A stretch of 64,000 bases of DNA, from positions 95,092-159,091 of the IMG/VR virus record IMGVR_UViG_3300027374_000478. One strand, given 5' to 3'. The notes below the pieces were generated by a model. It searched no databases and was not told where the DNA came from. It saw nothing but the letters and a program-made list of their open reading frames with translations. A program made the position numbers and the translations under genes. This stretch comes from a virus (Duplodnaviria > Caudoviricetes). Positions within the stretch are counted from its first letter, which is position 1. The number at the start of each line of letters is the position of its first letter. Of this stretch, positions 1-64,000 are shown piece by piece.

Positions 1-2
1 CA

Positions 3-1115
3 ACAAGAGATGAAGAAGGTAAAATAACATATAAAAATATTTCTTATGATTTAAGAGGAAAGGGTTATAAAGATTTACCAGAAAAGTTAAAAGAAGATTT
101 TGATAATTGCCCTGTTGATATAAGGAAGCATTTGGATTGTACAGATGAGGAAGTGGGCAGACATATTGTCAGGTATAATTCTGGAAGGCCAATGGTGGTA
201 GCTCAGAAAATATCAGCTTATATGCATAATACAGCAAAATATGTGAAGAAGTTGTCTGGACATGCTTTCTTCAATGACTGTGCTAATTATTCTGAAACTG
301 CTGACAAGAATGGAACAGTTGATAAAGTGGTATCTGAGACGGTTATGGGATTGAATTTTTTTGAATCTTGGAATAAACAGGCAAAAAAAATAGGTAAGCA
401 TTTGAACGAAAATGCAACAAAAGATATGTTTGATAATTTTTCGTTGTATTTAGACAGGTTATTGGAAGTGGTTACACCACAAACTGGAGTGTTATTTTCT
501 GCGAAAAATGCGATTATATGGTTTATGCTTTTTGATAGGTTTGATAAAAAAGGATTCGACGATAATAAATTTCAAATGTTTTTAGAGCATTATGAAGAAA
601 TAAAAAAAATAAAAGTAAAAGTCAATCATGAGTATGAACTTGTTAAAGGAAGTGGAGAGTATACAAGCAATATTTCGTTTGCAGAACTTGATGGTTGTAA
701 ATCTACTAAAGATAAAGGGGTAATAGAAGATAAATTACATATTTTGGAAACTTTACTTAATGATTTTTTACATATAAATAAATCTGAATCGCATTTTGAT
801 TTAGAATCTTTTATATCTGAAAATTTAAATATGGATGTAGAAGAAATAAAAGATGATATCGAATTTTATAATGAATCATTAGATGATTTGGCAAAAAAAA
901 CGATTAAAAATGGTTCTAAACTGTTGCAGATTGAAAATAGACCATCTTTATTAGCAATGGTGGTTTATTCATACAAAGAAGATATTGATTTGGATGAATG
1001 GCTGACAAAATATGCAAAAGATAACAATACATATTTTGTGGATCAAAAAAAGAATTTCTTTTTTATGAAAAAGGATTTTGAACATTATTATAGAAAACGA
1101 AAACTGAGTGCATAA
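3..1115 (+). CDS. 5'-truncated protein, possibly DUF262/ParB-like family
   Basis: Frame open from position 3 to stop at 1115; N-proximal DLRGKGYKDLPEKLKEDF..RYNSGRPM resembles the end of DUF262 domains (recollection only). Confidence 0.45.
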   Translation, partial: TRDEEGKITYKNISYDLRGKGYKDLPEKLKEDFDNCPVDIRKHLDCTDEEVGRHIVRYNSGRPMVVAQKISAYMHNTAKYVKKLSGHAFFNDCANYSETADKNGTVDKVVSETVMGLNFFESWNKQAKKIGKHLNENATKDMFDNFSLYLDRLLEVVTPQTGVLFSAKNAIIWFMLFDRFDKKGFDDNKFQMFLEHYEEIKKIKVKVNHEYELVKGSGEYTSNISFAELDGCKSTKDKGVIEDKLHILETLLNDFLHINKSESHFDLESFISENLNMDVEEIKDDIEFYNESLDDLAKKTIKNGSKLLQIENRPSLLAMVVYSYKEDIDLDEWLTKYAKDNNTYFVDQKKNFFFMKKDFEHYYRKRKLSA

Positions 1116-1129
1116 GGAGGGTAATTGTT

Positions 1130-1393
1130 ATGAAATATATTAGTGATGATGGAAGGGTATTCGATACAGAACAGGAATATTGTAAACATGAACAACAGAT
1201 CAGAAAAGCAAAAGAGGATGAGAGAATTAAGAAAGAGAAGTTAGAATCTGAACGCAAAACTTTGATGGATCAGATTTGTCAGAAGTGTAAGGAGTTAAGT
1301 GAACTTACACAAACTTATTATGACAAATTTGGTATAACAATGGGAGAATATCTTCCATTTGGAGAGTTTTTAAAAATTTTGTATGAGTCTTAA
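1130..1393 (+). CDS. hypothetical phage protein
   Basis: ORF with AGGAGG RBS; its stop codon starts a cassette-boundary site. Confidence 0.75.
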   Translation: MKYISDDGRVFDTEQEYCKHEQQIRKAKEDERIKKEKLESERKTLMDQICQKCKELSELTQTYYDKFGITMGEYLPFGEFLKILYES

Positions 1394-1432
1394 AAGTCGT
1401 ATTTTAATTATAATTAAATAGGAGTAGAAGAG

Positions 1433-1632
1433 ATGGATAAAAAGTGTTTTGTATATAGGTGTAAATGTTGTGGCGCTACATTTTTTATAAATGCAAAAGA
1501 TATAACTGTAGCAGAATCTACAACATTAAAAAAAATAAAAAATTAGATAAACTTCAAATTCATAAATGTGATGAAAATACATCTCTTGTTGGAATTGGAG
1601 AATTAATTGGAGCAACAGATATTATAAGATGA
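1433..1632 (+). pseudogene. Small Zn-ribbon protein frameshifted in a poly-A run
   Basis: MDKKCFVYRCKCCGATF.. stops near 1546; another frame continues KLDKLQIHKCDENTSLVGIGELIG to TGA 1630-1632. Confidence 0.6.
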
Positions 1633-1662
1633 AAATTTGATTTTGTGGTGTGAGGTGATAGG

Positions 1663-1995
1663 ATGACGGAGAATGAAGCAAAGAAACTAATTGCAAAGTT
1701 TTGTGAAGATAGAATGAATTTTGCTAGGGGAAAGGATATGAGCGATAAAGAATTGGAGGATTTCTGCAAATTTTCGGATGCACTAACTCTTTCCATATCT
1801 TCTCTTGAAGAAATCCAGCAATACCGAGCAATCGGCACAGTCGAGGAATGCTGGGAGACAAGGGAAAGGCAGAGGGGGAAGAAAAGGGTTTTAGATTCAT
1901 ATTGCGGTTTTAATAGTTATGAATGCCCCGTTTGCGGCACAGAGCCGGTCGGTGGGAGTAATTATTGCCACAAATGCGGTCAGAGATTGGAGTGA
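1663..1995 (+). CDS. Zn-ribbon phage protein
   Basis: C-terminal CPVC..CHKCGQRL; GAGGTG RBS. Confidence 0.75.
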   Translation: MTENEAKKLIAKFCEDRMNFARGKDMSDKELEDFCKFSDALTLSISSLEEIQQYRAIGTVEECWETRERQRGKKRVLDSYCGFNSYECPVCGTEPVGGSNYCHKCGQRLE

Positions 1996-2001
1996 TACCC
2001 A

Positions 2002-2205
2002 ATGACCTACCAAATAGCAGACCAAAGACACCCATTCAGGGGGCTTGACAATAAAATCTGCAAAAATCCTACATATTGGTGCAGACTACATCAGGTTTGG
2101 ATGTCTGATGATGATGTAAAGAAGAAACAATGTAAATGTAAACAGACTTTTGACATGGTTGGTACATATTGTTGCGGAAATTTAGTCAAGAAGTCAATAA
2201 AATGA
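2002..2205 (+). CDS. small Cys-rich hypothetical protein
   Basis: 67-aa ORF ending inside a boundary site. Confidence 0.55.
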   Translation: MTYQIADQRHPFRGLDNKICKNPTYWCRLHQVWMSDDDVKKKQCKCKQTFDMVGTYCCGNLVKKSIK

Positions 2206-2266
2206 AACTTTCAAGTGCAAAAAGAGAAGTATATATTAAACACACAAATAGAAAAGGAGAGATATT

Positions 2267-3037
2267 ATGTGTAATTTTAAAAGTGGAATTATTTTGAAGA
2301 ACAGGGTTGTTTTAGCACCAGAAGGAAATGAAAGTCATTTGGATTTGTTAGAGAGTCTTGGGATTGAGGATACTCACATGAATGCATCTAAAACATTTGT
2401 AAGAGCAGAGTTAATTCCTAAAAATAATGATAAAATGACCAATGTAAAAGACTGGAGATATAAGGTCGATCAGGATATTGTACCTGATTGGTACGAAAGA
2501 GACCCAGAGAGATATGAGCAGGATTTTAGAAATGCAGTTGAAGAATATATGAATGAGTGGAGAAAACAGTTCAAATTCATTTGCGGGCATTATTGGACAA
2601 GTGTACAGGATGGAGATTGTACATATTACTTCATGAATGGAATTCTTAAAAAGTCAGAGTTTGGTAAAACAAATAATTATGTAGAATCTTATGTACGAAA
2701 TGATCTTATTAATAGTGAATTGTCTGAGGATTTAAAGAAAGAATTTGGAGATAAACTTGTTCCGATTTCTCTTGATTTGACTTCTATGGATGGATTTAAA
2801 GATTATGGAAGTGTTGAAGGTGATATTTTAGCAATCCCAAATATTCAGTTGCTTATGAAGTTTGGTGAAAGTATTCCATTGATTGATAATTGGTATTGGC
2901 TTGCTAATCCTAATCAGACACCGAAGAGAAACGATGCCCGCTATGTTCGGTACGTTATCTCCGATGGCGATGTGCGCTGCGGCGATTGCGGCTGGAATGA
3001 CTGGGGCGTGCGTCCGTTTTTCATCCTTCAATCTTAA
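2267..3037 (+). CDS. DGR target protein with C-terminal C-type-lectin-like (DUF6273-like) variable domain
   Basis: WYWL..P..YVRYV..GVRPFFIL C-terminus; 3' end carries the VR that matches the TR. Confidence 0.9.
   Translation: MCNFKSGIILKNRVVLAPEGNESHLDLLESLGIEDTHMNASKTFVRAELIPKNNDKMTNVKDWRYKVDQDIVPDWYERDPERYEQDFRNAVEEYMNEWRKQFKFICGHYWTSVQDGDCTYYFMNGILKKSEFGKTNNYVESYVRNDLINSELSEDLKKEFGDKLVPISLDLTSMDGFKDYGSVEGDILAIPNIQLLMKFGESIPLIDNWYWLANPNQTPKRNDARYVRYVISDGDVRCGDCGWNDWGVRPFFILQS
2936..3018 (+). repeat. DGR variable repeat (VR) with GC-rich IMH end
   Basis: 83-bp ungapped match to 3529-3611; 16 mismatches, all opposite TR adenines. Confidence 0.97.
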
Positions 3038-3058
3038 ATCTTTGAATCTTGCAAAAAA

Positions 3059-3111
3059 TCATCGGGTAGCCAGTAATCAGGAATGCGTCAGCATCCCGTA
3101 GGCAGCCGATG
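3059..3111 (+). other. GC-rich stem-loop downstream of VR (candidate DGR target-recognition hairpin)
   Basis: tcatcgg..ccgatga outer stem with inner ggaatgc/gcatccc hairpin; position matches known DGR hairpins. Confidence 0.6.
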
Positions 3112-3138
3112 AGCGACTGAAAGGAGCGGGGAAAACCA

Positions 3139-3507
3139 GTGAGCGAAGCGAAACTGGATGTTATTGTAAAAGCAATAAATCTTATGGAATATACTATGAC
3201 AATTACATCAAACCGAAAGAGGTATTCAGTTAAGCATTTAACATTGGTAAAACGCATCCAAAATCGCTGTATGGATATATATGAATATTTGCTTGATGCA
3301 AATAGGCTGAAATTGGATACTTCAAAATCGGAACGCCAAGAATTACAAACAAAAGCAATTTCATGTTGTGATAAGTTGTCTTGTTATGTGGAACTTTCTA
3401 TGAAATTGAAATTAATTGGAAGTGATACAGTAGGATATTGGCAGAAACAAATAAATGATGTGAAATATATGAGTATTGCATGGCGTTCAAAAGATAAAGA
3501 GAGATAA
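3139..3507 (+). CDS. avd: DGR accessory variability determinant (four-helix bundle)
   Basis: 122-aa helical protein between VR and TR; C-terminal YWQKQI..VKYMSIAW pattern. Confidence 0.85.
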   Translation: MSEAKLDVIVKAINLMEYTMTITSNRKRYSVKHLTLVKRIQNRCMDIYEYLLDANRLKLDTSKSERQELQTKAISCCDKLSCYVELSMKLKLIGSDTVGYWQKQINDVKYMSIAWRSKDKER

Positions 3508-3528
3508 TTTTAGGTTGTTTGTTGTATG

Positions 3529-3611
3529 ACCCACTATGTTCAGTACGTTAACTCCAATGGCAATGTGAACTACAACGATTGCAACTGGAATGACAAAGGC
3601 GTGCGTCCGTT
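3529..3611 (+). ncRNA. DGR template repeat (TR)
   Basis: AAC/AAT-rich copy of the VR lying between avd and RT. Confidence 0.95.
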
Positions 3612-3730
3612 CTGGATCGGAAGACGAATGAAAGTAAGAGAAACACTGAAATTAGAGTCCCGATATCAAAAGAATAAATAACCTTTCCTGATTCAAAAAT
3701 GTCAGGATAAATACAAAGGAACAAAATACT

Positions 3731-4774
3731 ATGATAGAAGATAAAACAGATTTTGAAAAAGTAGTAGATTTCGGTAATTTATATCAAGCATATTTAAAAT
3801 CTAAATCAGGTAAAGGTTTTTCAAAAAGCAGTCAAAAATTCCAAGTATTAGCTCTTGATGGAATTCATCAAATAAAGAGAAGATTAGAAACTAAAACATA
3901 TCAAGTATCAAAATACAATGAATTTATAATATATGAACCGAAAGAGAGAGTCATTAAAGCATGTTCGTTTGTAGATAAAATTGTACAGCATAGTTTGTGT
4001 GATAATGTACTGATTCCAAGATTGAATAAAGAGTTTATTCAAACAAATTATGCTGGACAGATTGGCAAAGGTACATTGTATGGATTGGATTGCTTAAAAG
4101 CTCAGATGTATCTTGCATATCAGAAGTATGGATATGATTGTTGGATTATAAAAGCTGATGTTAGCAAGTTCTTTTACAATATCAATCACGATATTTTGAA
4201 GGATATTTTGAAATATTTTATAGAAAATAAAGAAGTGTATTGGCTGTGTGAGAAGTTTATTGATAGTACTGAGGGAGTAGGACTTCCATTAGGTAATCAG
4301 GTTAGTCAAGTATTTGCACTTTTATATTTATCAGTGTTAGATCACTTTATCACAGGAGAACTTGGAGTTAAATATTATGGTAGATATATGGATGATTTTT
4401 ATTTGATAGTACAAAATAAAGAATATGCGAAATGGTGTTTAGCAGCTATTTATGAGTTTGTGTATTCATTAGGTCTTGAATTAAACAGTAAGACTCAGGT
4501 CATTCCTTTTAAAAATGGAATCAAATTTTGTGGTTTTCATACATATGTGACTTCAGGTGGTAAAGTAATCCGAAAGCTGAAGAACGAAAATAAACGTGCC
4601 GCTAAAAAGAAATTTAAGAAAATGGTTGGATTAGTGAGGTGTGGAAAACTTAGCAAAGAGAAATTTTATGAGAGTTACAATGCTTGGAAAAATCATATAT
4701 CACATGGCAATTGTGTGAAATTTGGATATGAGATGGATAGATATATAGAAAAATTATTTATAGGAGAAAAATGA
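3731..4774 (+). CDS. DGR reverse transcriptase
   Basis: GLPLGNQVSQ (DGR-type SQ), YGRYMDD, KADVSKFF, FCG motifs; next to TR. Confidence 0.95.
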   Translation: MIEDKTDFEKVVDFGNLYQAYLKSKSGKGFSKSSQKFQVLALDGIHQIKRRLETKTYQVSKYNEFIIYEPKERVIKACSFVDKIVQHSLCDNVLIPRLNKEFIQTNYAGQIGKGTLYGLDCLKAQMYLAYQKYGYDCWIIKADVSKFFYNINHDILKDILKYFIENKEVYWLCEKFIDSTEGVGLPLGNQVSQVFALLYLSVLDHFITGELGVKYYGRYMDDFYLIVQNKEYAKWCLAAIYEFVYSLGLELNSKTQVIPFKNGIKFCGFHTYVTSGGKVIRKLKNENKRAAKKKFKKMVGLVRCGKLSKEKFYESYNAWKNHISHGNCVKFGYEMDRYIEKLFIGEK

Positions 4775-5004
4775 TGGAATATATTTTGTTTTCATTTATA
4801 TTAGCTGGAACACCTGCTTTATATACTGGATATTGTAATAAATTGAGAGACTTAATTCGATTAATTTTCATCATAACATTTATCGTAATCTATTATATTA
4901 ATAAATGGGAAACCGCAGATATTAATGTGGGATTATTCGTTTGTTGGTGTGCAGTATGGACGATATTTTGGGATAATTTATATAAGAAACTTAAAAGGAA
5001 ATGA
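4771..5004 (+). CDS. small membrane protein
   Basis: Hydrophobic segments; ATGA overlap with RT stop. Confidence 0.6.
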   Translation: MMEYILFSFILAGTPALYTGYCNKLRDLIRLIFIITFIVIYYINKWETADINVGLFVCWCAVWTIFWDNLYKKLKRK

Positions 5005-5038
5005 AACACGAGTTTCAAAGAAAGGAGAAATAGAACAT

Positions 5039-5476
5039 ATGGGAGAAACAAGATATCCGTTAGGAGATAAGAAAGTGGTTAGGTTTGGATATGATGACTA
5101 TAGATATGGTTGTTTATGCACATTTCCATTCAATTATCAGGATCATAAATTGAGTATGGGAGATGTGGAGTCTCTTGCTCTTTTAGGGGCTACTTTGTGT
5201 ATGTATAGAAATGGAGGATTACAAAAAGTAGAATATGCTGATAAAGATGAGTATGTTATTCCTGATTGTCTTCCGTTGTGGGTTAGAAATGAAATTAGAA
5301 AAGTATTGGGTGATTATCCAGAAAAGTTTGATAGTGAAGAATATGATGTTGACCATTTGCCAGCATCTATAAATGAAGAGGAGCGCAAAAAAATTCTTTT
5401 AAAGAGATTTAAGGATATAAAAAAGTGGGCGAAAAAATCTATTAAAGAAATAGAAAATGAAGAATATGAGTTGTAG
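5039..5476 (+). CDS. hypothetical protein (single-gene cassette)
   Basis: AAGGAG RBS after site 5002; next site at 5478. Confidence 0.7.
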   Translation: MGETRYPLGDKKVVRFGYDDYRYGCLCTFPFNYQDHKLSMGDVESLALLGATLCMYRNGGLQKVEYADKDEYVIPDCLPLWVRNEIRKVLGDYPEKFDSEEYDVDHLPASINEEERKKILLKRFKDIKKWAKKSIKEIENEEYEL

Positions 5477-5514
5477 ATAAAATTTCCGTTTCAATTGATG
5501 AGAAAGGCGAAAAG

Positions 5515-5805
5515 ATGAAAGTATTAAAAGAGAATAATTTTTCTGGGACATTTCCTATGAAAATAACATGTAAAAGAGTCGTAGATGAATATGGATTTGC
5601 ATATGGAAAGAAAGAAGATTTTTGTGGAAGTGAACTTGAAATTGATTCAGATGATATAAAGAAACATAGGTGGAGCAAGTATCCAGATTATAGTGGAACA
5701 GATTATGGAATTATTTGTCCTGTGTGTGGTCAGTTTATCTCTATTGATGAGAATAAAATACCCAAATATGTTATTGAAAATGTGGAAGAAATTTATATTG
5801 GATGA
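5515..5805 (+). CDS. Zn-binding hypothetical protein (single-gene cassette)
   Basis: CPVCG motif; flanked by sites 5478 and 5803. Confidence 0.7.
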   Translation: MKVLKENNFSGTFPMKITCKRVVDEYGFAYGKKEDFCGSELEIDSDDIKKHRWSKYPDYSGTDYGIICPVCGQFISIDENKIPKYVIENVEEIYIG

Positions 5806-5838
5806 AACGAAGGTTTCAAGTAAAAGTGAGGTGGTAAT

Positions 5839-6162
5839 TTGGAAAATATTTTAAGTAAAAATAATGACGGATCAATAGATGTCATGGACAGATATGGATT
5901 TACGGAATATACAGTTGCCAAGAATGAAAATGGTATAGTAGCTAGATTGGCAAATCAGTTATATGAATATGAGAATTTCTTTACAGAAAGGCTTAAAGAT
6001 GTATTGATGAATTACTTTGATGTTCCATCTGACACATATGCGTATAATCTAACAAGACATAAAACTGCTTTTTCTGAAGGAACCATATCTCTTGATGATT
6101 TTGAAGAATTTGATGAAGAAATCATTGATGATATTGTGAAGTATATCAAAGACAATATTTAG
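5839..6162 (+). CDS. hypothetical protein (single-gene cassette)
   Basis: GAGGTGG RBS, TTG start; flanked by sites 5803 and 6167. Confidence 0.7.
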   Translation: MENILSKNNDGSIDVMDRYGFTEYTVAKNENGIVARLANQLYEYENFFTERLKDVLMNYFDVPSDTYAYNLTRHKTAFSEGTISLDDFEEFDEEIIDDIVKYIKDNI

Positions 6163-6202
6163 CCAATAGAAGAAACATTTTAACTGGAGGTGATGATTTG
6201 GT

Positions 6203-6376
6203 ATGAAGATCGCTATAGAAATACCAAAAGAATATGAAATTGATTTTAAAGCAGATAAATTCAAAGATTTCTTTTCAAGAGTAATAGCAGATATGAATTG
6301 TTTGTGTGGTAATTATGAAACAGAAATAGCACATATGCTAATTAAAGCGTTTAATAATGGAGAAATAATAAAATAG
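6203..6376 (+). CDS. small hypothetical protein
   Basis: GGAGGTG RBS; MKIAIEIPKEYE.. 57 aa (below ORF-track cutoff). Confidence 0.65.
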   Translation: MKIAIEIPKEYEIDFKADKFKDFFSRVIADMNCLCGNYETEIAHMLIKAFNNGEIIK

Positions 6377-6549
6377 GCATCCTGATACTTTGGCGAGTGG
6401 GCAAGATGCCTATAAGCAACAAAACGGATAACCGCTTTGATAAGTCTTAGTATATCAATTCTATTAGATTTAATCAAGTCGGTAATTCCACAAATAAAAA
6501 ATAGAATATAGGTGGTGATGTAGTAACGATTATTAATCGAATCTGGCAA

Positions 6550-7029
6550 ATGCCAAACAGCAAAACTTTTTCAATCAAACCGATTGAAGAACTTATACAT
6601 AAATATGCGTATGGGCAGATTATAGATCTGTTTGCAAACAGTAATAAAATAGCAACAATTACAAACGATTTAGACACACAATATGATACTGATTATCATA
6701 TGGATACATTAGATTTTCTTAAAATGTTTGATGATTGTTCCGTTGATACTATATTGTATGATCCACAATACAGTGCTCGCCAAGTATCGGAATGTTATAG
6801 AAAATTGGAAAGAACTGTAAATATGCAAACAACTCAAGCTTCATATTGGTCAAAACAGAAAGAACAAATAGGAAGAATTGTAAAGAAAGATGGAATAGTT
6901 ATTACTTGTAGCTGGAACAGTGGTGGCATTGGAAAGAAATATGGATTTGATATTGAAGAGATATTATTAGTGCCACATGGAGGATGGCACAATGACACGA
7001 TTGTTGTTGTAGAGAGAAAAGTAAAATAA
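6550..7029 (+). CDS. small adenine-specific DNA methyltransferase-like protein (catalytic motif reads DPQY)
   Basis: DLFAN.., TNDLD, YDPQYS motifs; true start may be a few codons upstream. Confidence 0.7.
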   Translation: MPNSKTFSIKPIEELIHKYAYGQIIDLFANSNKIATITNDLDTQYDTDYHMDTLDFLKMFDDCSVDTILYDPQYSARQVSECYRKLERTVNMQTTQASYWSKQKEQIGRIVKKDGIVITCSWNSGGIGKKYGFDIEEILLVPHGGWHNDTIVVVERKVK

Positions 7030-7169
7030 AGTATTCCTAAAGAGTAAAACGATAGGATAGTGGTTGTGGTTCTCAGCCGTTGTATCAGAATTTTTTTGAT
7101 ACATAAATGGGTATTTTACCCGATGAATTAAATCTTTTATTGCCATAGATGGCAAAAATATAAATACAG

Positions 7170-7231
7170 AAAGGATACGAATGTTCACTGGTGAAGAAAG
7201 CTGCGCAGCTACTAAGTAATGGTGAACAAAA
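7170..7231 (+). promoter_or_regulatory. Palindrome-containing leader element A
   Basis: AAAGGA, then stem 7182-7189/7221-7228 enclosing AGCTGCGCAGCT; 12-codon uORF 7181-7219. Confidence 0.6.
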
Positions 7232-7876
7232 ATTAAGGTATTAGAATTATTCGCAGGTACAAGAAGTATTGGTAAAGCATTTGAAGCAAGAGGTCATAAA
7301 GTTTTCAGTGTTGAATGGAATAAAGATTTTGAAAACATCGACCTATATGAAGATATTAGTAAAGTTACAGCACAAGACATTTTAAACAAGTTTGGAAAAC
7401 CTGATGTTATTTGGGCGAGTCCTGACTGTACGACTTTCAGCATTGCGGCAATTAGTCATCACAGAAGAAAGAATCCAGAAACAGGAAGTCTTGAACCTAT
7501 CAGTGATTATGCAAAGTTCTGTGATAAAGTAGATCAACATGTTATTTCGCTTATCAAAGAATTAAATCCTACATACTACTTCATCGAAAATCCCCGTGGT
7601 GGCATGAGAAAGATGTCTTGGATGCAAGACTTACCACGATATACGGTTACATATTGTCAGTATGGCGATGAAAGAATGAAACCTACTGATATCTGGACTA
7701 ATCATCCAAATCCTAAGTTTAAACCCATGTGTAAGAATGGCGATCCATGTCATGTATCTGCTCCAAGGGGAGCTAAAACAGGAACACAGGGACTTAAAGG
7801 TAGTATTGAACGAAGTAAAATTCCATCAGCATTATGTGAGCATATTGTTGATATTTGTGAAAAAAACATTAGGTAA
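7232..7876 (+). CDS. C5 cytosine DNA methyltransferase-like protein (ATT start, or a 1-nt frameshift after ATG 7219)
   Basis: Frame of ORF 7604 extends to 7232: IKVLELFAGTRSIG (motif I), WASPDC (IV), IENP (VI). Confidence 0.8.
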   Translation: MKVLELFAGTRSIGKAFEARGHKVFSVEWNKDFENIDLYEDISKVTAQDILNKFGKPDVIWASPDCTTFSIAAISHHRRKNPETGSLEPISDYAKFCDKVDQHVISLIKELNPTYYFIENPRGGMRKMSWMQDLPRYTVTYCQYGDERMKPTDIWTNHPNPKFKPMCKNGDPCHVSAPRGAKTGTQGLKGSIERSKIPSALCEHIVDICEKNIR

Positions 7877-7930
7877 TATTTCAACGGGAGTCATGAACCC
7901 ATGAAAGATTCACAAAATAACAAATTAGAG

Positions 7931-7990
7931 AAAGGATATAACAAGTAATTCCGGATAAATTAGCGTTGCAACGCCTTGTAGATAAGGCAT
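7931..7990 (+). promoter_or_regulatory. Double-palindrome leader element B
   Basis: ACAAG/CTTGT stem enclosing TCCGGA and GCGTTGCAACGC; close sequence match to element D at 18530. Confidence 0.65.
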
Positions 7991-9379
7991 TTGGAAAGTA
8001 ATAATAAAAGATTTAGTTTATCAAAAAATTGGAAACTGGTAAATTTCTGTGAGTTTGATAAGTATGCGACTAAAAGCTATTGTGCAATTCACAGAGTAGA
8101 TGAGAATTTAAACCTTGGTGATATTACTGAGGTTGATGGAACAAAATTAGAAGATTTTAATATGATTTGTGGAGGGAGTCCTTGTCAGGATTTCAGCGTA
8201 GCTGGTAAACAAAAGGGTTCTGTGTGGACTTGTAATGGTTGTGGACATGAATATAACCCTCTAACGGTACATTGGAGTCAGAGAGATAAATGTCCTAATT
8301 GTGGAAGTAATAATATTGAAAAAACAAGATCGTCACTTCTTGTTGAGTATTTGAGAGTAATCCGAGGAAATAAACCTAATTTTGGAATGTATGAAAATGT
8401 TAAAAATATTGTGGGTAAACAATTCAGAGATACTACATTCAAATTATTTGAAGATGAGTTACATGAGTATGGCTACAATACATATTGGAAAGTGCTGAAC
8501 GCAAAAGATTATGGTATTCCTCAAAACAGAGAGCGAGTATATCTGATCTTTATCAAGAAAGACTTAGACAACGGTAAGTTTGTGTTCCCTAGAGAATTTG
8601 ATAATGGAATTCGTTTGAAAGATGTTTTGGAAGATGAGGTAGATGAAAAATATTATATTTTTGATGATAAAGTGCAGAGATTTTTAACAAATCTAAATAC
8701 TAATACTTCTTTACTATATGATCCGTGTCAGGTAAAAAGAGAGGGTAAATCAAGGGAATATAATGATTACTGTCCAACTCTCACTTCAAGAGACTATAAA
8801 GATCCCAGATTGGTAAATGAAAATGTAGTAAAACAAGTCGGAAATATTTCTGATTGCAATGGGAATTGGAAGAATCCACAAGTGGGGAGAATTTATGATC
8901 CCGATGGTTGTTCACCGACATTAAATACTTGTGGCGGAGGTAGCCATGAACCTAAGATTGTTCAGGTTGGTAATGTAAATCCATCTGGTAAAGGTATGAA
9001 TGGTAATGTATTTTCAGAAGATGGACTAGCACCAACTTTAACAACAAATAAAGGTGAAGGAAATAAAATTTTAACAGGTATTAGAATCCGCAAACTAACG
9101 CCAAAAGAAACTTTCAGGCTTATGGGATTTTCTGATTCGGCATATGACGCTGCAAGCAAAGTTGTTAGCAACAGCCAGCTTTATAAACAATCAGGGAATT
9201 CAATAGTAGTAGATGTTTTATATTACATATTAGTTGAGTTATATAAGGCAATGCCGTACCTATTTGATGATTTAAAACTGAGCAGTTTCTTCTCAGGTAT
9301 TGGTGCATTTGAGGCTAGTTTGGACAGATTGTATGAAAGCATTAATACTGGAAATTTTACCAAACCACAAGCGGAGTAA
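7991..9379 (+). CDS. Circularly permuted C5 cytosine DNA methyltransferase with Zn-ribbon insertion
   Basis: GGSPCQDFS (IV), ENV (VI), PQNRERVY (VIII), RKLTPKE (IX), YKQSGNS (X), then motif I FFSGIGAFE at the C-terminus. Confidence 0.9.
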   Translation: MESNNKRFSLSKNWKLVNFCEFDKYATKSYCAIHRVDENLNLGDITEVDGTKLEDFNMICGGSPCQDFSVAGKQKGSVWTCNGCGHEYNPLTVHWSQRDKCPNCGSNNIEKTRSSLLVEYLRVIRGNKPNFGMYENVKNIVGKQFRDTTFKLFEDELHEYGYNTYWKVLNAKDYGIPQNRERVYLIFIKKDLDNGKFVFPREFDNGIRLKDVLEDEVDEKYYIFDDKVQRFLTNLNTNTSLLYDPCQVKREGKSREYNDYCPTLTSRDYKDPRLVNENVVKQVGNISDCNGNWKNPQVGRIYDPDGCSPTLNTCGGGSHEPKIVQVGNVNPSGKGMNGNVFSEDGLAPTLTTNKGEGNKILTGIRIRKLTPKETFRLMGFSDSAYDAASKVVSNSQLYKQSGNSIVVDVLYYILVELYKAMPYLFDDLKLSSFFSGIGAFEASLDRLYESINTGNFTKPQAE

Positions 9380-9392
9380 ATTCTGCTTGTGG
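9352..9392 (+). promoter_or_regulatory. Candidate programmed -1 ribosomal frameshift signal
   Basis: In-frame A_AAT_TTT heptamer 9352-9358, 6-nt spacer, 12-bp hairpin 9365-9392; -1 frame open to 9951. Confidence 0.75.
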
Positions 9393-9951
9393 CGAAGAAG
9401 TAATATGTATTGATGATACACAAGGTTTTGATGGTGCTAGATTTTACAAAGATTATGTTCCAACATTGCGAAGTCAAAGAAGCGGATTAAAAGTTGCTTG
9501 TATTAAAGATAAAGAATATTTAGATATTTGTATCAACGATAGAGGAAAGGTAAATAAAAAACCACAGATAACATATGGGCATTCGCCAACACTTATTTCT
9601 GAATTTCATGGGAATTTACCAAAAGTTGTTGAGGTAAGAGGTGCCGCTATGCGTGGTAGGTACAATTCAGATGGAAAAACAGAACAGAAAATAGAAGTAA
9701 GAGATGATGAGTTGTCTAATGCAATTACAACTGTACAGAAAGACTCGTTAATTGTAGAAAATAAGTCTTGGTTCGAAAAGAAATATACAGAGTTTTATGA
9801 GAAATATGGTTATATTCCAGAATATTTTGTTCCATATAACGGAACTGAATGTAAAGATTATGCATCGACTTTAACTGCAAATTCTAATACAAGTCCAACA
9901 CATTCTGGGACGATTTTAATTATGGAGATTGGCAAAGAAAAGAAGTCTTAA
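9358..9951 (+). CDS. -1 frame extension of the C5 MTase (target-recognition-like repeats)
   Basis: Repeated PTL/STL/AITT segments like the MTase variable region; no own RBS. Confidence 0.7.
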   Translation, partial: YQTTSGVNSACGEEVICIDDTQGFDGARFYKDYVPTLRSQRSGLKVACIKDKEYLDICINDRGKVNKKPQITYGHSPTLISEFHGNLPKVVEVRGAAMRGRYNSDGKTEQKIEVRDDELSNAITTVQKDSLIVENKSWFEKKYTEFYEKYGYIPEYFVPYNGTECKDYASTLTANSNTSPTHSGTILIMEIGKEKKS

Positions 9952-9971
9952 AACCCACGTTTCAAAGGAAG

Positions 9972-10670
9972 GTGATTAATATAAATATTGAGCATAATTG
10001 GATAGAAACATTTATAACAGAAAGTAAGAAAAAAGAATTAGAAATAAGAAGGAAAATTGATAAACAAAAAACAATCATGAAAACAATTACTAATGAAGAA
10101 TCTAGCGTTGTGGATGATTTTTGCATGACTTTACAAAGACGTTCTTCGAGTTGGGGTGATTTTATTGTAAGTTTGGATAAAGTAAATGAAGCATTATTAG
10201 CTGGAATACCATTAAGAGAAATAATTTATAACTATTTAGAAAATAAAAAATGTTCAAGTTATGGAGGAGAGAATATGATGGATCATTATGTCGGAGCATT
10301 TAATACAGAAATGTTACCAATTGAAAAAATTTTAACATGTAGAGAGAAAGATATTAGAATTGTAGATGTAAATCTAATTGTGCCAGACAAGGTTGTAGAA
10401 GTTACATTTGCAGATGGAACAAAAGAGAAATCTGTATGTAGAGAACCTGATACATTCAGTTTGGAATCTGCAATTTCTATCTGTATTTCCAAGAAGATTA
10501 TGGGTGGATCATCTGCTTATAATAATGCGATTAGACGTGGTATGAAGGTCTATGAGAAGAAGTTAGAGTATGCAAAGAATAACACAAATCTTCCAGATAA
10601 TCCAGACTACAAGCGGATCAATGAATTTGTAGCAAGTGTGAATGAGAGAGTTGTGAAAGGAGAAGTATGA
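9972..10670 (+). CDS. hypothetical, probably chimeric protein
   Basis: 232-aa ORF with an internal GGAGGAG RBS/ATG near 10275. Confidence 0.6.
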   Translation: MININIEHNWIETFITESKKKELEIRRKIDKQKTIMKTITNEESSVVDDFCMTLQRRSSSWGDFIVSLDKVNEALLAGIPLREIIYNYLENKKCSSYGGENMMDHYVGAFNTEMLPIEKILTCREKDIRIVDVNLIVPDKVVEVTFADGTKEKSVCREPDTFSLESAISICISKKIMGGSSAYNNAIRRGMKVYEKKLEYAKNNTNLPDNPDYKRINEFVASVNERVVKGEV

Positions 10671-11380
10671 AGAGACAGATTAGAAGAAATGTTTTTGAAA
10701 CAAATTCGAGTTCTATGCATAGTTTAACAGTTATGAAGAGAGATGATAAATATACTCCAGAAGAATTTTTAGACGGAATATATTTATGTAAAGACGAAGA
10801 TACAGGCGAGGAATCTTGTGTTTGGGAGCCTTGGGATCACGATTTGGAATTTGGTAGGAGTCCATTTAGGGCTTTGGGAACATTTACAGATAAATGGTTG
10901 TATGCGTGTGCTTCGTTGGTTCATGACTATAATGATGATGTTTATAAAGAACTCGTTGCACTTGCATTGAAATATATACCAGGTCTTAAAAAGATCAAAC
11001 TGCCAATGGACAGTGATAGTATTGCAGATAAAAATGATGAAGAACATAAAAACGATGACTATTATCAGAAGTATGGTAAGACAGAAGATGAACTAAAAGA
11101 ATATTTATCACAGAAAGAAAAGGATTGGGGTTTTGAACTTGAGTATTGGAAATCTTCAAATGGCTGGTGGCATTATGACAAACCATGTACAGGATATGTT
11201 GATGAAGATATTCTAAGTGGATTTTTAGAGCATGAAGGTATTTCTCTTGAAGAATATCTTATAAATAAGAAATATGTCGTCATTCAAGACGGTGATGAAT
11301 ATTGCTATTGGGACAATATGAAGCAAACAGGGCTAGTAAATATGGATATGATTGATCATGAATATCCAAGAGAGGATTAA
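10667..11380 (+). CDS. FETNSSS-motif protein 1
   Basis: N-terminus MKRQIRRNVFETNSSSMHSL. Confidence 0.85.
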   Translation: MKRQIRRNVFETNSSSMHSLTVMKRDDKYTPEEFLDGIYLCKDEDTGEESCVWEPWDHDLEFGRSPFRALGTFTDKWLYACASLVHDYNDDVYKELVALALKYIPGLKKIKLPMDSDSIADKNDEEHKNDDYYQKYGKTEDELKEYLSQKEKDWGFELEYWKSSNGWWHYDKPCTGYVDEDILSGFLEHEGISLEEYLINKKYVVIQDGDEYCYWDNMKQTGLVNMDMIDHEYPRED

Positions 11381-11387
11381 GGGATCA

Positions 11388-11834
11388 ATGAAAAGGAAGA
11401 TTAGAAAAGGTGTATTTGAAACAAATTCGTCTTCGGTTCACAGTTTGGTTATTTCTAATGAGGGCAGGGAACCGAGTGAATTCAAACTGAATAAGGATGG
11501 AGAAATAGAAATTGATTTTGGACAGTTTGGAAAAGACAAACGTATTTATACATCACAATATGACAAACTTTCCTATCTGATTACTTGTTTATATTATCTG
11601 TCAGGATATGATATATCTGATATTTATGACAAGTGGGAATTTAGAGAAATTCAGGATGCTATTTGTAAATATACAGGTGCGACAGGAATTAAGATTTTAG
11701 GAGAACAGGAACCAGAGATTGATCATCAGTCGCAGCCCTATGGCAATATTGAAATTGTCAATGTTTATGATGAGGATGCGGTTATCAATTTTGTATTCAA
11801 TAAGTATGTGTCATTAAAAACAGATTGTGATTAA
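11388..11834 (+). CDS. FETNSSS-motif protein 2
   Basis: N-terminus MKRKIRKGVFETNSSSVHSL. Confidence 0.85.
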   Translation: MKRKIRKGVFETNSSSVHSLVISNEGREPSEFKLNKDGEIEIDFGQFGKDKRIYTSQYDKLSYLITCLYYLSGYDISDIYDKWEFREIQDAICKYTGATGIKILGEQEPEIDHQSQPYGNIEIVNVYDEDAVINFVFNKYVSLKTDCD

Positions 11835-11850
11835 GGAGGAAGTTTATTTT

Positions 11851-12222
11851 ATGAAGAGGGAAGTAAGACGTGGAGTATTCGAGACAAATAGTAGTTCAGT
11901 ACATAGTTTAACAATGTGTTCTGGAGAAGAGTACAAAAAGTGGGAGAACGGCGAAGTATTATATTGGGAAGAGGAAAATAAATTTGGAACCAAAGAAGAA
12001 ATCATTGAAGAAATGAAAAAAATGAAGTGGCATGATGGAACACCACGATATGAAAAGGTTAATTGGGAAAATGAGGATACAGTAGATGATATTTTTTCAG
12101 ATGAAGGAATCAAAACTTGTGAAAAATATTTTGAAAATGATTGGTATGAGACATATGAGAAAAAGTATACCACTCAAAACGGTGAAGAAGTTGTAGCATT
12201 TGGATATTACGGTCACGATTAA
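11851..12222 (+). CDS. FETNSSS-motif protein 3
   Basis: N-terminus MKREVRRGVFETNSSSVHSL; AAGGAGG RBS. Confidence 0.85.
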   Translation: MKREVRRGVFETNSSSVHSLTMCSGEEYKKWENGEVLYWEEENKFGTKEEIIEEMKKMKWHDGTPRYEKVNWENEDTVDDIFSDEGIKTCEKYFENDWYETYEKKYTTQNGEEVVAFGYYGHD

Positions 12223-12228
12223 GAAAGG

Positions 12229-13131
12229 ATGGTAGAAATGAATCTGTTGGGAATTTATAAGAATGGGAATTTTACCACTAAGTTATTCTCAGATGGAACC
12301 AAGATTAGAGAAACAGAAGATGATGAGTTTATCCCTGATTTTGCAGAGAATATGGATATCAAGATAAGTAATTATTGTGATATGGGATGTAATTTCTGTC
12401 ATGAGGGTAGCACAAAGAATGGTAAACATGGAGATATTCTGAACCAGAAGTTTATTGAAACTTTACATCCGTATCAGGAGGTTGCGCTTGGTGGTGGTGA
12501 TGCAACGAGCCATCCAGATCTGATTCCATTTTTACATAAGCTGAAGGATAGGAAAGCCGTTGTAAATATGACCGTAAACCAGCGACACTTTGAACAGAAA
12601 CAGGAATTGATTAAGAAGTTGGTTGATGAAAAACTAATATATGGTCTTGGTGTATCTCTTGTAAATCCAACAGATGAATTTATATCACTAATTCAGCAAT
12701 ATCCAAATGCAGTTATACATGTGATTAACGGTATTCTCAAGCCTTCAGACGTAGAAATGTTATTTGATAAGAATTTGAAGATGCTTATCCTTGGATATAA
12801 GCAGTTAAGGCGTGGTGGTGAATGGTATAGTGAGGATCACGAAAATATCATTATTAAGCAAATGTGGCTGAAAGAAAATCTTGGTGGAATCATTGAGCGT
12901 TTCAAAGTAGTGAGTTTCGATAATCTGGCTATTGATCAGCTTGAAGTTAAGAGATTAATGAGCCAGGAAGAGGGGGATGAGTTTTACATGGGGGATGATG
13001 GCAGCATGACATATTATATTGATATGGTTGAACAGAAATTTGCAAGAAGTTCTACTGCCGATTTTGATAAGAGATATGATTTATTGGACTCTGTAGATGA
13101 AATGTTCAAAAAGATAGTATCTGAACAATAA
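12229..13131 (+). CDS. radical SAM protein
   Basis: CDMGCNFC (CxxxCxxC), ALGGGD. Confidence 0.9.
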   Translation: MVEMNLLGIYKNGNFTTKLFSDGTKIRETEDDEFIPDFAENMDIKISNYCDMGCNFCHEGSTKNGKHGDILNQKFIETLHPYQEVALGGGDATSHPDLIPFLHKLKDRKAVVNMTVNQRHFEQKQELIKKLVDEKLIYGLGVSLVNPTDEFISLIQQYPNAVIHVINGILKPSDVEMLFDKNLKMLILGYKQLRRGGEWYSEDHENIIIKQMWLKENLGGIIERFKVVSFDNLAIDQLEVKRLMSQEEGDEFYMGDDGSMTYYIDMVEQKFARSSTADFDKRYDLLDSVDEMFKKIVSEQ

Positions 13132-13135
13132 AAAT

Positions 13136-13183
13136 ATACCATATATAGTGTTCGGTTGGATGAATGGTTGCTATATATGGTAT
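13136..13183. promoter_or_regulatory. tandem NrdR-box-like pair 1
   Basis: ATACCATATATAGTGT (13136) and TTGCTATATATGGTAT (13168), 32 bp apart. Confidence 0.6.
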
Positions 13184-13225
13184 AGAAATGAAATCGAGAT
13201 TTTAAGGCAGAAAAAGAGGTGATAG

Positions 13226-14347
13226 ATAACGAGAGTTTACAAAGAGAAACAGTTCTTAATATTTGATTTTGAAGATGGAAGGACTGTCAAATATGATTTT
13301 GCCACAAAAACTTGTATAGGGATCAAAGGTAAACCAGTAAAAGGATTGCAGAGCCAATTATCAGGCATAACAATGAATCAGATAATTGAGTATTGTGCTG
13401 ATGAAAAATATGCTAAATTTCTCAAATTTGTACAGAATAGATACCCAAATTACATATCAAATATAGGTACAATTCTTTCAAAAGTTCCACAGTATTCAAA
13501 ATTTGAACAGATATTTTCAGCAGGATTCGATAGTATTGTAGATAGAAATTTTACAAAAACAATCAATGATATTCCAAAATCTTTAATCAAAATAGCGAGA
13601 GATAGACAAATAAAAATATCAGATAGATTTTGTGATTATTGGAAAAGAAATCCTGATGCTCATTTTCTGGCGTATCAGCTTGATTATATATCTTTAACAG
13701 ATGAAGACATCAATAAAATTTTAATGAGAGAAAGTTATGATTATGTTGATGGGATTAGTAATTACTTTTCCTATTTTAATAAGTTGATTGAAGAATATGG
13801 ATATAATCCGAAAGCATTGTTGCTGTATCTTGACACTCTAAAAACTTTTGAAGCAATAGAAGATATGCGTCATTTACTTGGTGAATTGGTAGATTATGCA
13901 AGAATGATGAATACGATCAGTCCAAAATTTGATAAATATCCACGGAATTTTCTTACTACACATAAGATTGCATGTAGAAATTATAATAGATTAAAGAAAG
14001 AATTTTCTGAGGAGATATTTAAGACAAGAATAAATAAGAATTTGGAATGTATATTTGGGGATTATCAGTTTATTTATCCTGATAGCACACAAGAAATTAA
14101 AGATGAGGCAGTAGCACAAAATAACTGTGTGGCTTCTTACATAGATAAAGTTATTGATGGAGAATGTCATATTATGTTCTTGCGTAAGAAATCTAATCCT
14201 AAAGAGAGTCTTGTCACTATTGAGATACGAAACAATCATATTGTACAAGCCAGAAGAAGATTTAACGATCCTGTAACATCAGAAGACCAAGAAGCAATTG
14301 ATAAATGGAATAAAAAATTTGCAGATAAAGAAAGGAAAACAGCATGA
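13226..14347 (+). CDS. PcfJ-domain protein (ATA start)
   Basis: EA..QNNCVASY..IMFLRK..LVTIEIR..QAR motif; frame opens at ATA 13226 after GAGGTG. Confidence 0.8.
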   Translation: MTRVYKEKQFLIFDFEDGRTVKYDFATKTCIGIKGKPVKGLQSQLSGITMNQIIEYCADEKYAKFLKFVQNRYPNYISNIGTILSKVPQYSKFEQIFSAGFDSIVDRNFTKTINDIPKSLIKIARDRQIKISDRFCDYWKRNPDAHFLAYQLDYISLTDEDINKILMRESYDYVDGISNYFSYFNKLIEEYGYNPKALLLYLDTLKTFEAIEDMRHLLGELVDYARMMNTISPKFDKYPRNFLTTHKIACRNYNRLKKEFSEEIFKTRINKNLECIFGDYQFIYPDSTQEIKDEAVAQNNCVASYIDKVIDGECHIMFLRKKSNPKESLVTIEIRNNHIVQARRRFNDPVTSEDQEAIDKWNKKFADKERKTA

Positions 14348-14778
14348 TTACAAAAGGAAATGAGATTAGGCTGATTAAGCCGATGGGAGTATTTGATAAT
14401 ATCGGAGAAGTTTGCGAAGTGACAGATGTATCAGAAGATGGCGTTATCAGTTTTAAATTTGGTGGCTGTCATCTTGGGTGTATGTCTTATAACGAATTTG
14501 AAAAGTATTTTGAATTAGTAGAGAAGGAAGTATCAGAAGAAGAAAGTGATGAAGATGCTGATTCTATGGCAGAAAATAAAGAAGTGTATGACTTAATTGA
14601 GTGGTGTAAAGAGAATGATAAACCATTTTATCTAAAGCTATATTTAAATGTACTGGAAAAGAGAAATGGTATTACACAGTCAATTCTTGGAATGTATAAA
14701 AATAGGTTATGTTTGGTGCAGTTTAAGAATAAAACTTTCAAGGATTCAGATTTTAGTGGATTAAAAATTATGCTTTAA
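14344..14778 (+). CDS. hypothetical, possibly truncated/chimeric protein
   Basis: ORF runs through weak sites 14725/14740 into the end of the retron RT. Confidence 0.55.
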   Translation: MITKGNEIRLIKPMGVFDNIGEVCEVTDVSEDGVISFKFGGCHLGCMSYNEFEKYFELVEKEVSEEESDEDADSMAENKEVYDLIEWCKENDKPFYLKLYLNVLEKRNGITQSILGMYKNRLCLVQFKNKTFKDSDFSGLKIML

Positions 14779-15739
14779 TAGTAGCATTGCGAACATGATT
14801 ATAAATATTACTGAATTTTGTTGGTTCAGTTTGTTGTGCGGCCACTATTAAACCCTGAAGTCTCTTTTGAGAGTGTTCGTCATTTGGATTATTCTTATAA
14901 TTACGCAATTCATTCATTACTTTATGGCTTAATGAGTTAGGAATATTGAGGTTCCCATTAGGAGAAATGATAGTTCCAGTAACAGATTTTGGATAAGTAT
15001 TTGTATAGTATTTTACTTTTGATCTTGAAAGCCTATATAAATATTTAGAAATAATATTATAAATTATTTCTTTGTGCTTGTGTGAAATTTCGTGTTGTGA
15101 AGAAAAGGTAATATCATCTACATATATAGACATAATTATCTCATTTTTATCACAAAAATTTTGTAGTTCATCAAACATATTATGATTCGCTAAATAAGAT
15201 AGAATTTGACTTGCAGGAGAACCGGAAATTAAATGATTTGTAGTTTTTATTCCCTTAGATAAAAGGAATTGCTCAATAGGTTCTGATTCCTGAATATCAC
15301 ATAAAGTTAAGTCAATAGTAACAAAATTAGTGAGAATATTGGCTATATCAGAAGGTGTTTTTAAATCAACTTTAAAAAAATTATACACTGTTTCACGAGT
15401 TATACATGGGAAAAATGCTGTTAAATCTATTTTAAAAAGAAAATTGCAGTTTTGGTGTATAGCAGCATTATCAACATAAGATTTTCCTTTTATACCAGAG
15501 AATGCATTTGAAGGAACTTCTATTTTATTTAATTCGCATTTTATGTTTTTCTGAATTTTTTTAAGAGAATCCGAAGGAGCTTCAATTAAACGAGGTTTTG
15601 GATTTGCTTGTATATATGGATTAATCTGCTTTGCAACAAAATTTTGATTTAGATATTCTTTTGTAGGAACTTTTAAAAGTATCATTAAATATTTTTTGGT
15701 GGATAATTTATACAAATTTGATTTTGTTGGATCTATCAT
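14768..15739 (-). CDS. retron-type reverse transcriptase
   Basis: NAAIH (region X NAxxH), KIDLTAFFP, SGSPASQ, YVDD, SVTG (region Y VTG). Confidence 0.9.
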   Translation of the reverse strand: MIDPTKSNLYKLSTKKYLMILLKVPTKEYLNQNFVAKQINPYIQANPKPRLIEAPSDSLKKIQKNIKCELNKIEVPSNAFSGIKGKSYVDNAAIHQNCNFLFKIDLTAFFPCITRETVYNFFKVDLKTPSDIANILTNFVTIDLTLCDIQESEPIEQFLLSKGIKTTNHLISGSPASQILSYLANHNMFDELQNFCDKNEIIMSIYVDDITFSSQHEISHKHKEIIYNIISKYLYRLSRSKVKYYTNTYPKSVTGTIISPNGNLNIPNSLSHKVMNELRNYKNNPNDEHSQKRLQGLIVAAQQTEPTKFSNIYNHVRNATIKA

Positions 15740-15771
15740 AAATAACCTCAATATTCAAATAAATGCTGGTG

Positions 15772-15951
15772 TTAGTTAGAAACAATGCTGATTAACGAGC
15801 GAATAATATCAGCTAATGTTTCAGAACTACAGTTAGACATAATCAGTGCAAGTAGAACAATTAATGATACAGAAATAATCACCATTTTTTTAGTAATACG
15901 AACCTTTTTGTGGATGTCAATAGTGATTTCAAATTTATCCGCCTTTTTCAT
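15772..15951 (-). CDS. 59-aa single-pass membrane peptide, putative retron effector
   Basis: AAGGAGGTG RBS; basic N-terminus, VIISVSLIVLLALIM hydrophobic span; between ncRNA and RT. Confidence 0.7.
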   Translation of the reverse strand: MKKADKFEITIDIHKKVRITKKMVIISVSLIVLLALIMSNCSSETLADIIRSLISIVSN

Positions 15952-16047
15952 TGGCTTCACCTCCTTGTTATTATATTGGCTCCATAATGGAGTCTCCCCA
16001 GTCCTCAAATAACAAAGAGATATGATTATAGCGTATATCTACCTTAC

Positions 16048-16270
16048 ACCAGCAAAATTCTTCTCCCCGTAAAAGCACTTTATTATACTTCTCTTGAAAG
16101 AAGTATGTAAAGAGCATGTGATGACCTGTGCTGTCGGGGAGGATGGCACAGGATGATACCGGTGGTACAGAGCCTGTCCATCCTAAAAAATGCTCATAAA
16201 TCATTGAGCATCCATTCGTTATATAAAATAACGAACCAAACGGGAGTAAATCTGCTATATAACACTGATA
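16048..16270 (-). ncRNA. putative retron msr-msd RNA
   Basis: Terminal inverted repeats (~16240-16257 / ~16050-16070) enclose at least four hairpins; directly downstream of a sigma-A promoter. Confidence 0.7.
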
Positions 16271-16276
16271 CCTATA

Positions 16277-16305
16277 ACTATATACCAATTTGTACCAAAT
16301 GTCAA
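16277..16305 (-). promoter_or_regulatory. sigma-A promoter of retron operon
   Basis: TTGACA-17bp-TATAGT on the minus strand. Confidence 0.8.
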
Positions 16306-16403
16306 TGAAAAAACAAACATAAGTTCTACAAAATTTTTATAAAGAGGTGACAAATTATGTGATAAAAAAGGATAAAAACAATTATAGATAAGAAATATAA
16401 TAT

Positions 16404-16528
16404 ACACTTGGCTATCTACCAGAGTGTTCAATCACTCAATCAGATAAATTTTGTTGTTTTCATTTTAACCTCTTTTTTTTGGAATGTTCAAGTTTGTGGC
16501 TTGAGCATTCTGATAGGTAGTCAAGTGT
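16404..16528 (+). ncRNA. Long RNA stem upstream of homing endonuclease-like gene
   Basis: 16404-16431 pairs with 16501-16528: 27 of 28 pairs, four of them G-U. Confidence 0.55.
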
Positions 16529-16551
16529 GGAAAGGAATATATGGAGGTGGT

Positions 16552-17319
16552 ATAACGGACAGATTAGGCGAAACAAAAAGTAATAATAAAGGTACTTTAA
16601 TGAAAATAGTTTCTTATAGAAGTAGCGAGGATCTTGATGTTGAGTTTATAGATGATTTCCATCATATAAAGAAACATCAAACATATGTAAATTTTCGAAG
16701 AGGACAAATCAAAAATCCATATGATAAAACAGTATTTGGCATTGGTTATTTAGGTGCAGGAAAACACAAAATGCAATATCTAGATACAAAGACAAATACT
16801 AAAACATATATGTCTTGGAAGAATATGCTTGATAGATGTTATGGAAAACAAAATAGAGATTTACATCCAGCATATTTCGATATATCTACTGTTTGTAATG
16901 AATGGCTCAATTTCCAAACATTTGCTGACTGGTATGAAGAAAGAGAATATAAATGCGATGGCAGATTACATTTGGATAAAGATATTTTACATCCAGGGAA
17001 TAAGGTATATTCTCCAGATAACTGCATTTTAGTTCCTCAAAGAATTAATATGCTATTTGTAAATAAACCAAATAACCGTGGTCTTCCTAATGGCATTAAA
17101 AAGTGTGTCAGAGGATACTCTGCAAAATATAATCATGAAGAACTTGGTAGTTATTTGACACTTGAAGAAGCATATTCTGTTTATGTTAAAAAGAAGAAAG
17201 AAGATATTATTAAAATTGCCAACGAGTACAAAAATATTATTCCTGATTATGTTTATGAAGCACTTATTCAGTATGAATTCAATATTGAAAATGATAAGAA
17301 TTACTGCAAGATAGCATGA
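16552..17319 (+). CDS. HNH-type homing endonuclease-like protein (ATA start)
   Basis: Y.SWKNMLDRCY, VCNEWLNFQTF..W, LDKDIL.PGNKVYSP.NC motifs. Confidence 0.8.
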   Translation: MTDRLGETKSNNKGTLMKIVSYRSSEDLDVEFIDDFHHIKKHQTYVNFRRGQIKNPYDKTVFGIGYLGAGKHKMQYLDTKTNTKTYMSWKNMLDRCYGKQNRDLHPAYFDISTVCNEWLNFQTFADWYEEREYKCDGRLHLDKDILHPGNKVYSPDNCILVPQRINMLFVNKPNNRGLPNGIKKCVRGYSAKYNHEELGSYLTLEEAYSVYVKKKKEDIIKIANEYKNIIPDYVYEALIQYEFNIENDKNYCKIA

Positions 17320-17369
17320 GCATAACCCAAGGAAAAATCTGTTTTATCACAAGTTTGGAGGTGATATAA

Positions 17370-17615
17370 ATAATTACAAGAGAAGTAGATATTGAAATGA
17401 ATCCACGAGAATTAGTTGAAGAATTTTGGAACATGGACTCAGAACAGCAAGCGAAGTTTTTTAATGAATTAGCAAATATTATTGAAGAAAATCAAGGTAG
17501 AGGTGTAATGCAATTAGATTACATATCATTTGAGCCTTCATTGTATCCATATGGAGCAAGACTAATCAGTATGTTGGCTGAACGAGTAAAAGAAGGAAAT
17601 AGAAAATCTAAATAA
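17370..17615 (+). CDS. hypothetical protein (ATA start likely)
   Basis: GGAGGTG RBS before ATA 17370, in frame with ATG 17397. Confidence 0.65.
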   Translation: MITREVDIEMNPRELVEEFWNMDSEQQAKFFNELANIIEENQGRGVMQLDYISFEPSLYPYGARLISMLAERVKEGNRKSK

Positions 17616-17620
17616 CACGG

Positions 17621-17675
17621 AAAGGAATAAAGGTGCTGCTGCCGTGAGATGATCATACCTTTCTGGGTGAAGAAA
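17621..17675 (+). promoter_or_regulatory. Palindrome-containing leader element C
   Basis: AAAGGA, then AAAGGT/ACCTTT stem enclosing ATGATCAT. Confidence 0.5.
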
Positions 17676-18394
17676 ATAAAATACGTTGGAAGTAAAAACA
17701 GAATAAGCAAGTATATTGTACCTATTATTCAAAAGTGTATTGACGAAAATAATATAAAAATATATTATGAGCCGTTTGTTGGTGGGGCCAATATGATTGA
17801 CAAGATTAAATGTGAAAATCGTATTGGTAATGATATACATAAAGAATTGATTGCAATGTGGAATGAAATTCAGAATGGTTGGGAAATACCATTGCATATT
17901 TCAGAAGAAGAATATAATAAAGTTAGAAATAGTAAAAAAGATTATCCAGATTATTATGTAGGTCTTATAGGGTTTAATGCAACTTTTGGGTCTAAATATT
18001 TTGGTGGGTATGCAAGAGGATTTAAAGCAGACAAAGTTACACCAAGAGACATCCCAAATGAAGCATTAAGAAACTTATCAGAACAAATTCCCAATATACA
18101 AAATATTAAATTTTTATGTAGCGATTATAGAAACAATGAGTATGCTAATTTACGGGATGCAGTTATTTATTGTGATCCTCCGTATCAAGGTACAACTAAA
18201 TATGCTACAGATTCATTTGATTATGATATGTTTTGGGATTGGTGTAGAAAAATGAGTAAAGAAAATTGGCTTTTGTTAGTGAATATAATGCTCCTTCGGA
18301 TTTTGAATGTATTTGGTGCAAAAATGTTACCACAAGTTTAAAAGTTCATGAACATGAAAGCAGAGTAGAGAAATTATTCACATATAAGAAATAG
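17676..18394 (+). pseudogene. D12-class N6-adenine methyltransferase, frameshifted near 18270
   Basis: KYVGSK, EPFVGG, YCDPPY; C-terminal VSEYNAP..EKLF lies in another frame. Confidence 0.8.
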
Positions 18395-18529
18395 AAATAT
18401 TCCTTGAAAAGCCAATTTCATCGGTAAAATTATCATCTGTATAGAATGTAAAAGATAGTAACCAAAAGAAATTATATTTTTATTGGCAGTTGCAAATGTT
18501 AATAAAAATCAGCAATTCAGCAAACTATG

Positions 18530-18589
18530 AAAGGAGTTATACAAGTAATTCTAGGTAAAATGTATGCGCATACCTTGTAAGTACAATAA
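18530..18589 (+). promoter_or_regulatory. Double-palindrome leader element D
   Basis: AAAGGAG, TACAAG/CTTGTA stem enclosing CTAG and GTATGCGCATAC. Confidence 0.65.
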
Positions 18590-19633
18590 TTGCAAGGAAA
18601 AGATAAAAATATAAATTCAAAATCTGCTGATCTGATGGAGTTAATCAGTAATGCTCCACAAAATCAAACAATAGGAGATAATTTAGTAAGAGCGTGGTCA
18701 AAGATAAACAACGATAAATACAAGAAAATTGTATGTGCTTTATCTGGCGGATCAGACAGTGATGTAATGGCAGATATTATTTGGCAATGTGATAAAGATG
18801 GTAAGGTAGAATATGTTTGGTTTGATACTGGTTTAGAATATCAGGCTACAAAAAACCATCTGAACTTGTTAAGAGAGAAGTATAATATAGAAATTAAACC
18901 ATATAAAGCAATCGTTCCTATCCCTACAAGTTGTAAAAAATATGGACAACCATTTGTTTCAAAAAATGCTTCTGAAATGATTGATAGATTACAATGTCAT
19001 GGATTCCAATGGGAAGATGAACCATTAGACATATTATTGCAAAGATATTGTGAATGGAATACAAAGAAACAAGATTGGGTTGGATGTAAAGGTGCGTTAA
19101 TGTGGTGGTGTAATGCAAATGAATCAGTCCAATTTAATATTGCATATAACAAATATCTAAAGGAGTTCATGATTCAAAATCCTCCAAAGTTCAAAATTTC
19201 TTCAAAGTGTTGTAAATATGCAAAGAAAGATGTATTACATAAGCTTGTTGCAAATGAAGGATATGATTTAAATGTATTTGGGGTTAGAAGGGCTGAAGGA
19301 GGTATTAGGCAAACAGCATATAAATCCTGTTTTGATGAAAATGGAGAAGGCTATGATAATTACAGACCTTTGTTTTGGTACACAAATTCAGACAAAGAAG
19401 ATTATGAAAACCATTATGGAATTGTACATAGTAAGTGTTATACGGAATATGGGTTAGAGAGAACGGGTTGTGCTGGTTGCCCATTTGGAAGAGATTTTGA
19501 GCAGGAGTTGGAAGTTATAGAGAAGTATGAACCAAAGCTATTTGTTGCTGTGAATAATATTTTTGGTGACAGTTATGAGTACACAAGAAAGTATAGAGAA
19601 TTCTGTAAGGAGATGGACGAGAAGAAAAAATAA
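18590..19633 (+). CDS. PAPS reductase family protein
   Basis: SGGSDS, FDTGLEY, CC..AKK, GVRRAEG, RTGCAGCPF motifs. Confidence 0.85.
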   Translation: MQGKDKNINSKSADLMELISNAPQNQTIGDNLVRAWSKINNDKYKKIVCALSGGSDSDVMADIIWQCDKDGKVEYVWFDTGLEYQATKNHLNLLREKYNIEIKPYKAIVPIPTSCKKYGQPFVSKNASEMIDRLQCHGFQWEDEPLDILLQRYCEWNTKKQDWVGCKGALMWWCNANESVQFNIAYNKYLKEFMIQNPPKFKISSKCCKYAKKDVLHKLVANEGYDLNVFGVRRAEGGIRQTAYKSCFDENGEGYDNYRPLFWYTNSDKEDYENHYGIVHSKCYTEYGLERTGCAGCPFGRDFEQELEVIEKYEPKLFVAVNNIFGDSYEYTRKYREFCKEMDEKKK

Positions 19634-19727
19634 ATAAGTAAGGTAAGTGGCAATGAAAATTTCGATTCATTGTATGTCAAAAAGTAGAAGCAAAATAAGC
19701 ATATGCAAAAATTAGAATAATAAAACC

Positions 19728-19781
19728 AGGAGGAAATGAGGTTTCTGCGCAGAATAAATCATGATTTACTCCTAAATAAGA
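19728..19781 (+). promoter_or_regulatory. Double-palindrome leader element E
   Basis: AGGAGGAAAT/ATTTACTCCT outer pairing; TTCTGCGCAGAA and TAAATCATGATTTA inside. Confidence 0.7.
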
Positions 19782-20663
19782 ATGGAATATCAAAAGAAAA
19801 TCAAATGTGAATTATATAGGGACTCTATGCAGAATTATAAGAAGTATGCAATTCCACCTGCTCAGTTAATTATTGCAGATGTTCCATATAATGTAGGAAA
19901 TAATTTTTACGGTTCAAATCCGATGTGGTACAACGGAGGAGACAACAAAAAAGGTGAAAGTAAATTAGCTGGTAAAGCAGCTTTCAATTCTGATTTTAAT
20001 TTTAATCTATATGAATATTTTCATTTTTGTTCCAAGATGCTTAAAAAAGATGATACTAGACCTGTTCCGAGAGGACGCAGTAGTGACTCACCTTGTATGA
20101 TTGTATTCTGTTCTTTTGAACAGATTCAGACACTTATTAAGGCGGCAGAAAGGCATGGGTTCATTCATTACATACCACTAATCTTTTGCAAGAATTATAG
20201 TCCACAGGTACTCAAAGCTAACATGAGGGTTGTGGGAGCTGCTGAATACGCACTCCTATTATATAGAGATAAATTGCCAAAATTCAGAAATGGTCTTCAA
20301 GTTGATGAAAATGGTAAGAACATTCCAGGAACAGGACATATGATCTTTAACTGGTTTGATGGTGGAGATGAGGATGAGTGGGGAAGAACTTATCATAGCA
20401 ACAGTACATATATGATGTGGGAAAAAGATAAGTCTAAGGAAGTTCCCAAAATCCATCCGGCTCAGAAGCCAGTAGCAGTTCTGAAACGTTTGATTGAGAT
20501 ATTTACTGATCCTGGTGATGTGGTTATTGATCCATGTGCAGGTTCTGGTACAACACTAAGAGCAGCTTATGAACTTGGCAGAAGTGCTTTCGGTTTTGAA
20601 ATTGACCGTAATTTCTACCAGAGAGCAAAAGATGAAATGTTGAATTTTGCAAAAGAAGAGTAG
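19782..20663 (+). CDS. N4/N6 (beta-class) DNA methyltransferase
   Basis: ADVPY, HPAQKP, DPCAGSGTT, GFEID motifs. Confidence 0.9.
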   Translation: MEYQKKIKCELYRDSMQNYKKYAIPPAQLIIADVPYNVGNNFYGSNPMWYNGGDNKKGESKLAGKAAFNSDFNFNLYEYFHFCSKMLKKDDTRPVPRGRSSDSPCMIVFCSFEQIQTLIKAAERHGFIHYIPLIFCKNYSPQVLKANMRVVGAAEYALLLYRDKLPKFRNGLQVDENGKNIPGTGHMIFNWFDGGDEDEWGRTYHSNSTYMMWEKDKSKEVPKIHPAQKPVAVLKRLIEIFTDPGDVVIDPCAGSGTTLRAAYELGRSAFGFEIDRNFYQRAKDEMLNFAKEE

Positions 20664-20864
20664 ATACATATAGACTTAAAACATCGGTTTCATTGGGAGT
20701 TATCAGTTCATAACTGGTAGTTCTCATTCGGGAGATAGTTGCCTTACCAATTCTAACGACTCCCAACAAACGGTAGGAATGGCGTTTACGACAGGCGGTA
20801 GTGTAGCTCCTTCCTTGTACGAGAACAAGGGCAAACTACATTAAAGAATATTTGGAGGTATAAA

Positions 20865-21083
20865 ATGGATAAGAGGGAAATAGATGGTGTAGAAATTAAT
20901 GGTAAAAGTATTATTACTTCATTAAAAATTATTAAGCAGGTTTGCAAGGACAACCTTAATGAGAAAGGAAATTGTGGTAATTGTCCATTTTTTGTAGACC
21001 AAAGTGATTGCTGTGGAATCGAAAATATGACACCTGATAATTGGAAGATTTTAGAATATACAAAGTTTCAAGCATTAGGATAA
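20865..21083 (+). CDS. small Cys-rich hypothetical protein
   Basis: GGAGG RBS; CGNCPF motif; stop starts site 21081. Confidence 0.7.
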   Translation: MDKREIDGVEINGKSIITSLKIIKQVCKDNLNEKGNCGNCPFFVDQSDCCGIENMTPDNWKILEYTKFQALG

Positions 21084-21115
21084 ATTTTTCATTTCAAAGG
21101 AAGGAGAAACAAGTA

Positions 21116-21358
21116 ATGAAGGTTAATCTACACAGAGTTAATTATGATGGTTCAGAGAATAGTAATGGAAATTGGTGGGTATGGAAAGAGATATGTGATA
21201 AATGTGGAAAAACAGTTTCAGACGAAGATATATTACACTCGTTTCCTGGAGATGAATCAGAATTAGATTTTTGTGTAGATTGTTATCATTATTTATTGGA
21301 TAATGGTATTTCATACGAACAGGCTATTGGTTTGTATGGTAAAAACTCAAACGGTTAA
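21116..21358 (+). CDS. small Zn-finger protein (single-gene cassette)
   Basis: CDKCG..CVDC; flanked by sites 21081 and 21356. Confidence 0.7.
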   Translation: MKVNLHRVNYDGSENSNGNWWVWKEICDKCGKTVSDEDILHSFPGDESELDFCVDCYHYLLDNGISYEQAIGLYGKNSNG

Positions 21359-21403
21359 AACAACTCTTTCATTGGGAAAAATTTAAAGAAATGAGGTCAT
21401 AAA

Positions 21404-22504
21404 ATGATTAAGAAAATTGATAAGAAGAACAAATTTATATCTATGTTTAATCCCAATACAGGATTTTACATGAGAAGTGGAGTTATTGAAGATGGCAAAG
21501 ACACAAGCAAAGATCCTTTTATGACTTCATTTCCAGAATTATTAGACATAGGAGTAATGGGACATTGTGTTCATGGAGACAGTGGTCTATGTATTAAATC
21601 TGGCGTTCAGTGTTATCAGAATGGTTTAAAGACAAAATATCCAAATATGTCTTTTGAAAATTTCAAGAGAATTGTGGACGAGTGTAAGGGTAAAACTTTT
21701 CAGTTTGCTTTAGGTGGTAGAGGTGATGTGGATCAGCATGAAGATTTTGAAAAGATTCTAAGATATAGTAGAGAAAATGGTATCGTGCCAAACTTTACAT
21801 CATCTGGTCTTGGATTTACTGTAGAGATTGTTTCACTTTGTAAAGAGCTTTGTGGAGCTGTTGCAATCAGTTGGTATCGTCAGGAACATACATATAAAGC
21901 AATTCAGATGTTGTTAGACGCAGGAATTAAAACTAATATTCATTATGTGTTAGGTAATAATTCTATTGATGAAGCAATTAAGAGATTAAAAAGCAATGAT
22001 TTCCCTAAAGGCATCAATGCGATAATTTTTTTGTTGCATAAGCCGGTAGGATTAGGGCAGGAAAATAATGTGTTAGATATAGAAGATAAAAGAGTAAGAG
22101 AATTCTTTCATATTATTGATACTCAGCAGTTCGATTTCAAAATTGGTTTTGACTCTTGTACAGTTCCAGCACTTATCAATATGACTTCAAATATAAATGA
22201 GGATAGTTTTGATACTTGTGAAGGTGGTAGATGGTCTGCTTATATTACATCAGATATGAAAATGCTACCTTGTAGCTTTGATAATCAAGATATGAGATGG
22301 GCATATGATATTTCAAATGATACAGTACAGAACGCCTGGAACAGTAAACAGTTTGAGGATTTTAGAGATCATTTTAGAAATTCATGTAGTGGTTGTAGTA
22401 GGCAGTGTGAATGTAGGGGAGGTTGTCCTATTAGAAGACAGATAGTTTTATGTGACAGGAAGGAGAAAGATTTATATGAAAGTACGCAGCGATTTTGTGA
22501 CTAA
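21404..22504 (+). CDS. radical SAM/SPASM domain protein
   Basis: Variant Cys motif CVHG....C......C, ALGGRG, C-terminal CEGG..PC..CSGC.....CRGGCP. Confidence 0.9.
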   Translation: MIKKIDKKNKFISMFNPNTGFYMRSGVIEDGKDTSKDPFMTSFPELLDIGVMGHCVHGDSGLCIKSGVQCYQNGLKTKYPNMSFENFKRIVDECKGKTFQFALGGRGDVDQHEDFEKILRYSRENGIVPNFTSSGLGFTVEIVSLCKELCGAVAISWYRQEHTYKAIQMLLDAGIKTNIHYVLGNNSIDEAIKRLKSNDFPKGINAIIFLLHKPVGLGQENNVLDIEDKRVREFFHIIDTQQFDFKIGFDSCTVPALINMTSNINEDSFDTCEGGRWSAYITSDMKMLPCSFDNQDMRWAYDISNDTVQNAWNSKQFEDFRDHFRNSCSGCSRQCECRGGCPIRRQIVLCDRKEKDLYESTQRFCD

Positions 22505-22814
22505 TTCATCAAGTAGCAGTTTTATAATTGCAAAAAGAGAAAATTGCACTATTGATGAAATAAGAAATAATTTAAATGAGAATAAAGAAAATATTAAATA
22601 CATATTGGAAATGTTTGATATGGATACTGATGGTAAATCAGTTGAAAAATTCATAAATGATTTATCCAATCAGTTATTTAGAGAACCATCAGACTTGCAT
22701 CTTGGAGATTGGATTGCATCAGCAGTTGAATATTGCAATGAAGATGATGAGTTTGGAGCGTTTATGTATGATTATGGATATAAACTTGGCACAGAAAACT
22801 TTAAGGTGGGATAA
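22476..22814 (+). CDS. FVTNSSSS-motif protein 1
   Basis: N-terminus MKVRSDFVTNSSSSSFII. Confidence 0.85.
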   Translation: MKVRSDFVTNSSSSSFIIAKRENCTIDEIRNNLNENKENIKYILEMFDMDTDGKSVEKFINDLSNQLFREPSDLHLGDWIASAVEYCNEDDEFGAFMYDYGYKLGTENFKVG

Positions 22815-22819
22815 AAAAT

Positions 22820-23416
22820 ATGAAGATAAGAACTGATTTTGTTACAAATAGCAGTAGTTCTAGTTTCGTTTGCGAAATATGTGGTCGTACTGAAAGTGGG
22901 TGGGATATGTGTTTGTCAGATACAGAAATGATGGAATGTGTTAATGGTCATACATTTTGTTGTGATGAATCTCTTCCAAAACCTACAAAAGAAGAAATGG
23001 TTAAAATGATTATAGAGAACGAGTGGAACAAAGACGCTTGGAGTTCTGATTTAAAAGACTACAAAGATTATTCGGAAGATGAATTACTTGTAATGGAAGA
23101 AGATGAGTTATGGGGATTTTGCTGTGAAGATAGTGGATGCTATGAAGTTCCTGAGTGTGTATGCCCTATTTGCCAATTTATTGAATACTCAGAATATGAT
23201 CTTAGTGCTTACTTATTAAAGCAATATGGTGTACCCAGAGAGGATGTATTTGCAGAGGTTAAGAAACTGAATAAAAGAAGAAAGAAATTATATGAAAATG
23301 AATATATTACACATGTTTGTAAGCAGTTCAATTTGAATCCAACAGAAATCGTTGCAGGGTGGAAAGAAAAATTTGGTACTTATGAGAAATTTAAAGTGTG
23401 GTTAAATGAAAAATAG
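22820..23416 (+). CDS. FVTNSSSS-motif protein 2 with Cys clusters
   Basis: N-terminus MKIRTDFVTNSSSSSFVCEICG; CVNGHTFC, CPIC. Confidence 0.85.
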   Translation: MKIRTDFVTNSSSSSFVCEICGRTESGWDMCLSDTEMMECVNGHTFCCDESLPKPTKEEMVKMIIENEWNKDAWSSDLKDYKDYSEDELLVMEEDELWGFCCEDSGCYEVPECVCPICQFIEYSEYDLSAYLLKQYGVPREDVFAEVKKLNKRRKKLYENEYITHVCKQFNLNPTEIVAGWKEKFGTYEKFKVWLNEK

Positions 23417-23457
23417 TCTTGAAATTTTGCTTTTATTGGATGAGGAAGGAGGAAATA

Positions 23458-23817
23458 TTGGATAGAGAAAAATTTATTTCTCAGCTACCTATAACTGAGA
23501 AAAATATAGACAAGCAATGGATTATGAGTGTAATGAAACAGTCTGTAGATTCCAATTTACATGATGGTAATCCAAGAGGGCATAGAAACTTAATTATTGT
23601 CATGGAAGAACTCGCTGAGTTAAGTAAAGAAATTTCAAAAGAACTTAGAGGGAAAGGCGATCAATATAATATTCTTGAAGAATTGGCTGATGTGCAGCTT
23701 AGTATTTATTATGTTCAAGAAGTTTGTGGTGTCAACAATGACGACTTACATAAAGCAATGAATATTAAAATGAGAAGACTTGAGGAAGTTTTGAATAAAA
23801 AAGGGAAGTATCAATAA
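23458..23817 (+). CDS. MazG-like nucleotide pyrophosphohydrolase
   Basis: MEELAEL..EELADV motif. Confidence 0.75.
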   Translation: MDREKFISQLPITEKNIDKQWIMSVMKQSVDSNLHDGNPRGHRNLIIVMEELAELSKEISKELRGKGDQYNILEELADVQLSIYYVQEVCGVNNDDLHKAMNIKMRRLEEVLNKKGKYQ

Positions 23818-23839
23818 AGAACAAAGAATAAAAAAACAT

Positions 23840-23893
23840 GGGAGGCAAAGAGGTTTGTCATGACAGAAAAGTGCGCTTTACTCCTAAATAATA
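23840..23893 (+). promoter_or_regulatory. Double-palindrome leader element F (palindrome order swapped relative to E)
   Basis: GGAGG..GAGGTT-TGTCATGACA-AAAGTGCGCTTT-ACTCCTAAATA. Confidence 0.7.
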
Positions 23894-25069
23894 TTGAAAA
23901 TAGCAATTATAGATGCGGATCTGATAGGTAGGGACAAGCACAGGTTTCCTAATCTAGTTTGTATGAAACTATCAGGTTATTATAAAGAACTTGGTGCTGA
24001 AGTTGAATTGAAAATGGATTATGAAGAATTAGCAGCATGTGATAAAGTATTCATTTCCAAAGTGTTTACTGACACACCAATAGATGAAGAGATTTTGAAA
24101 CTTTCAAATGTAGAATATGGCGATACAGGATTCTTTTATGACAAAGCTCCGAAACTTCCTAATGAAGTAGAACATCATATGCCGGATTATAATTTGTATG
24201 ATGAGTGGGTGAATGACAGATTAAACGAAGGTGGTAAGAGAAAGGATTTTACATATTATCTTGATTATTCAATTGGCTTTATGAGTCGTGGATGCATCAG
24301 ACAATGTAGTTTCTGTGTGAATAAGAATTATAAATCATGTGAAGTTCACAGTCATTTATCTGAGTTTCTGGATGAGAGCAGACCATATATCTGTTTGTTG
24401 GATGACAATGTACTGGCTTGCAAGGACTGGAGAAATATATTTGAAGAACTTATTGCGACAGGTAAGAAATTTCAGTTCAAACAAGGTTGTGACGAGAGAC
24501 TTCTTACAGATGAAAAATGTGAGGTTCTGTTTGAGAGATCAAAGTGGATAGGGGACAGGATATTTGCATTTGACAATATTAAAGATAGAGAAGTAATAGA
24601 AAGAAAGTTACAGATGATAAGGAGACACACTAATGATCAGATTAAATTCTATACATTTTGTGCGTACAATCATGATAACATAGGTGTTTATGATGAGGAG
24701 TTTTGGGTTAAGGATATAGAAGATCTGTTTGAGCGAATCAAAATTCTAATGACTTATGGGTGCTTGCCTTATGTAATGAGATTCAAAGATTATGTTCTGA
24801 GTCCATATAAAGGGATTTATATCAATGTTGCGAGTTGGTGTAATCAGCCAAGTCTATTTCGTAAGATGAGTTTTGCTGAGTACAGTATGGCGAGAGGTAT
24901 GAGTAATGAAAACTACAAAAAATATAAAATGGATTTTGATTTATACTTAGCAGATGGCAATAAGAAAGGTTCGTCATGGAGATATTACGAAGAATTCACA
25001 CGCAAATATCCAGAGATTGCAGAGAAGTATTTTCATATGAAGTGGAATTATTCAAATAGGAACAGTTAA
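23894..25069 (+). CDS. radical SAM protein
   Basis: SRGCIRQCSFC, LLDDN; N-terminal FPNLVCMKLS. Confidence 0.85.
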   Translation: MKIAIIDADLIGRDKHRFPNLVCMKLSGYYKELGAEVELKMDYEELAACDKVFISKVFTDTPIDEEILKLSNVEYGDTGFFYDKAPKLPNEVEHHMPDYNLYDEWVNDRLNEGGKRKDFTYYLDYSIGFMSRGCIRQCSFCVNKNYKSCEVHSHLSEFLDESRPYICLLDDNVLACKDWRNIFEELIATGKKFQFKQGCDERLLTDEKCEVLFERSKWIGDRIFAFDNIKDREVIERKLQMIRRHTNDQIKFYTFCAYNHDNIGVYDEEFWVKDIEDLFERIKILMTYGCLPYVMRFKDYVLSPYKGIYINVASWCNQPSLFRKMSFAEYSMARGMSNENYKKYKMDFDLYLADGNKKGSSWRYYEEFTRKYPEIAEKYFHMKWNYSNRNS

Positions 25070-25082
25070 GATGGAGTGAATT

Positions 25083-25394
25083 ATGTCAAAAGTAAATTAC
25101 AGAAAATGTGATATTTGTGGTGATATTTTAAAGAAAGATATAAGAGTTTATGGTTTTGTTAATGGTTATAGGATCTGGAATAGGTTATTCAACAAATTAG
25201 ACATCTGTAATTCATGTATGAAAAAAATTAGGCATCTTTCTACAGATGTTAAAGATGAAAAAGAATATGTTGATGAATTGTTTGACAAACATGAGCCATA
25301 CGAAAATTGTGATAATGAATCGGCATATTTGCAAGGTGCTGAAGATATGTTGAATATTCTTAGTCATAAAAGATTGAAGAATATTAAAAAGTAA
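25083..25394 (+). CDS. Zn-finger hypothetical protein
   Basis: CDICG..DICNSC. Confidence 0.7.
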   Translation: MSKVNYRKCDICGDILKKDIRVYGFVNGYRIWNRLFNKLDICNSCMKKIRHLSTDVKDEKEYVDELFDKHEPYENCDNESAYLQGAEDMLNILSHKRLKNIKK

Positions 25395-25525
25395 TATTCC
25401 ACACGGAATATAAAATGTATTCCGAAATTCCAATTTGGATATCGGATAGGCGGTTTTCTAGCCCGTTACATACGCATATGCCTATGTAGAATGTCTTTTA
25501 AAAGGCAATAGAACCAGAGTTTCAA

Positions 25526-25560
25526 GGCAGATACCATAATTTTGATTTATAATATCTGCC
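25526..25560. terminator. hairpin, probable terminator of the minus-strand gene
   Basis: GGCAGATA..TATCTGCC inverted repeat between convergent genes. Confidence 0.5.
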
Positions 25561-25578
25561 AGAAAAAGTTTGTTTATA

Positions 25579-26067
25579 TTAGCTGTTTAAGGTATCTATT
25601 TTTCCCTCAATAGTATGAAGTAGCCTGCGAAAATCAATTATGATTGGAATTTCATAAGGATATAATTCGTCCTCATTTAATGGTAATTTTATTTTTAAAA
25701 GCATATCATGGATGTCTGATAGTTCTTGCAATTGTAAATTATTTCGATCAATATAGCAAGACACCTTATTTGTTAAATCAGTGAGACCAGCAATATTACC
25801 ATAACGAAGGATATCAATTTGATTGACATATTCATCTGATTTTGGTAGAGAATTGTTCCAACTAATTATTTGTTTTTGACTTTCTAATTCAGCGTTAATT
25901 TTTGCTAATATTTGAGAAGTATCAGCATCCTTTTCTTTTAGACTTTTTTCAATTTCTAAACGTATATCATTTTTGGATTTTTTGTTACTTCTGTAACTTA
26001 TGTATGCCACAATTATTGGAGAAATAATAACGAGAATATCCTTTATTGCAGTTAAATATGCATCCAT
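25579..26067 (-). CDS. N-terminally membrane-anchored hypothetical protein (moron-like)
   Basis: One TM helix; AAGGAG RBS and TG-N-TATAAT promoter on minus strand. Confidence 0.75.
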   Translation of the reverse strand: MDAYLTAIKDILVIISPIIVAYISYRSNKKSKNDIRLEIEKSLKEKDADTSQILAKINAELESQKQIISWNNSLPKSDEYVNQIDILRYGNIAGLTDLTNKVSCYIDRNNLQLQELSDIHDMLLKIKLPLNEDELYPYEIPIIIDFRRLLHTIEGKIDTLNS

Positions 26068-26240
26068 ATGTGTTCTCTCCTTAATTCTTAATTGGATTCT
26101 CAGTGTTTATAGAATTATATCACAAAAATGCATGGAAATCTATATGAAATAAAAATTGATTAAAATGGAGAAAAAGAAGATGTGAGAAAAAGAAAGTAAT
26201 AAAATTTTTGAATTGAGATAAAGAATAGAGGTGACAAACT

Positions 26241-27071
26241 ATAAATAATTATATTCCAATAAATTTTACATATTATGATCCACGAAGCAGTTTGTTTAAG
26301 TCTGGTAGAAGTGACAAAGAAAGGATTACAGTTTATACTTGCAATAATTCAGAAAATTGTGATGCTTGTAAGAGAAACAAGTGTGTAATGTTAAATGGAT
26401 TATATTCGCATTCTTGTCCTTATGGACAAATGAGAAGAGAAGAAGGATATACAAAAGCTGCAAGAAGATGTGGTGATTTAATACGAAAGAGAAAAGAAGA
26501 GTATGGAGATGTTGCACATTCCAAAGGAGATTTAAAATTTTTGTGTTACATTGGTGACTATGTGTTTCTTCCATTACCACATTTGATTAATTATTCAAAT
26601 TCAATTAGAGATAAAAACTTCTTTAAAGGTGACGGAGATATTATTAAAAAGGAAGATTTTACACCTGAGTTTATTGTAGAACTTATAAAATATAGACCAG
26701 AGGCATTAATGGGTGGCGAGATTACTTCCTATCAGAAGAAAGAAGTCCCTAAATTCTGTAACCAGCTTAAACGATATATGTCAGATATGTATGAAAAAGT
26801 AAAAACGATATATCCAGAGATAGAAGATAGAATTGAGGATATAGATTATAGAGATAAAATGGCAAAGGTGGTTACATTGCTTCCTGGAAAGGTAAAACTT
26901 AGCACAAAGATACTGGAATGGGACGGAAGTGTAATAAAAGCAGAGGGAAACCAACTTACATTTTGGGGACTGTCTAGAGAAACTGTTATAATTACTCCTG
27001 ATGAAAACACTTATGTTCAAATTGTAGATAATGCAACAGTTACAGACGATACAGAATTTAAAGATGAATGA
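26241..27071 (+). CDS. hypothetical Cys-rich phage protein (ATA start)
   Basis: GAGGTG RBS; frame open from ATA 26241. Confidence 0.7.
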   Translation: MNNYIPINFTYYDPRSSLFKSGRSDKERITVYTCNNSENCDACKRNKCVMLNGLYSHSCPYGQMRREEGYTKAARRCGDLIRKRKEEYGDVAHSKGDLKFLCYIGDYVFLPLPHLINYSNSIRDKNFFKGDGDIIKKEDFTPEFIVELIKYRPEALMGGEITSYQKKEVPKFCNQLKRYMSDMYEKVKTIYPEIEDRIEDIDYRDKMAKVVTLLPGKVKLSTKILEWDGSVIKAEGNQLTFWGLSRETVIITPDENTYVQIVDNATVTDDTEFKDE

Positions 27072-27102
27072 GGCAATAAAAGGTTAATTTTAAGGAGAAA
27101 TT

Positions 27103-27525
27103 ATGGATAATAACTATACAAGAGTTATTAATGTAGAAGAATTTCAGCAAAAGATATTAGATTATAAATCTTCTGATGAATTAGATAAAACGATTAGCAA
27201 CACTGTTTTTGTTGGGAAACCAGAATGTAAGAGTGCGGTTGCTCACGGAATGGCACTTGCTTCAATGCTAACAAGCACTTGCGAAACAATGTATGTAAAA
27301 GACAGAGAGGATAAGGAAGAACAAATGGAAGAAAATAAGAAAATAAATACTGTAGCAGTGAGATGGTGGGATGGATATAAAGAAGATTTCAGAGCAACAG
27401 AGATACGTTTTGGATCAGATTTACTCTGGATGAGACTTGAAGATGGAAATAACCGTCACATTCCTTTAAGAATGGTTCGTTGGTTTGGTACATCTATTGA
27501 GAGTCATCAAAATACAGGGATGTAA
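27103..27525 (+). CDS. hypothetical protein
   Basis: AAGGAG RBS directly after site 27077. Confidence 0.7.
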   Translation: MDNNYTRVINVEEFQQKILDYKSSDELDKTISNTVFVGKPECKSAVAHGMALASMLTSTCETMYVKDREDKEEQMEENKKINTVAVRWWDGYKEDFRATEIRFGSDLLWMRLEDGNNRHIPLRMVRWFGTSIESHQNTGM

Positions 27526-27729
27526 GATATTTTGATATGGATAGAAATGACTTATTAGTAGAATCTTCTAATGGCAAAGACCCAGAACCATGTAGTGATT
27601 ATGATAAAGAAACTGGTTATTGTAAAAGTTTTGGTAAACCGTGTGATGCATGTTATGAAAATAGTTTAAAGAAATGGTTTTATTACTATTGAAATCTTGG
27701 TTTCAAGTGGCGGGAGGTGATGCAATAAC

Positions 27730-28044
27730 TTGAACACAATATATACAGTAATGGTAATGACAGATTTGACTTATGATGAACAAACGAAATTTCCTAAGTT
27801 TGGTTCTGAAAATCTTGTTGGCTGGTATTTTGAATTTGAAGACGCTTATTCATCTGTATCTGGAAATTGTTGTGATATAAATGAAACTTGTTATAAGTAT
27901 GCACTTATTGAAGAATGTAAAGAAGGTTTATATAATCCGGCAAGCAAGAGATGGTGGTTTGAATATAATCATGAAAAAGATAGATATTTCCAGATTAAGG
28001 AGCCTGATTTTATAAAAGGATTTTGTGGATTTACTATTGGGTAA
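27730..28044 (+). CDS. hypothetical protein
   Basis: GGAGGTG RBS after site 27690. Confidence 0.7.
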   Translation: MNTIYTVMVMTDLTYDEQTKFPKFGSENLVGWYFEFEDAYSSVSGNCCDINETCYKYALIEECKEGLYNPASKRWWFEYNHEKDRYFQIKEPDFIKGFCGFTIG

Positions 28045-28056
28045 GAGAGGTGATAA

Positions 28057-28806
28057 ATAATTAGTAAGATTAAAGATTTATTTTCAACAATTGAATTAAA
28101 AGCAAAAATAGAAAAAGAGTTAAAAGTTATTACTAATAAGCTAAATTCACAGGCGAATAGTATAGATATATCTGAACTAAATGACCATACATATGAGGAA
28201 TGTAGAAACTTATATAAGCATATTCAATATTACATTGATGATAAAAATTTACTGAATCAATTATCTACGATCGTTGAGAAGAAAAGATTGAAAAAATATC
28301 CAGAATTATTAAAACCTACATATTATCCAGAAATTGATTCATTAGATATTTTTGATTCAGAGAAGATTAGATTAGACAAAGCTGCACGATGGAATGTTAG
28401 AAATTATATGAATGAAAATAATATCAAAAAAATGACATATCCATTATCTATTGAAGACTTGGAATTGTTAAAAAGTATTGATATTGTTGAAAAGAAATAT
28501 AATTTCAGATGTAAAAGTTGTGGAAGTTCATGCGATATAATTTCCGAAAGTGATTTAGAAAAGTACAAAATATTTTGGGAACTTATTGAACTTGAAAAAC
28601 AGAAGAAAATCACGAGTGAGCAATTAGATGAGTTGGATCAGTTAGAAAAAGATGGATTTTATGAAATCTATTTGTGTTGTATGGACGAAGACGAGTGTGA
28701 TGATGTTGAAATCACAAATGAAAAAGAATTATCTGATTACATGAGAAATGTAGAAATAGTTTATAAGGTAGTAAAGAGTCCGAATCTAACATATGAGAAA
28801 TTATAG
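28057..28806 (+). CDS. hypothetical protein (ATA/ATT start)
   Basis: Frame open 77 codons upstream of TTG 28288; GAGGTG RBS. Confidence 0.7.
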   Translation: MISKIKDLFSTIELKAKIEKELKVITNKLNSQANSIDISELNDHTYEECRNLYKHIQYYIDDKNLLNQLSTIVEKKRLKKYPELLKPTYYPEIDSLDIFDSEKIRLDKAARWNVRNYMNENNIKKMTYPLSIEDLELLKSIDIVEKKYNFRCKSCGSSCDIISESDLEKYKIFWELIELEKQKKITSEQLDELDQLEKDGFYEIYLCCMDEDECDDVEITNEKELSDYMRNVEIVYKVVKSPNLTYEKL

Positions 28807-28825
28807 AAAAAGGAGAAGAAGTAGT

Positions 28826-29005
28826 ATGGATAAGAATCAGATATATGAAACAGCATTTGAAACAATTAAAGAATCTACAGAATGGGGATTAGAAGATGAA
28901 AGTAAAACATATGGACACTAGATCGATGGTGTAGTGGCGATGACAGATAATCTTATTGATAAACTTAAAGAAGAAAAGAATGGTAGACCTGTAGAGAAGT
29001 ATTAA
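28826..29005 (+). pseudogene. small ORF with internal TAG
   Basis: AAGGAG RBS; TAG at 28919; frame continues to TAA that starts site 29003. Confidence 0.55.
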
Positions 29006-29022
29006 AAGCACGATTTCAAGGT

Positions 29023-29271
29023 TTGAGGGGTGATATTATAGAAGAAAATATAAACAAGGCATTTAAACCAATGAAGATGATAGCAGAGAAAATACCTACT
29101 GTTGCTATTTGCGGGATGGGAAAGTCAATAAATAATTTAGCAAAAGAAATTATAAAGGCTGAAGAAGAATATATAAAAATGGAACAGATGAAGGTTTTGG
29201 GCTTAAATGAGGAAATATTGAACTGTAGATCCGCTCTAACGTTAGAAGAATTGAATAAAAATGTTTTCTGA
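29023..29271 (+). CDS. hypothetical protein, probably frameshifted near 29260
   Basis: An overlapping frame continues MFSEIDTE..KYCKNPMERKQL for about 55 codons. Confidence 0.5.
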   Translation: MRGDIIEENINKAFKPMKMIAEKIPTVAICGMGKSINNLAKEIIKAEEEYIKMEQMKVLGLNEEILNCRSALTLEELNKNVF

Positions 29272-29411
29272 AATTGATACAGAAATAATTGACACAGAGA
29301 GCATTTCAAATCTTAAAAAGAGAATAAAGTATTGCAAAAACCCTATGGAACGAAAACAGTTAGAACAAAGATTGAATGTTTTGTATAAAGAGCAAAAAAG
29401 GAAGAGAAAAA

Positions 29412-29765
29412 ATGTTAAAAACAAGTGAAGTAATCAATCATATAGAAAAAATGTATGATATTAAATTGATGGATTATCAGAAAGAATTTGTTAAGCATGT
29501 TATCCAGGGAGATGTGATTTATACTCCAAGATGTTTTGGAAGAAGCATGATTTATAATGGTTATGCTGATTATTTGAAAAATGTTATCGGCAAAGAAACC
29601 GACTATTCTATAGATCCAAATGATTTTGATAAGGTTTATACATATAGGGATGTACCAAATGGTACTTTATATCCAAGCGAGCATATTGAAAGTGCTATGA
29701 ATAAAAATAAGAAACTGTTTGAAAAAGAATATGAATGTAACTATGGATTAAATGTGAGGTCTTAA
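29412..29765 (+). CDS. hypothetical protein
   Basis: IKLMDYQKEF..PRCFGRS; stop starts site 29763. Confidence 0.65.
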   Translation: MLKTSEVINHIEKMYDIKLMDYQKEFVKHVIQGDVIYTPRCFGRSMIYNGYADYLKNVIGKETDYSIDPNDFDKVYTYRDVPNGTLYPSEHIESAMNKNKKLFEKEYECNYGLNVRS

Positions 29766-29798
29766 AACCGAAATTTCAATGTAAGAAAGGATTATAAA

Positions 29799-30209
29799 AT
29801 GGCAGAATTACATTTAAGAGGCTGGCTAGTTTGTGATGATGGAGTAGCAATTCAACCAGTTAAAGGAATAAGTTGGGGTGATATTATTGCGAAAGAAGTT
29901 GCAAAATTTTTAAATGGTACATGGTCGGATTATGGACTTGGTAAAATGTGTGCAGTTCATCCACATTGTAGATTGAGAATATGGTATTCAGATTTTGAAG
30001 GGACACTTGAAGAAATAATGGAACAGTTTGATATGAAGTTATATGGTGGCAAAGTAGAATCTGAATATCATCAAACAGGTTACTCAGAATATACAATTAC
30101 AGGAATAGATGTTGATAACTTTACTATTGGTGGTCATGACTTAGAAACGGAACTGTCATCTCATATCGGTGAGTTTTGTCACTTTATTTTAGAAACTGAT
30201 ATAGAGTAA
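29799..30209 (+). CDS. hypothetical protein (single-gene cassette)
   Basis: Flanked by sites 29763 and 30211. Confidence 0.7.
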   Translation: MAELHLRGWLVCDDGVAIQPVKGISWGDIIAKEVAKFLNGTWSDYGLGKMCAVHPHCRLRIWYSDFEGTLEEIMEQFDMKLYGGKVESEYHQTGYSEYTITGIDVDNFTIGGHDLETELSSHIGEFCHFILETDIE

Positions 30210-30258
30210 ATGAATGCGTTCTTTCATGGCAAAAATATAAAGAAAAGGAGAAAATAGA

Positions 30259-30474
30259 TTGAAAGTTGGGGATAAGGTAATTGTAAAAGATAATCTGAAA
30301 GACGAATTAAAGAAATTAACATTTGATAATGGCACTTGCGAAAGTATGCACGAGAGATTTGTAAATACAGAACAAGAAATATTCGCTTTATGGAAAAATG
30401 ATGATGGACAAGAGTACGCAACAGTAGATTTGTGTTGTGAAATTCCAGTACAGTGCTTAGAAGTTATTGATTGA
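30259..30474 (+). CDS. small SH3-like hypothetical protein
   Basis: MKVGDKVIVK start; AAGGAG RBS. Confidence 0.65.
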   Translation: MKVGDKVIVKDNLKDELKKLTFDNGTCESMHERFVNTEQEIFALWKNDDGQEYATVDLCCEIPVQCLEVID

Positions 30475-30500
30475 ACCAAATTTTATTGAAGGAGGAATAT

Positions 30501-30803
30501 ATGTTTAAGTATTGGAAAGTTGGAAACGATGGAAAATATTATTATGTGTACAATGAATCCATTGAAGAAATAAAGGAAGAATTTGATATTCAAGATCCGA
30601 ATTTCAAATTTATAGAAAGTGACGAATGGACTGCCGAAAATTATGCTGAGATTCTTAGTGATGAATTAGAGAATGCAAATTATCATAGATGGACAGAACT
30701 GCCATGTACTATTTTAAATGCTTTGGAGAAGTCTAATCTTTCAAAAGAAAAGATTGATTCAGTTATGAAAGAGATTGCGGAAGGTATTTATAAAATGATA
30801 TAA
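30501..30803 (+). CDS. hypothetical protein
   Basis: AAGGAGG RBS. Confidence 0.7.
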   Translation: MFKYWKVGNDGKYYYVYNESIEEIKEEFDIQDPNFKFIESDEWTAENYAEILSDELENANYHRWTELPCTILNALEKSNLSKEKIDSVMKEIAEGIYKMI

Positions 30804-30836
30804 ACATATATGAATTTTGAAAAGGAGAATAGCTAA

Positions 30837-31484
30837 TTGGGAATTATAAAATTGATTAAAAAAGATACAAACATATCAGAACTTAAAATGTCAAAAATGC
30901 CGTGGGATGTAATGCTTTATGGGAAACCATATCAGGTTGTGAGTATTAAGGGGTATGTTCATACAATCGGGGGTAGACGAGGAGAAAATGATTTATGGAT
31001 GTATCCAAGAGATGAGAGTCCTACATATGAAAATCTGATTGAATTTCAGTGTGAAGACTTTGGAGTATGTTGGGGAATTAAATATGAACCACATAATTAT
31101 GTAAGAAATAAGTGGGATGAATCAGAATGTTATACAAGCGGCGGTGCTATGATTACAAGAAATGGAGAAAACTTCTATTTTTGCAGAGGAGGCATTGATG
31201 AAGCTGAATGGAGAATAAAACATTTAGACGAGCATCCATTAGACTTGAATGAATATGGATATGCAGAGAAAATGATTGGCAGAAAGGTTTGGTGGCGAAG
31301 CGAACCAGCAATTATAACTGATTGGATTGATGATGGACAAGCATGTGTGATCCTTGAACCTGATGGTATTGAAAAATTTACAACACCTTCGGAATTTGCT
31401 GAGGAAGAAGGCGATGATTATTATGAAGATGGTTTTGTAAAGGCAGAAATTTTTGACCAACATATCTGGTGGCATAGAGACTGA
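30837..31484 (+). CDS. hypothetical protein
   Basis: 215-aa ORF, AAGGAG RBS. Confidence 0.7.
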   Translation: MGIIKLIKKDTNISELKMSKMPWDVMLYGKPYQVVSIKGYVHTIGGRRGENDLWMYPRDESPTYENLIEFQCEDFGVCWGIKYEPHNYVRNKWDESECYTSGGAMITRNGENFYFCRGGIDEAEWRIKHLDEHPLDLNEYGYAEKMIGRKVWWRSEPAIITDWIDDGQACVILEPDGIEKFTTPSEFAEEEGDDYYEDGFVKAEIFDQHIWWHRD

Positions 31485-31489
31485 AATGT

Positions 31490-31537
31490 ACACAATATAT
31501 AGCGTATAGCGGATAAAGCAAACACTATATATTGGCA
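31490..31537. promoter_or_regulatory. tandem NrdR-box-like pair 2
   Basis: ACACAATATATAGCGT (31490) and ACACTATATATTGGCA (31522), 32 bp apart. Confidence 0.7.
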
Positions 31538-31645
31538 TGATAAGCTGTTGAAATTCTTATTTTATTGAGCTAGTTAAATTATTGTATGAAATAATCTTCT
31601 GTGGTATGATTTTTGTAATATATACTATGGAAGGAGAAAAATTTT

Positions 31646-33553
31646 ATGAATATACCAATTATTTTAAAAGAATTAGCAAAAACAGGAGTTGTTGTATTGA
31701 CTGAAGAATCTGTGAAGTCTTTTGTTGAAACAAAAATTAAACCTATATTTGCAAATTGGGGAAAGGATGATTTAAGATCAGTCGAATTAGAAGAATGTTT
31801 GAGTGAATACTTATTAAGGTGTTATGGTAAGAATAATATTATGACAACAATAGTATTTGGGAGATTGCAGAAGACATTAGAAGATTTGTATATTCCATTG
31901 ACTGTAGAAGAATATAGGAATGAGGATGCAAAATGGGTTATAGATGAAAATTGTTATAATATCTTAGATAATTATTCTAGGATACTAATTGTTGATATGG
32001 CAGGCATGGGGAAATCTACTATTGTAAAATATTTTGCTTGTCAAGGAGTTAATTTAGATAAGTGTATTCCTATTGTGATTGAATTAAGAAAATTGGAGAA
32101 AAATCAGTCAATACTAGAATATATACAAACACAAATTAATTCTTTTGATAAAAATATAAGAATAGAAGAAATAGTAGATATATTAAAGAATGGGGATTTT
32201 GTGATTTTTTTTGATGGTTATGATGAAATTGCAAATGAGAACAAATCATATGTTTTAGATGAAATTCAAGAATTCACAAGTAAAGCAACCAATACAAAAA
32301 TAGTAATTACATCAAGAGAGGAGGATGATTTAAATTCATTAGGAGAATATAAGTGTGTAAATATAAAGCCGTTAACTAAAGAAGAGGCGTATGAGCTAAT
32401 AAAGAAGTATGACAATGGTGGAGATATTTCTAAAAAATTGATCAAAAGGCTAAAAGAAGATTCGTCAATGAAAGTTTTGGATGAATTTTTAAAAAATCCG
32501 CTGTTGGTGTCATTATTATACAAAACATTTGAATATAAAGAAGAAATTCCCTATAAAAAGATAGATTTTTATGAACAGGTATATGCTGCATTGTTTAATG
32601 ATCATGATAAAACAAAAGGTTCGGCATATGTTCATGAGAAGAAAACAAAACTGGATAGATTTCAGTTTGAACAAATTTTAAGAGTATTTGGGTTTTTAGC
32701 TTTAAAAGCTGATAAGGTAGACTATTCTTTCCAATTAGCACATCAACTATTAAAACAGTCAATTGAAAGATTTGGCTGGTTGAAAATTAGTGTTGATGAT
32801 TTCCTTTATGATATAACACACACGGTTCCATTTATTCAGAAAGATGGGAACGAGTATAAATGGGTTCATAAATCTTTTATGGAATATTTTGCAGCTTGTT
32901 TTATTTGTTATGATAACAAAATATTTTTAGAAAGAAATCTTAACAAAATGATTTATTGTAAAAATCCATTTAAGTATTATAATGTGCTAGATTTTTGCTA
33001 TGATATGGACACAATCTGTTTTAGAAGATATGCCATATTACCATTTTTAGAAAAATATATTGACTTATATGAGAATATGTTTGAAGATTCCTATTTCAAT
33101 AAATTTAAGAAAGAGGATATATATTTAGCAAAGGAAGTGTCAGCTATTGTTGATTATGCAAAAATATCACATGAATTCAATGGACTATCTGAAAGAATCG
33201 AAAGTATTACTGAATTTAATAACAGAGGGGATAATATAGTAATATGGTTTAATACTAGAAGTCTTGCATTATATATAATTATTAAAGATAAATGTATAGA
33301 ACTATTAGAGCCTACAACACAAAATGGAAATAAAATTGATAATATTAAGATTGAAGGCGTAGTTGATTTTAATGATGATATTAATAACTTTATGAATAGA
33401 GATGATGTAATATTTAGTATAATTGTAAATATGGTTTATGATTTTGTGATTAGAACGGATAATATGAAATTTAATTATAGTAAATGTAAAAAAATGATAG
33501 AGGAACTTAAAAAAGAAGAAGAGTTTATGAATAATACTATTTTTGATTTATAA
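31646..33553 (+). CDS. NACHT-family STAND NTPase, putative anti-phage protein
   Basis: LEDLYIPL, Walker A DMAGMGKST, Walker B FFDGYDE, ITSR, NPLL, WVHKSFMEYFAA; own TG-N-TATGAT promoter. Confidence 0.85.
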   Translation: MNIPIILKELAKTGVVVLTEESVKSFVETKIKPIFANWGKDDLRSVELEECLSEYLLRCYGKNNIMTTIVFGRLQKTLEDLYIPLTVEEYRNEDAKWVIDENCYNILDNYSRILIVDMAGMGKSTIVKYFACQGVNLDKCIPIVIELRKLEKNQSILEYIQTQINSFDKNIRIEEIVDILKNGDFVIFFDGYDEIANENKSYVLDEIQEFTSKATNTKIVITSREEDDLNSLGEYKCVNIKPLTKEEAYELIKKYDNGGDISKKLIKRLKEDSSMKVLDEFLKNPLLVSLLYKTFEYKEEIPYKKIDFYEQVYAALFNDHDKTKGSAYVHEKKTKLDRFQFEQILRVFGFLALKADKVDYSFQLAHQLLKQSIERFGWLKISVDDFLYDITHTVPFIQKDGNEYKWVHKSFMEYFAACFICYDNKIFLERNLNKMIYCKNPFKYYNVLDFCYDMDTICFRRYAILPFLEKYIDLYENMFEDSYFNKFKKEDIYLAKEVSAIVDYAKISHEFNGLSERIESITEFNNRGDNIVIWFNTRSLALYIIIKDKCIELLEPTTQNGNKIDNIKIEGVVDFNDDINNFMNRDDVIFSIIVNMVYDFVIRTDNMKFNYSKCKKMIEELKKEEEFMNNTIFDL

Positions 33554-33610
33554 TTATAGTCTATCACAAGCCATTATAAAGGAGTTTTGTAAGTAAAAAA
33601 TTCTTCTAAT

Positions 33611-33642
33611 CTACTTTGCAGGTATATAAGCTTGCAAAGTAG
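33611..33642. terminator. inverted repeat (terminator or operator)
   Basis: CTACTTTGCA..TGCAAAGTAG. Confidence 0.5.
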
Positions 33643-33906
33643 AGAAATATAAAGTGTAAACATATAATAAATTCTAAGTAAGTTCGTAGACAATTCCAAA
33701 TAATTACAACTGAACAGTTATATCCGTTTTGGGTGGTGAACAGCATACCCTTAGTTAAATTACGCCTAATTTAGCCATAAACCACTGATTAGCATAGATA
33801 TTGACATAAAGTTACTATCCTATGTTCCAGTCTGAAAAGGCTGTTGAAGTTATATATGATGTGAAAATATTTTAATAATTTTATTTTACAGGAGGACATT
33901 TATTTA

Positions 33907-34977
33907 ATGACAGAAACGAAGAAAAAGGGAAGACTATTTGATTTACCTGAGACAAAAGGATCATTCCAGTTGAAGGGCGTTGTTAGTGGCGTAGAGAAGG
34001 AAAACTTCTATAAGGAAATTAAGACCAAGAGCAACAAGGATATGAGAATGATTAACTTTGGAGTTGGATACGCTGAAGGCAGCACACTCTACGTTAATTT
34101 ACAGGGTATGGAGCAGGAAAATGTGTATTTCTCAAAGAAGGCTGAAAGGAAGGGCGATAAGCCTGAAACTGCAAAGGTTCCTTGGGCAGATAGATTTTCT
34201 TATAATCGTGATGGATTTCGTCTTATCGGTAAGAACATTGGAGTAAAGAAGAAGGTAGATGAGAATGGTAAGACCGTTAATGATAAAAAGGTCATGACAG
34301 ACTTTGATGCTTGCAAGGAAGTAAATGACAATCTGAAAGATGGAGCAAGTGTATTTATCAGAGGTAGTCTTGATTATAGTAGCTTCTTGGATAACAACGG
34401 TAATAAGAAGACATTTACCAAGTTGGTTCCTAATCAGATTTCACTTTGTTCAGAAATTGATTTTAATGATGAGAACTTCACTCAGCAGAATGACTTTATC
34501 CAGGTAATTGTGTTTATGGGTATTGAACAGGAAAAGGAAAATGATAAACCGACTGGAAGATTTATTGTATCCGCAAAGGTTATTACATACAGCAACATTG
34601 AGGATGTTGAGTTTATTATCGAGAATAAGGATTTGGCAAATAAGTTCAAGAAATCCTTAAAGCCATATAATGCGATTCAGGTCAGCGGTCATATGGTAGC
34701 GTCTACACAGACAGAAACAGTTGAAGATGATGATGACAACTGGGGTGAAGAAGTATCTATGGAGAAGGTTCTTGCACCTACTAAGAGGGAATTTATCATT
34801 ACCAACGCAAAGGGTTCTACTGTTGACAAGGAACTTTACACAGAAGCAAATGTTACAGAAGCTATGTCGAAGATTGCACAGGCAAACAAAGCTGAAAATG
34901 ATTTTGGTGGCGATACTGACAATGATGATTGGGGAGAAGTCAATCTTGATGCAGACGATGATGCAGCTTGGGAGTAA
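33907..34977 (+). CDS. putative single-stranded DNA-binding protein
   Basis: Beta-rich two-domain protein with acidic tail DADDDAAWE; first gene of the replication operon. Confidence 0.6.
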   Translation: MTETKKKGRLFDLPETKGSFQLKGVVSGVEKENFYKEIKTKSNKDMRMINFGVGYAEGSTLYVNLQGMEQENVYFSKKAERKGDKPETAKVPWADRFSYNRDGFRLIGKNIGVKKKVDENGKTVNDKKVMTDFDACKEVNDNLKDGASVFIRGSLDYSSFLDNNGNKKTFTKLVPNQISLCSEIDFNDENFTQQNDFIQVIVFMGIEQEKENDKPTGRFIVSAKVITYSNIEDVEFIIENKDLANKFKKSLKPYNAIQVSGHMVASTQTETVEDDDDNWGEEVSMEKVLAPTKREFIITNAKGSTVDKELYTEANVTEAMSKIAQANKAENDFGGDTDNDDWGEVNLDADDDAAWE

Positions 34978-35049
34978 TTCTTGGACTAAGGAACGTCAGA
35001 GATGGCGTTCCACAACTCTTAAAAATAATACTATTTCGGAGGTAATTTA

Positions 35050-36210
35050 ATGGCAAAGGCTAGAAAAGCGTCAGTAACACAGAGTAAGTTAGGAATGATT
35101 TTATATGGAGAACAGTTTACAGGTAAATCTACTATGGCTATGCAGTTAGCATATTTCAAGCGTCCAGACGGAAAGCCGTTTAGGGTACTGTATCTTGATC
35201 CTGAGACTGGTTCTATTGATGATTATTTGGGTGAATTAGAAGCAAACGGTGTAGACCTTGAAAATATTTATATCGTATATACACAGTCTCTTGGAGAAGT
35301 AAGGGAGTACATTGCAAAGGTAAAAAATGGTGAGGATTTGTATGTTCTTGATGAAGAGACTGGCGATGAAACAGATGAAGTTCTTCTTGATGCAGACGGT
35401 GAACCTTTTAGGGCAGATGCGATTGTTGTTGATGGTACAAGCATTTTAAATTTGACAACCAAACAGGGATTGATTGAGTTTTCCAAGAAGAGAAATAAGA
35501 TAAAGGCTGATAAGGACGGTCTTGTAGGTGATGCTCGGCTTGTAAAGATTGAGGGAGCCGGTATGGAACTGAAGGATTATCAGACTATCAACTTTAAGGG
35601 ACAGGACTTGATTCTTGATTTGATGGCATCTGGTGTTCACTACATTGTAACCGCAAGAGAAACAGATGAGAAAGAGACAATTAAACAGGCAGATGGTTCT
35701 ACTATGAGTGTTACAACGGGTAGAAAGATCCCTGATGGCTTTAAGGGTATGACATACAATGTCAAAACAGAAGTTCGTATGTTCAGAAATGAAGATGGTG
35801 TCGTATGCGCTCATGTCAAGAAGGATAGGACACATACGCATGAAGACAACATTATAATTGAAGATCCTACGCTGGTCGATTGGCAAGCAGTTATTGATAA
35901 GACAGCAGATAAAAAGGCATTTGTTGTTAAAAATGACTTGACTAAGGCTGTTGATGTTGAGCAGAACATTTATAGTAAGGAGATTCTTGGTAAGGTAGGC
36001 GAACCTGCAAATGAGGAGTCTGCTGAAGAAAATAATTCTGGTGTAGATATTGAGGCAATGAAGAAAGAAATCATTGCTAAACGAAATGCACTACCACCTA
36101 TGGAAAAGAAAGCAATGAAAGAAAAGTTGGAAGCAGAAGGACTACCTACAGCATATAAGAATGTGACGGATGCTACTGTTTTGCAGAAAGTTCTCGATAT
36201 GTTTCAGTAA
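35050..36210 (+). CDS. AAA ATPase (AAA_24/Sak4-like)
   Basis: YGEQFTGKST, LDPETGS, IVVDG. Confidence 0.8.
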   Translation: MAKARKASVTQSKLGMILYGEQFTGKSTMAMQLAYFKRPDGKPFRVLYLDPETGSIDDYLGELEANGVDLENIYIVYTQSLGEVREYIAKVKNGEDLYVLDEETGDETDEVLLDADGEPFRADAIVVDGTSILNLTTKQGLIEFSKKRNKIKADKDGLVGDARLVKIEGAGMELKDYQTINFKGQDLILDLMASGVHYIVTARETDEKETIKQADGSTMSVTTGRKIPDGFKGMTYNVKTEVRMFRNEDGVVCAHVKKDRTHTHEDNIIIEDPTLVDWQAVIDKTADKKAFVVKNDLTKAVDVEQNIYSKEILGKVGEPANEESAEENNSGVDIEAMKKEIIAKRNALPPMEKKAMKEKLEAEGLPTAYKNVTDATVLQKVLDMFQ

Positions 36211-36236
36211 TCAATTTTTTATGTAAAGGTGGACTA

Positions 36237-36929
36237 ATGCGGTATATAAAAGAAGAACAACACATGGGAATAAAAAGAAAATGCGGATGTTGCAAAGAAT
36301 ACTTTTACATAAACAATAACAATATTGACGATGCAATCTACTATGATAAACAAACATATCATAGTATTTGCTTTATCAATATATGCAACAAACGCTCAAA
36401 AATGAAGAGAGAAGATATTTCACAAAAATGGACATGGATTCTGGATCATTTAGATCAGATAAGAAAAGAATCCTATCAACATTTAAGTTTGTCAGTTACG
36501 AAAGAAAATGTTTTCGAGTTCATAAAGGATGCATATGATGTCACAATTGTACCAACAACTGTATGGCAAAAACTAGGTGAAATTTATAATGGTACATTTA
36601 AGGGAATGTCCGTTGGAATACCGCCAGAACATTTGCTTGATATGTGGAAAAGAAAGATTGATATGTTGAATGGTATTGAAGATAGGAACAAAACAAAAGG
36701 AATCGTAATGAGTTCTGATAAGCGTATCAACTATGACTTATCAATTTTGATTAATAAATATGACAGCTATTTAAAGTGGCTTGAAAAACAGAAGATTATA
36801 GCATCAGAAAAAGAAATAGAAAAAAGCGATAATATTGTTGGTAAAAGTATTGGATATACCGCTTCAAATAAATCTGGAAAAAATGATTCAGACGATATAT
36901 CTGCTTTGGTTGATGATATTTTCGGATGA
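36237..36929 (+). CDS. replication accessory protein (putative helicase loader)
   Basis: N-terminal CxxC..YHxxC; directly upstream of helicase. Confidence 0.5.
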   Translation: MRYIKEEQHMGIKRKCGCCKEYFYINNNNIDDAIYYDKQTYHSICFINICNKRSKMKREDISQKWTWILDHLDQIRKESYQHLSLSVTKENVFEFIKDAYDVTIVPTTVWQKLGEIYNGTFKGMSVGIPPEHLLDMWKRKIDMLNGIEDRNKTKGIVMSSDKRINYDLSILINKYDSYLKWLEKQKIIASEKEIEKSDNIVGKSIGYTASNKSGKNDSDDISALVDDIFG

Positions 36930-36946
36930 TTGGTGGTGATAATTGA

Positions 36947-38494
36947 TTGGCAGAAGAACATAGTGCTTCAAACATACAAGCTGAGATATGCTTCGTAGGC
37001 GCACTACTAAAAGATCCTGATTCATTTGTTAATTATGGTAATTTTATGAGAAGCAAATACGACTTCTCAGATCCGGCAGTAAAATTCTTTTATGACAGTT
37101 TTGAAACATATTATTTGACTTTTTCACAGACAGTAGATGAGACAAAAATGAATGTGTTTATGAGTCAGAATTCAGAAAGATTAAGCACATATAAACAATA
37201 CAAAGGTTGGAAAACTATACAGCAATATATGAATCTTGCAGATGAAAACGACTGTAAGAATTATTTTGATACAGTCAAAAAGTATTCTCTTGTAAGGGAA
37301 TATGGAAGAAATGGATTCCCAGTTGAAAAGATTCTGTCTCATAAGAACTTCGATAAGATGTCACCCAATGATATATATAGAATTATCCGCACAAAGGCAG
37401 ACAAAATACACACAGTAATCAATGCAGGAGAAGAGGCAGTAGAACTTACAGATAATAACACAATACAGATTGATAAGTATCTTGAAAAGCCAAATTTCGG
37501 TTTACCGTTTCCCTGGTATATGTATAATGAATATTTCCTTGGTATGAGAGATACAAAACTGTTATTTGAAGGTTTCTTGTCTAATGAGGGCAAAACAAGA
37601 AAACTGGTATTATTAGCAGCCTATGTTGCGCTTGTACAGAATGAAAATTTTTTTCTTATGAGTAATGAAATGGATGAAGAAGATTTGAGAAGCTGTTTAA
37701 TAACAACGGTAATCAACAATAAGGAATTTCAGGATTTACATGGTGTTGTACTTGAAAAGCCAGAGAAAGAAATTGTTCTTGGTGTGTACCATGATAAAAA
37801 GGGAGAAATCATTAGAAGAAAAATAGATGATTTTGGTATCTATATAGAATCTAATGAAGAATATATTAAAAGAGTACAGTCAGAATCAGACGAATATTGG
37901 CAAGTAAAAACTGTAACAGAATGGATCGACAGCTCTGACCGTAAGGGTAAAGTGCTGTTTAAAGATGTTGGTAATGATTACAGTCCAGAGCAGATTGAGT
38001 TTGAACTGCGTAAAGCAAAGATGGTTCAAAACATCAAATATTATGGATATGACACATTAAAAGGGTATAACACAGATGATTGGTCACAAATAAAACAGTT
38101 CGCCACAAGACTGAAAGAATTGACAAAAGAATTAAGAATGAGTGGTTATGCGGTATTCCAGTTGAGCGATGATACTGTGTTTACAGATATTTTTAGTCTA
38201 AGTAGTAACAATATTGCAAATGCAAAGCAGATAAAGCACGTTGCTGACATCTTGAATATTGGTAAGAAACTGAATAAGGACGAATATCACAAATATCAAA
38301 TGGTTGCTGAAAATGATAGTTGGGGTGAGCCTGTTACAGAAGATTTAGACTTAAAAAAGCAATACTTTTGTATTAAACCTGATAAAAACAGGGCTGGTAG
38401 TAAAGACAAAGTTATGTTGTTTGAAATAGATCTCAATTTTAATATTTGGAGAAATATAGGTTATATCATTAAAAAACCGAAAAGTACAGAATAA
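36947..38494 (+). CDS. DnaB-like replicative helicase
   Basis: SNEGKTR Walker A variant, SNEM, YDTLK, FQL, DKNRAG. Confidence 0.8.
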   Translation: MAEEHSASNIQAEICFVGALLKDPDSFVNYGNFMRSKYDFSDPAVKFFYDSFETYYLTFSQTVDETKMNVFMSQNSERLSTYKQYKGWKTIQQYMNLADENDCKNYFDTVKKYSLVREYGRNGFPVEKILSHKNFDKMSPNDIYRIIRTKADKIHTVINAGEEAVELTDNNTIQIDKYLEKPNFGLPFPWYMYNEYFLGMRDTKLLFEGFLSNEGKTRKLVLLAAYVALVQNENFFLMSNEMDEEDLRSCLITTVINNKEFQDLHGVVLEKPEKEIVLGVYHDKKGEIIRRKIDDFGIYIESNEEYIKRVQSESDEYWQVKTVTEWIDSSDRKGKVLFKDVGNDYSPEQIEFELRKAKMVQNIKYYGYDTLKGYNTDDWSQIKQFATRLKELTKELRMSGYAVFQLSDDTVFTDIFSLSSNNIANAKQIKHVADILNIGKKLNKDEYHKYQMVAENDSWGEPVTEDLDLKKQYFCIKPDKNRAGSKDKVMLFEIDLNFNIWRNIGYIIKKPKSTE

Positions 38495-38509
38495 TTTGGA
38501 GGGTGGCAC

Positions 38510-39535
38510 TTGGATGTAAAAGAATTAAAGAATTACATATATGAAAACAGATATGTTGAGCAAATCCTAGAATCCATTGGTTGCCACCATATCAAATATC
38601 ATGCTTCAAACGGCTATTGGACTTGTGCAAACGCAACAGGAGATAACAATGGGGCAATTGTTTTATATAACAGCGAATATTTAATGTGTCAGAACTATAC
38701 AAGACAGATGATTAGAACTAATCGAAAAACAGATATTATTGATTTGGTGTGTTATACAAAGGATTTAACTTTCCCTAAAGGTTTGCAGTTTATATGTGAT
38801 GAAATTGGAATGTCTTATTACCACGACTTTGAAGAAGACATTCCAGAAAGTTTTAAGATTCTGAAAATGATAGATGACATGAGTTCTAATACAAATATAG
38901 AAAAAGAGAAACCATTAAAACCAATCAGTGAAAGTGTGCTTTCCTATTATAAAAGATATGGAAACGATTTGTTTTATGAAGATAACATAGATTATTCCAC
39001 GCAAAAAGAATTTGAGATTGGCTTTGATGAAGAAAGTAACAGATACACAATTCCTATTCGCTCAGAGCTTGGTGATTTGGTAGGAATTAAAGGAAGATAT
39101 TTTTATAGAGAAGTTCCTGAAGGAGAAAACAAATATATTTATTTAGAACCATGTGCAAGATCGAAAATTATTTATGGATTATATAAGACTATTGATTATA
39201 TAAAATCATCTGGAAAGATATTTGTAGGAGAAAGTGAGAAATTTTCACAACAGCTATGGAGTTATGGATATAGAAATAGTGGAGGAACTGGAGGCAAGGA
39301 ATTATCACAACATCAGATAGATATGCTTGTTAGGCTTGGAGTAATGATTATTTTCTGTTTTGATAAGGATGTTACAAAAGATGGATTGGAAAAGTTAGCT
39401 GATAGATTTCCTGATGGGGTTCCTCTGTTCTATATATATGATGAAGACAATGTTTTGAACGAACATGAATCACCTTCGGATAACCCTACAAAGTGGCAGT
39501 ATATGGTAGAACATAATGTTTACAAATTGAGATAG
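38510..39535 (+). CDS. DNA primase (TOPRIM)
   Basis: IPIR..G.LVGIKGR, YGLY, VGESEK, FCFDKD. Confidence 0.8.
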   Translation: MDVKELKNYIYENRYVEQILESIGCHHIKYHASNGYWTCANATGDNNGAIVLYNSEYLMCQNYTRQMIRTNRKTDIIDLVCYTKDLTFPKGLQFICDEIGMSYYHDFEEDIPESFKILKMIDDMSSNTNIEKEKPLKPISESVLSYYKRYGNDLFYEDNIDYSTQKEFEIGFDEESNRYTIPIRSELGDLVGIKGRYFYREVPEGENKYIYLEPCARSKIIYGLYKTIDYIKSSGKIFVGESEKFSQQLWSYGYRNSGGTGGKELSQHQIDMLVRLGVMIIFCFDKDVTKDGLEKLADRFPDGVPLFYIYDEDNVLNEHESPSDNPTKWQYMVEHNVYKLR

Positions 39536-39541
39536 AGAGGT

Positions 39542-41317
39542 GTGAATTTGCAATATAAATTATATGAAAACGGAAATAATGATACTTCTAATGTGTTAGC
39601 AGAAGTTCTTAAAAATAGAGGAATAGATGATTATAACAGATATTTAAACTTAAATGAGAGTGTCGTTGAACCATATCAGAATTTAGACCATATTGAAGAA
39701 GCAGTAAATCTATTCATGAAGCATTTTAATCAAAAAAGTAAGATTGGAATATTGGTGGATGAAGATCCAGACGGATTTTGTTCTGCAGCAATGATGTATT
39801 TATACATCAAACAAATGGATAGTAAATATCCTGTTGGTTATATATTGCATGGAAGAGCAAAGGCACATGGGTTATCAGACGATGTAGTTATTCCTAAAGA
39901 TATACAGTTATTGATTATTCCAGATGCCGGAACAAATGATAATGAGCAGTGTAAAGAATTATCTGGGAGTGGTATTGATATTTTGATTTTAGATCATCAT
40001 GAAAAGGAAGAAAATAATCCATATGCACTGATTGTCAATAATCAAATGAGTAATGATTATTCCAATAAAAATTTGTGCGGAGCTGGAGTTGTATATCGTT
40101 TCCTTCAAGCATTGGATGAAGAAAATTGGGATGAATTTGCAGATGATTATTTAGATTTGTGCGCATTGGCGAATATCAGTGATGTAATGGATATGCGTTC
40201 TTTTGAAACACGCTATTTAACAGACATGGGGTTATTAAATATTCAAAATAAGTGTTTTAAAGCTCTTATAGATGCACAGGATTATAGTATGAGTGGCAAA
40301 ATCAATGTGCATAACGTACAGTGGTATATTACACCTATCTTAAATGGGATGATTAGAATCGGTTCCCCAGAGGAAAAAGAATTACTATTTAGAGCATTTA
40401 TTGAACAGGATGAGTTTTTTGAATATAAGAAACGTGCCACTAAAGATAAACCTGCTGAAACAATACAGGAAAGTATATATGATAGGGCAGCCAGACTTTG
40501 CAAGAATGCAAAAAGTAGACAAGATAAGCAAAAAGAAAAATGTGTATCACAAATTGCAGAGATTGCACGACATATTCCACAAGAAGATAAAGTTGTTATG
40601 ATTGATACCTCTGATATTCTTGATAATGGCTTAACTGGCGTTGTTGCTATTAAAATTGCTGAAATGTTTAATAAACCATGTATCTTACTAAACAAATTTT
40701 TAGATAAGAAAACAGGGAAGATTACATATGGCGGTAGTGCGAGAAATATTGATAACAGTCCTATTGATAGTTTCAAGGATATAGTCAACAGTACAAATAT
40801 ATTGGATGGTAGAGGTCATGCCAATGCTTTCGGTGTTGTCGGTTTAGAGATAGATAAAAAAGATGACGCATTAAATAGACTCAATGATATTTTGCGAGAT
40901 GTCGAGTATGATTCTACATACCGAGTTGATTTCATTATGGACATTGATGATGTGAATATAAAAATTGTTACTGAATTAGCAAGGCTTGAGGATATTATTG
41001 GACAAGGTATTGAGGAACCAATGCTTGCTGTTGAAAATATCAGCCTTGCAAAAGAACAGTTTGAGATATTTGGTAAAAATGAAGATACCATCAGTTTTAT
41101 GATTGATGATATTAAATATATCCAATTCAAATGTAAAGAAGGTAATCAACTGTATGACTGGCTTCAAAATGCCTGGGATGAAAATGATAGTGTTGTCTTT
41201 AATATTGTGGGGAAACCATCAATTAACGAATATAACGGTGTCATAACACCGCAAATAATTATAGAAGATGTTGTGGTGGTAAGTACGAATAATTCAGATG
41301 ACGAGGAAGAATGGTAG
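39542..41317 (+). CDS. recJ: RecJ-like ssDNA exonuclease
   Basis: DEDPDG, DAGTN, LDHH, GSAR, GHANAFG. Confidence 0.9.
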   Translation: MNLQYKLYENGNNDTSNVLAEVLKNRGIDDYNRYLNLNESVVEPYQNLDHIEEAVNLFMKHFNQKSKIGILVDEDPDGFCSAAMMYLYIKQMDSKYPVGYILHGRAKAHGLSDDVVIPKDIQLLIIPDAGTNDNEQCKELSGSGIDILILDHHEKEENNPYALIVNNQMSNDYSNKNLCGAGVVYRFLQALDEENWDEFADDYLDLCALANISDVMDMRSFETRYLTDMGLLNIQNKCFKALIDAQDYSMSGKINVHNVQWYITPILNGMIRIGSPEEKELLFRAFIEQDEFFEYKKRATKDKPAETIQESIYDRAARLCKNAKSRQDKQKEKCVSQIAEIARHIPQEDKVVMIDTSDILDNGLTGVVAIKIAEMFNKPCILLNKFLDKKTGKITYGGSARNIDNSPIDSFKDIVNSTNILDGRGHANAFGVVGLEIDKKDDALNRLNDILRDVEYDSTYRVDFIMDIDDVNIKIVTELARLEDIIGQGIEEPMLAVENISLAKEQFEIFGKNEDTISFMIDDIKYIQFKCKEGNQLYDWLQNAWDENDSVVFNIVGKPSINEYNGVITPQIIIEDVVVVSTNNSDDEEEW

Positions 41318-41325
41318 GTGATTGA

Positions 41326-44300
41326 TTGTTTACACTTTTACATATACATACAACTAAAGGTTCTCTGTTAGATTCCATATTGACTGTTGAAGAGGCTGTT
41401 AAATTTGCAAGTGAAAACGGTATGAAAGCTATGGCTATAACGGATCATGGGAGTATGGCTTCATTTGTAGATTTTGTTAAAGAGTGCAATAAATATAATA
41501 TTAAACCCATAATCGGAAATGAGATTTATGAAGTAGATGATATGTGGAAAAAGGCAGATACAAAAGAGTACACTCAGCCACGCTATCATTTAATTTTACT
41601 TGCAAGGACTCAGGAAGGATATAAAAACCTTATCAAAATCACATCTGTATCAAGAACAGAGGGTCTTTATAAGAAACCAAGAATTGATATTAAGTATATA
41701 CAAGAAAATGGTCTTGGGAAAGGTATTATCTGCTTAACAGCTTGTCAAGCTGGGCGGTTGAGTAGATACCTTGTAAATGACAAATATGAAGAAGCAGAAC
41801 AATATATTAATAAACTGAAAAATACATTTGATTATGTCGTTTGCGAACTTCAATCACATAATACAGAAGATCAGGCAAATGCAAATCAACTGATTTATGA
41901 TTTCTCACAGAAACACAATCTGCCATATACGATTACGACAGACGCACATATGTTAAGTGATTCCTTCAAAGAATCACACGCAATGTTTGTTGAAATAGGG
42001 GAAGGGAGAGAAGTGGGAGAAAGTTATACAGACTGCTATTTACAGACTGAGAATGAGATATACGAAAAGTTATCTGACCAATTTTCAGAAGACATTATAA
42101 GAAAAGGCATTGAAGAGTCTGTAAATATAACAGACATTATTGAAAACATTGATATTGGTCTGAATAAAGGTAACATCATGCCAAAAATAAATATTGAAAA
42201 TGGCTATGATAATCACGAAGAATATTTGAGATATTTGGTATTCAAAACCTTTAATGAAAAATTTGGTCATATGTCTAAGGAAGATCAGGAGATAAGAAGA
42301 CAAAGGCTTGAAACAGAACTGCCAGTATTATATGCAGTTGACTATACGGATTATTTCATTATGCTGTATATGCTTGCAAAAGAGGCAAGAAAAAGAAAAA
42401 TACCATTGGGGTATTCCAGAGGTTCAGGAGCAAACTGTTTATGTCTATTTATGTTGAATGTGACACAGATAGACAGTGTTAGATGGGATTTAGACTTTTC
42501 ACGTTTCGCAAACCTTGGCAGAAAATCTATGGCAGATTTCGACTGGGACATATCAAAGCGAAGAAGAAAAGAAATGGTTGAAATATCTGAGGAGTTATTT
42601 GGGAAAGAAAACGTGGCTCCTATTGCTACATTCAATACACTAAGTACAAAAGTTGCAATTCGTGATATTGGAAAGGTATTGGACGAGAAAGACTATTCCC
42701 CATACTACAAACAGATTCCGTATAAATTGCGTGACGAAGTTGCAAAGATGATCCCTACAATCAAGACGCTAAATGATTTAGGAGAAGAGGAAGAGAAAGA
42801 CGTTCTGCTCAAAGATATTCTCAATAAGAATGAAAAGTTGAAAGAAGTATATGAAAAGTTCCCACTTTGGTTCAAGTATGTCATGGATGTTGAGGGTTTA
42901 CCTAAGTCAATGGGAAGACACGCAGCAGGAACACTTATAACACCTACTCCAGTTACAGATTATTGTCCATTATGTTATGATTCTGAAAAAAATATTATGA
43001 TCGAGTTAGAGATGCATAATGCTATGGATGATTTGGGGCTTGTCAAGATGGACTATCTTGGTCTGGAGACTCTTGATATTGTTGATGACACGCTAAAAAT
43101 GGCTGGTATTACATGGGATGATGTTGATATTAACCATTTGAATTTAGAAGATAAAGAAGTTTTTGAAAAAGTATATAAGAATGGCAATACAGTTGGTATC
43201 TTTCAGATGGAATCGGCAGAAGGAAGACGAATGTGTATTGAAGCAAAAGCGGATAATGTAGAGGATGTTATTGTTGTCAATGCAGCCAATCGTCCAGGAA
43301 CAAAAGAGAGTTTTCCAACATATTGTCAAAATAAACTAAATCCAGAAAATGTAAGCATTTTGCATGAAGATTTAAGAGAGTTGTTTGGAAAAACACATTA
43401 TATATTGCTGTATCAGGAACAGGCATTGCAATTATTCAGACACGCAGGGTTCCCAGAAGAACAGGTTGATAATGCAAGAAGAGCTATCGGTAAGAAAAAG
43501 AAAGAAGTAATGGAACAGCTTGAAGTAGATTTCAGAGCTGGTCTTACTCAAAAAGGATGGAACAATGAACAGTTGATTGAGATTTGGCAGTTAATGCTAA
43601 AACAGGCAGAATATTGTTTTAATCGTGGTCACGCTGTTGCATATGGTCTATTATCTTATCTTACTGCATATTTGAAAACTCACTACACAATTTATTTTAT
43701 GGCAGCACTACTTACATCTAAAAGCGACAAGGTACAGAAAATTAGTATCGTAATCAACGACTGCAAGAGATTGGGTATCAAAGTGTCTCCACCAAATGTT
43801 AATAAATCAGATATTGAGTTTACTGCCCTACCAGAAAATAATGAGATTTTGTTTGGATTATTGGCTGTAAAAGGTCTTGGCGAGTCTATTGTTGATAAGA
43901 TTATTGAAAATAGGCCATATCAGAGTATGAATGATTTTATTGAGAAAGTTGCTGATAAGACAGCAATCATTACACTAATTAAAGCTGGTGCTATTCCAAC
44001 AAAAGATAAAATGCTTTCTTTGAAGAAATATGCAAATAGACTTTTTGAAAGAAAAGAATATAAGCCAGTAACTACATTGCCATCTCCATATTCAAAACTT
44101 ATACCTTTTGGATTGAATGTTGATGATTACAGGGACGGTAAAAAAGTAAATAAGGAAGCATTACTGATAGATTATAACAAAGCAAAAGAGAAATTATTTA
44201 TAGAAGAACAGAATCAAAAATATAAGAATCACATGATAGAGTTTCAAGAAAAATATGCAAAAGATGAATATATGTGGGAATTTGATACATTGTCTATGTT

Positions 44301-44643
44301 CCTGACGAATGATCCTTTGAAAGATGCCTACAAATATACAAAGACAGATTGGGATATGTTAGAGGACGGAGATAAGATTACATTGTTCTGTGTCATTGTT
44401 GATATTAAAAGAAAGAAAGATAAAAATGGAAATCAATTTGCATATTTAGACCTGTATACACCATTTGGTATTGTTGAAGCAACTATATGGTCAAGCCAGT
44501 TAAAACAGTATAGCGATGATATTAAGAAAGGAAATTGTCTTGCAATACTTGGAAGAAAGAGGGAAGAGCATTTCTTTGTAGAGAAAATAAAACCATATAA
44601 TACTTGGTTGGATCAGATGAGGAAGAAAGGAGTGGCAGTATAA
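41326..44643 (+). CDS. dnaE: DNA polymerase III alpha subunit
   Basis: PHP HIHT..SLLD, TDHG, RGSGA, ADFDWD, GRHAAG, KMDYLGL, FNRGHAVAY. Confidence 0.95.
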   Translation: MFTLLHIHTTKGSLLDSILTVEEAVKFASENGMKAMAITDHGSMASFVDFVKECNKYNIKPIIGNEIYEVDDMWKKADTKEYTQPRYHLILLARTQEGYKNLIKITSVSRTEGLYKKPRIDIKYIQENGLGKGIICLTACQAGRLSRYLVNDKYEEAEQYINKLKNTFDYVVCELQSHNTEDQANANQLIYDFSQKHNLPYTITTDAHMLSDSFKESHAMFVEIGEGREVGESYTDCYLQTENEIYEKLSDQFSEDIIRKGIEESVNITDIIENIDIGLNKGNIMPKINIENGYDNHEEYLRYLVFKTFNEKFGHMSKEDQEIRRQRLETELPVLYAVDYTDYFIMLYMLAKEARKRKIPLGYSRGSGANCLCLFMLNVTQIDSVRWDLDFSRFANLGRKSMADFDWDISKRRRKEMVEISEELFGKENVAPIATFNTLSTKVAIRDIGKVLDEKDYSPYYKQIPYKLRDEVAKMIPTIKTLNDLGEEEEKDVLLKDILNKNEKLKEVYEKFPLWFKYVMDVEGLPKSMGRHAAGTLITPTPVTDYCPLCYDSEKNIMIELEMHNAMDDLGLVKMDYLGLETLDIVDDTLKMAGITWDDVDINHLNLEDKEVFEKVYKNGNTVGIFQMESAEGRRMCIEAKADNVEDVIVVNAANRPGTKESFPTYCQNKLNPENVSILHEDLRELFGKTHYILLYQEQALQLFRHAGFPEEQVDNARRAIGKKKKEVMEQLEVDFRAGLTQKGWNNEQLIEIWQLMLKQAEYCFNRGHAVAYGLLSYLTAYLKTHYTIYFMAALLTSKSDKVQKISIVINDCKRLGIKVSPPNVNKSDIEFTALPENNEILFGLLAVKGLGESIVDKIIENRPYQSMNDFIEKVADKTAIITLIKAGAIPTKDKMLSLKKYANRLFERKEYKPVTTLPSPYSKLIPFGLNVDDYRDGKKVNKEALLIDYNKAKEKLFIEEQNQKYKNHMIEFQEKYAKDEYMWEFDTLSMFLTNDPLKDAYKYTKTDWDMLEDGDKITLFCVIVDIKRKKDKNGNQFAYLDLYTPFGIVEATIWSSQLKQYSDDIKKGNCLAILGRKREEHFFVEKIKPYNTWLDQMRKKGVAV

Positions 44644-45555
44644 ATAGATAATTATAAGGTATATGCTCATGTCAATAAAATAAATGGTAAATTATATATT
44701 GGTCAAACTGGACAAGAAAATATTAAAGATAGATGGGATAGTGGACACGGGTATAAAAGTTGTGTCGCGTTCAATAGGGCTATAGAAAAATATGGTTGGG
44801 ATAATTTTCAGCATTTAATATTGTTTGAAAATTTATCTCTTCCAATGGCAAATATTATTGAAGCAGAATTGATTAAAAAATATAAAACTACAAATAGTGA
44901 ATTTGGATATAATATTACTTCTGGTGGAATGAATTATAAAATGAGTGCAGCAACAAAAGAAAAAATAAGACAAGCACATTTAGGGAAACATAATTCAGAA
45001 AAATCTAAAGAAAAACTAAGAAGAACATGGGAAATTAAAGGACATCCATTGCAAGGTAAACATCATACAGAAGAAACTAAAAAGAAAATTGGTGATGCCA
45101 ATAGATGGAGATTAAAAACAGAAAAAACTATTGAAAAATTGAGGATTGCAATGACTGGAAGAAAAGGCGCAACACATACAGAAGAAACAAAGCAACTTTT
45201 ATCTGAATTAGCAAAAGAGAGATGTTCTAAACCAGAAGATAATCCGTTTTATGGAAAACGTCATACAGAAGAATCAAAGAGACAAATGAGTGTGGCTCAT
45301 AAAAACATTCCAAAAGAAAAACATGGGAGATATGGTAAATCAGTATCGCAAAATACAATAGAGGCGATTAGGAAGGCACATAATAAACAGGTTTTACAGT
45401 ATGACAAAGAAGGTAAATTTATTGCGCAATATGAATCGGTAGTAGAGGCAGCGAAAGCAATAGGATGCAGTAAAAGTGCAGTTAGTAAATGCTGTACTGG
45501 TATAAATCATACATGCAAAGGATACATATTTAAGTTTATGGAAGAGGTGACGTAA
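44644..45555 (+). CDS. GIY-YIG homing endonuclease with NUMOD3/NUMOD1 repeats (ATA start)
   Basis: Upstream frame gives YKVYAHVNKINGKLYIGQT; repeated GKHHTEETK. Confidence 0.85.
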   Translation: MDNYKVYAHVNKINGKLYIGQTGQENIKDRWDSGHGYKSCVAFNRAIEKYGWDNFQHLILFENLSLPMANIIEAELIKKYKTTNSEFGYNITSGGMNYKMSAATKEKIRQAHLGKHNSEKSKEKLRRTWEIKGHPLQGKHHTEETKKKIGDANRWRLKTEKTIEKLRIAMTGRKGATHTEETKQLLSELAKERCSKPEDNPFYGKRHTEESKRQMSVAHKNIPKEKHGRYGKSVSQNTIEAIRKAHNKQVLQYDKEGKFIAQYESVVEAAKAIGCSKSAVSKCCTGINHTCKGYIFKFMEEVT

Positions 45556-45559
45556 TTAG

Positions 45560-47812
45560 TTGGATAATGATGAATTATATACATTTAAAGTAATAATTAG
45601 TACAGAAAAATATTACAACGAAGACACGACTTGGGGATCATATATAGGTTATACAGATGATGATATACCATTCTGTGTAAGAGAAAGTAATAATTCACTT
45701 ATGGAAGATAATTTTAAGCCCAAGAATTTTTGTAATATTGTTGGTAAAATGCAACAGTTATCTATTGGATGTGAATATCAGATAAAAGCCAAACATGAAT
45801 TTAATAAAACATATGGACATCAATATCAACCAATTACCATATATGCAATAATGCCACAAACAAGGGATATGCAATTACTGTTCTTGAAGACAATTATACC
45901 AGAATGGATGGCAGAAAATTTAATAGAAGCATATCCTAATTTGGTTAATGATGTTGCTAATGGAGAATTAAAAGAAATAGAGTATGACAAAATAAAAGGC
46001 GTAAGAGAAATTACATGGCGAAGAGTTAGAGAAAAAATCATTAATAATTTTTTAATATCTGACATTCTCATAATGCTAAAGCCAGTTGGTGTTACATACA
46101 CAATGATTAAAAAACTTTTATCTGATGAACCAAACCATATTCTCTTAAAAAAACAATTGGAAGATAATATTTATTTGCTATGCAAAATTAACGGTCTTGG
46201 GTTTAAAAAAGTCGATGACTTGGCATTAAAATTGAAGCCAGAACTCATAAATACAACTGAAAGATTGGTTGCGTTTATAAAATACTATTTCACAGATTTG
46301 GGAGAAAGTAGTGGTCATACTTGGTGTTCAGTTAAAATTCTAAAGTCGGCAATAAGTAATAGTGTTCCTGAGTGTGCCGATAAAACGGATTGGTTATTGG
46401 AAAACAATGAGTTTTTACACATATCAGAAGATAGAGTAGGGCTGAAATATTATCACGATATCGAAATGCAGATTTATAATATACTGCTTGAAAAGTCTAA
46501 GAAACAGACGGACATTAATATCTCTGATGAAAGAATAGAACAGGCGATCAGACATGCAGAAGAAGAACAAGGATTTCAATATGTAGTAGAACAGCTTGAC
46601 ACAATCAATAAAAGTTTACATAGAACAATCAGCCTAATAACTGGAAAAGCTGGCACTGGTAAGACTTCCATTATGAGAGCGATTGTAAAAGCATATACAG
46701 AGAACCAATTTACATTAACGGCATCTGCTTTATCAGCTATGGCAGCACAGAGAATAACTGAAGCAACATCATTTCCTGCTATGACGATTCATAGGACATT
46801 AGGATGTAAAGGTTTGAATAAGTTTGATTTTAATAAGGATAATCACTTGATTACAAGCGTTGCATTTCTTGATGAGGGAAGTATGGTAAATGCCAGTTTA
46901 TTTCTCCATTGGTTAGAAGCTATTGATGATAACACAAGAATTATTATTTCTGGTGATCACAAGCAGTTACCGCCAATAGGATTTGGTAATGTATTTTCAG
47001 ATTTGATAGAAATGTTTGATGATACAGTGGTAAGCAAATTAGTGAAACCGATGAGACAAGCTGAGAAATCTGGTATTTTAGTAGACGCAAATCTAATCCG
47101 TGAAAATATCAACCCTATAACTGAAAAGTTACAACCGAGAATTATTCATGGTGAGTTACAAGATATGTATTATATGTTCCGTACAAATAGACAGTCATTG
47201 TTTGATATTGCAGTTAAGACATTCCTAAAATCAGTAGAATCTGATGGAATTGATAATGTTGTTATTGCAGTTCCACGAAGAAAAGATTGCTTGAATAGTA
47301 CAAATGAGTTAAATAAAACGATTCAGGAAAAGTTGTTAGGAGATGTATTGCAAAGTATATCTGGTTTTGAGATGACATTTAAATTGGGTGCTAAAGTAAT
47401 GCAGACAGTAAATGATTACGATAAGAATGTGTTTAATGGAGAAATAGGATATATAACAGAAATCAGTGAGAGACAAAATGGTAAAAAGAAAGAAGAGTAT
47501 TGCGTAGTAACATATACTGATATTTTTGGTAAGGATAAATTGATTGAGTACACAAAGAAAGAACTGGCAGCTTTGGATCTTGCTTATGCGATGACGGTAC
47601 ATAAGTTACAGGGAGCCGGTAGAAAGATTGTGATTGGTATTATTGATAATACGCACCATCAGCTTTTAGACAACTGTATGTTATATACACTACTGACAAG
47701 AGCAAAGAAGAGATGCTTATTATTGGCAGAGCCACAAGCATTTTTACAGTGTATTCGCACAAGTCATAATAAACGGAACACATGGATGATGTTAGAAGAA
47801 AAAGTAGCATAA
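45560..47812 (+). CDS. recD2: RecD2-like SF1 helicase
   Basis: GKAGTGKT, LDEGSM, GDHKQLPPIG, AYAMTVHKLQG, YTLLTRAK. Confidence 0.9.
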   Translation: MDNDELYTFKVIISTEKYYNEDTTWGSYIGYTDDDIPFCVRESNNSLMEDNFKPKNFCNIVGKMQQLSIGCEYQIKAKHEFNKTYGHQYQPITIYAIMPQTRDMQLLFLKTIIPEWMAENLIEAYPNLVNDVANGELKEIEYDKIKGVREITWRRVREKIINNFLISDILIMLKPVGVTYTMIKKLLSDEPNHILLKKQLEDNIYLLCKINGLGFKKVDDLALKLKPELINTTERLVAFIKYYFTDLGESSGHTWCSVKILKSAISNSVPECADKTDWLLENNEFLHISEDRVGLKYYHDIEMQIYNILLEKSKKQTDINISDERIEQAIRHAEEEQGFQYVVEQLDTINKSLHRTISLITGKAGTGKTSIMRAIVKAYTENQFTLTASALSAMAAQRITEATSFPAMTIHRTLGCKGLNKFDFNKDNHLITSVAFLDEGSMVNASLFLHWLEAIDDNTRIIISGDHKQLPPIGFGNVFSDLIEMFDDTVVSKLVKPMRQAEKSGILVDANLIRENINPITEKLQPRIIHGELQDMYYMFRTNRQSLFDIAVKTFLKSVESDGIDNVVIAVPRRKDCLNSTNELNKTIQEKLLGDVLQSISGFEMTFKLGAKVMQTVNDYDKNVFNGEIGYITEISERQNGKKKEEYCVVTYTDIFGKDKLIEYTKKELAALDLAYAMTVHKLQGAGRKIVIGIIDNTHHQLLDNCMLYTLLTRAKKRCLLLAEPQAFLQCIRTSHNKRNTWMMLEEKVA

Positions 47813-47816
47813 AAAT

Positions 47817-47864
47817 TGTCTATATATAGCGGTTTGCAAAACTCAAAACCACTATATATAGACT
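47817..47864. promoter_or_regulatory. tandem NrdR-box-like pair 3
   Basis: TGTCTATATATAGCGG (47817) and CCACTATATATAGACT (47849), 32 bp apart. Confidence 0.6.
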
Positions 47865-47907
47865 GAAATGGCAATGAAATAGGACTTTTATGGTATATAT
47901 TTAAAAA

Positions 47908-48897
47908 CTAATTATTTATTGTATTTTTAGATTGAAGAAGATTATAAAATGATTTTCCCAGTTCTGTAAGTACTAACACTTCTCTTTCATTTATTACTTT
48001 TCGTTTGATTAATTCAAAATTGCAATAATAAATATATATATTATTTAGAAAATATTTTTTTAAGTTAAGAATTGGTAAAATTAAGGAAGGAGATGGTAAT
48101 GGGATACCACTAATAAAATTGTCATAATTTAAAACAAAAAAATCAAATGCACTAACTGAGTGTATAAATATGTTGTCGGAAGTATAGGGAAATTTTTTCT
48201 TTTTAAATAGTTCTATTATTTTGGTAAAATAGTAGTCTCCATATTGATCATTTTCTATTAGTTCCAACTGGTTTTGTAGGACAAGTATTTCTTTGCTTAA
48301 ACTTTGTACTTTCCTATTTAATAAAGAATTTTCTTTCATTATAAAAACATTATCTTTTAGTAGTTTATTTGAATTATTTTCGTTGTTATATCTTGTCCAG
48401 CCAATTAAATCATAAGAATTGAGAAATTCATTAAGGGTAGAATGTATGACAAGTTTTATATCTTTACAATCATCAACCATACGAATAATTTTTGACATAA
48501 CCAATGATTTAAAAGATTGATATTTATCAAGTGCTTTTTGTTCCATTACATCAGATAAACCAAATAAATTAATTTTTGTGGTCAAAAATGATTCACTTAA
48601 TACAACAGCAAAAACGGGGATACCTTTGTATAAAGCATATTCATATTCAAGTTGGGTATAACTTTTTCCTGATTTAGTTTCAATAGTACCATAACGTCCA
48701 CCAAGAATAAGCATATATACATCGGATCCATCAATCCATTTATAAATTGTTTTCAGTTGTGATTCATTCCCTGCTTTAAATAATTCCATGCCAGCAGGAA
48801 TATGACCCGCATCAAGAATGGCTTCAACGGCAGCTTGACGTTCTTCTTTTAAATCATTATATGTAGATGAAACAAAAACTTGTAATTTTTTATTCAT
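47908..48897 (-). CDS. DUF4062 (TIR/NDT-like) domain protein, putative defence gene
   Basis: QVFVSSTY.DLKEERQ..GMELF..GGRYG..SYTQLEYEYA; own promoter; flanked by sites 47875 and 48992. Confidence 0.85.
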   Translation of the reverse strand: MNKKLQVFVSSTYNDLKEERQAAVEAILDAGHIPAGMELFKAGNESQLKTIYKWIDGSDVYMLILGGRYGTIETKSGKSYTQLEYEYALYKGIPVFAVVLSESFLTTKINLFGLSDVMEQKALDKYQSFKSLVMSKIIRMVDDCKDIKLVIHSTLNEFLNSYDLIGWTRYNNENNSNKLLKDNVFIMKENSLLNRKVQSLSKEILVLQNQLELIENDQYGDYYFTKIIELFKKKKFPYTSDNIFIHSVSAFDFFVLNYDNFISGIPLPSPSLILPILNLKKYFLNNIYIYYCNFELIKRKVINEREVLVLTELGKSFYNLLQSKNTINN

Positions 48898-49024
48898 TAG
48901 TATTACCCCTTAGATATGATAGGAAAATTATACCACAAATGCAGAATGTAGTAAATATAAAAACATTTGATTGGAACAACGCCAAATTAAATGAAAGATA
49001 GGTTTCAACAGTAAAAACAAAACG

Positions 49025-49081
49025 AAAGGAGCATAGAGATTTGTGCGCACAGAAAATCATGGTTTGCTCTAAGTAGTTAAA
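49025..49081 (+). promoter_or_regulatory. Double-palindrome leader element G
   Basis: AAAGGAGCA..TGTGCGCACA-AAATCATGGTTT-GCTCT; aligns with E and F. Confidence 0.7.
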
Positions 49082-49950
49082 ATGACACAAAAATTAGAAA
49101 TTCCTTGCAGTTATCAAGGGGTAAACAACGATTAGCAAAACAGATTGTAGATATATTTTTTGATGAAAATAAAATTGATGATAGTACACAGTTTTATGAT
49201 ATTTGCTGTGGGAGTGGGGCGATTAGTATAGAACTACTTAACCGTGGAATCAAGCCACATAATATACATATGGTAGATAAATCACCTTGGGGATTAGTTT
49301 GGCAAATGATTGGTGATGGGTCTTTTGATTTATCTGTATTTAAATATTTTACCGAAACTATTCCAAAAGATATTACAAAGATAAAACAATATGCATCAAA
49401 TATCATTAGTAATCCAGTAAATAAAAGTATGTTACCTTATCATTTCTTGTTTTTACAGGCTTGTGCTTTTGGGTCAACAGCAACTTGGGTAGAGAATAGT
49501 AAATGGTGTAAAGCAGGAGGTTTAAGAGATTATTGGCTCCCAACAGAAGCAAGTAATAGAAAAAGTCCAGTAAATCCTATGATGCCAATGCCGGATAATT
49601 TATATAGAAGAGTGGAATTGTTATGTAATCAAGCAAAAGGGCTATATGGATATTGTATGGATGTTTTTGATTTCGTTTATGATCTTGATGAAGAATGGGA
49701 CATTAAAAAGAATAAGAACATTGTCATATACATAGATCCCCCATACCAAAATACACAACAGTACGGATATTCATTTAATATTTATGAACTTGAGGGTCAA
49801 ATATGGAATAATGCACCAATTTATATATCTGAAGGTATTCAATTACAATGTGCTAAAAAAACGTATTTACTTTCAAAAGGCAGAACAAAGGGAAATATTA
49901 ATGGAAATAGTAAAAAGAAACCAGTGGAAGAATGGTTAAACAAATTTTAA
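49082..49950 (+). pseudogene. D12-class adenine methyltransferase, frameshifted in a G run near 49120
   Basis: MTQKLEIPCSYQG then GKQRLAK in another frame; DICCGSG, YIDPPY. Confidence 0.75.
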
Positions 49951-49991
49951 TGCAAGCAATGAAACGCTCGTTTAAAAGGATAAACAAAAAA

Positions 49992-50210
49992 ATGTATAAA
50001 GAATTAATTTATGAAACTAAAGAATTTGCAATACTAAAAATTCATGAACGTGTATGTTCAAAAAATAAGATAATTACGTCATATCCGTATCAAAAAGGTA
50101 GTTTAAAGGTTGTTTTTTACATACCAGATAGGGGAGAGGTGGGAATTGAATATATTACAAAGATAGACAAACTTCCGTCTGTTTCTAAAAGTAGAATAAA
50201 TATGTGGTGA
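49992..50210 (+). CDS. hypothetical protein
   Basis: AAAGGA RBS after site 49960. Confidence 0.55.
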   Translation: MYKELIYETKEFAILKIHERVCSKNKIITSYPYQKGSLKVVFYIPDRGEVGIEYITKIDKLPSVSKSRINMW

Positions 50211-50425
50211 ACTAAGAGAAGAATTATACATAGTATATCAAAAGTTAAAATGAGGAAGACGAGATAGAGCAAAGATATAATGACTATGATGACATATTGG
50301 AAAGTTTTGACTGTTTGAATGAACAGATAGATAAATTGAAAGAACACATCAATAAGAATGCTGATGAAACTGACTTTACGGAAGGTACGATAAAGGTATT
50401 TAAAATGATTGAGAGGTAACACAAA

Positions 50426-50830
50426 ATGTTATGGTCATGGAATGAAACAGAAAATGAAACTTGGACGCATGGTACATTTGAAACAAAAGAAGAAGCAATA
50501 CAGGATGCTTTAGGTTGCAAAGAATGGATTGAGAGAAGTTTATCTACAGATAATCCAACAATTTATCTTGGTGAATGTGAACTTGTTCCTTTGAGAACTG
50601 ATCCTGATCCAGATAGGATTATGGAGGAGTTGAACGAGGCATATAGGGACGATTCTGGATGTGATACATATATTTATGATGGTGTAACAGATGAAGACAG
50701 AAAATGGTTAGAGGATAAGCTATCTGAATTGATGTTTGAATTTAATCAGAAGATTGGTTTGAATCCTGGATGGTTTAAAATTGTTGCTATGGAAGAAATT
50801 AATTTGAAAGATTATAAGGAAAAGCAATAG
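50426..50830 (+). CDS. hypothetical phage protein
   Basis: GTFETKEEAI motif; stop starts site 50828. Confidence 0.7.
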   Translation: MLWSWNETENETWTHGTFETKEEAIQDALGCKEWIERSLSTDNPTIYLGECELVPLRTDPDPDRIMEELNEAYRDDSGCDTYIYDGVTDEDRKWLEDKLSELMFEFNQKIGLNPGWFKIVAMEEINLKDYKEKQ

Positions 50831-50867
50831 AACCACGCTTTCAATGGAATATATGAGGTGAAAATAT

Positions 50868-51182
50868 ATGTTTAATCCATGTATAGAATACTGTTATAAC
50901 ATACTTGGAAAGCAATATTCATCTGATTGTGATGATAAGTGTGAGTATGCAAAAGCCGTGAAAGAACGCAATTTTTTAAATGAAGAGTTAAATACTCGAA
51001 AAATTACAACACTAGCAGAATTAGCCTCTCAGTTTTGTTGTTTAACTGAATGTGAAAATTGTCCTGTAATGATTCATGAATACGAAAGAAGAACAAAATT
51101 AGATAAAGAAATATTACATGAGCCGTGTTGTACTAACTTATATAAATGGATTATTGAACAAGGAAAACTAATTAATAAATAG
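50868..51182 (+). CDS. Cys-rich hypothetical protein (single-gene cassette)
   Basis: Flanked by sites 50828 and 51184. Confidence 0.7.
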   Translation: MFNPCIEYCYNILGKQYSSDCDDKCEYAKAVKERNFLNEELNTRKITTLAELASQFCCLTECENCPVMIHEYERRTKLDKEILHEPCCTNLYKWIIEQGKLINK

Positions 51183-51223
51183 TTGAATCAAGTCTTTTAA
51201 AGATAAGGAATGATAAATTTAAA

Positions 51224-51457
51224 ATGGATGAAAAACAAACAAATCTTATAATGTATAGATATATTAATGCTAGAAGTATGAAAGATCAAACATTAGCAAG
51301 AGAAATTTGTAAAAAAATTGGTATTGAATATGATATACCGATTTTAGAAAATGACGTAATTAGTATATTAGAAGATAATATTGCTGCTGTGAAAAAATAT
51401 TCGAGGTGTAGGTATTGTGAACAGATCGGAAATTATAAGAAGACAATACTCAGATAG
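51224..51457 (+). CDS. hypothetical protein
   Basis: 77-aa ORF. Confidence 0.5.
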   Translation: MDEKQTNLIMYRYINARSMKDQTLAREICKKIGIEYDIPILENDVISILEDNIAAVKKYSRCRYCEQIGNYKKTILR

Positions 51458-51599
51458 AGGTCAATCAGAATTTAGTCATAGATATGCTTGCTGGGCGAAT
51501 AATCATAACGGCTGGGCAAAGATGAAAAAGAAAAATAGAAGATTATTCAAAAAGAAATTCAGAGAAGAAACAAGAAAAGAAATAGACTTACAATTATAA
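51417..51599 (+). CDS. small basic hypothetical protein
   Basis: GAGGTG RBS, GTG start. Confidence 0.55.
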   Translation: MNRSEIIRRQYSDRGQSEFSHRYACWANNHNGWAKMKKKNRRLFKKKFREETRKEIDLQL

Positions 51600-51613
51600 G
51601 GAGGAGAAAAGGA

Positions 51614-52366
51614 ATAGAAATAAATAAAATTTATCAAAGTGATAATTTACAACTAATGCACTTATTAGGTGATAACAGTATAGATTTAATCTATTGTGAT
51701 ATTTTATATAATACTGGAAAAAAGTTTGATGATTTCAATGATAATCTTGGATCAAATGATGAGGCGATTCAATGGTATCATCCAAGGTTTTTAGAAATGA
51801 AACGAATTTTGAAAGAAACAGGATTGTTATATATACATTGTGATTGCAACTTATCACACTACATAAAAGTAGAATTGGACAACATTTTTGGAGAAAATAA
51901 TTTTAGGAATGAGATTATTTGGTGGTATAATTCAGCACCACGAAAAAAGAAAGACTTTGGTAAAAGGCATGATACAATCTTCAGATATAGCAAATCAGAC
52001 AATTACTATTTCAATGGAGATAGTAAATATATAAGACAAGAATATTCAAAAACAGCTCCTCGTGGATACGAAAAAGAAAAATATTATGATGATCGTGGCA
52101 AGATTATGGATGATGTATGGAAGATAAATATGCTTGGTCAAAATGATAAAACAGAGAGAATTGGATATTCAACGCAAAAACCAAAAGAACTATTGTATAA
52201 AATTATTGATTCAAGTTGTCCCATAGATGGGGTTGTTGCAGATTTCTTTTGTGGAAGTGGTACAACGTGTGTTGCAGCAAAAGAACTTGGAAGAAAATAT
52301 ATAGGATGTGACATAAATCAAAAAGCAATAGAAATTAGTATTAACAGATTGGATAAAATAATTTAG
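51614..52366 (+). CDS. N4/N6 DNA methyltransferase (ATA start; catalytic motif reads DILY)
   Basis: INKIYQSDNL, IDLIYCDILY, FRNEIIW, YSTQKP, DFFCGSGTT. Confidence 0.85.
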   Translation: MEINKIYQSDNLQLMHLLGDNSIDLIYCDILYNTGKKFDDFNDNLGSNDEAIQWYHPRFLEMKRILKETGLLYIHCDCNLSHYIKVELDNIFGENNFRNEIIWWYNSAPRKKKDFGKRHDTIFRYSKSDNYYFNGDSKYIRQEYSKTAPRGYEKEKYYDDRGKIMDDVWKINMLGQNDKTERIGYSTQKPKELLYKIIDSSCPIDGVVADFFCGSGTTCVAAKELGRKYIGCDINQKAIEISINRLDKII

Positions 52367-52396
52367 CATTTTTACAATAAAAAGTAGAAAATAAAA

Positions 52397-52786
52397 ATGA
52401 ATGGTAAAGAATATCAGGAATAGCAATGAGAACGAATGATGGGAACGCAACAAAAAAGATTGTTAAACCTAACACTATTAGGAAATGTAGAAAATAGGAT
52501 AGTAGAAAATACTGGAGCAGTACTAAACGCATGTCTAGATTTATCTGGAGGAGTTGGAGAGTTTAATGATATGATTAAGAAGTGGATTTTTCATGAGAAA
52601 GATTTAGATGAGACACATCTCAAAAAGGAAATGGGAGATATTATGTGATATATTGCTATGATGTGTCACGCTTTTAGATGGGATCTGGATGATATCCTAC
52701 AGATGAACGTTGATAAATTGAAAGCAAGGTATCCAGAAGGTTTTGATGTTGTTAAAGCTAGCAATAGAGAAAATGGGGATGTGTAA
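52397..52786 (+). pseudogene. MazG-like pyrophosphohydrolase with frameshift and internal TGA
   Basis: MNGKEYQE / AMRTNDG..GEFNDMIKK..KEMGDIM*YIA..NVDKLKARYPEGF. Confidence 0.8.
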
Positions 52787-52819
52787 TATAAATAAAATTA
52801 CTGCTTAAGAGGGAGAAAA

Positions 52820-52987
52820 GTGAGAGATATTAAAAACAAAACAATTAAAATTTTAGACGAGTTAAAGGAAAAGAATCCTGGGCAAAAAATTATTGTAGAA
52901 ACTCCTAATGGAACAGTATCATTGAAGATTTCTGATGCACTAATTTATGAGGGGATAAATGGAGAAATAGTAATAGACAGTGAATAA
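52820..52987 (+). CDS. small hypothetical protein
   Basis: GAGGGAG RBS, GTG start; stop starts site 52985. Confidence 0.55.
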   Translation: MRDIKNKTIKILDELKEKNPGQKIIVETPNGTVSLKISDALIYEGINGEIVIDSE

Positions 52988-53017
52988 ATTGTGTGTTTCA
53001 AAGGAAGGAGAATGTGA

Positions 53018-55018
53018 TTGGATAAAGTAAAGAGAATAAAAGAATTAACCCAACAGCTTAATCAGTACAGAGACTCATATTATAACAATTCTGTATCAGA
53101 AATTTCAGATCATGAATATGATGATTTATTTGATGAGTTAAAAAGACTGGAAGAAGAAACAAATATTGTAATGGCTAATTCACCAACATATACAGTTGGA
53201 TATGAAGTCAAGTCAAAACTTGAAAAGGTGAAACACTCGCATCTTATGCTTTCACTTGATAAAACAAAGTCAGTAGATGATTTAAAGAAATTTGCTGGCG
53301 ACAAAAATTGTATACTCATGTGCAAAATGGACGGATTAACTGTATTACTTACTTATGAGAATGGCGAGTTAATTCAGGCAGAGACTCGTGGAAATGGTGA
53401 AGAGGGAGAAATTATAACACACAATGCAAAGGTGTTTGAAAATATTCCATTACACATAGATTATACAGGACATTTGGAAGTTGAGGGTGAAGCCATTATT
53501 ACATATAGTGACTTTGAAAAGATTAACAGTAAACTTCCTGAGAACGAAAAATATAAGAATCCACGAAATCTTGTAAGTGGATCAGTTAGGCAATTAGATA
53601 GTGGAGTAGCAGCACAGAGACATATTAAATTTATTGTGTGGAAAGTTCCTTTTGTAGAAAAAGAAAAGTATTCAATAAATACAATGGTTGATAGATTTTC
53701 TTTAGTAGAAGCACTTGGTTTTGAAACGGTTCCACAGATTATTATAAAAAGTTGGGAAGAACATTATGAGGAATATATTAATTCATTGAAAGAGATTGCA
53801 AAAATGAAAGAATTTCCGATAGACGGACTGGTTATGACTTACAATGATATTACCTATGGAGAATCTCTAGGAACAACAGGACACCACCCAAAACATTCAT
53901 TAGCATTTAAATTCTATGATGATATTTATCCAACAAAATTAATAAGTGTAGAATTTACGATGGGTAAGACCGGAGTTTTAACACCAACAGCAGTTTTTGA
54001 ACCGATAGAAATTGATGGGACTGTGGTTGAGAGGGCATCATTACACAATTTATCTGTAATGAGAGAATTAGGAGTAGAATTCATTGGTCAAGAAATAAAT
54101 GTTTTTAAAGCAAATCAGATAATACCACAAGTTTATAGTGCAGAACCAATTTTGCCATTTAAAGACCCAGAAGATAAAGAGGAAATAGAAAGTATCATTA
54201 TTCCAGATAAATGTCCTATCTGTGGTGATAATACAGATATTCCAAAAGATAATGACACAGAAATTCTTATATGTACCAACCCAAATTGTAAAGGAAAATT
54301 GCTTGGAAAGTTATCACATTTTGTAAGTAAAAATGCAATTAATATAGATGGCTTATCTGAACAGACACTACAGAAATTTATTGATTTAGGATGGTTGAAC
54401 TCATTCAGAGATATTTATTATCTATCAGAGTATAAAGAAGAAATATATAAACTTGATGGCTTTGGTAAGAAATCTGTAGATAAACTGTTACAGGGCATTG
54501 AAAAAAGTAGAAATACTACATTGGATAGATTTATTTATGGATTATGTATTCCGTTGATTGGTAGGACAGCAAGTAAAACTATTGCCAAAGAATTCAATAA
54601 TCAAGCAGAAGAATTTTATGATATCTGGTGTCATGGTTATGACTTTACTAAATTAGATGATTTTGGTGATATAATGAATAACTCGATGCAAGATTTCGTC
54701 AGAGATAATTATAGATGGATTGCGGAGCTGATTGTAGAATTTAATTTTAGAGAGTCAGATAATAATGGTAATGTAAAACAAGTGTTAGGAGGTAAAACTT
54801 TTGTAATTACAGGGAGTTTAAAGTTTTATAAGAATCGTGAAGAATTAGTTGCCACAATTGAGAGAAACGGAGGAAAAGTATCTGGTTCTGTGTCAGTAAA
54901 AACATCATATTTGATAAACAATGATGTTACAAGTACATCTGGAAAGAATAAAAAGGCTCATGATTTAGGGATACCAATTATAAGCGAAGGTGAATTTGTT
55001 CAAATGATCACATCTTAA
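53018..55018 (+). CDS. ligA: NAD-dependent DNA ligase
   Basis: MLSLDK, KMDG, TRGNG..GE, NPRN, Zn finger, BRCT. Confidence 0.95.
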   Translation: MDKVKRIKELTQQLNQYRDSYYNNSVSEISDHEYDDLFDELKRLEEETNIVMANSPTYTVGYEVKSKLEKVKHSHLMLSLDKTKSVDDLKKFAGDKNCILMCKMDGLTVLLTYENGELIQAETRGNGEEGEIITHNAKVFENIPLHIDYTGHLEVEGEAIITYSDFEKINSKLPENEKYKNPRNLVSGSVRQLDSGVAAQRHIKFIVWKVPFVEKEKYSINTMVDRFSLVEALGFETVPQIIIKSWEEHYEEYINSLKEIAKMKEFPIDGLVMTYNDITYGESLGTTGHHPKHSLAFKFYDDIYPTKLISVEFTMGKTGVLTPTAVFEPIEIDGTVVERASLHNLSVMRELGVEFIGQEINVFKANQIIPQVYSAEPILPFKDPEDKEEIESIIIPDKCPICGDNTDIPKDNDTEILICTNPNCKGKLLGKLSHFVSKNAINIDGLSEQTLQKFIDLGWLNSFRDIYYLSEYKEEIYKLDGFGKKSVDKLLQGIEKSRNTTLDRFIYGLCIPLIGRTASKTIAKEFNNQAEEFYDIWCHGYDFTKLDDFGDIMNNSMQDFVRDNYRWIAELIVEFNFRESDNNGNVKQVLGGKTFVITGSLKFYKNREELVATIERNGGKVSGSVSVKTSYLINNDVTSTSGKNKKAHDLGIPIISEGEFVQMITS

Positions 55019-55083
55019 ATATAGAAGAAATAAATGTAACTCGTAAACACATCAAATAAAATTCAAATTTCAACGGAGGACAA

Positions 55084-55767
55084 ATGAATATAAAGACTAA
55101 AATTTTGCTATCAGTAGTGATAGTTTCTTTAAGTGCGCGTGTCGTCCCCTTAGAGGGACATAGTGAAAATTCAAAAACTGAATCTGTGGCAGTACAAGAA
55201 ACAGCAATATTCACAGGAATTAGTGCTGAAAATTTTGTAATAGAACAACCAGTATCAATAAATTTTGAAATTGATAATGCTATCGAAGAAATGAATTATG
55301 AAATGACTGAAATAGAAACCATCACAGATAAGAAAGAATGGTTCATTGCTTATAAAAATATTATTGAGGAATATTCGTACATAATTGATCCACCTGAAAC
55401 CATATATGATTATTTTTCGGAAGAAGAATTGGATTTGCTTTTTCATGTTGTACAAGCAGAGGTTGGAGATGAATATTCATTTGAATCTAAAGTCAATGTT
55501 GCAAATGTAATATTTAACAGATTTTATCATGAAAGATTTCCTAATACATTATCAGATATTTTAGTGTGTGATCAATTTTCACCTATTGCTGACGGTAGAT
55601 ATAGAGAAGTAGAAGTTACAGAAGATACTATTCTTGCGTGTGAATATGCTTTTATGCTGGAAGATACTACGGATGGATGTTTATTCTTCGATAGTAATAA
55701 TGCATTAAACTATCAATTTGTATTTGATGATGGAGCACACAACTTTTACAAATATAGGGAGGAGTAA
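55084..55767 (+). CDS. SleB/Hydrolase_2-family cell wall hydrolase
   Basis: Signal peptide; VQAE..VANVIFNR..FPNT..QFSP..H.FY. Confidence 0.8.
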   Translation: MNIKTKILLSVVIVSLSARVVPLEGHSENSKTESVAVQETAIFTGISAENFVIEQPVSINFEIDNAIEEMNYEMTEIETITDKKEWFIAYKNIIEEYSYIIDPPETIYDYFSEEELDLLFHVVQAEVGDEYSFESKVNVANVIFNRFYHERFPNTLSDILVCDQFSPIADGRYREVEVTEDTILACEYAFMLEDTTDGCLFFDSNNALNYQFVFDDGAHNFYKYREE

Positions 55768-55769
55768 AA

Positions 55770-56006
55770 TTGCAGAAAATTAAGATTAAACTAACAACAC
55801 CAGAGTTTATTGCAGAATTTATTAATACTTGTTCAAGGTATGATTGTGACATTAATTTATATGATGGAAGAAATATTATTGATGCAAAATCGCTAATTGG
55901 AGTATTCGCTATTGCACAAGGGAAACCATTGGAAGTACAAGCAATCAGTTCTGACGAAAGTGTTATTTCATCGTTTATCGAAGATATGAGAAAGTTTGAG
56001 GTGTAA
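55770..56006 (+). CDS. HPr-like protein 1
   Basis: IDAKSLIGV Ser46 motif; no His15. Confidence 0.8.
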   Translation: MQKIKIKLTTPEFIAEFINTCSRYDCDINLYDGRNIIDAKSLIGVFAIAQGKPLEVQAISSDESVISSFIEDMRKFEV

Positions 56007-56013
56007 AAGTAGA

Positions 56014-56835
56014 ATGATAAAAGCAGATGAATATATGATTGAAACTATTAAGCACATTTTGAATGATGGCTATAAAGATGTAAATCCAAGACCACATTAT
56101 GAGGATGGAACACCAGCACATACATTGTCAGTAAATGGTGTTGTTCATACATATGACATTAGCAAAAATGAGTTTCCAATTACTACATTAAGACCAATTT
56201 ATTTTAAAAAAGCAATTGGCGAAATCCTTTGGATATATCAGGACGAAAGCAATAATCTTAATTTATTAAGAGATAAATATGGAGTAGATTGGTGGGATTC
56301 TTGGGATATTGGTGATAGAACAATCGGTTCATGTTATGGAGAAACTGTCAGAAAACATAATCTCGTAAAACCTATTTTGGATGAAATAATCAATGATCCA
56401 TATGGGAGAAGGCATATTATCAATTTATGGCAGAAAGAAGATTTTAAAAATCCTCACGGATTAAAACCGTGTTGCTATCAAACACAGTTCTTAGTTCGTG
56501 GAGAATATATTGATATGATTATGTATCAGCGCAGTTCTGATTGGTTGACAGCAGGTAATATTAATCAGATGCAATATGTAGCATTAATGATGATGGTAGC
56601 AAGACATTGTGGGTATAAGTCTGGAGTATTCACGCATTTTATTGCTAACCAGCAAATTTATGATAGACATGTAGATAATGCATTAGAAATGTTAAAAAGA
56701 GAACCGATAGACTGCAACCCTGTATTAGAGTTGAATCCTGATAAAAAAGATTTTTACTCAATTACGGTTGATGATTTTGTTTTAAAAGGATATGAGTCGA
56801 ATAAGCCACAATTAAAATTTGAATTGGGAATTTAA
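56014..56835 (+). CDS. thyA: thymidylate synthase
   Basis: GRRHII, LKPCC, YQRSSD, QIYDRH. Confidence 0.93.
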   Translation: MIKADEYMIETIKHILNDGYKDVNPRPHYEDGTPAHTLSVNGVVHTYDISKNEFPITTLRPIYFKKAIGEILWIYQDESNNLNLLRDKYGVDWWDSWDIGDRTIGSCYGETVRKHNLVKPILDEIINDPYGRRHIINLWQKEDFKNPHGLKPCCYQTQFLVRGEYIDMIMYQRSSDWLTAGNINQMQYVALMMMVARHCGYKSGVFTHFIANQQIYDRHVDNALEMLKREPIDCNPVLELNPDKKDFYSITVDDFVLKGYESNKPQLKFELGI

Positions 56836-56852
56836 AAGGAGAAGATACATAT

Positions 56853-56948
56853 ATGATTATTGTTTTACTAGGGGCTTCCGGATCAGGGAAGTCAACAATT
56901 GAAAATGAACTGGCGAAACATCATGGCTTTGAAAAGATTATTTTATAG
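56853..56948 (+). pseudogene. Guanylate-kinase-like N-terminal fragment truncated at a boundary site
   Basis: MIIVLLGASGSGKSTIENELAKHHGFEKIIL*; site TGAAA-AGATTA-TTTTA at 56930 spans the break. Confidence 0.75.
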
Positions 56949-56965
56949 GAGGGAAGATTACACTT

Positions 56966-57496
56966 TTGGATAAACGTGTTTTTATAATCAATGGTTCTGG
57001 AGGTGTCGGGAAGGACACCTTTGTAGAGCTAGTATCAACAGAACTGAATAACAAACTCAAAAAATTTCATACGGTTGTTAATTTTTCATCTGTAGATAAG
57101 GTAAAAGAAATAGCGAAAAAAATTGGATGGAATGGAAAGAAAACTGAAAGAGACAGAAAATTTTTATCAGATTTAAAATTGTTAACAAGTGAATATTGTG
57201 ATATGTCTTTTAAGAGTGTAAAAAATAAGGTAAATGAATTTTTTGAAGACAAAGAAAGTAGATTCTTATTTTTGCATATCCGTGAACCAAAAGAGATCCA
57301 AAGGGCAGCAAAAGAGTTTAATGCAAAAACAATTTTAATAGTACGGGATGCGATAAAGCACATCACCTCTAATATGGCAGACGAGAATGTTTTTAATTAT
57401 GAATATGATTATATAATTGAAAACAATGGAACAAAAGAAGAGTTAAATAATAAAGCAAAAGATTTTGTGAAAGGAGAGACAGTTAATGAAGCGTAG
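56966..57496 (+). CDS. P-loop nucleotide kinase-like protein
   Basis: INGSGGVGKDTF, HIREP.E, YDYIIENNG. Confidence 0.75.
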   Translation: MDKRVFIINGSGGVGKDTFVELVSTELNNKLKKFHTVVNFSSVDKVKEIAKKIGWNGKKTERDRKFLSDLKLLTSEYCDMSFKSVKNKVNEFFEDKESRFLFLHIREPKEIQRAAKEFNAKTILIVRDAIKHITSNMADENVFNYEYDYIIENNGTKEELNNKAKDFVKGETVNEA

Positions 57497-57944
57497 TATA
57501 TATCTTGCTGGTGCAATGGGCTGCTATTTTAACACAGAACAACACGGTTATCCTAAAAAATGGAGAGACCATGTAAAAAGATATGTAAAGAGATTCTATA
57601 GTGATATCACAATCGTATCTCCTACAGATTATTATGAAATAGGTAAAAATTATCATAAAACTGAATCAGAGGTTATGCGATTTGATCTTAGGATGGTTAG
57701 AGAGGCAGATATTGTATTATGCAATCTAAGAGATCTACATGCTTCTATCGGAACTTCAGATGAAATTTTGTATGCGTTTATTAGCGGAAAACCTGTAATA
57801 GGATTCTTAGAAGATGAGTCAGCAGTAAAAAATATTCATCCATGGAAAGTTGAGCAAATCGATAGAATTGAAACTGGAGAAAAAGCACTGGAAAATGCAT
57901 TAAGTTACATTTATAGATACTATATAGATAGATACAATTATTAA
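57486..57944 (+). CDS. nucleoside 2-deoxyribosyltransferase-like protein
   Basis: IYLAG, DL..V..ADIV, SIGTSDE...A...GKPVI. Confidence 0.8.
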   Translation: MKRSIYLAGAMGCYFNTEQHGYPKKWRDHVKRYVKRFYSDITIVSPTDYYEIGKNYHKTESEVMRFDLRMVREADIVLCNLRDLHASIGTSDEILYAFISGKPVIGFLEDESAVKNIHPWKVEQIDRIETGEKALENALSYIYRYYIDRYNY

Positions 57945-57960
57945 GAAAGGCAAGTTATTA

Positions 57961-58791
57961 ATGAATTTTCAAAAAGAGAATATTATATCATGCAAAGAAT
58001 ATTGCTCAATAAAAAAGAAAGAATTAAAGTCAAAATTAGATAATGTAAAACAGATTCCAACATTAGCAGTAGTACAAATTGATGATAATAAGTCTTCAAA
58101 TGCTTACATAAATGGTAAAAAGAAAGATTGTGAAGAGGTTGGTATTAAGTTTGTTCATTTTAAATTAGAGTCTTCAAAATACACACAGGAAGACTTGTGT
58201 AATATTTTAATATCACTGAGTAATGATGAGTTAATGAATGGGATTATTGTTCAACTACCAATACCAGAAAAGTACAATGTTGAAGAGTTGTTAGCTAATA
58301 TAACTCCTGATAAAGATGTTGATGGATTTAGAAAAGACAGTTGTTTTGAATCTTGTACACCAAAAGGAATTATAGAGTGGCTGGAATATAATAAATATGA
58401 TTTTACTGGAAAACAAGTAACAGTATTAGGACGCAGTAAGATAGTGGGAAAGCCACTTGTAAATATGTTGATCGATAGAGGGAGTACGGTTATAAGCTGC
58501 AATAGTCACACGAAAAATATAGAAAAATATACACAGGATTCCGATTTGGTTATTTCAGCTGTGGGAAAAGCAAATCTATTCTGTTGTGAAATGCCAGAGA
58601 ATGGAATAGTAGTAGATGTTGGAATTAATCATGATATTGACGGAAAATTATGTGGTGATATTAATCGTAATTATGTAAATAATAATATAAAAAATACATA
58701 TGTGACACCTGTTCCCGGAGGGGTTGGTTTATTAACAAGAGTTGCATTATTAGATAATATTACAAAATCATGTGAAATGAGAAAGGATTAA
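57961..58791 (+). CDS. folD: methylenetetrahydrofolate dehydrogenase/cyclohydrolase
   Basis: GIIVQLP, KDVDG, CTP.G, GRSKIVGKP, DVGIN, TPVPGGVG. Confidence 0.93.
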   Translation: MNFQKENIISCKEYCSIKKKELKSKLDNVKQIPTLAVVQIDDNKSSNAYINGKKKDCEEVGIKFVHFKLESSKYTQEDLCNILISLSNDELMNGIIVQLPIPEKYNVEELLANITPDKDVDGFRKDSCFESCTPKGIIEWLEYNKYDFTGKQVTVLGRSKIVGKPLVNMLIDRGSTVISCNSHTKNIEKYTQDSDLVISAVGKANLFCCEMPENGIVVDVGINHDIDGKLCGDINRNYVNNNIKNTYVTPVPGGVGLLTRVALLDNITKSCEMRKD

Positions 58792-58792
58792 A

Positions 58793-59041
58793 ATGGGAAA
58801 TACAATTAAAGTAAAACTGGATAGTATAGAAAATGCACAGAAATTTGTAGAAATATGCAACCAATTTGAAAATATAGATATTGATTATATTGTTGGAAAA
58901 TATACTGTTGATGCTAAATCTATTATGGGCGTTTTATCCACATCATTAGGACGTGTAGCAAGTGTGAATTTTAATAAAGGAAATCAAAAATCAATTGATT
59001 TGTTTTGTGGTTTAATTAGCAATTGGATTATGGGGGAATAG
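58793..59041 (+). CDS. HPr-like protein 2
   Basis: VDAKSIMGVLS; no His15. Confidence 0.8.
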   Translation: MGNTIKVKLDSIENAQKFVEICNQFENIDIDYIVGKYTVDAKSIMGVLSTSLGRVASVNFNKGNQKSIDLFCGLISNWIMGE

Positions 59042-59045
59042 GAGT

Positions 59046-59288
59046 ATGAGAATAAAATTAAATACAGTAAGTGATGTAAATAGTTTTGTTAATGCCAGTA
59101 CAAAGTACTATGAAGGTGACATTGACGTAGAGCAAGGAAGGCAAATTATAGACGGTAAAAGTATTCTAGGGATATTTAGTTTGAATTTAATGAAACCACT
59201 AGAAGTCAATATAAACACTGATAATGTAAATACGGAACGTGATTTTTATAATTTTATCAAGAAATGGGAAGTGAATGATGTGGATTGA
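59046..59288 (+). CDS. HPr-like protein 3
   Basis: IDGKSILGIFSL; no His15. Confidence 0.8.
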   Translation: MRIKLNTVSDVNSFVNASTKYYEGDIDVEQGRQIIDGKSILGIFSLNLMKPLEVNINTDNVNTERDFYNFIKKWEVNDVD

Positions 59289-59445
59289 TATTGAACACCT
59301 GTTTTGCTGGCAAAGGAGAGATGATAAATGAAAATCAGTTTATTTGATGGATTTTTGAATTTGATCTTGATTGAAAGACAGTTGTAGGTATTGGAATTAT
59401 AAATTTTAGGACGTGCTTTATTTAATATGTGAGGAGGGATTATTT

Positions 59446-64000: not shown

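Follow-up and report, generated by a model that had tools for sequence, protein, structure and literature searches.

A radical-SAM-type SPASM enzyme gene linked to small acidic proteins with an invariant N-terminal tail in a phage: a candidate enzyme-client protein modification cassette

The window, i.e., the whole stretch of 64,000 nucleotides that was analysed (positions 95,092 to 159,091 of the Caudoviricetes record IMGVR_UViG_3300027374_000478), comes from a prophage of a gut bacterium. It carries the gene of a radical-SAM-type enzyme, followed by the genes of two small acidic proteins with the same serine-rich N-terminal tag. The features of this block are the following.

21356..21371, + strand: upstream boundary site TAAAACAACTCTTTCA, TGAAA-N6-TTTCA type, one mismatch (motif match)
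21404..22504, + strand: radical-SAM-type enzyme with a C-terminal SPASM domain, 366 aa; CX7CX6C at residues 55-70, ALGGRGD, SPASM Cys set at 252-341 (Pfam SPASM, phrog_7293)
22476..22814, + strand: client tagA, 112 aa, acidic, starting with MKVRSDFVTNSSSSSF; 29-base overlap with the 3' end of the enzyme gene (ORF; 42 homologues)
22476..22523, + strand: N-terminal tag of tagA, residues 1-16 (invariant columns in homologues)
22820..23416, + strand: client tagB, 198 aa, acidic, starting with MKIRTDFVTNSSSSSF; 13 Cys in CxxC pairs resembling zinc ribbons (ORF)
22820..22867, + strand: N-terminal tag of tagB, residues 1-16 (shared tail sequence)
23420..23435, + strand: downstream boundary site TGAAATTTTGCTTTTA, TGAAA-N6-TTTCA type, one mismatch (motif match)

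An earlier note on this DNA had described a SPASM radical SAM gene followed by two proteins starting MK[VI]R[ST]DFVTNSSSSSF, the whole bracketed by sites at 21356 and 23420. The three genes are found as described (21404-22504, 22476-22814 and 22820-23416), the true start of tagA being the ATG at 22476, within the last 29 bases of the enzyme gene (a correction), and both sites are of the TGAAA-N6-TTTCA type with one mismatch each. It must be noted that such matches number 27 in the window vs. 12.3 expected. In contigs of relatives at 90-95% identity (three studies), the match begins at 21359 or 21378 and homology ends at 23433-23446. Each of the three genes is preceded by a Shine-Dalgarno-like sequence, and no promoter or terminator specific to the enzyme-tagA-tagB block was found. 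Sequences 90-95% identical to the block were also met on contigs from RNA libraries, which are no proof of its transcription since DNA can occur in such libraries.

The enzyme matches Pfam SPASM over residues 272-331 (27.9 bits, cut-off 21.5; E 2.8e-6) and phrog_7293 in PHROGs (1.7e-28), and scores slightly below the cut-off against TIGR04085 (24.9 bits vs. 27). The match above the Pfam cut-off and the invariant C252, C272, C290, C328, C331 and C337 place it among SPASM-domain proteins, whose Cys-rich C-terminal domain (CX9-15GX4C ... CX2CX5CX3C ... C) serves auxiliary [4Fe-4S] clusters. The canonical CX3CX2C of the SAM-binding [4Fe-4S] cluster is absent and an invariant triad, C55, C63 and C70, is spaced CX7CX6C (this also corrects the earlier note); the GGE position is taken by ALGGRGD. 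Relatives at 35-50% identity have either CX5CX3C or the canonical CX3CX2C; this gradation suggests that the loop was expanded within the enzyme family. Pfam PF04055 (Radical_SAM) has no match in the window enzyme at E<0.1, and is precomputed both on homologues that bear the insert (57-58% identity by BLASTP, about 80% in the alignment) and on a canonical relative at 40% identity (P0154). NCBIfam radical SAM models (NirJ2, W-cofactor, mycofactocin and GeoRSP rSAM/SPASM) align weakly to residues 66-344, with scores far under their cut-offs. SAM cleavage by the window enzyme is thus assumed, given the lack of a Pfam Radical_SAM match and the non-canonical Cys spacing. In two homologues an intein lies directly before ALGGxGD; inteins usually sit at conserved, functionally important sites. 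Long enzyme homologues were considered as possible fusions with a tag, an idea that was rejected as the extra length consists of inteins or of an upstream homing-endonuclease ORF; no fused form scored when tagA was searched among longer proteins, which is weak evidence. No family match to a PqqD-like or RRE domain was found in the enzyme or its neighbours, and the N-terminal extension of the enzyme is only about 50 residues; an RRE, if there, would have to be a cryptic one.

In an alignment of 46 tagA homologues the invariant tag columns are M1, K2, R4, V8, T9, N10 and S11-S14. The codons of the tail differ between tagA and tagB at nearly every position (e.g., TCA TCA AGT AGC AGT vs. AGC AGT AGT TCT AGT for the serines), thus the tail is conserved at the protein level and not at the DNA level; a DNA-level repeat or recombination site was rejected on the same ground. 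The recurrence of the tag in 169 fetched loci excludes chance. Orthologues of tagB at >60% identity are present in 11 of 15 related loci (38% in two more), mostly as the final gene of the array. No named family was found for the tagged proteins in Pfam, NCBIfam, PHROGs or PADLOC; a sequence-profile search of the PDB gave nothing and the ESM Atlas, searched with tagB included, gave unnamed viral clusters only. In PADLOC-DB the enzyme and tagB have no match and tagA has just a spurious one (GajB, 14 bits). Several further ideas on the tail were dropped, as no search supports them: an N-glycosylation sequon (E-T-N-S-S), a glycyl-radical motif, and the N-terminal motifs of PIN-like, HAD-like, DHH or metallophosphatase proteins.

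AlphaFold models were made for two client subfamilies (pLDDT 88.7 for tagA and 86.5). Both fold well and share a core (strand, helical insert, strand, helix, strand), while residues 1-11 are left unplaced though they include invariant columns; in tagA, residues 1-4 and 7-11 are below 50. The invariant tail thus looks, in these models, like a free peptide rather than an element of the fold. Fold searches with both models (Foldseek against PDB and BFVD; VIA-align, 48,161 chains) gave nothing above chance: the best matches have a TM below 0.3, or a Z of 6.6 on a helical hairpin only, and the repeated ClpS rows are non-significant. At the C-terminal end, conserved motifs recur ([SN]HH, CNHMG, G[AE]GR[ND]G and GYCD), even in T4-like phages; in the SHH subfamily E151, H167 and H168 are invariant, D140 and H152 nearly so. 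These residues are absent from tagA, tagB and many other subfamilies, and the tail alone is universal. The invariant E151, H167 and H168 of that one subfamily might combine with the tail into a site, in which case the tail would serve another purpose than that of a substrate; this was counted against modification.

The enzyme and the tag are linked in both directions. Starting from the enzyme, 2-6 tagged genes lie beside it in 15/15 related viral loci (enzyme identity 59-94%), and the flanks differ among these loci, so the block travels as one unit. Starting from the tag alone, the enzyme is found within 8 kb in 62 of 73 viral loci; among the remaining 11, six have another radical SAM enzyme beside a third dialect of the tag, in one the enzyme is encoded at another place of its 416-kb contig, and one is truncated by the contig end. 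In bacterial genomes the corresponding values are 76/80 loci, and 25/26 for those with full flanks; two-gene tag-enzyme modules occur there, with no phage structural genes seen nearby in the two loci examined. The pairing recurs across hundreds of phage and bacterial loci, although these counts overstate independent events since many linked loci belong to related phages. The number of client genes per enzyme gene ranges from 1 to 10, which fits a catalyst with many substrates. No tagged gene lies within 3-4 kb of the enzyme of P0154 (6.7-kb contig), this contig and that of a second canonical relative, P0232, being too short for judging the tag context.

The same phage carries a sister cassette, the features of which are given below.

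10667..13131, + strand: FETNSSS proteins at 10667-11380, 11388-11834 and 11851-12222, then a 300-aa canonical radical SAM enzyme at 12229-13131 (64 related enzyme loci with upstream FETNSSS genes)

The two cassettes differ in gene order (enzyme first in the SPASM cassette, tags first in the FETNSSS one) and in enzyme subtype (366 aa with SPASM vs. 300 aa without), both as the earlier note had pointed out. Its view of two subtypes of one system gains support, since a motif preceding the cluster and ALGGxGD are common to both enzymes of the window. The co-segregation of motif subtype and enzyme clade, on which that view depended, is observed: D[FY]VTNSSS occurs in all 169 loci of the SPASM enzyme type or its tag and in 0/68 loci of the other enzyme; FETNSSS genes precede the latter enzyme in 64/64 loci (of 68) that include upstream DNA, and are present in 0/176 other loci; FETNSSS/DFVTNSSS cross-pairs are absent. 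Within the SPASM clade, the enzymes that go with a K-type dialect form a single sub-clade. Other enzyme lineages own further dialects, including those of cultured T4-like phages (e.g., RB43, RB16 and KP15). In T4-like phages an enzyme with Cx7Cx2C goes with GFVSNSSSSSF proteins encoded 20 kb away; GenBank holds 173 phage records with this enzyme and 175 with the tag protein, and their counts per genus are nearly the same.

On these grounds it appears somewhat probable that the block is an enzyme-client protein modification cassette, in which the radical SAM enzyme modifies the N-terminal tail of a swappable set of clients. The SPASM-type enzyme would recognise the free tail MK-x-R-x-D-[FY]-V-T-N-S-S-S-S-S-[FY] of small acidic clients and use a 5'-deoxyadenosyl radical to modify a residue within the invariant T-N-S-S-S core, candidate reactions being the oxidation of a serine, in the manner of the anaerobic sulfatase maturases, or a side-chain cross-link. 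The N-terminal position of the tail would make it accessible to the enzyme before folding or independently of it. The flanking residues of the tail would act as a dialect matching a client to its own enzyme lineage, so this phage could operate both systems in parallel. A role of the modified clients in phage-host conflict is probable. The three-Cys triad and the full SPASM Cys set kept in the enzyme are among the points in favour of modification; among those against it are the lack of an RRE match, the lack of the anSME motif in the tail and the enzyme of P0154 with no tagged gene nearby.

The co-segregation of the dialects and the unplaced tail fit binding as well as catalysis. The tail could be a plug or strand anchoring an unmodified client to the enzyme, the clients being either interchangeable adaptor or specificity subunits (for protein, nucleic acid or metabolite targets) or regulators. 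The diversity of the client bodies agrees with such docking, and the conserved N-terminal segment before the cluster, common to both enzymes of the window, could be the docking surface. However, five invariant small polar residues (T-N-S-S-S) kept across barely alignable enzyme lineages are more typical of a reaction site than of a docking strand, and an obligate stoichiometric complex is hard to reconcile with up to 10 clients per enzyme or with the 20 kb that separate client and enzyme genes in T4-like phages; docking is considered rather unlikely. Still less probable is that the tagged proteins are a divergent family of enzymes or ligand-binding proteins, whose N-terminal D/T/N/S loop would bind a metal or small molecule together with C-terminal residues (e.g., E-H...S-H-H), the radical SAM enzyme making the cofactor or ligand instead of modifying the protein. 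The core fold common to both models, the conserved residues of the SHH subfamily and the recurrence of the C-terminal end motifs up to T4-like phages speak for it, but the many subfamilies devoid of these C-terminal residues, the position of the tail outside the AlphaFold fold and the lack of likeness to any known enzyme fold in fold and profile searches speak against it.

A tail read by some other machinery as a sorting, processing or degradation signal (capsid targeting, secretion, degron), and found near a radical SAM gene merely through linkage in an accessory region, is disfavoured and judged very improbable. It is true that the tail is N-terminal and at a fixed distance from Met1, that the capsid-targeting sequences of T4 are a precedent for such a signal and that tagA has a weak, non-significant ClpS-like fold match. 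Nevertheless, searches by the tag alone recover the enzyme, bacterial two-gene modules included, and linkage alone would not yield dialects that track enzyme lineages without cross-pairs.

Among known systems, the maturation of whole proteins by radical SAM enzymes has precedents in anSME, which matures sulfatases, and in the HXS system. As is proposed for the phage enzyme, anSME/AtsB, a radical SAM enzyme with a SPASM domain, has whole proteins as its substrates and not a short peptide, one enzyme serving several clients, and its target is a Ser or Cys in a short conserved motif near the N-terminal region of the client. On the contrary, the phage tail contains no C/S-x-P/A-x-R, with neither Pro nor Arg after the serines; the clients of the window are small acidic phage proteins and not sulfatases; the enzyme triad is CX7CX6C and the score against TIGR03942 is 13.3 bits for a cut-off of 349. 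The maturases of RiPPs (PqqE-PqqA, MftC-MftA, SuiB-SuiA and the sactisynthases) also have a SPASM domain for auxiliary clusters, substrates recognised by a conserved sequence at their N-terminus, several substrate genes adjoining one enzyme and a substrate sequence that tracks the enzyme lineage. They differ in that the phage substrates are predicted folded proteins of 100-260 aa (pLDDT 87-89) and that the invariant tail is itself the likely reaction site and not just a leader; no RRE/PqqD-like domain or partner, protease or exporter was found at the cassette. QhpD, likewise a SPASM radical SAM enzyme, cross-links within a small protein (QhpC, the gamma subunit of quinohemoprotein amine dehydrogenase) that then works as a protein, but it has a single dedicated Cys-rich client, serves the biogenesis of a periplasmic enzyme and involves no tag shared by unrelated clients. 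In the HXS antiphage system, two radical SAM enzymes, HxsB and HxsC, mature HxsA, and the modification is needed for effector function (PMC13128918). The likeness lies in a protein effector matured by radical SAM enzymes in a setting of phage-host conflict. HXS is a bacterial defence with two enzymes plus HxsD, His-Xaa-Ser repeats and a peptidoglycan-binding domain in the target, and a periplasmic product, whereas the phage cassette has one enzyme, an N-terminal TNSSS tail and many unrelated clients, its copies being mostly phage-encoded. The window enzyme has no match to the HxsB or HxsC models and tagA and tagB contain no HxS repeats.

A broader proposal can be put forward tentatively, as possible but on balance not probable: a widespread phage "arming" system, also present in bacterial genomes, in which a residue of TNSSS would be converted to a reactive or cross-linked group (e.g., serine to formylglycine) that activates fast-exchanged small acidic effectors. 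Enzyme lineages and dialects would co-evolve, and orthogonal systems could coexist in one genome, this phage being an example. In the library of papers searched, neither the motif strings nor phage SPASM/radical SAM systems led to a description of the motif or of the pairing. Should the tail indeed be modified by the enzyme, very many phages would be using a protein modification that is new, and large "hypothetical" phage protein families, several in number, would gain their first functional handle; nature would also have supplied a short N-terminal tag whose orthogonal pairs with an enzyme are usable for protein labelling. Since RB16, RB43 and Lw1 infect laboratory E. coli, the question is directly testable at the bench. 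The tags occur in gut Bacillota phages, in jumbo phages and in cultured T4-like phages of E. coli and Klebsiella, and the enzyme forms >4,300 clusters at 90% identity.

In the window, which is AT-rich (31.8% GC) and covers the final 64 kb of a provirus record 159 kb long, the segment 21356-23435 contains three genes, all in the same direction, and two boundary sites:

21356 and 23420: boundary sites, TGAAA-N6-TTTCA type, one mismatch each
21404-22504, + strand: SPASM-type enzyme, 366 aa
22476-22814, + strand: tagA, 112 aa; ATG 29 bases inside the enzyme gene
22820-23416, + strand: tagB, 198 aa; 13 cysteines, in CxxC pairs

Both tagA and tagB start with MK[VI]R[ST]DFVTNSSSSSF (the tail). The tail codons differ between the two copies at almost every position, thus selection is on the peptide and not on the DNA. 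The block described in the earlier note, i.e., the enzyme, two tagged genes and bracketing sites, is confirmed; only the tagA start and the cysteine motif of the enzyme need a small correction. It must be noted that, at one mismatch, the boundary sequence has 27 matches in the window vs. 12.3 expected.

Enzyme and tail are linked in both directions. With the enzyme as query, 15 IMG/VR loci were obtained (59-94% identity); in all 15 the enzyme is adjoined by 2-6 genes with the same tail, and the flanking genes vary between loci. With the tail only (D[FY]VTNSSS), a SPASM-type enzyme is found at 8 kb or less in 62 of 73 loci on viral contigs. The 11 exceptions are: (i) six loci with a third dialect, i.e., another tail variant, MK[IF]KxDF[VI]TNSSS[TSC][SA], beside another radical SAM enzyme, which is canonical, some 350 aa long and bears a Cys cluster at the C-terminal end; (ii) one locus on a 416-kb contig that encodes the enzyme at another place; (iii) one locus cut by the contig end; (iv) three loci with no enzyme within reach. 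In L050, L053, L057, L078, L079 and L088, third-dialect genes (MKIKxDF[VI]TNSSST[SA]) are dispersed among SNF2/ResIII helicase, SbcD-like and SbcC-like genes, and in five of these six loci one is just upstream of the canonical ~350-aa radical SAM gene.

In bacterial and archaeal genomes the tail-only query leads to the enzyme in 76 of 80 loci; of the 26 whose flanks are complete, 25 have it. The loci come from Lachnospiraceae and further gut Bacillota, and some from bins labelled Gastranaerophilales, Kaiserbacteria and Desulfobacterales. Most have a two-gene form, in which the enzyme follows a tagged protein of 124-127 aa (ending ..LSY); this form is found in about 60 bacterial loci besides that of Butyrivibrio sp. 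XPD2006 (L163:4688-12765). In the latter, a PIF1/RecD-like helicase follows the pair, which adjoins a MamI-type restriction enzyme with its N6/N4 methylase, as well as a Schlafen-like helicase.

The dialects were counted with back-translated patterns over 244 loci, including 68 with the other enzyme of the window (12229-13131). F-E-T-N-S-S-S is present in 64 of these 68, each time upstream of the enzyme by at most 2 kb (those lacking it, four loci, begin inside the enzyme gene), and in none of the remaining 176. D-[FY]-V-T-N-S-S-S is present in 169/169 SPASM-type loci and in 0/68 of the other type. The proposal that motif subtype goes with enzyme type is thus supported, FETNSSS and D[FY]VTNSSS being never cross-paired among the loci counted. 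On a tree of 48 SPASM-type enzymes, the loci with K-type tails (MK[KR]K...SSS[TA]S) fall into a single clade (support 97). The dialect labels need two changes, the fewest possible, a value equalled by 0 of 200 shuffles. With only three K-type rows, this is consistent with, rather than strong evidence for, K-type tails tracking one enzyme clade.

Pfam finds only the SPASM domain in the 366-aa enzyme (27.9 bits, cut-off 21.5), and its PHROGs match is phrog_7293 (function unknown). Its alignments to NCBIfam radical SAM/SPASM models (GeoRSP, NirJ2, tungsten-cofactor maturase, mycofactocin maturase) are weak, span residues 66-350 and stay far under the cut-offs. An invariant CX7CX6C triad (C55, C63, C70) stands where CX3CX2C is usual. 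The family is large (4,306 clusters at E<=1e-3; 1,642 representatives), and among 50%-identity representatives the cluster loop is graded from canonical CX3CX2C through CX5CX3C to the long form; judged by sequence, the enzyme is thus a putative radical SAM derivative whose cluster loop has expanded. The other enzyme has the canonical motif and is devoid of SPASM domain. A pre-cluster segment and ALGGxGD are common to both enzymes (E 0.002), which are distant members of one group. Two homologues contain inteins directly before ALGGxGD: at L034:2780-5116 and L051:5139-7499 the enzyme is split by an intein of some 420 aa, which has Cys after ...FQ, ends in ...SHN-C and has a homing-endonuclease-like central region. 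At L021:1458-3317 (contig shared with L014) an ORF resembling, by eye, a GIY-YIG homing endonuclease runs stop-free in frame into the enzyme gene (apparent product 619 aa); it is probably a separate mobile gene. In homologues P0085, P0108 and P0109 some 80 additional residues follow the fourth strand region (inserted after ...AISMY); outside this insertion, identity to the window enzyme is about 80%.

The clients, i.e., the tagged proteins, were compared as 45 distinct sequences, taken from the window and the 15 loci first obtained. They are acidic, two truncated ORFs excepted, and split past residue 20 into many subfamilies. Subfamily-specific motifs are conserved at the extreme C-terminus of tagged proteins (L002-L088): [FI][SN]HH, CNHMG, G[AE]GR[ND]G, GYCD and GEGGY. 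Both ends appear under constraint. The SHH type has invariant E151, H167 and H168. AlphaFold models of tagA (mean pLDDT 88.7, 46-sequence alignment) and of the SHH type (86.5, 21 sequences) have a common core: strand (from residue 13), helical insert, strand, helix, strand. Residues 1-11, invariant columns, have pLDDT <50 in both; in these models the tail would behave as a free linear motif. Fold and family searches matched no known fold or family for the clients.

The most economical reading, which we hold to be somewhat better than an even bet, is an enzyme-client pair: the enzyme would bind the N-terminal tail and modify its T-N-S-S-S core, the flanking residues serving as address. That the tail is used for docking only, the clients being adaptors of the enzyme, is unlikely. 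It is quite improbable that the tail and the C-terminal histidines form an active site binding a product of the enzyme. An independent sorting signal is very hard to credit, since dialects and enzymes show no cross-pairs and bacteria carry two-gene tag-enzyme modules. No model for the system was found in Pfam, NCBIfam or PADLOC, and no description of the motif in this setting, or of the enzyme-tag pairing, was found in the literature searched. As nearest precedents one may cite anSME acting on sulfatases, QhpD acting on QhpC, the SPASM maturases of RiPPs, and the HXS defence system, where a protein effector is matured by radical SAM enzymes (PMC13128918).

In cultured T4-like phages the enzyme (28% identical to that of the window, Cx7Cx2C motif) has no tagged gene found adjoining it; two proteins starting MKIRSGFVSNSSSSSF are encoded about 20 kb away, one ending SHH and the other GGGYDG, all annotated hypothetical:

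NC_028755.1 (fetched loci L093, L001), 66501-66968, 70403-70915 and 91124-92275: enzyme and the two proteins starting MKIRSGFVSNSSSSSF

These three genes occur in Margaery, RB43, RB16, Lw1, KP15, KP27 and about 170 other cultured T4-like phages. GenBank has 173 phage records with the enzyme and 175 with the tagged protein (RB16, RB43, Lw1, KP15 and KP27 among those listed for the latter), and the genus counts are near-identical. Enzyme and tagged protein are thus kept together without adjacency. T4-like phages form one clade and therefore count as a single independent confirmation; they are tractable experimental models.

Relatives of the block at 90-95% identity, on contigs of mouse-gut libraries from three studies, match from 21359 or 21378 up to 23433-23446, i.e., from one boundary site to the other. 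Some of these libraries are metatranscriptomes, where a match is no proof of transcription. One contig has 1,191 other letters in place of the tagA body, the ends of tagB and the whole enzyme being kept. These results suggest that the block is a mobile unit. An exchangeable accessory cassette, client turnover and the restriction-modification neighbourhood at one bacterial locus are together a hint, not a proof, of a role in phage-host conflict.

A small ORF (21041-21358) that matches the DUF7685 zinc ribbon (E 1.7e-6) stops right at the upstream boundary site; related cassette loci lack it. Two genes downstream of the block, after a MazG-like pyrophosphohydrolase gene (23419-23817), lies a third radical SAM gene (23894-25069, phrog_9298, CIRQCSFC motif). 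A scan of the 73 viral loci obtained with the tag finds a homologue of this third gene only in L074 (5114-6220), just upstream of the SPASM enzyme, thus it is not a regular part of the cassette.

Follow-up and report, generated by a model that had tools for sequence, protein, structure and literature searches.

We found that the short open reading frame at 56853..56948 (+ strand) of the window, the 64-kb stretch analysed here, is the 5′ stub of a guanylate-kinase-family gene, and that codons 32–188 of this kinase have been replaced by a non-orthologous cassette carrying a dNMP-kinase-like gene. The left joint of the replacement lies at the 3′ edge of an in-frame look-alike of a palindrome, WTGAAA-N6-TTTCAW, that marks recombination joints across the genomes of these phages. 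We consider the best explanation, with a probability of about 0.7, to be that the kinase was replaced after codon 31, with the left crossover at the palindrome look-alike inside the gene and the right one at the neighbouring ndt gene. As an in-gene look-alike of an intergenic palindrome turned joint, the stub is a small and unusually clean natural experiment, and it touches a question open since the modular theory of phage evolution, namely sequence-guided versus selection-filtered mosaicism.

The window forms the right-hand end (64 kb) of the provirus record G000, which is 159,091 bp long. Relatives carrying the kinase or the stub were found with degenerate DNA patterns in IMG/VR, GTDB genomes and metagenomes. 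The whole relatives G001 (162,559 bp; stub and dNMP-kinase-like gene) and G002 (150,195 bp, 89% complete; intact kinase) were aligned pairwise with G000 and with each other by blastn. No close relative of the window was found in the GenBank phage collection, where only thyA matched (63–85%). The same stub is also present in Eubacterium plexicaudatum ASF492, Roseburia sp. 1XD42-69 and mouse-gut MAGs, therefore the hosts are Lachnospiraceae, and the phages are large temperate prophages of Firmicutes. The two named strains offer hosts in which the proposal can be tested.

Remnant of a guanylate kinase gene

The stub follows directly on thyA (thymidylate synthase, 279 aa; 55996..56835, + strand; PF00303, E = 3.4e-64), which ends with TAA. 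Its start is well formed, as an earlier note on this sequence had described, with a Shine-Dalgarno (SD) sequence AAGGAG at 56836..56841 (+ strand) and an ATG at 56853, followed by 31 codons (MIIVLLGASGSGKSTIENELAKHHGFEKIIL) and a TAG stop at 56946–56948. The stub encodes strand beta1, a P-loop (GASGSGKST) that fits the guanylate kinase pattern GxxGxGK(S/T), and the start of helix 1; over these residues it is 97–100% identical to intact phage homologues. Its Pfam match (PF00625) is limited to residues 3–24 (E = 0.0071, below the cut-off), and with the frame ending after codon 31, the GMP-binding SYTTR segment and the full domain of roughly 180 residues are lacking.

Intact kinases of 186–196 aa are encoded by ten related phage or prophage alleles, which have the first 30–31 codons of the stub and then go on with SYTTRQPR (...FEKIISYTTRQPR...). 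The intact form matches PF00625 over model positions 5–181 of 182 (E = 1.5e-20) and phrog_1815 (E = 3.9e-40). These relatives bore out two predictions of the earlier note, that the gene would continue with S(Y/H)TTR and that a TCA serine codon at this point would complete the palindrome: the perfect form TGAAAAGATTATTTCA occurs in six intact genes and in several stubs. Since 6/10 intact alleles carry this perfect form in frame and the other four have one mismatch (a TCG serine codon, or Lys for Glu), the in-gene site is a by-product of coding for FEKIIS and no conserved signal.

No trace of kinase residues 32–188 was detected by tblastn in the whole genomes of G000 or G001. A split gene was rejected, the rest of the kinase being nowhere else in the genome. 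A read-through or frameshift fusion was rejected from the sequence, in which the next open reading frame is in a different frame and has its own P-loop.

With a good SD sequence, an ATG and a stop codon that overlaps the next SD sequence, the stub could have been kept as useful, either as a micro-protein or as a translated leader that supplies the weak TTG start downstream with ribosomes. Over the first 30 codons of the first 11 alleles (7 truncated, 4 intact), 22/25 variable sites are synonymous, which taken alone suggests selection on the peptide, and conservation is higher in the stub than in the downstream gene. However, truncated alleles are interspersed among intact ones; the nearest allele to that of the window is the intact L142, which shares Lys22 (1 nt in 90 apart; 91/93 identical over the stub). 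Since stub alleles are nested in this way, the synonymous pattern was inherited from functional genes. Furthermore, the stub has lost its start codon in L027, carries a frameshift that destroys the P-loop in L028, and lacks the SD sequence and the first six codons in L143. Because it is decayed or startless in these alleles, the stub itself is dispensable, and we regard its retention for a use of its own as highly doubtful.

Replacement of the kinase and position of the joints

The last codons of the stub form the palindrome match TGAAAAGATTATTTTA at 56930..56945, with a T on both flanks, and this runs directly into TAGGAGG; both elements are where the earlier note had placed them. The SD sequence of the incoming kinase (AGGAGG, 56947..56952, + strand) overlaps the stub stop codon and leads to a TTG start at 56966, from which the 176-aa dNMP-kinase-like P-loop gene extends to 57496 (+ strand). 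Its 3′ end overlaps the start of ndt (nucleoside 2-deoxyribosyltransferase; 57486..57944, + strand; PF05014, E = 5e-10). The match of the incoming gene to phrog_139 (E = 7.5e-12) covers residues 84–169 only, and its match to PF21448 (1.4e-4) scores 22 bits against a cut-off of 27.1; a P-loop, GSGGVGKDT, is present. In intact-kinase genomes, the kinase abuts ndt (G002, G003), and its stop codon overlaps the ndt start in L018 and L021. Homology of the window to L018 and L021 ends at 56943–56947 and resumes at 57498–57501, therefore 56946..57497 (+ strand) stands in for kinase codons 32–188. The event was thus a replacement by a non-orthologous cassette and not a deletion. Of the earlier proposal that a chance site inside the gene had recombined with a downstream one, the in-gene crossover agrees with the joint at the site edge, while the deletion toward a downstream site does not stand.

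A deletion would still be conceivable if an ancestor had carried the intact kinase and the dNMP-kinase-like gene in tandem and recombination between two sites had removed the 3′ part of the kinase, as the earlier note supposed. The left joint does lie at a site, the spacing of site, SD sequence and start is that of true intergenic sites, and L001 and L014 have longer leaders, with about 12 nt between site and SD sequence, that resemble the downstream flanks of true sites. Yet no tandem arrangement occurs in about 30 loci with kinase or stub, and the two genes were never together in the loci and records examined; 80 related loci were returned for the dNMP-kinase-like gene, which was not found in the three intact-kinase records searched (G002, G003, G004). 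In addition, the spacer at the joint is the kinase's own, with nothing of a second site visible. We therefore regard the tandem route as very unlikely. A search for a free-standing site ahead of the orthologues of the 56966 gene, and ahead of those of the second kinase type described below, found none. These orthologues come from distant phages that lack the motif (1 perfect site in 349 kb), and the result therefore says little about the partner site that the earlier note proposed.

In all truncated alleles, identity to the intact kinase breaks off no more than about 3 nt from the 3′ end of TGAAAAGATTATTT(C/T)A, at the edge of the 16-bp site, as the earlier note had anticipated. Over a similarly short distance, about 3 nt past TTT(C/T/G)A, the truncated alleles also part from one another. 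After the spacer, intact genes read TTTC(A/G)TA(C/T)AC. The dNMP-kinase-like gene, which comes with three different leaders, is preceded by TTTCATATAGTAAATAACGGAGG in L014, TTTCATGATATAAATACAGGAGG in L001 and TTTCATAACCAAACAAAGGAGG in L143, and by TTT(C/T)ATAGGAGG in L002, L004 and the window. A second guanylate-kinase type (31% identical) follows TTTTATAGAAG... and TTTTAAGGAATATGGAGG in L012, L123, L141 and L145, and a 72-aa open reading frame follows TTTGATTGGTAAAT... in L009 and L137. These three unrelated downstream cassettes join within about 5 nt of one another. The stub of L143 (700–830) is cut at both ends: unrelated sequence replaces its SD sequence and codons 1–6, a left joint that lies inside the stub and not at the site, and a perfect palindrome then precedes the dNMP-kinase-like gene.

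The clustering of joints bears on a second explanation, mosaicism of the Hendrix type, in which illegitimate swaps occur at random, working products survive, and the palindrome is coincidental or itself selected. The 20 nt between the end of the site and the TTG fall within the usual 11–34 nt, a product that could be favoured, and the right joint, at the ndt gene start, is without a palindrome. However, the whole ~110-nt stub is dispensable, therefore joints would have been possible anywhere in it, and three unrelated cassettes nevertheless converge on the same few nucleotides. We infer that the site guided the crossover, and this clustering is the strongest local argument for it. Independent illegitimate joints at the kinase site may number as few as two or three, because all dNMP-kinase joints could share one event. 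The motif before the incoming gene also decays in L027, L028 and the window, where it is accordingly not under strong selection.

Under the replacement that we favour, an ancestral prophage would have had its kinase beyond codon 31 swapped for a dNMP-kinase-like gene with its own ribosome-binding site. The left crossover would have fallen at the 3′ edge of the look-alike that the FEKIIS codons form in frame, and the right joint at the start of the conserved ndt gene. The palindrome would be a preferred crossover point between related phages, and the kinase would have been cut for happening to hold a copy. After this first illegitimate event, stub and ndt could have served as arms for ordinary homologous exchange with intact-gene phages. 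Between the window and G001, nucleotide identity is 89.0% in thyA, 92.7% in the stub, 76.3% in the dNMP-kinase-like gene and 77.6% in ndt; likewise, L017 and L123 have near-identical stubs followed by second-type kinases that are only 63% identical to one another. Stub and ndt are probably the left and right homology arms, which would explain the near-identity of the stub to intact alleles beside a deeply diverged right-hand gene.

This nucleotide-metabolism locus presents a case of non-orthologous displacement among a guanylate kinase, a dNMP-kinase-like gene and a second guanylate-kinase type, which adjoin interchangeable ThyA and ThyX. The slot upstream of the kinase holds three different genes: thyA in the window (55996–56835) and G001, a 225-aa gene presumed to be ThyX-like (L017:5384–6061, L021:4400–5077), and a third gene of 231–243 aa (L019, L014). 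In G001, a gene judged by eye to be dihydrofolate-reductase-like (L001:3384–3887) lies between thyA and the stub, and its ends are without the palindrome.

The palindrome marks recombination joints genome-wide

The element is an 18-bp palindrome, WTGAAA-N6-TTTCAW, present in 11–18 perfect copies per genome against about 1 expected (11, 18 and 14 in the three whole genomes). The window holds 5 perfect sites (0.42 expected) and 27 one-mismatch matches (12.3 expected); its own one-mismatch site in the kinase is, alone, not significant. All 43 perfect sites have A or T at the flanking positions −1 and +16. In accessory regions of the genome, a site usually precedes an SD sequence by 0–22 nt; for about 26/43, an SD sequence (+0 to +22) and a start codon (+11 to +34) come next. 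With 20 nt between it and the TTG, the kinase site is laid out like these true sites. Within the spacers of the 43 perfect sites, T occupies the last position in 3/43 and A the first in 12/43, an asymmetry that may point to a constraint on one strand, such as one acting on the mRNA.

We then counted the ends of homology blocks (at least 84% identity) that lie within 4 nt of a site. Between G000 and G001, 7/38 block ends were near a site, compared with 0.38 under a uniform null and 1.9 under a gene-start null (p about 0.002). The counts for G000–G002 (4/36; 0.36 expected) and G001–G002 (6/48; 0.52 expected) were set against the uniform null only. In the three genome comparisons, block ends near sites were about 10 times above chance. 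Site alignments showed homology starting or stopping at an arm edge or inside the spacer; at G000:105040 the left flank is common to G002 and the right flank to G001, and at G000:88079 the three genomes have three different right flanks. The motif thus marks recombination joints genome-wide, in agreement with the earlier view that it is recombinogenic. The other half of that view, that it is not an operator, does not follow: an operator or expression role is compatible with the stub, which shows that a site was used as a joint.

These counts also weigh on random illegitimate swapping followed by selection. A one-mismatch site such as that of the window is expected 12.3 times per window, most homology-block ends are not at sites, and neither the dihydrofolate-reductase indel of G001 nor most simple indels between genomes have one; among five simple indels in the three genomes, none has sites at both ends. 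Yet the excess of joints persists against the gene-start null (7 versus 1.9), with two more pairs in excess of the uniform null, and together with the clustering of unrelated cassettes at the stub this makes random swapping unlikely as the full account. The evidence instead argues that a defined short sequence guides mosaicism in these Lachnospiraceae prophages, in addition to the filtering by selection.

A one-mismatch site, CGAAAGTGTTATTTCA at 55955..55970, falls within the 3′-terminal part of an HPr-like gene and forms the left edge of a conserved island of ~50 nt before thymidylate synthase genes in six relatives. Homology of the window to G001, L017, L018, L019 and L021 starts at 55956–55958, and to L009 at 55932. 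Of the HPr-like gene only this 3′ piece is left in G001; the arrangement mirrors that of the kinase, which lies 1 kb downstream.

Six relatives retain the HPr-like 3′ fragment (...SVISSFIEDMRKFEV; window 55955–56007, L001:2437–2544), which starts at a palindrome site, ahead of either thyA or thyX. It is the second case of a gene fragment produced at a site, and G001 has it attached downstream of another, different HPr-like gene. Paralogous HPr-like genes of 78–85 aa lie in the window at 55770–56006, 58793–59041 and 59046–59288 (PF00381, 1.1e-5 for 55770–56003) and elsewhere at L001:2256–2492 and L017:5097–5333 and 7375–7632, often beside mosaic joints in the nucleotide-metabolism region.

Candidate machinery, known systems and neighbouring genes

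The 5-6-5 geometry of the palindrome would be appropriate for a tyrosine-recombinase core or for a protein that binds DNA as a dimer. The sites could be core sites of an integron-like, site-specific phage recombinase that hit the kinase off-target. Inverted arms around a 6-bp spacer resemble tyrosine-recombinase core sites, joints fall at either edge of spacer or arms, and G000 encodes, at 84250–85245 and 46508–47539, two tyrosine recombinases with apparent catalytic residues, one of them in a block that starts at a perfect site. However, this 331-aa enzyme, shared with G001 (86% identity), is absent from G002, and the counterparts of the other in G001 and G002 are only 21–23% identical to it, while all three genomes share one and the same motif. 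No recombinase conserved across G000, G001 and G002 was identified, a negative weakened by the 89% completeness of G002. Neither a serine recombinase nor a pair of site-cassette-site versus single empty site was found, the spacers vary freely, which would hinder strand exchange by a tyrosine recombinase, and the arms are only 6 bp long. Off-target action of such an enzyme is on balance improbable.

It is likewise doubtful that WTGAAA-N6-TTTCAW is the recognition site of a dedicated, protein-mediated system of cassette exchange, comparable to integrons, in large Lachnospiraceae prophages. If it were, the kinase stub and the HPr-like 3′ fragment would be off-target events at in-gene look-alikes. 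We prefer short-homology recombination, or recombination at protein-bound sites, of the kind described for PeSLs, over a dedicated site-specific recombinase; the conserved arm of only 5–6 bp offers very little homology for annealing-based recombination.

Other functions of the sites were considered. No sigma-70 promoter- or terminator-like match was present at the sites at 48992, 55955 and 56930, and the region held 68 against 75 expected; sigma-70 promoters or terminators at the sites were rejected, with no match and no enrichment. Rfam gave no match in the window, and hairpins at the sites reached −4.7 to −5.6 kcal/mol at best, with none at the kinase site; an RNA element was rejected on these grounds. 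YonO of SPbeta starts one late operon from a single start site. About 40 SD-adjacent sites would be a poor fit to a promoter of the phage's own YonO-type RNA polymerase, which argues weakly against that role.

Conserved linker or boundary sequences lie between the modules of lambdoid phages and belong to Botstein's modular theory. Boundary sequences have reportedly been described for HK620 and related phages. As there, short shared boundary sequences act here as crossover points, with alternative non-orthologous genes at one locus; unlike there, a defined palindrome is repeated dozens of times within one genome, and a look-alike inside coding sequence has been used.

The closest behaviour is that of PeSLs (PMC2839356; Comeau et al. 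2014, PMC4122927), likewise short conserved motifs that recur 5′ of genes across the variable region of a large phage genome, where insertions or replacements between close relatives are joined at motif copies, as they are here. In contrast, PeSLs consist of a sigma-70-like promoter and a terminator stem-loop, whereas the palindrome has neither at the sites examined, its hairpin is weak or absent, and the phages are temperate and of Firmicutes. The sites are thus not PeSLs in composition, though PeSL-like in behaviour.

A second comparison is the SPBRE of Bacillus prophage SPbeta, a repeated 15-bp element bound by MrpR (YopR), a repressor with a tyrosine-recombinase fold; it serves as an operator in some ten promoter regions (Kohm et al. 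2023, PMC10516654). Both are short elements repeated at many intergenic positions of a large Firmicutes prophage with a YonO-type RNA polymerase. The SPBRE lies in promoter regions and is not reported to have a role in recombination, whereas the sites here adjoin SD sequences. The XerC-like protein of G000 has no relative in SPbeta detectable by tblastn.

This protein, of 331 aa with apparent catalytic Arg, His-x-x-Arg, His and Tyr, is encoded upstream of the window in a block (L111, G000:83534–85262) that starts exactly at a perfect site. The block also encodes two proteins of 83 and 84 aa, apparently an antitoxin and its toxin, which by eye resemble PhdYeFM and YoeB.

Endonuclease-like genes are also present in these phages. 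Compared with G001, the window has a 909-nt insertion at 44645–45554, its ends without the palindrome, between a 1105-aa gene resembling DNA polymerase III alpha and a 750-aa helicase-like gene. The open reading frame at 44821–45555 (244 aa) has repeated GKHHTEETKKKI-type motifs and appears by eye to be a free-standing homing endonuclease. HNH-type endonuclease-like frames, also recognized by eye, lie directly upstream of the kinase in L018 (4228–4677) and likewise in the L002 group, whose members bear the stub; in L005 one (3055–4008) precedes the dNMP-kinase-like gene. Homing-endonuclease activity may add to exchange at the kinase locus.
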